Virus record (IMG/VR): IMGVR_UViG_3300042987_003191
DNA from: an uncultured virus (IMG/VR IMGVR_UViG_3300042987_003191)
Taxonomy: Duplodnaviria > Heunggongvirae > Uroviricota > Caudoviricetes
Reading direction: 5' to 3' (one strand)
Length of the DNA: 20,000 nucleotides
Positions 1 through 20,000 of this stretch are shown here, piece after piece. How positions within the stretch are numbered: position 1 is the stretch's first letter; each line of letters opens with the position of its first letter. The translations under genes were made by a program, and so were the position numbers. The notes below the pieces were generated by a model, which saw only the letters and a list, made by a program, of their open reading frames with translations, did no database searches and was not told where the DNA came from.

Positions 1-430
1 CGACGCGACGTATATTACGTTTATCGACAGGCATGTAAGCGGGACGCCCATCGTCAATAAAAAGAAGTAGACAAGCACCCCCATAAAGGCGGGAGTTTTT
101 GGCTGCGAGGTTGAGATGTTCAAGGATGTATAGGTCTTCAATTACTTGTTCAATGCCTTGTACTTCCTCGGCCCTAACGCCCTCTCCGCCAAACAGTACT
201 TTGAAGCCTTTTCGTGTGGCTTGGTCAGCATAGATGTCAACAATACGACGAGGGAGCCATTCACCATAAAGATTTTCTAGTTCTTCTTGCGCAAGAAAAA
301 CAGTGGCCGTAGTTTTAGTATATTGCGCCTTGTCACGACCAGTGCCCATGCCAATGAGCACGTTCTGGAGGCCGTCAGCTCTCACTCCGCCGCTGCCAAC
401 GTGGCCAAGATCAATTCCTTCGCTTTCCAT
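1..430 (-). CDS. Phage portal protein, DUF1073/HI1409 family (5' part; runs off the window edge)
   Basis: Not in the ORF track. Manual translation from ATG at 430 gives MESEGIDLGHVGSGGVRADGLQNVLIGMGTGRDK...EELENLYGEWLPRRIVDIYADQATRKGF...AAKNSRLYGGACLLLFIDDG, open to position 1. DG..N...G.G..RDK, LY...W...IVD..A....R.G and RLYGG are typical DUF1073 portal motifs. Confidence 0.85.
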   Translation of the reverse strand, partial: MESEGIDLGHVGSGGVRADGLQNVLIGMGTGRDKAQYTKTTATVFLAQEELENLYGEWLPRRIVDIYADQATRKGFKVLFGGEGVRAEEVQGIEQVIEDLYILEHLNLAAKNSRLYGGACLLLFIDDGRPAYMPVDKRNIRRV

Positions 431-496
431 AAGCTTTATTTATGGCCATAATGTGTTGCTTTTATTCTAGAACCCGGCTACATTGTCACGTAGCCT

Positions 497-1003
497 ATGC
501 ACACCATGGCCAGCTCTCCGCTTGTTTTTGGCTTTAGCGAGGAAGACAAGGAGCTTGTACGGAGGGAAGCCCTCCGCAGGCAGCGCGTAAACGAGCGAAA
601 GGGCTTGAAAGGACGCAATGGAGGACCGGCAGATGGTGGCAAAGCACTGCTTTTTCACAAGCTTGGCGCTGCTGGTGAGCTAGCAGTGGCAGATTATCTC
701 CATCTACGGGAGTTTCTCTATCAAGAAACAGAAGCAAAGCGAGGGTCTTTTGATCTTCCTCCCGATATTGACGTGAAGACGCGCTCTCGCCATGACTACG
801 ATCTCATTTGCCAACTAGACGAGAAGCCTGGAAAAACCTTAGTGCTGGTTACAATTCAAAACAAAATCACTCTTCTCCATGGTTGGATAAAGAGTGAAGA
901 CGCGATGAGGCAACAATGGAGAAAGGATCCAGCGGGAGGCCGTATGGCTTATTTTGTTCCTAAGGCTGAGCTATTATCCTTAAGCACCCTGAGAGCGTCA
1001 TGA
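497..1003 (+). CDS. Hypothetical protein, putative PD-(D/E)xK-fold nuclease
   Basis: 168 aa ORF with GAAGELAVADYL (motif I Glu), SFD (motif II) and IDVKT (D-x-K motif III). Its stop overlaps the next start (ATGA). Confidence 0.6.
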   Translation: MHTMASSPLVFGFSEEDKELVRREALRRQRVNERKGLKGRNGGPADGGKALLFHKLGAAGELAVADYLHLREFLYQETEAKRGSFDLPPDIDVKTRSRHDYDLICQLDEKPGKTLVLVTIQNKITLLHGWIKSEDAMRQQWRKDPAGGRMAYFVPKAELLSLSTLRAS

Positions 1004-1689
1004 CAAAAGATCCTCGGCGCTTTTACGTTTACGCATTCTTAAGAGAAAAAGACTCGGCACGCGGCAAGCGCATGAGTCCTTATTACATTGGCAAAGGAGC
1101 ACGAGATCGCGCCACTTCGAAATGTCGCACCATCCCAAGACCTAGCAATTCTTCGTTCATCGTTTTTGTGCAAGAAGGCTTAACTGAACAAGAGGCGTTT
1201 GATTTAGAAAAGTATTGCATTGCCCTCTATGGACGCATTGATAAAGGCACTGGTATTCTTCGCAATCTTGGTGATGGTGGCGATGGAGCATCTGGCGTAA
1301 TTTACTCCCCTGAACGCAGGAAGCAAATATCAGAAGCAAATAAAGGGCGCGTTCACACAGAAGAGACAAAGCGCAAGATCGGAGAAAAGCAAAAAGGCGA
1401 AAAAAATCACATGTGGAGAAAAGATGTATCCCAAGAAACCCGCGATAAGATTTCCCGAGCTAATAAAGGACTAAAGCGATCAGAAGAGGCTCGTCGCAAT
1501 ATCGCCCAAGGAAAGGTGAAGTACCTCTGCGAACTGGTTGATCCGCAAGGTAATGTACATAAAGTAGATAACTTGTGGGCCTTTGCTAATGAAAATAACT
1601 TGCACTACACAATGCTAAGCTGGTTAGTTAAAGGCAAGAAGAAGCAGTATAAAAAGTGGATTTGCAAAAGTTGCATTGAGGTACGATGA
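1000..1689 (+). CDS. GIY-YIG homing endonuclease with NUMOD3 repeats
   Basis: N-terminal FYVYAFLRE...PYYIGKG..R and EAFDLEKYCIALYGR...GILRN..DGGDG. Repeated NUMOD3 units: ERRKQISEANKG, HTEETKRKIGEKQKG, SQETRDKISRANKG. Confidence 0.9.
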   Translation: MTKDPRRFYVYAFLREKDSARGKRMSPYYIGKGARDRATSKCRTIPRPSNSSFIVFVQEGLTEQEAFDLEKYCIALYGRIDKGTGILRNLGDGGDGASGVIYSPERRKQISEANKGRVHTEETKRKIGEKQKGEKNHMWRKDVSQETRDKISRANKGLKRSEEARRNIAQGKVKYLCELVDPQGNVHKVDNLWAFANENNLHYTMLSWLVKGKKKQYKKWICKSCIEVR

Positions 1690-3059
1690 GTCAACTTAAA
1701 TGTTCGGATTTTGCGAAGCACGCGTTGGGCCTGGATCTCTATCCAATGCAGGCAAAAATACTGGATAAATTTTTTAGTCCTGGCATCTCCAATGCAATCT
1801 GGGCGCTCGGTAGACGTAGCGGCAAGACGCTCATGGCTGCGGTCGCCTGTGTTTATATGTGCTTTGTTCTTGAAGAAGACTACAGAAGAAAAGTGCGAAA
1901 AGGAGAAAAGTTTTATATCGTTGCAGTGGCCAACTCGCAAGATCAGGCTCGCATTGCGCTAAATAATATTCGCCAGCTCATTCTTGATAGCCCCTTTGCA
2001 AAAGAAATTGTCAGAGAAACAGCAGACATCATTGAAATCAGCAATGGATGCGTATTTAAAGCCGTCCCCACGTCTGGTCGCGCCGCCCGTGGCCTTGCTT
2101 GCGCGGGAGCCGTATTTGACGAGCTAGCCTTCGCTACTGAGGGCGACGCAAATAGCGGGGGCAGGGGTATTTATGACGCATTGTCACCTGCTATTGCCCA
2201 GTTTGGCGGGAAAGGTCGCATTCTCGAACTTTCATCGCCATGGTTAGGGCAAGGTCTTTTTTGGGAGCATTTCAAAGAGGCATCTTCAGGAAGATTTCCG
2301 TTTATGGCGGCAGAGAATCACCCTACATGGGTGATGAATCCAAATATTTCACAAGAATTCTTGGATACTGAAAGGCAGCGTGACCCAGACAAGTTCGCCG
2401 TTGAATATGGCGCTCAATTTGCCAACAATCTTTCAGCCCTTGTTGCAAGCGATGTTGTTGATGCCTGTATTGATGACCGCAGAGCGGCTCTACCACCCCG
2501 TCCTGAATTCCAAGGCGCCTATGTACTTGCCCTTGACCCCGCCCGTGGTGGCGTTGGCCGTGACGACTACACTGCTTGTATTGTTCACTATGAGAACGGC
2601 ACGCTAGTCGTAGACAAATTCCACTCCTTCGTCGCTGATTTTGAAATCAATGGAAGAATGGAAGTGAATATTAATGCAGTGGAAGATTGGATTAAGGAAC
2701 AGCATCGTCTGTACGTCTTCGACACCATCGTGATGGACCAGTTCAACAGTGCTGGCACCATTCAAAGCTTGGCGAGCGATTTGCCCATCACGGAACTCAC
2801 CTGGACTGTCAGCTCCAAGATGAAAGCATTCAGCAAGATGCGGGAATTGTTTAATGCAGGGCAAATCAATGTATATCGTCACGAGAAAGCAATTATGCAG
2901 CTCAAGAATCTCACTGTTATTTATAAACCCAGTGGACAATGGAGTGTAACTGGTGGCAAGGCTTCTGGAATTGACGACTTAGCGTTTGCAATGGCAGGCG
3001 CAATTCTTGCTGCTAGCAAAGATGATGACATTGGTTGGATCGAAAGCCTCATCTCCTAG
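1686..3059 (+). CDS. terL: Terminase large subunit
   Basis: LYPMQ Q-motif, Walker A LGRRSGKT, Walker B AVFDE, coupling motif LSSP, RNase H-like nuclease LALDPA and C-terminal IDDLAFA; next to the portal gene. Confidence 0.93.
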   Translation: MSQLKCSDFAKHALGLDLYPMQAKILDKFFSPGISNAIWALGRRSGKTLMAAVACVYMCFVLEEDYRRKVRKGEKFYIVAVANSQDQARIALNNIRQLILDSPFAKEIVRETADIIEISNGCVFKAVPTSGRAARGLACAGAVFDELAFATEGDANSGGRGIYDALSPAIAQFGGKGRILELSSPWLGQGLFWEHFKEASSGRFPFMAAENHPTWVMNPNISQEFLDTERQRDPDKFAVEYGAQFANNLSALVASDVVDACIDDRRAALPPRPEFQGAYVLALDPARGGVGRDDYTACIVHYENGTLVVDKFHSFVADFEINGRMEVNINAVEDWIKEQHRLYVFDTIVMDQFNSAGTIQSLASDLPITELTWTVSSKMKAFSKMRELFNAGQINVYRHEKAIMQLKNLTVIYKPSGQWSVTGGKASGIDDLAFAMAGAILAASKDDDIGWIESLIS

Positions 3060-3093
3060 TATGATTTTCAAGCAATAGTCCTGCTATAACGCG

Positions 3094-3348
3094 ATGAACT
3101 GCAATTTAACTATGCAAGAGACTCAGTTTCTCACTGCACTTCTTGGCAATGCTTCCATCAGCAAGCAAACATGCCTTCAACTCCTCGCAGCCGAACATCT
3201 ATACATTCCCACGCTCTTTCCTAAGCTCCAGGCCCACGCCAAGGCCCTTAAGCAAGCTGAGGAGGAGGAAGAATATGAGAAGGCCACGCTTGACGACTAC
3301 TGCCGTGAATACCCTGGAGATCAATGCTGCAAAGAATACGACGTTTGA
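3094..3348 (+). CDS. Small protein with CP12-type C-terminal motif
   Basis: C-terminus LDDYCREYPGDQCCKEYDV fits the CP12 pattern (YC-x3-P-x4-C-x2-YD). The AWDxVEEL core is absent. A -10-like TATGAT and TGcTATAAC lie just upstream. Confidence 0.65.
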   Translation: MNCNLTMQETQFLTALLGNASISKQTCLQLLAAEHLYIPTLFPKLQAHAKALKQAEEEEEYEKATLDDYCREYPGDQCCKEYDV

Positions 3349-3371
3349 AGCTTGGTGGGCGTTTCAAAACA

Positions 3372-3380
3372 TGCTATGCT
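3372..3380 (+). promoter_or_regulatory. Extended -10 promoter (TG-C-TATGCT) in front of a structured non-coding block
   Basis: TGnTAnnnT match directly upstream of the hairpin cluster 3387-3578. Confidence 0.5.
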
Positions 3381-3386
3381 TCTGGA

Positions 3387-3578
3387 GCTTTCGCGAAGCA
3401 CGCTGGCCAGCGTTAGTTCAAAAGGGGCAATGGTTTCAGGCGCCATTGTTTCAGAAAAGCGATGTTGCACATCGCGGCCCTGTGCAACAGGGCTCCCAGG
3501 GGAAGAGGGGAGCAGGCCCACCTGCTCTGAAATGCTGTACAAGGCGGATTGAAGCCCCGCCCAGCGCCCTCAACTTCC
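3387..3578 (+). ncRNA. Candidate structured ncRNA (about 190 nt, 7 or more helices), family not recognised
   Basis: Consecutive stems: GCTT/AAGC, ACGCTG/CAGCGT, GGGGCAATGG/CCATTGTTTC, GCGATG/CATCGC, GCCCTGT/ACAGGGC, GAGCAGG/CCTGCTC, GGCGG/CCGCC, plus enclosing GGAAGAGGG/CCCT..CTTCC. No convincing ORF. Confidence 0.6.
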
Positions 3579-3592
3579 TCTAGCCTCCCTTT

Positions 3593-3601
3593 TGTTACAC
3601 T
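3593..3601 (+). promoter_or_regulatory. Extended -10 promoter (TG-T-TACACT) for the riboswitch/peptide transcript
   Basis: TGnTACACT ends 7 nt before the riboswitch P1 strand. Confidence 0.55.
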
Positions 3602-3608
3602 AATGGTA

Positions 3609-3658
3609 CGTTCACCCCGCAAGGGGCGCATGACTCGCTGGTACGGAACGGGACCAGC
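3609..3658 (+). ncRNA. Glutamine-II riboswitch (Downstream-peptide RNA motif)
   Basis: P1 CGTTC/GAACG, P2 CCCC-GCAA-GGGG, CGCA junction, GGAACGGG, and pseudoknot GCTGGT(3637-3642)/ACCAGC(3653-3658). It lies directly upstream of a YRG-containing peptide, the known context of this motif. Confidence 0.85.
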
Positions 3659-3674
3659 ATCATCGGGAACCATC

Positions 3675-3794
3675 ATGAACCCACTCGCCCTCATCAAGCA
3701 GCAGCTTGAGAAAGCAGCTCGTCTGCGCGAAGCACAGCATGCAAGCCTCGTTTATCGCGGCATTGCTTACGTGCCTAAGCCCCACTGGTTCTGA
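3675..3794 (+). CDS. DUF4278-type small protein (39 aa)
   Basis: MNPLALIKQQLEKAARLREAQHASLVYRGIAYVPKPHWF carries the LxYRGxxY signature. The start is moved from the track's 3549 to ATG 3675. Confidence 0.8.
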   Translation: MNPLALIKQQLEKAARLREAQHASLVYRGIAYVPKPHWF

Positions 3795-3801
3795 GCTGAT
3801 C

Positions 3802-3826
3802 AAAGGGAGCTTAAGCTCCCTTTTTT
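3802..3826. terminator. Bidirectional intrinsic terminator
   Basis: AAAGGGAGC-TTAA-GCTCCCTTTTTT between convergent genes. Confidence 0.8.
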
Positions 3827-4020
3827 AATGTCTGAACGCAACCAGATGGTTGCTTTTCCCAATGTCTAGCTGCATTGGCCACGATGGCAATATTGGTAAT
3901 CAAATACGATGCGAAAATCAACGTGCGAATGATCGCCACAGTATCAGCTTCATGGTCATGCTTGCTTGCCTTCTCCCCTAACGCCTTCGCCCACACTCTC
4001 CATACGTTCTTCCTGCTCAT
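3811..4020 (-). CDS. Cyanophage-type small membrane protein
   Basis: WRVWAKALGEKAS..D.EAD.VAIIRT followed by a hydrophobic helix; resembles small hypothetical proteins of cyanophages. Confidence 0.7.
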   Translation of the reverse strand: MSRKNVWRVWAKALGEKASKHDHEADTVAIIRTLIFASYLITNIAIVANAARHWEKQPSGCVQTLKKGA

Positions 4021-4198
4021 AAATCCAAGCCTTTAGCTCTCTGACATATTGCCTAATGATGGCAGCTTTTTCAAGATGCCACTGGTCCATGGTGAGAAAA
4101 TACTGGGCATTGTGCCAGTCAATAGCTCGTAACGATTGATAAATAATGGGATTGAGCGGTTCACGCAGGGGCGTGTTGAAGGTGCGGCGCTCGGTCAT
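3956..4198 (-). CDS. Hypothetical phage protein
   Basis: 80 aa ORF overlapping both neighbours in the operon. Confidence 0.65.
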   Translation of the reverse strand: MTERRTFNTPLREPLNPIIYQSLRAIDWHNAQYFLTMDQWHLEKAAIIRQYVRELKAWIYEQEERMESVGEGVRGEGKQA

Positions 4199-4718
4199 TG
4201 GAGGAGAAATAAAGCATCGCCTCGTCCCAATGAATGGGCGCGAAGTTGTGTTGTTCTACACAACAATTAAGATAGCGCCTGTCCAAGCTTCCATCAGGAA
4301 GCCTTACGTTATGACTATGTAAATGCCCGTGAATATTTCCTTTAAATCTTTGTTCAAACAATTCTGGATGGAGGGGAATATGACTCAGCATAAATTCATG
4401 GTGATAAAAGCATCCACGGATGTCATCAAAATACTTCGCATAGTCTTGTAGCTTGAAAATATCGTGATTACCTCTTACTAATACTTTCCTGCCATTGAGC
4501 CTCTCTAGCATCTTCAGTCCACGACGAGCAATTGCCACGTCACCCAATACGTAAATGCGATCCTTGGGCTTTACTCGCTTGTTCCATTGTTCCACCATGA
4601 AAGCATCGCCCTCTTCCGAATTCTGAAATGGACGCACTTTCTCTCCGTCTGGACGTAGAAAACTATACATTTTCTCGTGACAGAAGTGGTTGTCCGATGT
4701 GAGCCAGCAGTTGATCAC
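4161..4718 (-). CDS. Calcineurin-like metallophosphoesterase
   Basis: All five motifs present: SDNH, LGD, GNHD, SH, HGHLH. Confidence 0.92.
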   Translation of the reverse strand: MINCWLTSDNHFCHEKMYSFLRPDGEKVRPFQNSEEGDAFMVEQWNKRVKPKDRIYVLGDVAIARRGLKMLERLNGRKVLVRGNHDIFKLQDYAKYFDDIRGCFYHHEFMLSHIPLHPELFEQRFKGNIHGHLHSHNVRLPDGSLDRRYLNCCVEQHNFAPIHWDEAMLYFSSNDRAPHLQHAPA

Positions 4719-5092
4719 GTGTGCTCTCCAGTCCCGATAAATTTCATGGCTTCATATTGAGGAGCATGCGCTAGCAAGTACTCAAAATATTTTCCATCTA
4801 ATGATTGAAGCTGCCAAGCCATTTCTCCAGCGTGCCACTGAATAACGCGCCATTGCATTGTTTTGAGCTTCATTCTTCCCCTCTCTTTTACCTCTGTCTC
4901 AAATTCCCAAATGTCGCCAACTTTTAGACAGTCAGGGCGATTACATATTTTTGTAGTCTTGTCCGTCTCTTGCTGTATCCAGCCCCATGCAGAAGCCTTG
5001 ACGGCAACTTGATGAACAATATCTACAACGTCAGAGCCGCCACAGCCGTCCATCCACCTCAACACCAATTCACGACTTGGAGCAGGAATCAT
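4715..5092 (-). CDS. Hypothetical protein
   Basis: 125 aa ORF coupled to both neighbours by start/stop overlaps. Confidence 0.65.
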   Translation of the reverse strand: MIPAPSRELVLRWMDGCGGSDVVDIVHQVAVKASAWGWIQQETDKTTKICNRPDCLKVGDIWEFETEVKERGRMKLKTMQWRVIQWHAGEMAWQLQSLDGKYFEYLLAHAPQYEAMKFIGTGEHT

Positions 5093-5295
5093 TAGTTGAA
5101 TTCCTCCACCACTTTTGTTTTTACCACGCCTTTTCTATCCGCCTCTTGCAACTCAAGACCACGCTTAAAAGCTTCCGCAAACGTACCAAATAATCCAGCG
5201 TATTCCCACCAAAACCACACCCTTTTCTCTACAGCAAAAATGGGCTCACTTGGATCTGCAAAAGAAGGCTTTTCAACAATGCGATAGCGAGCCAT
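5092..5295 (-). CDS. Hypothetical protein (MARYRIV paralog 1)
   Basis: 67 aa; TAATG coupling on both sides; similar to the upstream gene. Confidence 0.7.
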   Translation of the reverse strand: MARYRIVEKPSFADPSEPIFAVEKRVWFWWEYAGLFGTFAEAFKRGLELQEADRKGVVKTKVVEEFN

Positions 5296-5504
5296 TAGTC
5301 AATCTCCGCAACAACAAAACGATTCTTTGCTAACGCTGCCACATATTCTTGTGCGTCTTCAACGGAACCGAAATCATCGACGTAGCTCCAGTATTTTGCC
5401 GTTGATCCATCGAGAAATTCCATCGACAGGCGTTCTTCTACGTCGTAAAGGCTTTGTTTAAGATCAAACCGCAATGGGCGGCTGACAATGCGATAGCGGG
5501 CCAT
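5295..5504 (-). CDS. Hypothetical protein (MARYRIV paralog 2)
   Basis: The ATG at 5504 gives MARYRIVSRP..., the same N-terminus as paralog 1. The longer start in the track would overlap the tRNA-like element. Confidence 0.7.
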   Translation of the reverse strand: MARYRIVSRPLRFDLKQSLYDVEERLSMEFLDGSTAKYWSYVDDFGSVEDAQEYVAALAKNRFVVAEID

Positions 5505-5507
5505 GAA

Positions 5508-5577
5508 AACCACTTCCGGGAATCGAACCACAGGATTCTAGGCTATGTGCCTAGCGTGTACCACACACTTAAGCGGC
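5508..5577 (-). tRNA. Degenerate tRNA-like element, CAT anticodon (pseudo-tRNA?)
   Basis: Minus strand reads GCCGCTT AA GTGT GTGGT ACAC G CTAGG CACATAG CCTAG AAT CCTGTGG TTCGATT CCCGG AAGTGGT T. Acceptor, D and anticodon stems pair and the T-loop is canonical. It has A8, A33, a short D-loop and a broken T-stem. Confidence 0.55.
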
Positions 5578-5581
5578 AGGA

Positions 5582-5805
5582 GCCCCCTGTTTGAGCATCA
5601 TTGATAACTGGTGAGGATGCCTGCAAGCCTGTGCGCACAGTGTAAAGCCGTCCTCGTTATCAAGCTAAGCTTGGGGGCGAATCACGCAAACCAGGAAAGG
5701 CTACCCATAACCAACGATGGACCTCAGAACTGGCTGCTCTCCACTGACAGAGCAATGGAGGGAAAGAACAGCACGCCCTTGACACGTGCCAAGCTTGCGC
5801 TGTCT
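5582..5805 (-). ncRNA. Candidate structured ncRNA directly 5' of the tRNA-like element
   Basis: Long interrupted helix GCCCCC..TTGATAAC-GAGGACG / CATCCTC..GTTATCAA..GGGGGC with an inner CTGTGCGCACAG hairpin. A 5' hairpin ACAGCGC-CTTGGCAC/GTGTCAAG-GTGCTGT is also present. It has its own extended -10. Confidence 0.6.
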
Positions 5806-5809
5806 CGAA

Positions 5810-5818
5810 ACTATAGCA
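5810..5818 (-). promoter_or_regulatory. Extended -10 promoter (TG-C-TATAGT)
   Basis: Lies between the 3' end of tRNA-Met and the first hairpin of the ncRNA. Confidence 0.55.
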
Positions 5819-5824
5819 TCAAAA

Positions 5825-5897
5825 TGGCGGAGACAGGACTTGAACCTGCGACCTCCAGGGTATGAACCTGGCGAGCTACCAACTGCTCTACTCCACT
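5825..5897 (-). tRNA. tRNA-Met(CAT), initiator-like
   Basis: AGTGGAG TA GAGC AGTTGGTA GCTC G CCAGG TTCATAC CCTGG AGGTC GCAGG TTCAAGT CCTGT CTCCGCC A forms a full cloverleaf. The A1:C72 mismatch and A11-U24 pair are initiator features. No CCA is encoded after N73. Confidence 0.92.
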
Positions 5898-5903
5898 GTA
5901 ATG

Positions 5904-5985
5904 GCTTAAGCGTGAAGCGATTAACAAGCGCTAATCGCTTCAGAGGCTTAAGCTCTGTCTGCCCGATGCTAACGCAGAGCGGGAA
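5904..5985 (-). ncRNA. Structured leader of the tRNA-Met transcript (possible pseudoknot plus long hairpin)
   Basis: On the minus strand, CCCG/CGGG is crossed with GCTCTG/CAGAGC, followed by GCTTAAGC..TGAAGCGATTA / TAATCGCTTCA..GCTTAAGC. An extended -10 TGcTATATT lies at about 5993-6001. Confidence 0.45.
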
Positions 5986-6001
5986 CTTGTTCAATATAGC
6001 A

Positions 6002-6733
6002 CTAAGCCTTGCCGTAGGCAGGTAAATTTAGCGCATTTGTTTCAAAAAAAGCTGGGACAGTTGAGGCTCTGGTCTCATTCAGCTCAGGAGCCCTTCCATT
6101 GATGAACAACGCATCACTCTGGCGCAGCCAAAAATCTTTATCAAGATATTTATTAGACGACGCGCCAAGCTTGTCATAAATCCATAGCGCCGTCATCTTG
6201 CGCAGTTTATTCAAGCTTTCGCCATATTTCTCTCCAGCTTCTTCGCAGATTTTGGTGTGGCAATAAGCGTGACAGATCTCGTCGCGAGAAATGTCAGTTG
6301 CCACAGTACGCAGTCCTTTATCTCCATTGAAGCGGAAGAAAGGAAGAATGGTAAAGAATAGACTCCGCTCAAGCACAGCCACTTTTGCCATGGGGTGAGC
6401 AGGATGTTCAGTCCATGCTTGGCGAATCTTAAGAGCTTCTTGTTCTGCTTTCTCATCTACGCCATGAGCAGCCGCCACATAATTCAACGCCTCATCATGA
6501 CGCTCTTCATCCTTGATGTTGCTATAAATGCTCTCCACTAGGCCCGGCGTATTGGGGAGCTCACGCTCAAGCCCTTCCAGCAGCATATCCTTCACGGGAA
6601 GCTCAAGATGACGAATGGCCAATGCACGAAAAATGGTCTCTTCCGAGCCATTGACAAATTCCCCTTTAGTAACAGGCACTGCCTGCCAAGGGCGCTTGCG
6701 AGCAACTGCCGAGAAATAATCTTGAACTGCCAT
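6002..6733 (-). CDS. nrdB: Ribonucleotide reductase small (beta) subunit, ferritin-like, Cyano SP type
   Basis: Di-metal ligands ELPV, DEERH, LERSLFF and DEICH; directly downstream of the alpha subunit. Confidence 0.8.
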   Translation of the reverse strand: MAVQDYFSAVARKRPWQAVPVTKGEFVNGSEETIFRALAIRHLELPVKDMLLEGLERELPNTPGLVESIYSNIKDEERHDEALNYVAAAHGVDEKAEQEALKIRQAWTEHPAHPMAKVAVLERSLFFTILPFFRFNGDKGLRTVATDISRDEICHAYCHTKICEEAGEKYGESLNKLRKMTALWIYDKLGASSNKYLDKDFWLRQSDALFINGRAPELNETRASTVPAFFETNALNLPAYGKA

Positions 6734-6761
6734 TTTGATTACAAACGATGGTGAAAAGAGA

Positions 6762-6786
6762 CAACAAAGGGCAGCAAAAGCTGCCC
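6762..6786 (-). terminator. Intrinsic terminator-like hairpin between RNR alpha and beta
   Basis: GGGCAGC-TTTT-GCTGCCC followed by TTTGTTG on the minus strand. Confidence 0.55.
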
Positions 6787-6801
6787 GTTAATCAATCGGG
6801 A

Positions 6802-8232
6802 CTACTCAGCGCAAGAGCTGCAGAAGCCCCCATCCAATGAACAACTTTCGCTCTCCTCAAGGGAAAAGAAGCTGCTCAGGCTCTCCCCTAATTCTACTCC
6901 AACATCGTCTTTAGCTTGAGTGCCAGCTTGCACTTGAAGGGCGTAATAAACAGAAGTTTGCGGACTATCAAGCCACTCTTGAATGAAACTTTCATCACAA
7001 GAAACAAGATCAGACCACCAATTCATTGAATAACCATGGAACAAACCAGTGCGGTGGAAAAGTTCGCAAATGCCATCAGCGACTTTACGGAAAGTAGTCC
7101 AGCCAACTTCTTCAGCGATCTCCACCGGTCCATATTCAAAACGCTCTACGCCCATGGTTTCGCTATCGCGATCCACAAGGCGATCAATGGGAGGAGCGAT
7201 TTCCGGGGCTGCAGTAAAGCCGCGAGTGTCTAGGTAGCGATAGGAGCAGGAGGCAGTGGGAGCAATGCAGAATGCACGCTCCATGCCGTGCTCGCGGGCA
7301 ATGTCAGCAGCAGTATCAATGCCTTGATACAAAGCGTGGACGGCTTTTCCGGCCACGGTGTCTGTCCAATGGTGAACCCAGGGATGTGGGTCTTCCATTA
7401 GGAAGGCATCAAGAGCCTCGCCAAATTCTTTGTAGCTAATTCCATGGATGGAAAGAAAATTAGCAAGGCCAAGTATCCCAAGACCCACCTGCTTATCAAT
7501 GGAAGGAGAAAGATATTCTCCGGTATCGCCAACGCCAGTATTTGGATGGAGAGCACAAAGCTGGCTCATTCCTTCAGCAAAAGCTCCCGCAACGCCATCC
7601 AACGTGCATGCACCCAAATTAACGTGCTGAAGAAGACAAGTACCGCGATGCGGAAGATATACTTCAAGGCAAACGTTTGGTCGCAGCCGCTTTCCATTAT
7701 TGTCGTGGCGGATTTTGTTGAGCCAGAGATCGCCAGAAGAGATGGCACGAAGACAGGCATTGATCAGCTCAGGAGACGATGCGGAAAGAAAATTATTGTC
7801 AACGTTTAAACAACGCTTCGCCCATGGCAATTCACTCCTGGAGGTGGAAACAAATTCAATGGCATCAGGATGCGTATAGTCCAAGTGCAACGTAACTGCA
7901 CCATTGCGAAATTTTCCACCACGACGAAGAATTTCATTGAGTTTGCTATAAATTTTTGCAAAGCTTACTGGTCCGCTAGCAATCAGTCCTTTGCCATTGT
8001 CTTCACCCTTGGGGCGCAGTTCAGAAAGATGCACTGCAGCGCCAGCAGCATTACGTAGAGCATGGCTCACAAAACGCCACGAGGCCTCAATGCCATCCGG
8101 CCCCTCCATTGAATCATCTACGACAAACGTGGTGCAGCTAACGGCAAGCCTGCTTTCAGGATCATCAAGCCAATCTTGCACCCTGCCAGTACGAGCAATC
8201 GGCTCACATTTTGCCTTTTCCTTCAGCTTCAT
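6802..8232 (-). CDS. nrdA: Ribonucleotide reductase large (alpha) subunit, Cyano SP type
   Basis: VSC, ASGPVSF, RRGG..RNGA, catalytic NVCLE (NxCxE), CLLQHVNL, IAPTASCS, YY dyad (SVYY) and C-terminal CSSCAE. The protein is compact (476 aa) with no ATP cone. Confidence 0.92.
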   Translation of the reverse strand: MKLKEKAKCEPIARTGRVQDWLDDPESRLAVSCTTFVVDDSMEGPDGIEASWRFVSHALRNAAGAAVHLSELRPKGEDNGKGLIASGPVSFAKIYSKLNEILRRGGKFRNGAVTLHLDYTHPDAIEFVSTSRSELPWAKRCLNVDNNFLSASSPELINACLRAISSGDLWLNKIRHDNNGKRLRPNVCLEVYLPHRGTCLLQHVNLGACTLDGVAGAFAEGMSQLCALHPNTGVGDTGEYLSPSIDKQVGLGILGLANFLSIHGISYKEFGEALDAFLMEDPHPWVHHWTDTVAGKAVHALYQGIDTAADIAREHGMERAFCIAPTASCSYRYLDTRGFTAAPEIAPPIDRLVDRDSETMGVERFEYGPVEIAEEVGWTTFRKVADGICELFHRTGLFHGYSMNWWSDLVSCDESFIQEWLDSPQTSVYYALQVQAGTQAKDDVGVELGESLSSFFSLEESESCSLDGGFCSSCAE

Positions 8233-8240
8233 AAGACGAC

Positions 8241-8260
8241 AAAGGCCCGCATCGCGGGCC
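8241..8260 (-). terminator. Terminator-like hairpin just upstream of RNR alpha
   Basis: GGCCCGC-GAT-GCGGGCC-TTT. Confidence 0.5.
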
Positions 8261-8317
8261 GAGAATCAACCAAGGCAGGCTAGCGCAAGAAGACCATGGA
8301 AAAGAGAAAGGAAAGCT

Positions 8318-8509
8318 TTAATCGCAAAGCCCCTCTGGGTCATCCGTTGTCAACAAGTCCTTCACAAACAATTTGGCTTCATTAGTGGTGCGGAAATAAT
8401 GAGGCTGGCCATTAATGGCAGCAAACCATTGAAACTCTGGCTTGCTAAAGCATGGCCATAATTTATACGGACCAATATTAAATGGTTGACGATCAGGCAG
8501 GCCCCACAT
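8318..8509 (-). CDS. Hypothetical phage protein
   Basis: 63 aa ORF co-oriented with its neighbours; a TAAGAT -10-like box lies upstream. Confidence 0.6.
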   Translation of the reverse strand: MWGLPDRQPFNIGPYKLWPCFSKPEFQWFAAINGQPHYFRTTNEAKLFVKDLLTTDDPEGLCD

Positions 8510-8585
8510 AATGCTTTTGCGAAGATCATCTTACGCTAGTTCTTTTCTATGAAATGAAAAGCAGCATTTAATACAATCTTTCTTT

Positions 8586-9281
8586 TTAATCAAGTCTTAA
8601 GCTTCTTGCGCTTTTGCGTTTCTGCGTATTTTCCTTTTCTGTCTTGATAAGCTCGCTTTCACCTTTTGGAAGCAAGGCAAACGTTTTGCCAGGCTTTTTC
8701 GCAATCATTCCTTCTTCTTCCAACGCAATCAGTTGGTTATAAATTGTTTTCGCCTGATAAGCATCACGATTTGCTTCGTGATGAATGATGGCATTAGACG
8801 TGGGGAAATAATCACAAGCCTCAATATCCCCAATAGCCCATAGCACAAATGTGCGAGCATTCTTCACATAACGAGGCAAGCGCTTCTCCTGATGCAGCAC
8901 TTCAAGAGACTGGGCCAGCCTTGGTCGCATTGGCGTCCATTGAATGCGACTTTCATTTCTGTTGCCAAATTTAATTTTTGCTTCCAACGTCTGACAAGGC
9001 GCTTCGCTTTCAAGATATTTCTTGATTGCAATGGAAAGATGAAACCATTCGCCTGCATGACGCGAATTTTCAAAGCGCTCGTGTAAATCCTGTTCATCAT
9101 CTCGATTCGCCTCGAAGGCCTTGACGACGATCAGCGTGTCTGGCGATGACGTGAGGAACGACGCGAAGCGGTCTCCTGGCGACGTGGAGAAGCCGATTTT
9201 GACATGGTACGGCATGCTCGCCCATTGCACGAAATACACCCACCCATCTGTTTTGCGCTTTTTCTGCTTGGGCTGAACCAT
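8586..9281 (-). CDS. GIY-YIG superfamily (T5orf172/MUG113-like) nuclease with a probable C-terminal winged-helix domain
   Basis: GWVYFVQ..VKIGFS..P..R..EQDLHERF..R..GEWF. The C-terminus TIYNQLIALEEEGMIAK..FALLPKG looks like a winged helix. ATG 9281 has an RBS (GGAGAAGG) and an extended -10 TGtTATAGT at 9304-9312. Confidence 0.8.
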   Translation of the reverse strand: MVQPKQKKRKTDGWVYFVQWASMPYHVKIGFSTSPGDRFASFLTSSPDTLIVVKAFEANRDDEQDLHERFENSRHAGEWFHLSIAIKKYLESEAPCQTLEAKIKFGNRNESRIQWTPMRPRLAQSLEVLHQEKRLPRYVKNARTFVLWAIGDIEACDYFPTSNAIIHHEANRDAYQAKTIYNQLIALEEEGMIAKKPGKTFALLPKGESELIKTEKENTQKRKSARSLRLD

Positions 9282-9359
9282 GCCTTCTCCGCTGAAAGCC
9301 CTTACTATAACAGGATCGGGACAACAGGGACAAAACAACTCCCAGCAGCATGAGTTACG

Positions 9360-9860
9360 ATAGACGTAAGCGAAGCTGCGGCCTCATATGGGCTAAAAGC
9401 AGCTTCCTGGCTAGACGACGCTCCTCAAGCCAGCGCATCAAGCGAGCGGAGTTCCCCAAAGGAACGGAGCGTCTACTGACAATGGCTAAGCTAGCCGCGA
9501 TGAGCTAGACCAGCGAAGCCCCCAAAGGGCGGAGCGTTCTAGATAAGCGGCGAAAATAAAAAAGCCCGCGTCAGTGATCAAGAGTTGACTCACACTCATG
9601 ATGAGTCGCTGAAAGTGTGCTTGCTGCCGGGAAAGGCTAAAAATCATTGGTTCCCATCTTTATATCTTGAGCAGCGGCCCCTTTAAGGGCCGATTTCTAG
9701 CATTAAGAACGATGGAAAGGAGAATGTGCGAATTATCTTGTTATCGCTTTTGATGAGCGCATCATTCCGACGCCTTTAGGGCGTCTCCATTGGTTTAGAA
9801 AATTGCCTGAGATCTCTAGAAATGCCTCAGGCGGCGTCTTCGACTTGCCTTCGGCATAGC
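9360..9860. other. Hairpin-rich non-coding region (candidate origin or structured RNA)
   Basis: No ORF of 60 aa or more. It has duplicated modules GCGGAGTTCCCCAAAGGAACGGAGCG and GCGAAGCCCCCAAAGGGCGGAGCG, and hairpins CGGCCC/GGGCCG, GACGCC/GGCGTC, ATGCC..GGCAT. Confidence 0.45.
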
Positions 9861-9906
9861 GCCACTGAGTTTTGGCTTGTTAGTGTTTTCCAAATTGAAC
9901 TCTGGC

Positions 9907-10425
9907 ATGAGCTTGAATAATCAGCAGCTTGCGGAGCAGCTTTCTCTTGCAAGCCAAGGTAAAAAGAAATGCTCAAAGTGTGGAATGGTTAAGCCGCTTT
10001 CTGAGTTCTTCAAGCGGAAGGCCAACCGCGACGGCTTGGATGGTTTTTGCAAAAGCTGCCACGAAGAGAAGAATACTCGGTGGGAAAAGCAAAATCCAGT
10101 AAAAATGCAAACTATGTACATGACATGTGCAGCTAGAACTAGAGCTAAAAGCAAGGGAATGGAATTCAACATTGACGTAGACTACGTACGGTCTCTTGTC
10201 ACATCTAATTGCCCTGTGTTTGGCGTACCATTGGAATGGTCCTGTTGTAGAGAAATGAAAGCCAAGCCTCTGCCTAATAGCCCCTCCCTAGACCGCATTG
10301 ATAACAACAAGGGATATGTAAGGGGTAATGTATGGATCATTAGCCACAGAGCCAATGCTGTTAAAAATTCTGCATCTTTAGATGAAATCAAAATGCTGGC
10401 TAACGCGCTGAAGGGCAAGTGCTAG
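9907..10425 (+). CDS. HNH endonuclease (probable homing endonuclease) with an N-terminal Zn finger
   Basis: CSKC...CKSC, CPVFG and PSLDRIDNNKGYVRGNVWIISHRAN. It is the only plus-strand gene in a minus-strand region. Confidence 0.85.
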   Translation: MSLNNQQLAEQLSLASQGKKKCSKCGMVKPLSEFFKRKANRDGLDGFCKSCHEEKNTRWEKQNPVKMQTMYMTCAARTRAKSKGMEFNIDVDYVRSLVTSNCPVFGVPLEWSCCREMKAKPLPNSPSLDRIDNNKGYVRGNVWIISHRANAVKNSASLDEIKMLANALKGKC

Positions 10426-10647
10426 GTATAAATACTAAGGCGAAAAAAGCGGATGAAAAATGGCGCCACATTTCGAGGGATATACCGCAGCCCCCCAGCA
10501 TCAAACCCTCCTGCTACTGCGCTGTGTCCGTTGCTACCGTTTCACACTACGTTACGAAAGGAATGTTAATCCCGACCTGCAATATCGGGATTAATTACTG
10601 ACATTTGCAGTGTAAACGTGAGGGATGCTCCCAACACTACGCAAGAC

Positions 10648-10675
10648 AAAAGGCCCCACCTAGTGGCAGGGCCTT
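10648..10675 (-). terminator. Intrinsic terminator closing the GC-rich operon
   Basis: AAGGCCC..CCAC-TA-GGTGG-GGCCTTTT, about 20 nt after the stop at 10698. Confidence 0.55.
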
Positions 10676-10697
10676 GCGATCCGGTCACCCTATGGGC

Positions 10698-10880
10698 TTA
10701 GAAAGGCCCGTGGCGGGCTTCTAGGGCTTCTAGCGCTGATCTGTAGGGAGAGGCAATGCCGGCTGTTGTTAAGCGTCCTATGGGCGCTTCTAGCGCTTCC
10801 AGCGGCTGTTCAGCTTGCCAGGTTTCCAATGCCGCGAGCACGGCCAAGGCCTGATCGTTTGAGAGGGTTAGGCGGATCAC
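10698..10880 (-). CDS. Hypothetical protein (60 aa)
   Basis: The GTG start overlaps the TGA of the upstream gene (GTGA); followed by a terminator. Confidence 0.5.
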   Translation of the reverse strand: MIRLTLSNDQALAVLAALETWQAEQPLEALEAPIGRLTTAGIASPYRSALEALEARHGPF

Positions 10881-11506
10881 TTGCCGGCCTCCACGGTGCC
10901 CACTTCGCGGCGAATCCGTTGCCAAACCGTCCAGGTGATCGCTTGGACTTGCGCGGCACTGTAATTTGCGCCAGTAACTGAGTTGATCGTTTGAGCAGCC
11001 TGCCCATACGCTGCAGAGATGGAAGCGTAGAGTTTGGCGCTGATTTTTGGCGTCTTGGTAGTTGGAACGTAACTGCCTAGCCAAATCGCATAGGCATGCC
11101 CATCAACACACACACCAGCATCGCCGAGAATGCAATTGTAAAAGGCCCTGACTTTTAATCCGCCCAGTGCTTCCAAGGGATGCAATCCGCCTAGGATCGC
11201 AAGCGCTTTGTTTTTGTTACCGTGGAAGGTGCTCACTTTTATCTGGTGAGCATCAGTGAGCGTACCGGCTGAGAAGGCGCGGCAAAGACGCTCAGCGTCT
11301 GCCATGTTACGCGGCCATCGATTGTTGGGACTAAGCGCGGCCGTCACGCCAGCCACGGTGCTAAGTGGCAGGCCCGTAGCTTGTGCAACGGCTGCACAGA
11401 ATGCAAGGGCATCCGTATACCATCGCGCGCCTTTTGCGATCTCTGCAGAATTGGCCAGAAAGAATGTAGCCAGAATATTGCCGTGAGAGAGAGAGAGAGT
11501 TTGCAT
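10877..11506 (-). CDS. Phage protein, DUF7178-like (possible HhH-GPD/glycosylase-like fold)
   Basis: G..WY, AALSP...W..N, KVRAFY, VCVDGHA and QVQAITW recur in this phage family. The start is placed at ATG 11506. Confidence 0.65.
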   Translation of the reverse strand: MQTLSLSHGNILATFFLANSAEIAKGARWYTDALAFCAAVAQATGLPLSTVAGVTAALSPNNRWPRNMADAERLCRAFSAGTLTDAHQIKVSTFHGNKNKALAILGGLHPLEALGGLKVRAFYNCILGDAGVCVDGHAYAIWLGSYVPTTKTPKISAKLYASISAAYGQAAQTINSVTGANYSAAQVQAITWTVWQRIRREVGTVEAGK

Positions 11507-11542
11507 CGTGAGAGTTTGGAGAGTTTGGAGAGTTTGGAGAGA
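11485..11542. repeat. (GA)7 microsatellite and GAGAGTTTG 9-mer repeats
   Basis: (GA)7G at 11485-11499; GAGAGTTTG at 11495 and three tandem copies at 11510-11536. Confidence 0.85.
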
Positions 11543-11543
11543 A

Positions 11544-12026
11544 TCAGCGCACAAGCTTTTGTGGTTGGAATTCTCCCGTTGCTATGCAGGCTGCAGCCTG
11601 CAGGACTATTTCACTGCGCAGCATCCAATGGATCTCGCTAGGTGCGGTGCTGCTAGCATGCTCAAACGCGAGTATTTCACCGTTAAGAGTGGAATCGGCA
11701 TTCACGACTACGTGGTGCCAATCATGCACCGCACGGAACAGGGCGTTCTCAACGTCAGCCAGGAAAGGATGAGAGATGCTCTCGGTTGAAATAAAGAGAA
11801 CACCGCTAGCGTCCCATCTCTGCAGCATCTCCGGAAGTGGAATATCGCAGGGTTCAAACCGCACCATGACGGGGATCCGCTGGAATTCCGCGCGAATCCA
11901 GCCGCGCAGCATCGCGAGCTCGCGATCCGTGGGCACTGCTGCAGGCGCCTGCAGGTATTCGGTGGCGAGGGTATGGGCAAGCGTAGGAGCGCTTGCGATA
12001 AATGCCGGGAGCGTGGGGGTAGGCAT
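11544..12026 (-). CDS. Hypothetical protein with FRAVHD..H motif (putative metal-binding)
   Basis: 160 aa; HPFL..ENALFRAVHDWHH..GE..A..H..SEIVLQ. Confidence 0.7.
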   Translation of the reverse strand: MPTPTLPAFIASAPTLAHTLATEYLQAPAAVPTDRELAMLRGWIRAEFQRIPVMVRFEPCDIPLPEMLQRWDASGVLFISTESISHPFLADVENALFRAVHDWHHVVVNADSTLNGEILAFEHASSTAPSEIHWMLRSEIVLQAAACIATGEFQPQKLVR

Positions 12027-12369
12027 GGCCGGATTGGCTTAGGGCTCGCCCATATAAGGAGAATTTGGCGCCAGTGAAAAGGCCTGATAAGGCATGCCGA
12101 TAGGAAGGCGCGATAAAGGCCACGTATAAGCGGATAGGCTTATCAGTGCCCGGAATCGCTCCCAATGACAAGCCAGTCTTATCAGTGCCAGCGCTGCGCG
12201 CGCGCTTACGGCATTGCCTGCCCAATCCGGCCGGATTGTCACACTGCGCAATATTGTCACTTACTGGCGCAAGTATCGGCGCAGATACTGTCTCCTGCTG
12301 GCGCGCGCAGTAGACATAGGCCACTGCTGCGCAATCCGCCGCCCATAGCCTCGCAAACTATCGGACAAG

Positions 12370-12471
12370 GTGAGCCTCATTCAGCGCGAATCAGTGAGCC
12401 TCATTCAGCGCGAATCAGTGAGCCTCATTCAGCGCGAATCAGTGAGCCTCATTCAGCGCGAATCAGTGAGC
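12370..12471. repeat. Perfect 24-bp tandem repeat, 4.25 copies
   Basis: GTGAGCCTCATTCAGCGCGAATCA at 12370, 12394, 12418 and 12442, plus a partial copy. Confidence 0.95.
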
Positions 12472-12489
12472 ATCGATTAATGCCGCCAC

Positions 12490-12538
12490 GGGTAAGGGTA
12501 AGGAACTGGCGCGGCAGGGTAAGGGTGAAGAACTGGCG
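12490..12538. repeat. 22-bp direct repeat, 2 copies, G-tract rich
   Basis: GGGTAAGGGTAAGGAACTGGCG (12490) and GGGTAAGGGTGAAGAACTGGCG (12517). Confidence 0.8.
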
Positions 12539-12615
12539 GCTACCAGTTAGCAACACAAATCACCGATCGCGAGTAAGGGTCACTTAGGGCGGCAAATCGC
12601 ACGCGCCAGGATGTT

Positions 12616-12835
12616 TAGCACGAGACGCTAGAAAGGCAGTGCGAGAGGCTATCTAGTGCGAGATGCTAAAGGCTTAGCACGAGACGCTATCTAGCACGAG
12701 AAGCTAGACGTTTAGCGCGAGAGACCAGGAATCTAGTATCTAGCACGAGATGCTAGAGGTTTAGCACGAGATGCTAAAGATTTAGCACGAGATGCTATTT
12801 AGCACGAGATACTAGAAATTTAGCGCGAGATACTA
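12616..12835. repeat. Array of 11 pseudo-palindromic 15-mers (consensus TAGCACGAGATGCTA)
   Basis: Copies start at 12616, 12637, 12654, 12675, 12692, 12713, 12741, 12762, 12783, 12800 and 12821. Confidence 0.9.
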
Positions 12836-12857
12836 AATGCGTTTATGCGCATACCCT

Positions 12858-12951
12858 GATACGCTCGCAGCCGGACCCTAGATACACTCGCAGCCGGATC
12901 CAATTTTTTGTAATACGCCTTCAGCGAGTCCCTATACACTCGCAGCCAGTC
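12858..12951. repeat. ATACRCTCGCAGCCRG repeat, 3 copies plus one degenerate copy
   Basis: Copies near 12858, 12881 and 12933; degenerate copy ATACGCCTTCAGCGAG near 12913. Confidence 0.8.
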
Positions 12952-13313
12952 CCATATTCTTCTTTCCAGCAACCAAGAATAGATCTCCCCTCTTCATCAA
13001 AGCGAAAGATGGCCCATTGGTAGTAAAGCCTGCCAAGGTCAATGGCTTGTTGTTCGCTGATGCCACTAACTGCCCAGCTAGGTTCTTTCCAGCTCCCATC
13101 AGGAGACTGCCCAATGATTTCCTCCATTGAAACGCCTGGAAGCTTCTGCAGGCGCCTTTGAAGGGAACGATGGAGGGAAAGATTTGCGGCATCGTCTAGG
13201 GGCTCTGAGAATGGGCAGCAAGCAGTGATGACAAACGTGGGGAAGCTTGATGGCTGCCAAGGTTTGCCTTGCAAATCGACGAGCACGGTGGAGGCGAAGG
13301 CTTGGGTGAGCAT
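12921..13313 (-). CDS. DUF3293 domain protein
   Basis: ITACCPFS..N...L..G.SPDGSWKEPS..A..LG..Y.Q.AIF fits the DUF3293 pattern. Confidence 0.8.
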   Translation of the reverse strand: MLTQAFASTVLVDLQGKPWQPSSFPTFVITACCPFSEPLDDAANLSLHRSLQRRLQKLPGVSMEEIIGQSPDGSWKEPSWAVSGISEQQAIDLGRLYYQWAIFRFDEEGRSILGCWKEEYGTGCECIGTR

Positions 13314-13330
13314 GGGAGGAAAAGATCAGA

Positions 13331-13350
13331 AAAAGGGGCCTGGCGGCCCC
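13331..13350 (-). terminator. Intrinsic terminator
   Basis: GGGGCC-GCCA-GGCCCC-TTTTT. Confidence 0.75.
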
Positions 13351-13370
13351 GGCTCAAGATTTATTGACAA

Positions 13371-13628
13371 TTAAAGCTTGTCAATCCATTGTTGAATTTT
13401 ATGCAATGCAGATTGCTCATCAATACATTTGCATTTGCGAAACTTGGTCGTGTTCAAGCCTTTGGCAACTAGTTCTAACTTGCCATCAGCGAGACAAAAT
13501 ATTCCATACCTTGAATTATGAAAAATGTTATTTGTCCATGAAATGGGAGAGTCGGCGCTGACCTTGAAAAAGGTGGAAGTGTGGCCACCAAGAGACATGG
13601 TTTCAGTGTGGAGGTAAGGTAAAGTCAT
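13371..13628 (-). CDS. Hypothetical phage protein
   Basis: ATG at 13628 lies 7 nt after the upstream stop; followed by a terminator. Confidence 0.65.
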   Translation of the reverse strand: MTLPYLHTETMSLGGHTSTFFKVSADSPISWTNNIFHNSRYGIFCLADGKLELVAKGLNTTKFRKCKCIDEQSALHKIQQWIDKL

Positions 13629-13635
13629 TTTGGTC

Positions 13636-13824
13636 TCAGTTGTTTTCAATAATACGGAAATCAGGATCGTTGTCCTTCTTAATCCATCGACATTGATTTA
13701 GTTCAGGAAACACTACAAAAAGCTTGTCGTGATGATCCTGCTCAACAATGCCAGTGGTGAGCTTGGTGCCAATACGGCTTTTGCCTTTCTTGCTGATGGC
13801 GAGAATGTTAATAGAGTCTTGCAT
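13636..13824 (-). CDS. Hypothetical phage protein
   Basis: 62 aa; tightly packed in the operon. Confidence 0.65.
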   Translation of the reverse strand: MQDSINILAISKKGKSRIGTKLTTGIVEQDHHDKLFVVFPELNQCRWIKKDNDPDFRIIENN

Positions 13825-13827
13825 GAT

Positions 13828-13962
13828 TCAGAGGGTGGTAATGAAGGAAACAAAGAAGCTGCCTGCTTGTTTTGCTGCTGCTCGCAGGGCCTCGTCGTGG
13901 TTTGTTGCTTCAACGACAATGCGCTGATTGTTGGAGCAGTTGATGAAGAGAAAGCTTTTCAT
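13828..13962 (-). CDS. Small hypothetical protein (44 aa, not in the ORF track)
   Basis: MKSFLFINCSNNQRIVVEATNHDEALRAAAKQAGSFFVSFITTL fills the gap between the promoter and the next gene exactly. Confidence 0.6.
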   Translation of the reverse strand: MKSFLFINCSNNQRIVVEATNHDEALRAAAKQAGSFFVSFITTL

Positions 13963-14000
13963 GGTTTTAGAAAAGAGAGGCTCGCGCCTCGTTGCTTGCT

Positions 14001-14053
14001 AACAATACGGCAGAAAGGGGCCTAGAGGCCCCTGGTTCACAAAACGAAACAAT
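14001..14053 (-). promoter_or_regulatory. Repeated early-type promoter 1 (-10 TATTGT, hairpin, HLR1-like repeat)
   Basis: Plus strand: AACAATA 14001-14007, GGGGCC/GGCCCC hairpin, TTCACAAA-AC-GAAACAAT 14036-14053. Confidence 0.65.
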
Positions 14054-14352
14054 CAGAGCAGTTGCTCCTGAAGCCGGCCCCACATCCATTGCTCTTTGGT
14101 ATTAGGGCGTAGCAGCTCGTAGCCTTCGTGATCGACGATGGTATCGCCAGCGCTGTCCAGGTGGCCTTCAATGTCGAGCTGCCAAATGCCCTTGCAAGCC
14201 CCATCAGCTCCATACACGCCAATGACATGCTCTCTGTCCTCCATGGCAAGCCGAATGTGGAAGATGAGCTGTTGAAGCGTGGCTGCTTGGTAGCTGCCCT
14301 TGGTGGCATCGAAGTAGGGGCCGTTGTCTTGATAAGTGCGGATGGTCACCAT
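14053..14352 (-). CDS. Hypothetical phage protein
   Basis: 99 aa ORF in a packed operon. Confidence 0.65.
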   Translation of the reverse strand: MVTIRTYQDNGPYFDATKGSYQAATLQQLIFHIRLAMEDREHVIGVYGADGACKGIWQLDIEGHLDSAGDTIVDHEGYELLRPNTKEQWMWGRLQEQLL

Positions 14353-14495
14353 TGTGGGGAAAGCGAAGGAACGGAAAGAGACCAGCCAGGAAGAAGTTCT
14401 TGAGCAGAGAGGATGGCATGAGCCTTGTCCCTGGCTAGCAATTGAAGCGTGCGTTGTTGCTCCTGATTATGGGCAACAATGGTGAAGGGAATCAT
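14346..14495 (-). CDS. Small hypothetical protein (49 aa, not in the ORF track)
   Basis: MIPFTIVAHNQEQQRTLQLLARDKAHAILSAQELLPGWSLSVPSLSPQW; ATGA-coupled to the upstream gene and overlaps the downstream start. Confidence 0.6.
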   Translation of the reverse strand: MIPFTIVAHNQEQQRTLQLLARDKAHAILSAQELLPGWSLSVPSLSPQW

Positions 14496-14713
14496 TCCGG
14501 CAATTGCTCGTCTTCAAGCTCAATATCATGAGCAAGCTGCTTGAGCTGGTCTAAAGCTGCTTGGATGACATAACCCCTGCTAACTGAGCTTTCATCAAGC
14601 AGCTCTTCCAAGGCTCTAATTTCATCATGCAGTTCTTCAACGGAAGAGAATGTGCGTGCTGCGTAAGGCACGCCATATTCATCTTCAGAAACGAAAGAAA
14701 TGGGAAAAGGCAT
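14492..14713 (-). CDS. Acidic hypothetical protein
   Basis: 73 aa, E/D-rich, in the operon. Confidence 0.65.
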   Translation of the reverse strand: MPFPISFVSEDEYGVPYAARTFSSVEELHDEIRALEELLDESSVSRGYVIQAALDQLKQLAHDIELEDEQLPE

Positions 14714-14715
14714 GA

Positions 14716-14955
14716 TCAGCCGTTGATGATGGAGTTGAAGAATTGTTCAGCTTGCCACTTGTGATCAAACAAGCCGTAGGAAGTGGTGCGGATGGAAAGC
14801 TCTGTAATGCGCTCCCAACCATACGCTTCCCACTTTTGGGAACCATCGGCACAAAGATATTGCTGAATGCCATAGCCGCTGTGTTGCGCTTGGCGATCAG
14901 CCTCAAGCTTGGCGAGATAGGGATCTTCTCTGTGGCCTTCGATAGTGCGGTGCAT
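14716..14955 (-). CDS. Hypothetical phage protein
   Basis: ATG 14955 (MHRTIEG...) lies just downstream of promoter 2. Confidence 0.65.
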   Translation of the reverse strand: MHRTIEGHREDPYLAKLEADRQAQHSGYGIQQYLCADGSQKWEAYGWERITELSIRTTSYGLFDHKWQAEQFFNSIING

Positions 14956-14975
14956 GGCTTGGTTGCGAACAATGG

Positions 14976-15029
14976 AACAATAGAAGAAAACGGCCCTGTT
15001 TCCAGGGCCTAGCAACAATGCTTAACAGA
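14976..15029 (-). promoter_or_regulatory. Repeated early-type promoter 2
   Basis: AACAATA 14976-14982, GGCCCTG/CAGGGCC hairpin, GCAACAAT-GC-TTAACAGA 15012-15029. Confidence 0.65.
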
Positions 15030-15402
15030 AGGCCGTGCGACCGTTGGAATAGGCCCACCACTGCTTGGTGCCTTCGCTAGCTTCCTGCTCCCATGCTGCC
15101 CATTTCTCAGGCACAGGCTCAGAAACAATGCGGGTGCCAGCAGGCACCTTGATGGGGCCAGAGAGCGTGCTAATAGTCCATTGATCCATCACGGGACCAT
15201 TGATATACCAGCTCTGGCAAACGTGCAGCAGGCCAATCAGCTCAAGCTCGCGAGGATTGGCGGCACCAGCTCTTTGCTGAGTGGGGAAAGGCTCGTGCCA
15301 GTTGGGCACAGTGATAGTGATCTTGATTCGCTCAAGCCCCTCGAACTTAGTCCAATAGCCAGGACCGGTGAGCTGATCGACGGAGTGGTTGATGATTGCC
15401 AT
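15022..15402 (-). CDS. Hypothetical phage protein
   Basis: ATG 15402 with an AAGGAG RBS; Trp-rich, 126 aa. Confidence 0.7.
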   Translation of the reverse strand: MAIINHSVDQLTGPGYWTKFEGLERIKITITVPNWHEPFPTQQRAGAANPRELELIGLLHVCQSWYINGPVMDQWTISTLSGPIKVPAGTRIVSEPVPEKWAAWEQEASEGTKQWWAYSNGRTAFC

Positions 15403-15443
15403 AGTTGGCTCCTTAACGAGGGGGCATCGCTGCCCATGCAGAG

Positions 15444-15496
15444 AACAATACAGCACCACGCCCCGCTCAACGAGGCCTGTTACAAACCTTCATAAA
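15444..15496 (-). promoter_or_regulatory. Repeated early-type promoter 3
   Basis: AACAATA 15444-15450; GTTACAAA-CC-TTCATAAA 15479-15496. Confidence 0.65.
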
Positions 15497-15692
15497 GGCA
15501 GTCCAAACGAAAAGGCCGGAGGCGGCCCATACGGAGCTTGTCTTCGCTGACGAATTGTTGACTATTGGTTTTAGTGTTTTTGATCTTATGCAGGCCAGTT
15601 TCAGGGTATATCTTCATCACTGTGTATTCGCCTCTCCATTGTTTGAAGCCTGAATCGTAGAGATCAACGAGGGTTCCAATGGGGAAAGGCAT
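15480..15692 (-). CDS. Hypothetical protein (possible SH3-like beta barrel)
   Basis: FPIGTLV..W.G.YTV..I....HKIK...QFVSEDKL pattern. Confidence 0.6.
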   Translation of the reverse strand: MPFPIGTLVDLYDSGFKQWRGEYTVMKIYPETGLHKIKNTKTNSQQFVSEDKLRMGRLRPFRLDCLYEGL

Positions 15693-15693
15693 G

Positions 15694-15714
15694 AAAAAGG
15701 GGCCTAATGGCCCC
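15694..15714 (-). terminator. Intrinsic terminator
   Basis: GGGGCC-ATTA-GGCCCC-TTTTT. Confidence 0.7.
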
Positions 15715-15725
15715 TAGTCTAGAAA

Positions 15726-15986
15726 TCAGCGTTGCTGGTCACAAATGCCAGCGAGCATTTCGCCAACGTAAATGCTGGCATCACGAAGCTTGTCTAGGGC
15801 TTCATCACGCTCAGCGCGAGCCTTGTAATAAGCACCATGTTCCTGCGGATAGTAATCGCGCCCATTGAGAGTGGCTGCAGCAAGTGCTTCCATTGCCTTT
15901 TCGATGGCATCGTAAGCAGCGGCGTATTCATCTCGCAGTGTAGTGAAGCCGGTGCCGTTGAGGTGGATGGTGGGTATGGTTGCCAT
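15726..15986 (-). CDS. Hypothetical phage protein (PTIHLNGT...NGRDYYPQ type)
   Basis: 86 aa, downstream of promoter 4 and followed by a terminator. Confidence 0.7.
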   Translation of the reverse strand: MATIPTIHLNGTGFTTLRDEYAAAYDAIEKAMEALAAATLNGRDYYPQEHGAYYKARAERDEALDKLRDASIYVGEMLAGICDQQR

Positions 15987-16016
15987 TTGGAGAGGCATCG
16001 ATGCCGAACACTTAGG

Positions 16017-16069
16017 AACAATACAGAAGAAAGGCCCCGTTTCCGGGGCCTTTTACAAAGCTTTACAAA
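16017..16069 (-). promoter_or_regulatory. Repeated early-type promoter 4 with a perfect HLR1 box
   Basis: AACAATA 16017-16023, GGCCCCG/CGGGGCC hairpin, TTTACAAA-GC-TTTACAAA 16052-16069. Confidence 0.7.
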
Positions 16070-16701
16070 ACCAACTCTGAGAGTTCATCCATCAGTTGGA
16101 GACACCAGGCTTGGCCTTTCTTAGCGAGAAGCTTTTGGGCCGTGGGGCCTGGATCTTTGAGCTGAATGGAGGGAATGTCTTTGATGATGCCAGCTTCAAT
16201 GGCAGCAGCGCGAGCGCTTTTGAAACGCTTGCTTTTACCAATGTCATCGAGAAGCTCGGGCCTATCTCTGGCGATGCGGCGAAGAAGGTAGTCAGATGTC
16301 TCGCCCCTAGTGGATGTTCGGTCCGAACACCCTTGAGTGGTGGCCTGGGTTTTCGGGGATTCGTCAGTATATTGGTTCTCCCCAAGCGCCCTAATTTCTT
16401 GCCTTTTGTTAATTTCAATTAGCAGCCAATTTGCTTCGTCTTGCATTTTATGCTTTGACGAGGCAACTGCGCCCAGGCATTTCTTAAACAAGGGAAAGTC
16501 TTTAATCCCTAGCCCATCCTTGTGCTGCATAAATTGCAATAGTCCATCAAACTTGCGCTCCTCTCCATTGACGCCATCCTTGTATTTTTCATACAATTTA
16601 CCATCAATGATTTCACGCATATAAAAATAAAAGGCTTTTTCGCCCACTGCATTTTCAAGATCATTTGCAATGGAGCGAGCAGAGAATACGGTAAAGCTCA
16701 T
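16063..16701 (-). CDS. Hypothetical protein with a putative DNA-binding C-terminal domain
   Basis: ATG 16701 is ATGA-coupled to the helicase stop. The motif GETSDYLLRRIARDRPELL...KSARAAAIEAGI looks helix-turn-helix-like. Confidence 0.7.
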   Translation of the reverse strand: MSFTVFSARSIANDLENAVGEKAFYFYMREIIDGKLYEKYKDGVNGEERKFDGLLQFMQHKDGLGIKDFPLFKKCLGAVASSKHKMQDEANWLLIEINKRQEIRALGENQYTDESPKTQATTQGCSDRTSTRGETSDYLLRRIARDRPELLDDIGKSKRFKSARAAAIEAGIIKDIPSIQLKDPGPTAQKLLAKKGQAWCLQLMDELSELVL

Positions 16702-18635
16702 GCAAATCCCTCCGCCATTTCCTGCGCTTTCTTCACCCATTCACGCTTTTGCTCAAGGGAAGCCTTCGGAAAGGTGACACCAGCAGTTTTAAGACCAGCT
16801 AGGCGATTGATATCACCACGAACCTTGCGAAAAGCCAAGTCGTTATCTTCAATGTCGCGATATTTGTCCACCTTAAAACGAATCAAATTGGTCCAGTACA
16901 CAGCTTTTTCGCTAAGCCTTTGCAGTTCTTCTTCGTAAGACAAGACGGTTTCAATTTCTTCTTCCATTTGATTCGTAAGTTGCTCTGGCGTAACGCCAAG
17001 GCATTTGCACCGCGCATTAATTTGATCAATTGCATACGACTCTGCTTCTTTATTGCCACGTAAAAATAGGCTCAAGATGTGCTCAGTCCAATGGGAGTCA
17101 ACAAAACACTCAGCCGCACGTTCATGAACGAGCATGGCTTCAACGATTTCGTGCCATTGTGAATAGTCTTCACTACCCCTAAACACGCCAACGCTGGTCT
17201 CGGAAGATGTAACAGTGCCATGTTCCTGCTTCTTATCACTAGCAAGTTCCTTGGACTCGCTTCCACCTTCCGAAGTTTCTGTCAACTCCCCACAAGCATC
17301 TTGCACTTGTTTTTCGATGTTGCGAGCAATGTACCGAAGCTTGGGATGCGCAGGTACCACTACATAGGCAATGGTGTCGGAAGTGCGGGCGTCTGCGTAT
17401 TGCCGATTGTGAGTGTTAAATGGAATGCGGCGAACAGCACGACCAACGACTTGCACAAAATGCAGAACAGTCATGATCGCGCTCAGATAGGCGACCACTT
17501 TAATTTGCGGGATATCCACTCCTTCTGAAATCATGCCAACTGAAACAATCACGTCAGGCTTATCTGCAGCATTCTCCCTGCACTGCTTGGCAATCTTCGC
17601 CAGCTTCTTTGCCCCATTGTTGTCATCACTTACGACAACGGACACGCGATAGCCAGGGCGAAGCTCCTGAATGTAATCGGCAATGCAACGTGCTTCGTTG
17701 ACGCTCTTTGCCACGCAAAGCAAAACGCTCATGTTTTTGCATTCACAAGCAAGTTCAATTTGCCTGCGAGTGCGAGACAAAAGTGCAAGCGATTCATCAA
17801 TGATCCGCCTTACTGTTTCGTTGTCGCTTGGGGATTGCCTTTTGATATCAAAGTGAAGGTGGCGCCCAAGAGGTGTGTCGCACTTCTTCGCCCACGTTTC
17901 CCATTCTTCAATGGTTGACCATTTACTGCTGGGAAAACTTGGTAGATCTTCGTGGAATTCGCAGACCTTGCCATCTGGACTGCGATAACGGGATCCCCAA
18001 AATTTGAATTTAACTGGCACGGTCCCTCGTGTAGACGGTTCGCGCAAATCTTTTTCGTAACTGTAAACGTAGTCGGCCTTGATTCGACCATCTTCTTGAT
18101 AGTAATCTTCTCCATGAATGTTTTGACTTCCATAAAGCACTGCAATTTTGCCTTCGCGTTTCCACGGCGTACCGCTGAGGAAAATTGAATGCTCAGAAAG
18201 CCCTACAAGCTTATCAACCGCCAAACCCCATTGAGCCGTTTGTTCTGCGTGGTGAAATTCATCAACGATGGCAACAATACCGGAAACAGGGCGAGCGTGC
18301 AGAGCTTCTTCCACCTTGTTATATCCTTGATAGGTGGACACCCACACATCAGTGTCGTGAGGGAAATTGGTGTCATCCGTGACATTCACCCTCTTGCCAT
18401 TAAGACTGAGTTTTTCAAAAGTCTTCTTCCATCCCACTCGCGTGCCGCAGTTAGGAGTTAGGACGACGACTAGATCAGCCTTTCCACGCTCGACAAGCTG
18501 AAGAGCAGCCGTCGCGCTACAGAGTGATTTACCAGAACCAGTGCAGGCTTCAATAACAAAAAGCTTGCGATTGTTTTCAAGAAATTCAGGAATGCAAAGG
18601 CGAATGGCTTGCTCTTGCCACTTACGTAAGTTCAT
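16698..18635 (-). CDS. Superfamily 2 DExH helicase (ResIII/DEAD-like)
   Basis: Q-motif LRKWQ, Walker A ACTGSGKS, DEFHH, motif III LSGTP, motif V ISEGVDIP, motif VI QVVGRAVR. The start is placed at ATG 18635. Confidence 0.92.
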   Translation of the reverse strand: MNLRKWQEQAIRLCIPEFLENNRKLFVIEACTGSGKSLCSATAALQLVERGKADLVVVLTPNCGTRVGWKKTFEKLSLNGKRVNVTDDTNFPHDTDVWVSTYQGYNKVEEALHARPVSGIVAIVDEFHHAEQTAQWGLAVDKLVGLSEHSIFLSGTPWKREGKIAVLYGSQNIHGEDYYQEDGRIKADYVYSYEKDLREPSTRGTVPVKFKFWGSRYRSPDGKVCEFHEDLPSFPSSKWSTIEEWETWAKKCDTPLGRHLHFDIKRQSPSDNETVRRIIDESLALLSRTRRQIELACECKNMSVLLCVAKSVNEARCIADYIQELRPGYRVSVVVSDDNNGAKKLAKIAKQCRENAADKPDVIVSVGMISEGVDIPQIKVVAYLSAIMTVLHFVQVVGRAVRRIPFNTHNRQYADARTSDTIAYVVVPAHPKLRYIARNIEKQVQDACGELTETSEGGSESKELASDKKQEHGTVTSSETSVGVFRGSEDYSQWHEIVEAMLVHERAAECFVDSHWTEHILSLFLRGNKEAESYAIDQINARCKCLGVTPEQLTNQMEEEIETVLSYEEELQRLSEKAVYWTNLIRFKVDKYRDIEDNDLAFRKVRGDINRLAGLKTAGVTFPKASLEQKREWVKKAQEMAEGFA

Positions 18636-18843
18636 GATCAAACGATGCAGATTTAAGGAGATTGCACCGTCTGCAACACGCAACGCCATTGTCAAGAGTG
18701 GTGGTGCCACCTTGACTAAGTGGAACTACGTGATCAATTTGAGTGAGAAGTCCTGGCTGCAGCTTTTCGCCGCAATAGCAGCAGGTCCAGTGATCTCTCA
18801 CAAGAATCTGCAAGCGTTGCCGTTTTGAGAACAGACGACTCAT
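18622..18843 (-). CDS. Small HNH endonuclease (McrA-like)
   Basis: RD..TCCYCG..IDHVVPLSQGGTT..DNGVACCRRCN..K; overlaps the helicase start by 14 nt. Confidence 0.9.
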   Translation of the reverse strand: MSRLFSKRQRLQILVRDHWTCCYCGEKLQPGLLTQIDHVVPLSQGGTTTLDNGVACCRRCNLLKSASFDHELT

Positions 18844-18916
18844 GGCCAAATGACACACGCGCTAAAACGCGTTTCCCAGACGGGATCGGCAAAACCGACT
18901 TACAAAGCTTAGCAAT

Positions 18917-18937
18917 AAAAAAGCCCCTTGCGGGGCT
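18917..18937 (-). terminator. Intrinsic terminator, followed by an extended -10 (TG-C-TAAGCT at 18906-18914)
   Basis: AGCCCC-GCAA-GGGGCT-TTTTT. Confidence 0.75.
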
Positions 18938-18941
18938 CTGT

Positions 18942-19313
18942 TCAGTTAACAACGTTGGCGCAAAGAGCGGCAACCATATTGGCTTCGCCTGGTTTGGCGC
19001 CTTTTGCCACGGGACTCCGCCAGCCCTGCCATTGCTTGTCTTGAAGCACGTTCACTTTAAGCAGAGGGCAACTCACTGCAATGGGCACAGGCGTTTGAGC
19101 GCTTTCGTCTTTGCATTGGCGGGTGGTAGTCCTTACGCCATCGGAAGAGAGCTTCCAAGAGCCCCATGCGTAGTGACAATCGCCGAATTTGCGCTCAGTG
19201 GCAGTTTGGCCTTCTTTGATGATGCGCTCTAGGAGCGCTTCTTCCTTGGTGGGAGCTTGTTGCTGTACGGGAGGCAGTTCGGGCAGGGCAGTTGCGAGAA
19301 GGAGGGAAAGCAT
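18942..19313 (-). CDS. Putative exported protein
   Basis: Short hydrophobic N-terminus (MLSLLLATALP), P/Q-rich linker, 4 Cys. Confidence 0.65.
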   Translation of the reverse strand: MLSLLLATALPELPPVQQQAPTKEEALLERIIKEGQTATERKFGDCHYAWGSWKLSSDGVRTTTRQCKDESAQTPVPIAVSCPLLKVNVLQDKQWQGWRSPVAKGAKPGEANMVAALCANVVN

Positions 19314-19342
19314 TGTTTTTGAAGAAAAGAAATGAACAGAAA

Positions 19343-19531
19343 TTAAGACAACAAGCGTTTAATATCGCGCTCTACATTCTTCAAGCTGCGCCGATCATCT
19401 GTGCTTTTGCTGCACACTAAGATTTTGCCAGAAGAATGTTTAAAGATGAAATGCTTTGTTTGTCGATGTAAAACAAAGCCATGCTTTTTAACGAGCGCAA
19501 ACAGTTCTTGCCTGTTGTCTTTGAGCGCCAT
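19343..19531 (-). CDS. HicA-like toxin (mRNA interferase fold)
   Basis: 62 aa basic protein: L....GF.L.R..KH.IFKH..G..L.......D.R...N..RDI.R. Confidence 0.7.
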   Translation of the reverse strand: MALKDNRQELFALVKKHGFVLHRQTKHFIFKHSSGKILVCSKSTDDRRSLKNVERDIKRLLS

Positions 19532-19761
19532 TAAACATTGCCTGCAAGTATTCGCCCAATTTCAATTTTTGGACCATCAGTGTAAACCAGGCAGTCCGAC
19601 TTCCAAGACAATGGATTCTTCCCTTCTTTCACCTCTTCCGACCAAATAGAAGGCCGCTCAGTGGCTACTATTTCGCTGGCAAAGTCTTCGGCCTCGGAGT
19701 CATCTTCAGCCCAGACATAAGCCTGGAAATTGATTTCTACTACATACAGTTTCTTTTCCAT
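19531..19761 (-). CDS. Acidic hypothetical protein
   Basis: ATG 19761 (or TTG 19767); TAATG-coupled to the HicA-like gene. Confidence 0.65.
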   Translation of the reverse strand: MEKKLYVVEINFQAYVWAEDDSEAEDFASEIVATERPSIWSEEVKEGKNPLSWKSDCLVYTDGPKIEIGRILAGNV

Positions 19762-19763
19762 GG

Positions 19764-19982
19764 TCAAAGCACTTTCCAGATGTCATCTTGCAGAGCATTT
19801 GCAAGCGTAATTAGCAAGTCTTTCTTGCTTTTATAAGCGGGCTTATTAGCGCGGGAAAGAATAAAGCTGCGAGCAGAAGAACGATCATCGGCGCTGTAAT
19901 CTTTCCATTTGTGGCGGGCATTGTCAGAAACCATTTTGGCAATGGCTTGTTGCGTGCGAGTGAGGGAAGAAGAGAGGGCCAT
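19764..19982 (-). CDS. Hypothetical phage protein
   Basis: 72 aa ORF in the operon. Confidence 0.6.
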   Translation of the reverse strand: MALSSSLTRTQQAIAKMVSDNARHKWKDYSADDRSSARSFILSRANKPAYKSKKDLLITLANALQDDIWKVL

Positions 19983-20000
19983 TGTTCAGAAGACGAGCGT

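What the first reader, a model, noticed from the sequence alone, without database searches (positions are those of the whole stretch)
3372..3578. Dense multi-hairpin ncRNA candidate with complementary loops, directly upstream of the glutamine riboswitch
Seen: about 190 nt are almost fully occupied by 7 hairpins plus an enclosing helix, behind TGcTATGCT. Two adjacent hairpins contain exact reverse complements (TGTTGCACA 3463-3471 and TGTGCAACA 3481-3489), which allows a kissing-loop or two alternative folds. The last hairpin, GGCGG-ATTGAAGCC-CCGCC inside GCTG/CAGC, is loosely T-arm-like. Inference: this is an independent phage ncRNA or conformational switch; I do not recognise the family.
Basis: partly seen in the sequence, partly recalled or inferred. 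Interest (0 to 1): 0.7.

Follow-up and report, generated by a model that had tools for sequence, protein, structure and literature searches.

The report
New structured phage RNA heading tRNA operon
This stretch encodes a previously undescribed, strongly conserved folded RNA of a group of cyanobacterial viruses; in most relatives it sits directly in front of a viral tRNA gene, and its function is still unknown.

Summary
Window 3387-3581 (+) folds into seven hairpins plus an enclosing helix behind a conserved extended -10 box at 3372-3380. It belongs to an RNA family found in S-CBS4-like cyanosiphophages: 75 of 80 TerL-anchored viral contigs and 61 of 80 fetched metagenome loci. Covariation is strong: 51 distinct sequences, 97.5% of cells paired, 30 of 45 pairs with double changes, 0 of 500 shuffles as good. 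No reading frame is conserved, and G-U pairs favour the + strand. Rfam 15 has no match and no paper describing it was found.

In 71 of 90 distinct relatives a tRNA(UAA) starts 0-5 nt after the enclosing helix, usually followed by the glutamine-II riboswitch and a short ORF. In this window the tRNA is missing.

The two hairpins with complementary 9-mers are a lineage-specific insert, present in 6 of 95 distinct variants. The alternative fold is 5.6 kcal/mol worse, so the "switch" reading is not supported.

My best reading is a new stable phage RNA at the head of a small RNA operon, freed by RNase P where a tRNA follows. Its two 5' hairpins carry self-complementary GC loops, which may allow self-association. 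The function has not been shown.

The parts
3094..3348 (+). Upstream 84-codon ORF of unknown function, the last gene of the terL-side unit. Its stop codon lies 24 nt before the -10 box.
   Evidence: ORF list. The C-terminal end and stop are conserved in relatives. No Pfam or PHROG match.
3372..3380 (+). Extended -10 promoter-like box TGcTATGCT. The predicted transcription start is near 3387, the first G of P1.
   Evidence: In 66 distinct upstream sequences of the window's clade, T-15, G-14, T-12, A-11, T-10 and T-7 (counted from the first base of P1) are 93-98% conserved, while sequence further upstream varies. The S-CBS4 clade has TATAGT at the same distance (16 distinct sequences). The start site is inferred, not mapped.
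3387..3399 (+). P1 hairpin GCUU[UCGCG]AAGC. The loop tetranucleotide CGCG is constant across the clades.
   Evidence: Invariant in 51 distinct TerL-anchored sequences. The S-CBS4 clade has GCAU[UCGCG]AUGC, a compensatory U-A to A-U change. Other relatives have U.G at the closing pair, or a 6-bp stem around CGCG.
3400..3413 (+). P2 hairpin ACGCU[GGCC]AGCGU, a perfect 14-nt palindrome.
   Evidence: Invariant in the TerL-anchored set except for one U.G variant. Rare variants are ACGCU[GCGC]AGCGU, ACGUU[GCGC]AACGU (compensatory) and ACGCUG[GCGC]CAGCGU (one extra pair). All of them keep a self-complementary loop.
3427..3449 (+). P3, a variable hairpin with loop UUUCAGGCG.
   Evidence: All 10 modelled P3 pairs show double changes across the family. 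A similar loop, UUCAGGC, occurs in the S-CBS4 clade.
3459..3493 (+). P3a (3459-3475, loop UGC) and P3b (3477-3493, loop GCA). These are the two hairpins with the complementary 9-mers, and they are a lineage-specific insert.
   Evidence: Present in 6 of 95 distinct elements, treated as an insertion by the model, and invariant among carriers. The alternative fold is disfavoured.
3498..3581 (+). 3' domain, a three-way junction made of: P4 enclosing helix (3498-3509 with 3567-3581); P5 (3510-3527, loop CCCA); P6 (3534-3537 with 3562-3565); P7 (3543-3561, conserved loop AUUGAAGCC at 3548-3556).
   Evidence: Double changes are seen in 8 of 10 P4 pairs, 6 of 7 P5 pairs, 2 of 4 P6 pairs and 4 of 5 P7 pairs. 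The same picture holds in the metagenome set. P5 covariation is already visible on a structure-blind MAFFT alignment.
3582..3605 (+). Linker where most relatives carry a tRNA(UAA) gene. The tRNA is absent in this window.
   Evidence: ARAGORN finds no tRNA here. In 71 of 90 distinct relatives a tRNA starts 0-5 nt after P4.
3606..3658 (+). Glutamine-II riboswitch aptamer (Downstream-peptide motif), in the same transcription unit.
   Evidence: Rfam RF01704, 38.6 bits, gathering score 33.
3675..3794 (+). 39-codon ORF controlled by the riboswitch.
   Evidence: Matches phrog_545 at E = 6e-11. Conserved in cyanophages.
3802..3823 (+). Terminator-like hairpin with a T run. It is the likely end of the unit, lying between convergent gene blocks.
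   Evidence: Consensus scan.

Best explanation
Window 3387-3581 (+) is a member of a new family of structured RNAs encoded by S-CBS4-like cyanosiphophages.

Shown by comparison:
- A conserved extended -10 box sits at a fixed distance upstream of the element.
- Two small 5' hairpins (P1, P2) present GC-only self-complementary loops.
- A variable hairpin region follows. In this lineage it is enlarged by two extra hairpins.
- A 3' three-way junction (P4-P7) carries a conserved loop AUUGAAGCC.
- All of this lies on the + strand and no reading frame is conserved.
- The element always heads a short non-coding-rich unit. In most relatives this unit is element, tRNA(UAA), glutamine-II riboswitch, roughly 39-codon ORF, terminator.

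Inferred:
- Transcription starts at the first base of P1.
- Where a tRNA follows 0-5 nt after P4, RNase P cleavage at the tRNA 5' end releases the element as a discrete RNA of about 140-160 nt (195 nt with the insert).
- In this window the tRNA has been lost, so the element stays as the 5' domain of the riboswitch mRNA unless another nuclease cuts the A/U-rich linker.
- The freed RNA then acts as a stable particle. Its invariant parts (P1/P2 loops and the UGAAG-containing loop) bind a partner, either a protein or a second copy of the RNA.

The biological role is unknown.
For: Family and structure:
- 75 of 80 TerL-anchored IMG/VR loci hold the element. The other 5 loci end before its place.
- 61 of 80 fetched metagenome loci match the model.
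- There is one copy in each of 5 of 5 complete phage genomes searched.
- Covariation on 51 distinct sequences: 97.5% of cells paired, 30 of 45 pairs with changes on both sides, 0 of 500 shuffles as good, and slid controls give 36-58% paired. A second set of 55 distinct rows gives 97.3% and 29 of 45.
- P5 covariation is already present on a MAFFT alignment made without structure.

Strand and coding:
- 89 G.U cells. 97.5% of cells pair on the + strand against 93.7% if read on the - strand.
- Fold z-scores are -3.04 (+) and -1.33 (-).
- No frame is open in more than 37 of 95 distinct elements, and lengths modulo 3 are 46/28/21.

Promoter:
- The pattern TGnTAnnnT is 93-98% conserved at a fixed distance from P1. 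TATAGT sits at the same place in the S-CBS4 clade.

Context:
- Of 90 distinct loci with at least 260 nt downstream, 71 have a tRNA starting 0-5 nt after P4. All 71 carry anticodon UAA.
- Some relatives have the element plus a tRNA plus a terminator and no riboswitch.
- The S-CBS4 clade has a related element: a P1 with a compensatory change, a P3-like loop, a UGAAG motif and a three-way junction, placed before tRNA-Thr, tRNA-Leu or no tRNA. 23 of 50 RNAalifold pairs there show double changes.

RNA libraries:
- Contigs from three metatranscriptome studies (X17, X18, X20) hold the element, and in two of them (X17, X20) the contig runs on directly into the tRNA. This shows presence only.

Novelty:
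- No Rfam 15 match.
- In GenBank phages only S-CBS4 matches, and the region is unannotated there.
Against: - No transcript 5' or 3' end has been mapped.
- The RNA-library data are assembled contigs. They cannot show strand, ends or abundance and may contain DNA. The X20 contig extends 33 nt upstream of the -10 box into the upstream ORF, which fits read-through or DNA as well as a dedicated promoter.
- There is no terminator between the element and the downstream tRNA or riboswitch. A purely cis-acting leader role is therefore not excluded, and in this window nothing obvious would release the element.
- P1 and P2 vary very little and are palindromic, so part of their conservation could act at the DNA level.
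- The covariation counts come partly from model-fitted alignments of closely related phages, so the changes are not all independent events.
- One relative (L350) lacks the element but keeps the riboswitch, so the element is dispensable in at least one lineage.
- Nothing here identifies a partner or a phenotype.
Confidence: 0.6

Rival explanations
1. The element is a purely cis-acting 5' leader. It exists to stabilise the transcript through its 5'-terminal hairpins, or to help folding and processing of the tRNA and riboswitch mRNA that follow. It has no function once it is cut off.
For: It is always followed by a tRNA and/or the riboswitch-ORF with no terminator in between. Only 4 of 90 distinct loci showed neither, and at least one type among them (L052) holds what looks to the eye like a remnant of a tRNA that ARAGORN does not call. 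The predicted start puts a hairpin at the very 5' end. In this window it is physically the leader of the riboswitch mRNA.
Against: A stabilising leader needs neither a conserved three-way junction nor a near-constant 9-nt loop. It also does not need two hairpins whose loops stay self-complementary through substitutions. The downstream cargo changes between tRNA-Leu, tRNA-Thr, none, and with or without the riboswitch, while the element persists. That argues the element is selected for itself.
Confidence: 0.25
2. The nearly invariant palindromes (TTCGCGAA and ACGCTGGCCAGCGT) act as DNA. They would be an operator for a dimeric regulator at the start site, or a unique recognition site such as a packaging signal next to the terminase genes. 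The RNA structure would be secondary.
For: Both are perfect DNA palindromes. The 14-mer is unique in each of 5 of 5 complete genomes. They lie at about +1 to +27 of the predicted promoter and 330 nt downstream of terL. Loop bases stay palindromic in the variants.
Against: Variants change both half-sites together (ACGCTG to ACGTTG) or add 2 bp at the centre. That restores a hairpin but would weaken a protein site or rephase its half-sites. One variant has U.G, which would be an A-C mismatch in a cruciform's other arm. The P1 change GCUU/AAGC to GCAU/AUGC keeps the hairpin register and breaks the 8-bp palindrome. The adjacent P3-P7 region is clearly RNA structure, with G.U pairs on one strand.
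Confidence: 0.07
3. This is the first reader's reading: a conformational switch or kissing-loop device built on the two hairpins with complementary 9-mers (3463-3471 and 3481-3489).
For: The 9-mers are exact reverse complements, and the loops UGC and GCA are complementary.
Against: The pair of hairpins is absent from 89 of 95 distinct family members. It does not vary among the carriers. The alternative helix costs 5.6 kcal/mol and has pair probability 0.00. Loops of 3 nt are too short for a stable kiss (established RNA structural knowledge, recalled). No expression platform follows.
Confidence: 0.03
4. The region is protein-coding (one of the overlapping ORFs 3143-3583+, 3352-3552+, 3413-3697- or 3321-3542-), or it is a decayed tRNA or intron remnant.
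For: Several ORFs of 66-146 codons overlap it. A tRNA occupies the adjacent slot in relatives.
Against: No frame is kept open: the best is 37 of 95 distinct elements. Indels are not multiples of three. Substitutions are pairwise compensatory. There is no tRNA, group I intron or other Rfam hit.
Confidence: 0.02

Closest known systems
Bacteriophage T4 RNAC and RNAD (stable small RNAs of the T4 tRNA region)
   Same: They are phage-encoded small stable RNAs transcribed together with phage tRNAs, and their function is still unknown. [quoted passage not shown] A passage in PMC9697503 reports Northern validation.
   Different: The phage group and host are different. No sequence or structural relation was tested, and I did not check whether an Rfam model of RNAC or RNAD exists. 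Here there is a single tRNA rather than a cluster, plus a riboswitch-controlled ORF in the same unit.
GOLLD and ROOL RNAs (large ornate phage and prophage RNAs)
   Same: They are encoded in phages and prophages, often near tRNA islands. tRNAs sometimes lie inside GOLLD. Their function is unknown, and they form homo-oligomers through RNA-RNA contacts (passages of bioRxiv 10.1101/2024.12.08.627333; PMC5737381). Here too a phage RNA is directly linked to a tRNA and has self-complementary loops.
   Different: This element is 3-5 times smaller (about 140-195 nt against 580 to more than 800 nt). No match to any Rfam family appeared in the scans; that GOLLD and ROOL models are part of Rfam is taken from the cryo-EM preprint's methods. 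Self-association is only inferred here.
3'-end formation by RNase P at a downstream tRNA or tRNA-like structure (for example MALAT1/mascRNA; recalled, not from a call)
   Same: An upstream non-coding RNA would get its mature 3' end from RNase P cleavage at the 5' end of an adjacent tRNA fold.
   Different: Here the downstream element is a genuine tRNA gene in a bacterial virus. Cleavage has not been shown, and in this window the tRNA is absent.
Retroviral dimerisation initiation hairpins (HIV-1 DIS; recalled, not from a call)
   Same: Natural variants of a hairpin loop change but stay self-complementary. Here GGCC becomes GCGC in P2, and CGCG is constant in P1.
   Different: The loops here have only 4-5 nt. 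There is no experimental evidence for dimers, and only about 3 independent variant events were seen.
Glutamine-II riboswitch (Rfam RF01704, Downstream-peptide motif)
   Same: It is the immediate 3' neighbour in the same unit (3606-3658).
   Different: The element lies outside the aptamer model. It also occurs without the riboswitch in relatives, so it is not part of it.

Membership tests
Any Rfam 15 family (4227 models) | Score at or above the family's gathering threshold | tested here: not met
   In the gathering scan of the window only tRNA (5825-5897) and Glutamine-II (3606-3658) pass. In permissive scans of 3000-4100 and of two relatives' elements, the best hits on the element have E of 0.2 to 7 and lie far below threshold.
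   ARAGORN and the Rfam tRNA model find nothing in 3372-3605. P7 has a 5-bp stem but a 9-nt loop, AUUGAAGCC. Whether the loop forms a T-loop motif in three dimensions cannot be tested with these tools.
Riboswitch or conformational switch | Two mutually exclusive conserved structures coupled to an expression platform | tested here: not met
   The alternative 9-bp helix gives -16.2 against -21.8 kcal/mol, with probability 0.00. The hairpins concerned are absent from 89 of 95 distinct members. What follows is a tRNA or a separate riboswitch, not a terminator or ribosome-binding-site platform.
GOLLD / ROOL ornate phage RNAs | Match to the family models; size of 580 to more than 800 nt; phage-encoded near tRNAs; homo-oligomeric assembly | tested here: not met
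   No model match and a size of 140-195 nt. Phage-encoded next to a tRNA: met. Oligomerisation cannot be tested here; there is only an energy estimate.
phi29-type packaging RNA (pRNA) | Match to the Rfam pRNA model; two loops complementary between molecules; a phage with protein-primed DNA and no conventional terminase nuclease | tested here: not met
   No Rfam hit. The phage has a conventional large terminase. The complementary-loop hairpins are optional. That pRNA is in Rfam is recalled, not checked.
Protein-coding gene | A reading frame kept open in relatives, indels in multiples of three, third-position variation | tested here: not met
   The best frame is open in 37 of 95 distinct elements, and lengths modulo 3 are 46/28/21. 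Indels of +1, -1 and +2 occur among close relatives.
New family proposed here (tRNA-preceding structured RNA of S-CBS4-like cyanosiphophages) | A -10 box at a fixed distance; P1 with a CGCG loop; P2 palindromic hairpin; a three-way junction with an AUUGAAGCC loop; a position between the terL-side ORF and the tRNA/riboswitch | tested here: met
   The window scores 83.7 bits (E = 4e-24) over the full length of model R1, which was built without the window sequence. All the features are present.

The most novel reading that the evidence does not exclude
The element is a small self-associating phage RNA. Its two 5' hairpins expose GC-only self-complementary loops: CGCG in P1, constant across the clades, and GGCC or GCGC in P2, which changes but stays palindromic. 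These loops would act as sticky ends that pair between molecules, giving dimers or higher assemblies. That would make it a miniature relative in kind of the cage-forming GOLLD and ROOL RNAs. The directly linked tRNA(UAA), or a host factor, would be held or delivered by this assembly during infection.
Probability: 0.15. Interest if true: 0.85.

Novelty: new variant of a known kind. Interest (0 to 1): 0.6.

Why it matters
Phage-encoded structured RNAs linked to tRNA genes are a recurring theme that nobody has explained. Examples are T4 RNAC and RNAD, GOLLD and ROOL.

This family adds a compact example of about 150 nt with very strong covariation. It comes from abundant freshwater and estuarine cyanophages. 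One cultured representative exists (S-CBS4 on Synechococcus CB0101) in which a related form could be deleted or probed.

Three features make it a tractable model for asking what such RNAs do:
- its small size
- a clear domain plan
- natural variation: cargo tRNA present or absent, riboswitch present or absent, an optional hairpin insert, and loop variants that stay palindromic

It also shows that a glutamine riboswitch, a tRNA and a novel RNA can be packed into one small RNA-rich operon in a virus. For genome annotation, it explains a gap of 250-500 nt that is unannotated in S-CBS4.

Tried and rejected
1. Rfam at permissive thresholds on the window and on two relatives gave nothing credible. 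The best was a 20.6-bit minus-strand Cyano-1 hit (E = 0.2, gathering score 41), caused by the GUGAGGAG complement of the 3' tail CUCCUCAC in the majority variant. That tail is not conserved family-wide.

2. Own-genome search was not possible because no genome is held for this window.

3. An exact 25-mer of P1-P2 gave 0 hits in one genome for each of 185,579 bacterial and archaeal species.

4. Model R1 was run against 151 genomes of the family of a MAG titled Synechococcus sp. UW140. Only weak hits appeared (at most 30 bits), all in local G+C of 63-81%. The one I checked against ORFs (L306) lies inside a 412-codon ORF. I judged them chance. The group searched may not be the true host group, so this is 'not found in those searched'.

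5. In the metagenome 19-mer scan, 19 of 80 fetched loci are chance matches in unrelated G+C-rich sequence.

6. In the P1-motif scan, 9 of 80 fetched loci are unrelated chance matches.

7. Model R1 does not detect S-CBS4 itself at E <= 1 and gives only weak hits in its clade. Homology of the S-type element therefore rests on position, the -10 box, P1, the P3 loop and the UGAAG motif.

8. A search for further copies of the palindromes as operator sites found none in the window, and each palindrome is unique in each of 5 genomes.

9. RNAalifold proposed long-range pairing between P1 and the UGAAG motif. All the bases involved are invariant, so this can be neither supported nor rejected.

10. RNA-run coverage: parts of the stretch without contigs, and contig depths, say nothing about expression level.

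12. Earlier findings of this scan returned nothing.

13. Literature searches for a description of this element (listings and abstracts only) found none. Subscription journals are not covered. The original S-CBS4 genome paper did not come up in the listings, and I did not read it.
Full report
**1. What is in the window**

The window is a piece of a cyanosiphophage related to Synechococcus phage S-CBS4. PHROG and Pfam scans and BLAST give this layout:
- an ORF of unknown function, 497-1003
- a free-standing homing-endonuclease-like ORF with a NUMOD3 motif, 1000-1689
- the large terminase, 1686-3059
- an 84-codon ORF, 3094-3348
- a 257-nt gap
- a glutamine-II riboswitch, 3606-3658 (Rfam RF01704, 38.6 bits, gathering score 33)
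- a 39-codon ORF, 3675-3794 (phrog_545)
- a terminator-like hairpin, 3802-3823
- convergent genes on the minus strand: a phosphoesterase, a tRNA-Met at 5825-5897, and ribonucleotide reductase

The finding concerns the gap.

**2.

The + strand of 3349-3605 folds to -106 kcal/mol, z = -3.04, and none of 200 dinucleotide shuffles folds as well. The minus strand gives z = -1.33, with 21 of 200 shuffles as good.

Folding 3387-3581 alone gives P1 (3387-3399), P2 (3400-3413), P3 (3427-3449), P3a (3459-3475) and P3b (3477-3493). It also gives a three-way junction made of the enclosing helix P4 (3498-3509 with 3567-3581), P5 (3510-3527) and P6/P7 (3534-3565). Pair probabilities are 0.6-1.0.

**3. It is a conserved RNA family**

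An exact 33-mer from the region found five IMG/VR contigs. In them the element is almost invariant while the flanking coding sequence has diverged. Compensatory changes were already visible, as were indels of +1, -1 and +2 nt.

I then fetched 80 viral loci through the terminase protein, so the set is not biased by the element itself. Of these, 75 hold the element. The other five loci end before its place.

From 30 of the shorter 'majority' variants I built a covariance model with a hand-drawn structure. The window sequence was not in the seed. It matches the model full-length at 83.7 bits, E = 4e-24.

On the model-guided alignment of 51 distinct sequences:
- 97.5% of 2195 cells form standard pairs.
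- 30 of 45 pairs show changes on both sides.
- None of 500 column shuffles reaches any of the five measures.
- Sliding the partners by 1-3 columns drops pairing to 36-58%.

Per helix, double changes occur in 10 of 10 P3 pairs, 8 of 10 P4 pairs, 6 of 7 P5 pairs, 2 of 4 P6 pairs and 4 of 5 P7 pairs. P1 and P2 do not vary in this set, apart from one U-A to U.G change.

A structure-blind MAFFT alignment already shows six of the seven P5 pairs covarying, so the signal is not an artefact of fitting.

A 19-mer scan of metagenome contigs added 61 family loci among 80 fetched. The other 19 are chance hits in unrelated G+C-rich sequence. This second set gives 97.3% paired and 29 of 45 pairs with double changes. 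It was ascertained through P1-P2 and overlaps in origin with IMG/VR, so it is not fully independent.

**4. Strand, coding and promoter**

There are 89 G.U cells. The structure is 97.5% paired as + strand RNA and would be 93.7% paired on the other strand.

No reading frame survives. Among 95 distinct elements the best frame is open in 37, and lengths fall 46/28/21 over the three residues modulo 3.

Upstream of P1 the pattern T-15 G-14 n T-12 A-11 T-10 G-9 n T-7 is 93-98% conserved in 66 distinct upstream sequences, while sequence further upstream varies. In the S-CBS4 clade TATAGT sits at exactly the same distance. This is the conservation pattern of an extended -10 promoter, and it predicts a start at the first G of P1 (window 3387). 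The start is inferred. The simple promoter scan did not call it because the -35 region is poor.

**5. What follows the element**

Among 90 distinct loci with at least 260 nt of downstream sequence, 71 have a tRNA gene that begins 0-5 nt after P4. All 71 have anticodon UAA. Fifty are 74-76 nt long and 21 are 82-90 nt long with a long variable arm.

Most are followed by a glutamine-II riboswitch or a covarying variant of it, plus the short ORF. Some have a terminator directly after the tRNA and no riboswitch.

Nineteen loci lack the tRNA, and the window is one of them. Its 3582-3605 linker replaces the tRNA.

There is one copy per genome in 5 of 5 complete phage genomes searched.

**6. A wider, modular family**

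S-CBS4 and its clade do not match the model (weak hits only). They do carry a related element in the same place, about 175-200 nt long:
- the -10 box at the same distance
- P1 as GCAU[UCGCG]AUGC, compensatory to GCUU..AAGC
- a second hairpin with conserved loop GGGACGCC
- a P3-like hairpin with loop UUCAGGC, as in the window's group
- further hairpins
- a conserved CGAUGAAGCA stretch, or in a marine-looking subgroup a hairpin loop AAUUGAAGAC resembling the P7 loop
- a three-way junction directly before tRNA-Thr(UGU), tRNA-Leu(UAA) or no tRNA, then the riboswitch

RNAalifold on 12 such sequences finds 23 of 50 pairs with double changes.

Further P1 variants keep the CGCG loop while the stem changes, with U.G closing pairs or a 6-bp stem. 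One relative (L350) lacks the element altogether.

In 50,697 GenBank phage records only S-CBS4 matches the S-type element, with no annotation there. None matches the W-type element.

**7.

P3a and P3b are present in 6 of 95 distinct elements. They are identical in all carriers, and the model treats them as an insertion. The two-hairpin state is -21.8 kcal/mol. The best structure containing the 9-bp alternative helix is -16.2 kcal/mol, and in the ensemble of the whole element that helix has probability 0.00. The loops are 3 nt long. I therefore reject the switch and kissing reading for these hairpins. They are a lineage-specific expansion of the variable middle region.

**8. An unexpected feature of P1 and P2**

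A scan anchored only on the -10 box and P1 returned 58 loci with the standard P2. It also returned three family members with other P2 forms:
- ACGCU[GCGC]AGCGU
- ACGUU[GCGC]AACGU, a compensatory C-G to U-A change
- ACGCUG[GCGC]CAGCGU, with one extra pair

A follow-up scan found four IMG/VR contigs of the GCGC type in all.

The stem changes support an RNA hairpin. In addition the loop changes from GGCC to GCGC, so it stays self-complementary. The P1 loop CGCG is also self-complementary and constant across clades. Adjacent loop bases cannot pair within one hairpin. A constraint to stay palindromic therefore points either to pairing between two RNA molecules or to a symmetric DNA site.

Nearest-neighbour energies make a P2:P2 duplex about 20 kcal/mol more favourable than two hairpins. 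A control with a non-palindromic loop gives 2.4 kcal/mol. That estimate ignores concentration and kinetics.

The number of independent events is small, about three. I estimate the chance of keeping palindromy by accident at roughly 1 in 10 for the changes alone, so this is a lead and not a result.

Four observations argue against a DNA operator or packaging site: the paired half-site change, the 2-bp central insertion, the U.G variant, and the P1 change that keeps the hairpin register while breaking the 8-bp palindrome. The 14-mer being unique in each genome is compatible with either view.

**9. Expression**

Logan contigs from three metatranscriptome studies (X17, X18, X20) contain the element at 90-99% identity. 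In X17 and X20 the contig runs straight on into an L083-type tRNA. One run labelled RNA but probably DNA (X19) does the same. One contig (X20) also extends 33 nt upstream of the -10 box.

Contigs show presence in RNA libraries only. They give no strand, no ends and no level, and DNA carry-over is possible.

**10. How it most likely works**

Shown: the element is a conserved + strand RNA structure with its own conserved promoter-like box. It heads a unit that carries a tRNA and/or a riboswitch-controlled mini-ORF.

Inferred: transcription starts at P1. RNase P cleavage at the tRNA 5' end frees the element with a short 3' tail. The freed RNA is a stable particle whose nearly invariant P1/P2 loops and UGAAG-containing loop bind a partner. 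In this window the tRNA is lost, and the element remains the 5' domain of the riboswitch mRNA unless it is cut in the A/U-rich linker.

I give this overall reading a probability of 0.6. A purely cis-acting leader gets 0.25, a DNA-level role of the palindromes 0.07, the switch 0.03, and coding or remnant 0.02.

**11. Comparison with known systems**

The closest in kind are these:
- T4 RNAC and RNAD are small RNAs from the T4 tRNA region with unknown roles (PMC3014915 and PMC9697503, passages read).
- GOLLD and ROOL are phage and prophage RNAs near tRNA islands, sometimes with embedded tRNAs. They are now known to form homo-oligomeric cages (bioRxiv 10.1101/2024.12.08.627333 and PMC5737381, passages read).

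The element is not a member of any of these, nor of any Rfam family. Resemblances to RNase P-made 3' ends (MALAT1/mascRNA) and to retroviral dimerisation hairpins are recalled from general knowledge and were not tested.

I found no publication describing the element (searches; listings and abstracts only). The library lacks most subscription journals, and I did not read the original S-CBS4 genome paper.

**12. Verdict**

This is a real, well-supported, previously uncatalogued structured RNA family of a cyanophage lineage. It is a new variant of the recurring 'phage RNA linked to tRNA genes' theme, and its function is open. The ncRNA interpretation is right, and the switch interpretation is not.

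Noticed in passing
Relatives, slot corresponding to window 3582-3605 (e.g. L007:4346-4419, L003:3125-3212): The tRNA slot behind the element always holds anticodon UAA in the window's clade (71 of 71). The tRNA bodies, however, differ widely: 50 are 74-76 nt without a long variable arm and 21 are 82-90 nt with one. The S-CBS4 clade has tRNA-Thr(UGU) or tRNA-Leu(UAA) in the same slot. This looks like repeated cassette replacement. A short-arm tRNA reading UUA is unusual for a leucine tRNA.
   Followed up: partly
window 1000-1689 (+): A free-standing homing-endonuclease-like ORF (NUMOD3 motif, phrog_314/2081) is wedged between ORF 497-1003 and terL, with overlapping stop and start codons. S-CBS4 has no gene there; its gp011 overlaps terL directly.
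   Followed up: no
Relatives, e.g. L011, L018, L021, L022 downstream of the tRNA: Variant glutamine-II-like aptamers occur with a changed first helix (ACGTTCGGCCC... or ACGTTCGCTCC... instead of ACGTTCACCCC...) and matching changes on the other strand. Some fall below what my simple motif search recognised.
   Followed up: no
Majority variants, 3' tail just before the tRNA (e.g. L040:4255-4265): The tail GCUCCUCAC contains CUCCUCAC. I recall (not checked here) that the cyanobacterial Yfr1 sRNA has a similar conserved motif. It produces a weak minus-strand Rfam Cyano-1 hit (20.6 bits, E = 0.2, gathering score 41). The tail is not conserved in the window's own group.
   Followed up: partly
window 3387-3395 with 3549-3555; S-CBS4-clade alignment A6 columns 9-17 with 151-159: The P1 5' strand and loop (GCnUUCG) can pair with the conserved UGAAGC motif, which is the P7 loop here and a single-stranded stretch in the S-CBS4 clade. 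RNAalifold proposes this long-range helix in the S clade. All bases involved are invariant, so there is no covariation for or against.
   Followed up: partly
L350 (IMG/VR contig, S-CBS4-like): In this relative the upstream ORF is followed almost directly by the riboswitch, with no structured element and no tRNA. The element has therefore been lost, or was never gained, in at least one lineage.
   Followed up: no
L116:208-341 (metagenome contig): In this family member the P6/P7 arm is replaced by a short unrelated hairpin. This could be a genuine variant or an assembly chimera.
   Followed up: no
window 3802-3823: A single terminator-like hairpin lies between the + strand RNA unit and the convergent minus-strand genes. 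A/T runs on both sides suggest it could serve both directions.
   Followed up: no
window 5825-5897 (-): A second phage tRNA, tRNA-Met(CAT), lies within the minus-strand nucleotide-metabolism block.
   Followed up: no

Follow-up and report, generated by a model that had tools for sequence, protein, structure and literature searches.

The virus analyzed here, of the freshwater cyanophage type, carries a small folded RNA gene on the minus strand at positions 5508–5818 of the window, i.e., the whole stretch of 20,000 nucleotides under study. This conserved non-coding RNA would be a gene built of modules, the core of which is a long interrupted helix (5677–5583). By a chain of likeness through related loci rather than by a direct score, the helix appears to be an expanded derivative of the abiF motif (RF03085), and it is followed by a degenerate tRNA-like domain. 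In bacteria, RNAs of the abiF motif serve as antitoxins that keep the HEPN ribonuclease toxin AbiF inactive, a role characterized only in 2025. AbiF-type HEPN toxins form widespread abortive-infection systems and represent the evolutionary root of Cas13. The function that we tentatively favor, at somewhat less than an even chance, is that of an orphan antitoxin-like decoy RNA directed against AbiF-type toxins of the host, whose 3′ end would be produced by RNase P at the degenerate tRNA.

Read 5′ to 3′ on the minus strand, the unit opens with a promoter-like extended −10 box (5810–5818). It continues with a 5′ hairpin that holds a nested inner hairpin (H0, 5768–5803; MFE −17.2 kcal/mol, z −2.53), a hairpin with a conserved 10-nt loop at 5754–5745 (P1, 5739–5760; MFE −9.1 kcal/mol, z −3.55), and a variable, weakly folding middle segment (5683–5736; z −0.76). 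The long helix (5583–5677, or 5582–5678 with one more pair) comes next, then a 5-nt linker (5578–5582) and the tRNA-like domain (5508–5577, that is 69 nt plus the discriminator at 5508). An earlier sequence-only reading had named the box, the 5′ hairpin, the middle segment, the helix, the cloverleaf and a coding sequence starting 3 nt behind it (ATG at 5504), and all of these are present. Folding energy by itself is weak evidence for structure (z −1.43 for the whole locus of 320 nt and −1.6 for the cloverleaf, which is nevertheless the MFE fold). The earlier proposal, a structured RNA of some 225 nt with a non-canonical tRNA-like domain attached, is borne out instead by covariation among homologs, seen in both the helix (13 distinct sequences) and the cloverleaf (36 distinct sequences), with none of 500 shuffles performing as well in either case.

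The long helix recurs in 14 sequences, 13 of which are distinct, and is 92% identical to intergenic DNA of the Synechococcus phage S-EIVl. Over its 30 pairs, 99.5% of the cells are paired, compared with 94.0% in shuffles; nine pairs have changed on both sides, and slid controls stand at 40–48%. Its frame consists of an outer stem (5677–5673 with 5587–5583), one bulged A, an inner 3-bp stem (5671–5669 with 5595–5593) and a 3′ internal loop (5592–5588), into which an arm is inserted (5668–5596). In each of the two stems, pairs have changed on both sides among the 13 distinct sequences, and the inner stem alternates between A–U (7/14 sequences), G–C (4/14) and U–A (3/14). The arm ends in an apex of 35 nt (5617–5651) that does not vary among the 14 aligned sequences and contains a perfect 12-nt palindrome (5640–5629). 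An exact 24-mer from this apex matched seven viral contigs, and a 20-mer matched 13 metagenome loci.

Several other identities were considered for the helix and set aside. An open frame crosses it, but length differences of 1 nt among copies and compensatory changes of the RNA type oppose a coding reading. Against a host origin or an attP site, the apex 20-mer matched just four loci in an exact-match search of 185,579 species genomes; these are chance matches within unrelated, apparently coding sequence that does not have the helix frame. A group I intron in a tRNA, a tmRNA, an RNase P RNA and a Y RNA were likewise dismissed, none being reported at the locus by Rfam or ARAGORN.

The connection with abiF was found in relatives of the locus. 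The tRNA-like domain occurs in 65 viral contigs, and in nine of the 20 loci scanned the full abiF motif lies 4–5 nt 5′ of it. These relatives, referred to as class M, score 46.9–55.7 bits with RF03085, compared with a cut-off of 37. The modules preceding the tRNA-like domain were sorted by a search with a model built from true abiF hairpins, combined with reading by eye. This model recognizes 21 of the 65 loci at 53–70 bits, with the hairpin adjacent to the domain in 20 of them, and it aligns 13 hairpins of a second group (class B) over their full length across a 48-nt insert (19.7–21.9 bits, E 4e-4 to 2e-3). The window helix belongs to a third group (class A). In six of nine rows its flanks are identical to those of class B at 17/17 and 21–22/23 positions, while the inserts themselves are unrelated (15–21/47 identical); its right flank also agrees with class M hairpins at 16–19 of 23 positions. 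Hairpins of classes M, B and A hold the same position in related loci. From sequence comparison, class B thus appears to be the intermediate that links the full abiF motif to the class A form of the window. What the window retains is the abiF outer stem, the bulged A, the 3-bp inner stem and, at 5592–5588, the 3′ internal loop, whose columns are invariant or nearly so. The 11-nt terminal loop of abiF is absent, its place being taken by the arm 5668–5596.

Direct searches leave the class A form unrecognized. The window RNA (5508–5818) matches no Rfam family at gathering scores or at E ≤ 10, its helix does not reach the curated 37-bit cut-off of RF03085, and no RF03085 match is found at the locus in three class A records (L001, L002 and L006); the S-EIVl copy yields merely chance lncRNA rows. 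With the true-abiF model, class A has no match at E ≤ 0.01, and the highest score at the window locus, 5.3 bits (E 8.3), comes from an alignment confined to the 3′ half. An 11-mer was found four times in the window against 1.3 expected at one mismatch, which is not significant. Membership in the abiF family is therefore a matter of likeness from class to class and not of direct score. The RNA had been described at the outset as unrecognized, a match to a described Rfam family being the test of its novelty. For the window copy the description holds; given the high-scoring full motif in relatives and the probable derivation of the core helix from it, part of the novelty is gone.

The same data accommodate a different partner. 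Since the terminal loop, which carries much of the conservation of the abiF motif, has been replaced, AbiF binding may have been lost or retargeted. The helix could then be a distinct structured RNA that uses the abiF base as a scaffold and serves another host protein or a self-assembly resembling that of ROOL and GOLLD. The strongest conservation does lie in the inserted apex and not in the abiF frame, no model scores the helix as abiF, and the tip of the arm is a perfect palindrome. Furthermore, phage RNAs encoded near tRNA islands can assemble, by way of kissing loops, into multimers made of RNA alone (PMC12286853). Conversely, the abiF frame including the 3′ internal loop is under selection, with compensatory changes in both stems, and the hairpins of the three classes share one place in related loci. 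We consider this alternative possible though doubtful; it likewise retains the tRNA-like domain as a processing handle. The three size classes of hairpin (plain, class B and class A) offer a natural series for studying the role of the added arm.

The tRNA-like domain folds as a cloverleaf (5577–5509, discriminator 5508) with the anticodon CAT at 5547–5545. The departures from tRNA that had been pointed out earlier are all there, namely A8 (5570), A33 (5548), a 5-nt D loop (5564–5560) and a T stem with a one-base bulge at 5530. The acceptor has 7 bp with two G–U pairs, one of them at 4:69, a position that is mismatched in 28 of 36 relatives. The D loop retains its GG and the T loop is canonical; both the T-loop and the D-loop GG columns are invariant among relatives. 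Pairing amounts to 94.5%, and 12 of 21 pairs have changed on both sides among 36 distinct sequences, in most of which the D arm and the anticodon loop were fixed by the search pattern, so that these parts are not independent.

Could the cloverleaf be a functional though unusual tRNA (Met or Ile2), with the upstream RNA merely as its leader? ARAGORN calls tRNA-Met, tRNA-Ile or tRNA-Val in 18 of 21 copies from relatives, and eight copies with U33 and a regular T stem reach 33.4–39.9 bits with the Rfam tRNA model, true tRNAs scoring 50.8–69.1. The window copy, with its A8, A33, bulged T stem and two acceptor G–U pairs, is called by neither program (no ARAGORN call, no Rfam match at E ≤ 10), in line with its description as non-canonical. 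The widespread 4:69 mismatch and a canonical tRNA-Met 250 nt upstream also speak against such a role, which we regard as very improbable.

An active role of another kind had been suggested, in which the domain is a decoy for anticodon nucleases and shields the true tRNA-Met upstream; in a variant of this reading it would be a nuclease-resistant stand-in for the host tRNA under attack. Among the 10 copies that are linked to the helix and were collected irrespective of the loop, the anticodon is confined to CAU, GAU or GAC and A37 is retained. Copies with A33 carry fewer U in the anticodon loop. Cleavage of anticodon loops is described for HEPN nucleases, Cas13a among them (Saunier et al., 10.1101/2025.04.15.648962), and the RNA that accompanies the domain resembles the antitoxin of a HEPN toxin. 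The wider comparison is less favorable. The anticodon differs among copies (CAU, GAU, GAC, CAC) and is lost in those of the S-EIVl type, a shrunken 5-nt loop standing in its place in S-EIVl and L002. One relative, L005, has a true tRNA-Pro instead of the mimic, and T4-like cyanophages employ ordinary tRNA-Gly, tRNA-Ala or tRNA-Arg at this position. Loop uniformity in the set of 36 is no evidence, as the pattern fixed the loop. Most relatives do not have a tRNA-Met beside the mimic that could be protected. The shielding proposal thus finds little support, and an active tRNA mimic appears improbable.

Comparison favors the other function that had been proposed for the mimic, that of a processing signal, cleavage itself being a prediction. 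In the cultured T4-like cyanophages S-CREM1, S-SZBM1 and S-SRM01, a canonical tRNA of three different identities (Gly, Ala and Arg) lies 4–5 nt 3′ of the abiF motif in 3/3 cases. The neighbor is thus constantly a tRNA or a tRNA-like domain, and it was exchanged for tRNA-Pro in L005; one mycobacteriophage has the abiF motif without an adjacent tRNA. The linker spacing, which equals that of the true tRNAs in the three cultured phages, and the U at −1 fit RNase P processing, for which a cut is predicted between 5578 and 5577. Of 36 sequences, 30 have a U and six a C immediately before the domain, and none encodes CCA. At 24 of the 65 loci no abiF-type hairpin adjoins the domain, which therefore also serves other modules. 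Contigs from RNA libraries (four runs) cover the modules of relatives and show module shuffling; they stem from relatives, with one run probably being DNA, DNA carry-over possible in general, and no starts or ends readable, and gaps in their coverage are uninformative.

Downstream of the RNA, the first ORF (5295–5504, minus strand, 69 aa) is one of two adjacent paralogous small ORFs and matches no Pfam, PHROG or PADLOC family. The proximity of its start codon to the tRNA-like domain raises the question of whether the unit works in cis as a leader for the gene behind it, or is a tRNA punctuation that yields a nearly leaderless message for a small ORF. In 13 of 44 distinct contexts, the start codon lies 0–6 nt past the discriminator, too close for a ribosome-binding site to fit in between. 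RCd22, for its part, acts in cis on abiF by premature termination, according to the portion of Saunier et al. (10.1101/2025.04.15.648962) that concerns it. The downstream genes vary among the 44, however (14 window-type small ORFs, 21 metallophosphoesterase-like and nine others, judged from N-termini by eye), and in S-EIVl the downstream gene is convergent. Moreover, the scan for terminators found two terminator-like rows, both inside hairpin H0, and none 3′ of the long helix. A leader function is therefore quite improbable in our estimate.

The RNA unit is probably part of a larger locus, which starts at a second promoter-like extended −10 box (6001–5993) directly 3′ of the stop codon of the RNR beta gene (6004–6002). 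A sigma-70 scan that requires a −35 element as well found no promoter at this box, and the box at 5810–5818 was not scored by it; the promoter assignment is based on a conserved −10-type box identified by eye, and a box of the same type precedes the first RNA module in most of the relatives inspected (also read by eye). The larger locus holds a further conserved RNA module (5901–5986, minus strand; MFE −40.2 kcal/mol, z −5.55), situated 5′ of a canonical tRNA-Met (CAT, 5825–5897) that is found by ARAGORN, scores 61.6 bits with the Rfam tRNA model and begins 3 nt behind the module. The module consists of a small 5′ hairpin and a long-range helix (5952–5947 with 5910–5905) that encloses a 10-bp hairpin. 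Pairing in the long-range helix is complete (100%) in the 16 distinct sequences compared, and three of its six pairs have changed in both partners; the short S1 helix is invariant and hence unproven; a pseudoknot (5956–5953 with 5945–5942) is possible.

In many relatives, this upstream module lies directly 5′ of the tRNA-like domain. Contigs of relatives join 5764 straight to 5901; compared with them, the window has an inserted segment, 5765–5900, which holds tRNA-Met, the box at 5810–5818 and H0. H0 was found by eye with stem changes in L006 and in L080/L084, and P1 has a different stem and the same loop in L004 and L005 (by eye). The middle segment (5736–5683) is a different hairpin in most relatives, and the alignment shows the swap in L003, L004 and L006. 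A broader proposal can be built on this layout: an RNA "decoy operon", i.e., a string of modules, each of which would mimic or trap a different host defense protein, cut apart by the host's own tRNA-processing enzymes at tRNAs and worn-down tRNAs that separate them. Within it, the long helix would be an upgraded AbiF antitoxin whose self-complementary tip pairs two copies into a dimer that blocks both active sites of the dimeric toxin, and the module upstream of tRNA-Met and hairpin P1 would act as decoys as well, aimed at other partners. We consider this operon unlikely as a whole.

The reading as an orphan antitoxin-like decoy draws on the absence of the toxin gene. The Abi_2 domain (PF07751) is absent from 10/10 phage records, nine of which have an abiF-type hairpin, and from the 50 ORFs of the window. 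As the phage carries the RNA and no toxin, an orphan antitoxin is its most likely job. The RNA would be made early from its own promoter, bind an AbiF-type toxin of the host and thereby stop abortive infection. The abiF RNA neutralizes AbiF through direct binding (Saunier et al., 10.1101/2025.04.15.648962; review PMC12737573), and AbiF is a dimer that binds two copies of the RNA (10.1101/2025.04.15.648962). The apical tips of class A, class B and the relative L097 are unrelated to each other, and all of them are palindromic. A hairpin of phage sk1 inhibits AbiF, and RNA antitoxin mimics allow escape from ToxIN, as stated in part of PMC13064643. The added arm, whose apex is invariant and whose tip is palindromic, might increase affinity or bring two RNA copies together to match the dimeric toxin. 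The tRNA-like domain, presumably a decayed tRNA, would have been retained as a handle for the tRNA-processing enzymes of the host. RNase P cleavage at its 5′ end would create the 3′ end of the decoy RNA, and RNase Z cleavage behind it would free the downstream message.

If this is true, the RNA would be a natural RNA-based counter-defense against the AbiF family, and one that is widespread among cyanophages of fresh and estuarine waters. Of the numerous structured RNAs beside phage tRNA genes that lack an explanation, at least one would gain a concrete partner, and the MALAT1/mascRNA route to an RNA 3′ end would gain a counterpart in bacterial viruses.

Among known systems, the closest is abiF RNA itself (RF03085; RCd22 in C. 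difficile, AbiFr in a Prevotellaceae bacterium), which belongs to type III toxin–antitoxin and abortive-infection systems. It has in common with the window RNA a G/C-rich outer stem (5–6 bp in abiF), a bulged A, a 3-bp inner stem and a 3′ internal loop (6–7 nt in abiF). In the window, an arm some 70 nt long, its apex invariant, has taken the place of the terminal loop. The family model does not score the window RNA, which is followed by a tRNA-like domain, whereas abiF RNA is followed by a terminator and the toxin gene. The main text of Weinberg et al. 2017 (PMC5737381) makes no mention of abiF. The abiF sRNA of S-CREM1 is an orphan motif in a T4-like cyanophage, located within a cluster of structured RNAs and tRNAs according to the S-CREM1 passages of PMC9964418; these passages propose no anti-AbiF role and leave the tRNA spacing unmentioned. 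Much as the tRNA-like domain follows the window helix, a tRNA begins 4 nt after the S-CREM1 motif; unlike the window RNA, the S-CREM1 copy is a plain 37-nt motif, and what follows it is a normal tRNA-Gly.

In pseudo-ToxI, phage PhiTE likewise carries a type III RNA antitoxin but not the toxin that belongs to it; the corresponding function of the window RNA is a proposal. In the work of Blower et al. in 2012, this RNA antitoxin mimic reportedly enables escape from ToxIN. ToxI is made up of tandem repeats and is processed by its own toxin; the window RNA differs in being a single hairpin-based module with a tRNA-like handle. In mechanism, the window RNA resembles MALAT1 and MEN-beta with mascRNA and menRNA (RF01684), where RNase P cleavage at a 3′ tRNA-like fold matures the upstream RNA. 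Those transcripts are vertebrate and nuclear, and no homology is claimed; the scores of relatives (27.1–31.5 bits) are below the cut-off of 42.5, and the window gives none. T4 RNA C and D are structured RNAs that sit flush with phage tRNA genes. The same placement, shared by the window RNA, is seen in manA and wcaG (Rfam) and in GOLLD and ROOL, as described in sections of PMC12286853. Because they adjoin tRNA genes in this way, the ends of all these RNAs are probably set by tRNA processing. Their folds are different ones, and the distinction of the window RNA among them is a part that is tied, by its apparent abiF ancestry, to a known family of protein partners.

The window is phage DNA: it carries a large terminase and a portal fragment, a helicase, both RNR subunits (alpha and beta), and ORFs that resemble homing endonucleases. 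Downstream from the gene for RNR beta (6002–6733, minus strand; PHROG 6799, E 6e-102), about 500 nt of the minus strand lack a credible ORF. This gap holds a canonical tRNA-Met (5897–5825, minus strand), called by ARAGORN and scoring 61.6 bits in Rfam, while its remainder matched zero Rfam families, even at E ≤ 10. The sequence-only reading had described here an extended −10 box, a 5′ hairpin, a middle segment, a long helix and a cloverleaf followed by the next CDS, and all of these are present on the minus strand. By position, they are an extended −10-type box (5818–5810), the hairpins H0 (5803–5768) and P1 (5760–5739), a variable segment ending near 5683, the interrupted long helix (5677–5583), a 5-nt linker, the 69-nt cloverleaf (5577–5509, discriminator at 5508), and the ATG at 5504. 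The oddities ascribed to the cloverleaf (A8 and A33, the anticodon CAT, a D loop of 5 nt, and a bulge in the T stem) were found as described. Folded separately, each element takes the expected shape.

Elsewhere in the window, a glutamine-II riboswitch aptamer (3606–3658, plus strand; RF01704, 38.6 bits, cut-off 33) points to a cyanophage; record L028 also has one (42.2 bits). Within 6802–9338 (minus strand), the RNR large-subunit ORF (476 aa) matches only the C-terminal parts of RNR profiles, and a 250-aa ORF with T5orf172/MUG113 domains lies upstream of it; the gene looks to have been split by a homing-endonuclease-type insertion. A NUMOD3/homing-endonuclease-like ORF (1000–1689, plus strand) is found immediately upstream of the large terminase gene, and a 62-aa ORF (19343–19531, minus strand) gave a weak HicA-toxin match of 21.8 bits, under the 27-bit cut-off.

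Among cultured phages, only Synechococcus phage S-EIVl resembles the RNA unit at the nucleotide level (92% identity, over the helix alone), and its counterpart of the helix sits in an unannotated intergenic gap. Exact-word scans with the helix apex gave seven matches in viral contigs, the same seven being returned by a second pattern, and 13 stretches in metagenomes; four genome stretches matching the word were discarded as chance, lying inside unrelated, apparently coding sequence. In an alignment of 14 sequences (13 distinct, 103 columns), the apex is the most conserved part of the helix, with 35 nt free of any variation. RNAalifold predicted 30 pairs for this alignment, nine of them changed on both sides, with two cells broken. 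Counted on that structure, pairing amounts to 99.5% versus 94.0% in shuffles, none of 500 shuffles being as good, and a slid-partner control was 40–48% paired. The G–U pairs of the helix are confined to the minus strand, so the fold is that of an RNA read from this strand. One contig with such a helix (L021, 92 kb, metagenomic) also bears a phage-borne permuted tmRNA of cyanobacterial type (913–1233, minus strand; RF04321, 52.7 bits vs a cut-off of 47; RF01851, 65.2 bits vs 70), neighbored by tRNA-Gly, tRNA-Thr, and tRNA-Pro.

In loci where a short hairpin stands 4–5 nt ahead of the tRNA-like domain (the cloverleaf), it is the full Rfam abiF motif (RF03085), the RNA antitoxin of the HEPN toxin AbiF; nine of the 20 loci scanned scored 46.9–55.7 bits, the cut-off being 37. 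A covariance model (R1) made from nine full abiF hairpins of loci with the domain gave 38 matches over 79 sequence sources. Among these, 25 are plain motifs (38.5–70 bits; 21 among 65 viral loci, four in cultured phages), and 20 of the 21 in viral loci adjoin a tRNA-like domain. The other 13, termed class B, are hairpins in which the full-length R1 alignment spans a 48-nt insert (19.7–21.9 bits, E 4e-4 to 2e-3). The window helix (class A) is matched by neither R1 nor Rfam and is, by the family's own score test, a nonmember of RF03085. Between the window helix and class B, the flanks are 17/17 and 21–22/23 identical in six of nine rows, and the inserts are unrelated (15–21/47 identical). Every non-loop feature of the motif also survives in the window helix: an outer stem, a bulged A, an inner stem of 3 bp that covaries, and the 3′ internal loop. 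Given these common flanks and retained features, the helix is best described as an abiF frame whose 11-nt terminal loop was exchanged for a long arm. Three unrelated inserts each end in a palindromic tip, which suggests pairing of two RNA copies but could also be a trace of how the inserts arose.

The tRNA-like domain is far commoner than the helix. Searching with a degenerate pattern for its D arm and anticodon loop gave 67 viral stretches, 65 of which are the domain and two chance repeats. Across 36 distinct copies, the cloverleaf is 94.5% paired, with 12 of 21 pairs changed on both sides and 0/500 shuffles as good, the pattern-fixed D arm and anticodon loop carrying no independent weight. 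Where U33 goes together with anticodon CAU and a regular T stem, ARAGORN calls the copy tRNA-Met and Rfam scores it at 33–40 bits; where, as in the window, A33 is combined with a bulged T stem, ARAGORN calls some copies and Rfam none. A 4:69 mismatch occurs in 28 of the 36 copies, position 8 is A save in three with T (L007, L016, and L020), and the preceding base is U (30 copies) or C (six); no copy encodes CCA. We read the domain as a probable decayed tRNA gene whose surviving features are the ones that processing enzymes recognize: acceptor/T-arm stack, T loop, and D-loop GG. In S-EIVl (L001 3190–3290), the domain is followed by another, longer tRNA-like element, in which a 7-bp acceptor and a canonical T arm surround an odd core some 70 nt long; in L019, this element comes directly after the helix. 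ARAGORN does not report it.

The locus is modular and bigger than originally flagged. A further promoter-like box (6001–5993, minus strand) precedes a conserved upstream RNA module (5986–5901, minus strand; z −5.55; no Rfam family), formed by a small hairpin and a covarying long-range helix enclosing a 10-bp hairpin, possibly with a pseudoknot. Over 16 distinct sequences, pairing in the long-range helix is complete (100%), and three of its six pairs have changed on both sides. The true tRNA-Met begins 3 nt after the module. In 14 of 45 distinct contexts, read by eye, the module directly precedes a tRNA-like domain, and in contigs of relatives from four RNA libraries, which hint at expression of the RNA modules, it is joined straight to P1 or the helix. 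Relative to those kin, the tRNA-Met, the extended −10-type box, and H0 thus represent an insertion in the window, and the overall layout is one of modules each followed by a tRNA or its mimic. The gene after the mimic varies (44 distinct contexts, N-termini judged by eye: 14 window-type small ORFs, 21 metallophosphoesterase-like, and nine others), which counts against a dedicated cis-regulatory role. In the window, this region (5092–5504, minus strand) contains two adjacent paralogous small ORFs of 69 and 67 aa that have an N-terminal motif in common; Pfam, PHROGs, and PADLOC gave no family for them.

In C. difficile, RCd22, an RNA with two abiF motifs, is reported to bind and neutralize the dimeric AbiF toxin in cis and in trans, an action requiring its stems (Saunier et al., 10.1101/2025.04.15.648962). 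One review describes a cryo-EM AbiF complex with one RNA per monomer, in which single-stranded bulge nucleotides block the active site, and places AbiF at the root of Cas13 (PMC12737573); another mentions a phage sk1 hairpin as an AbiF inhibitor and phage escape from ToxIN via RNA antitoxin mimics (PMC13064643). The toxin's Pfam domain, Abi_2, was not found in any of the ten phage records searched (five isolate genomes, all complete, plus five contigs with completeness ratings of 95–100%; nine of the ten have an abiF-type hairpin) or among 50 window ORFs. The phage abiF-type copies are orphans, without a toxin gene. Mycobacteriophage Redno2 has an abiF motif (L102 601–637, 47.5 bits) with no Abi_2 gene and no adjacent tRNA, the nearest lying 269 nt away, and about 30 other Cluster J-type mycobacteriophages have the motif; orphan abiF RNAs therefore extend beyond cyanophages. 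The literature on RF03085 and the abiF motif, among the matches listed, contains no enlarged forms and no anti-defense role.

For cyanophage copies of the motif, a tRNA neighbor is a rule. The plain motif is followed after 4–5 nt by tRNA-Gly in S-CREM1 (52.2 bits), tRNA-Ala in S-SZBM1 (55.7 bits), and tRNA-Arg in S-SRM01 (49.3 bits), and the helix relative L005 has a true tRNA-Pro about 110 nt downstream, where the mimic would stand. The S-CREM1 paper, where it lists the abiF sRNA, offers no function and leaves the tRNA spacing unremarked (PMC9964418). Because the position of the tRNA matters and its identity does not, the simplest reading is that the neighbor supplies a predicted RNase P site at which the RNA would be trimmed. 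Such trimming of the phage RNA at a tRNA or mimic can be likened to that of MALAT1 and mascRNA.
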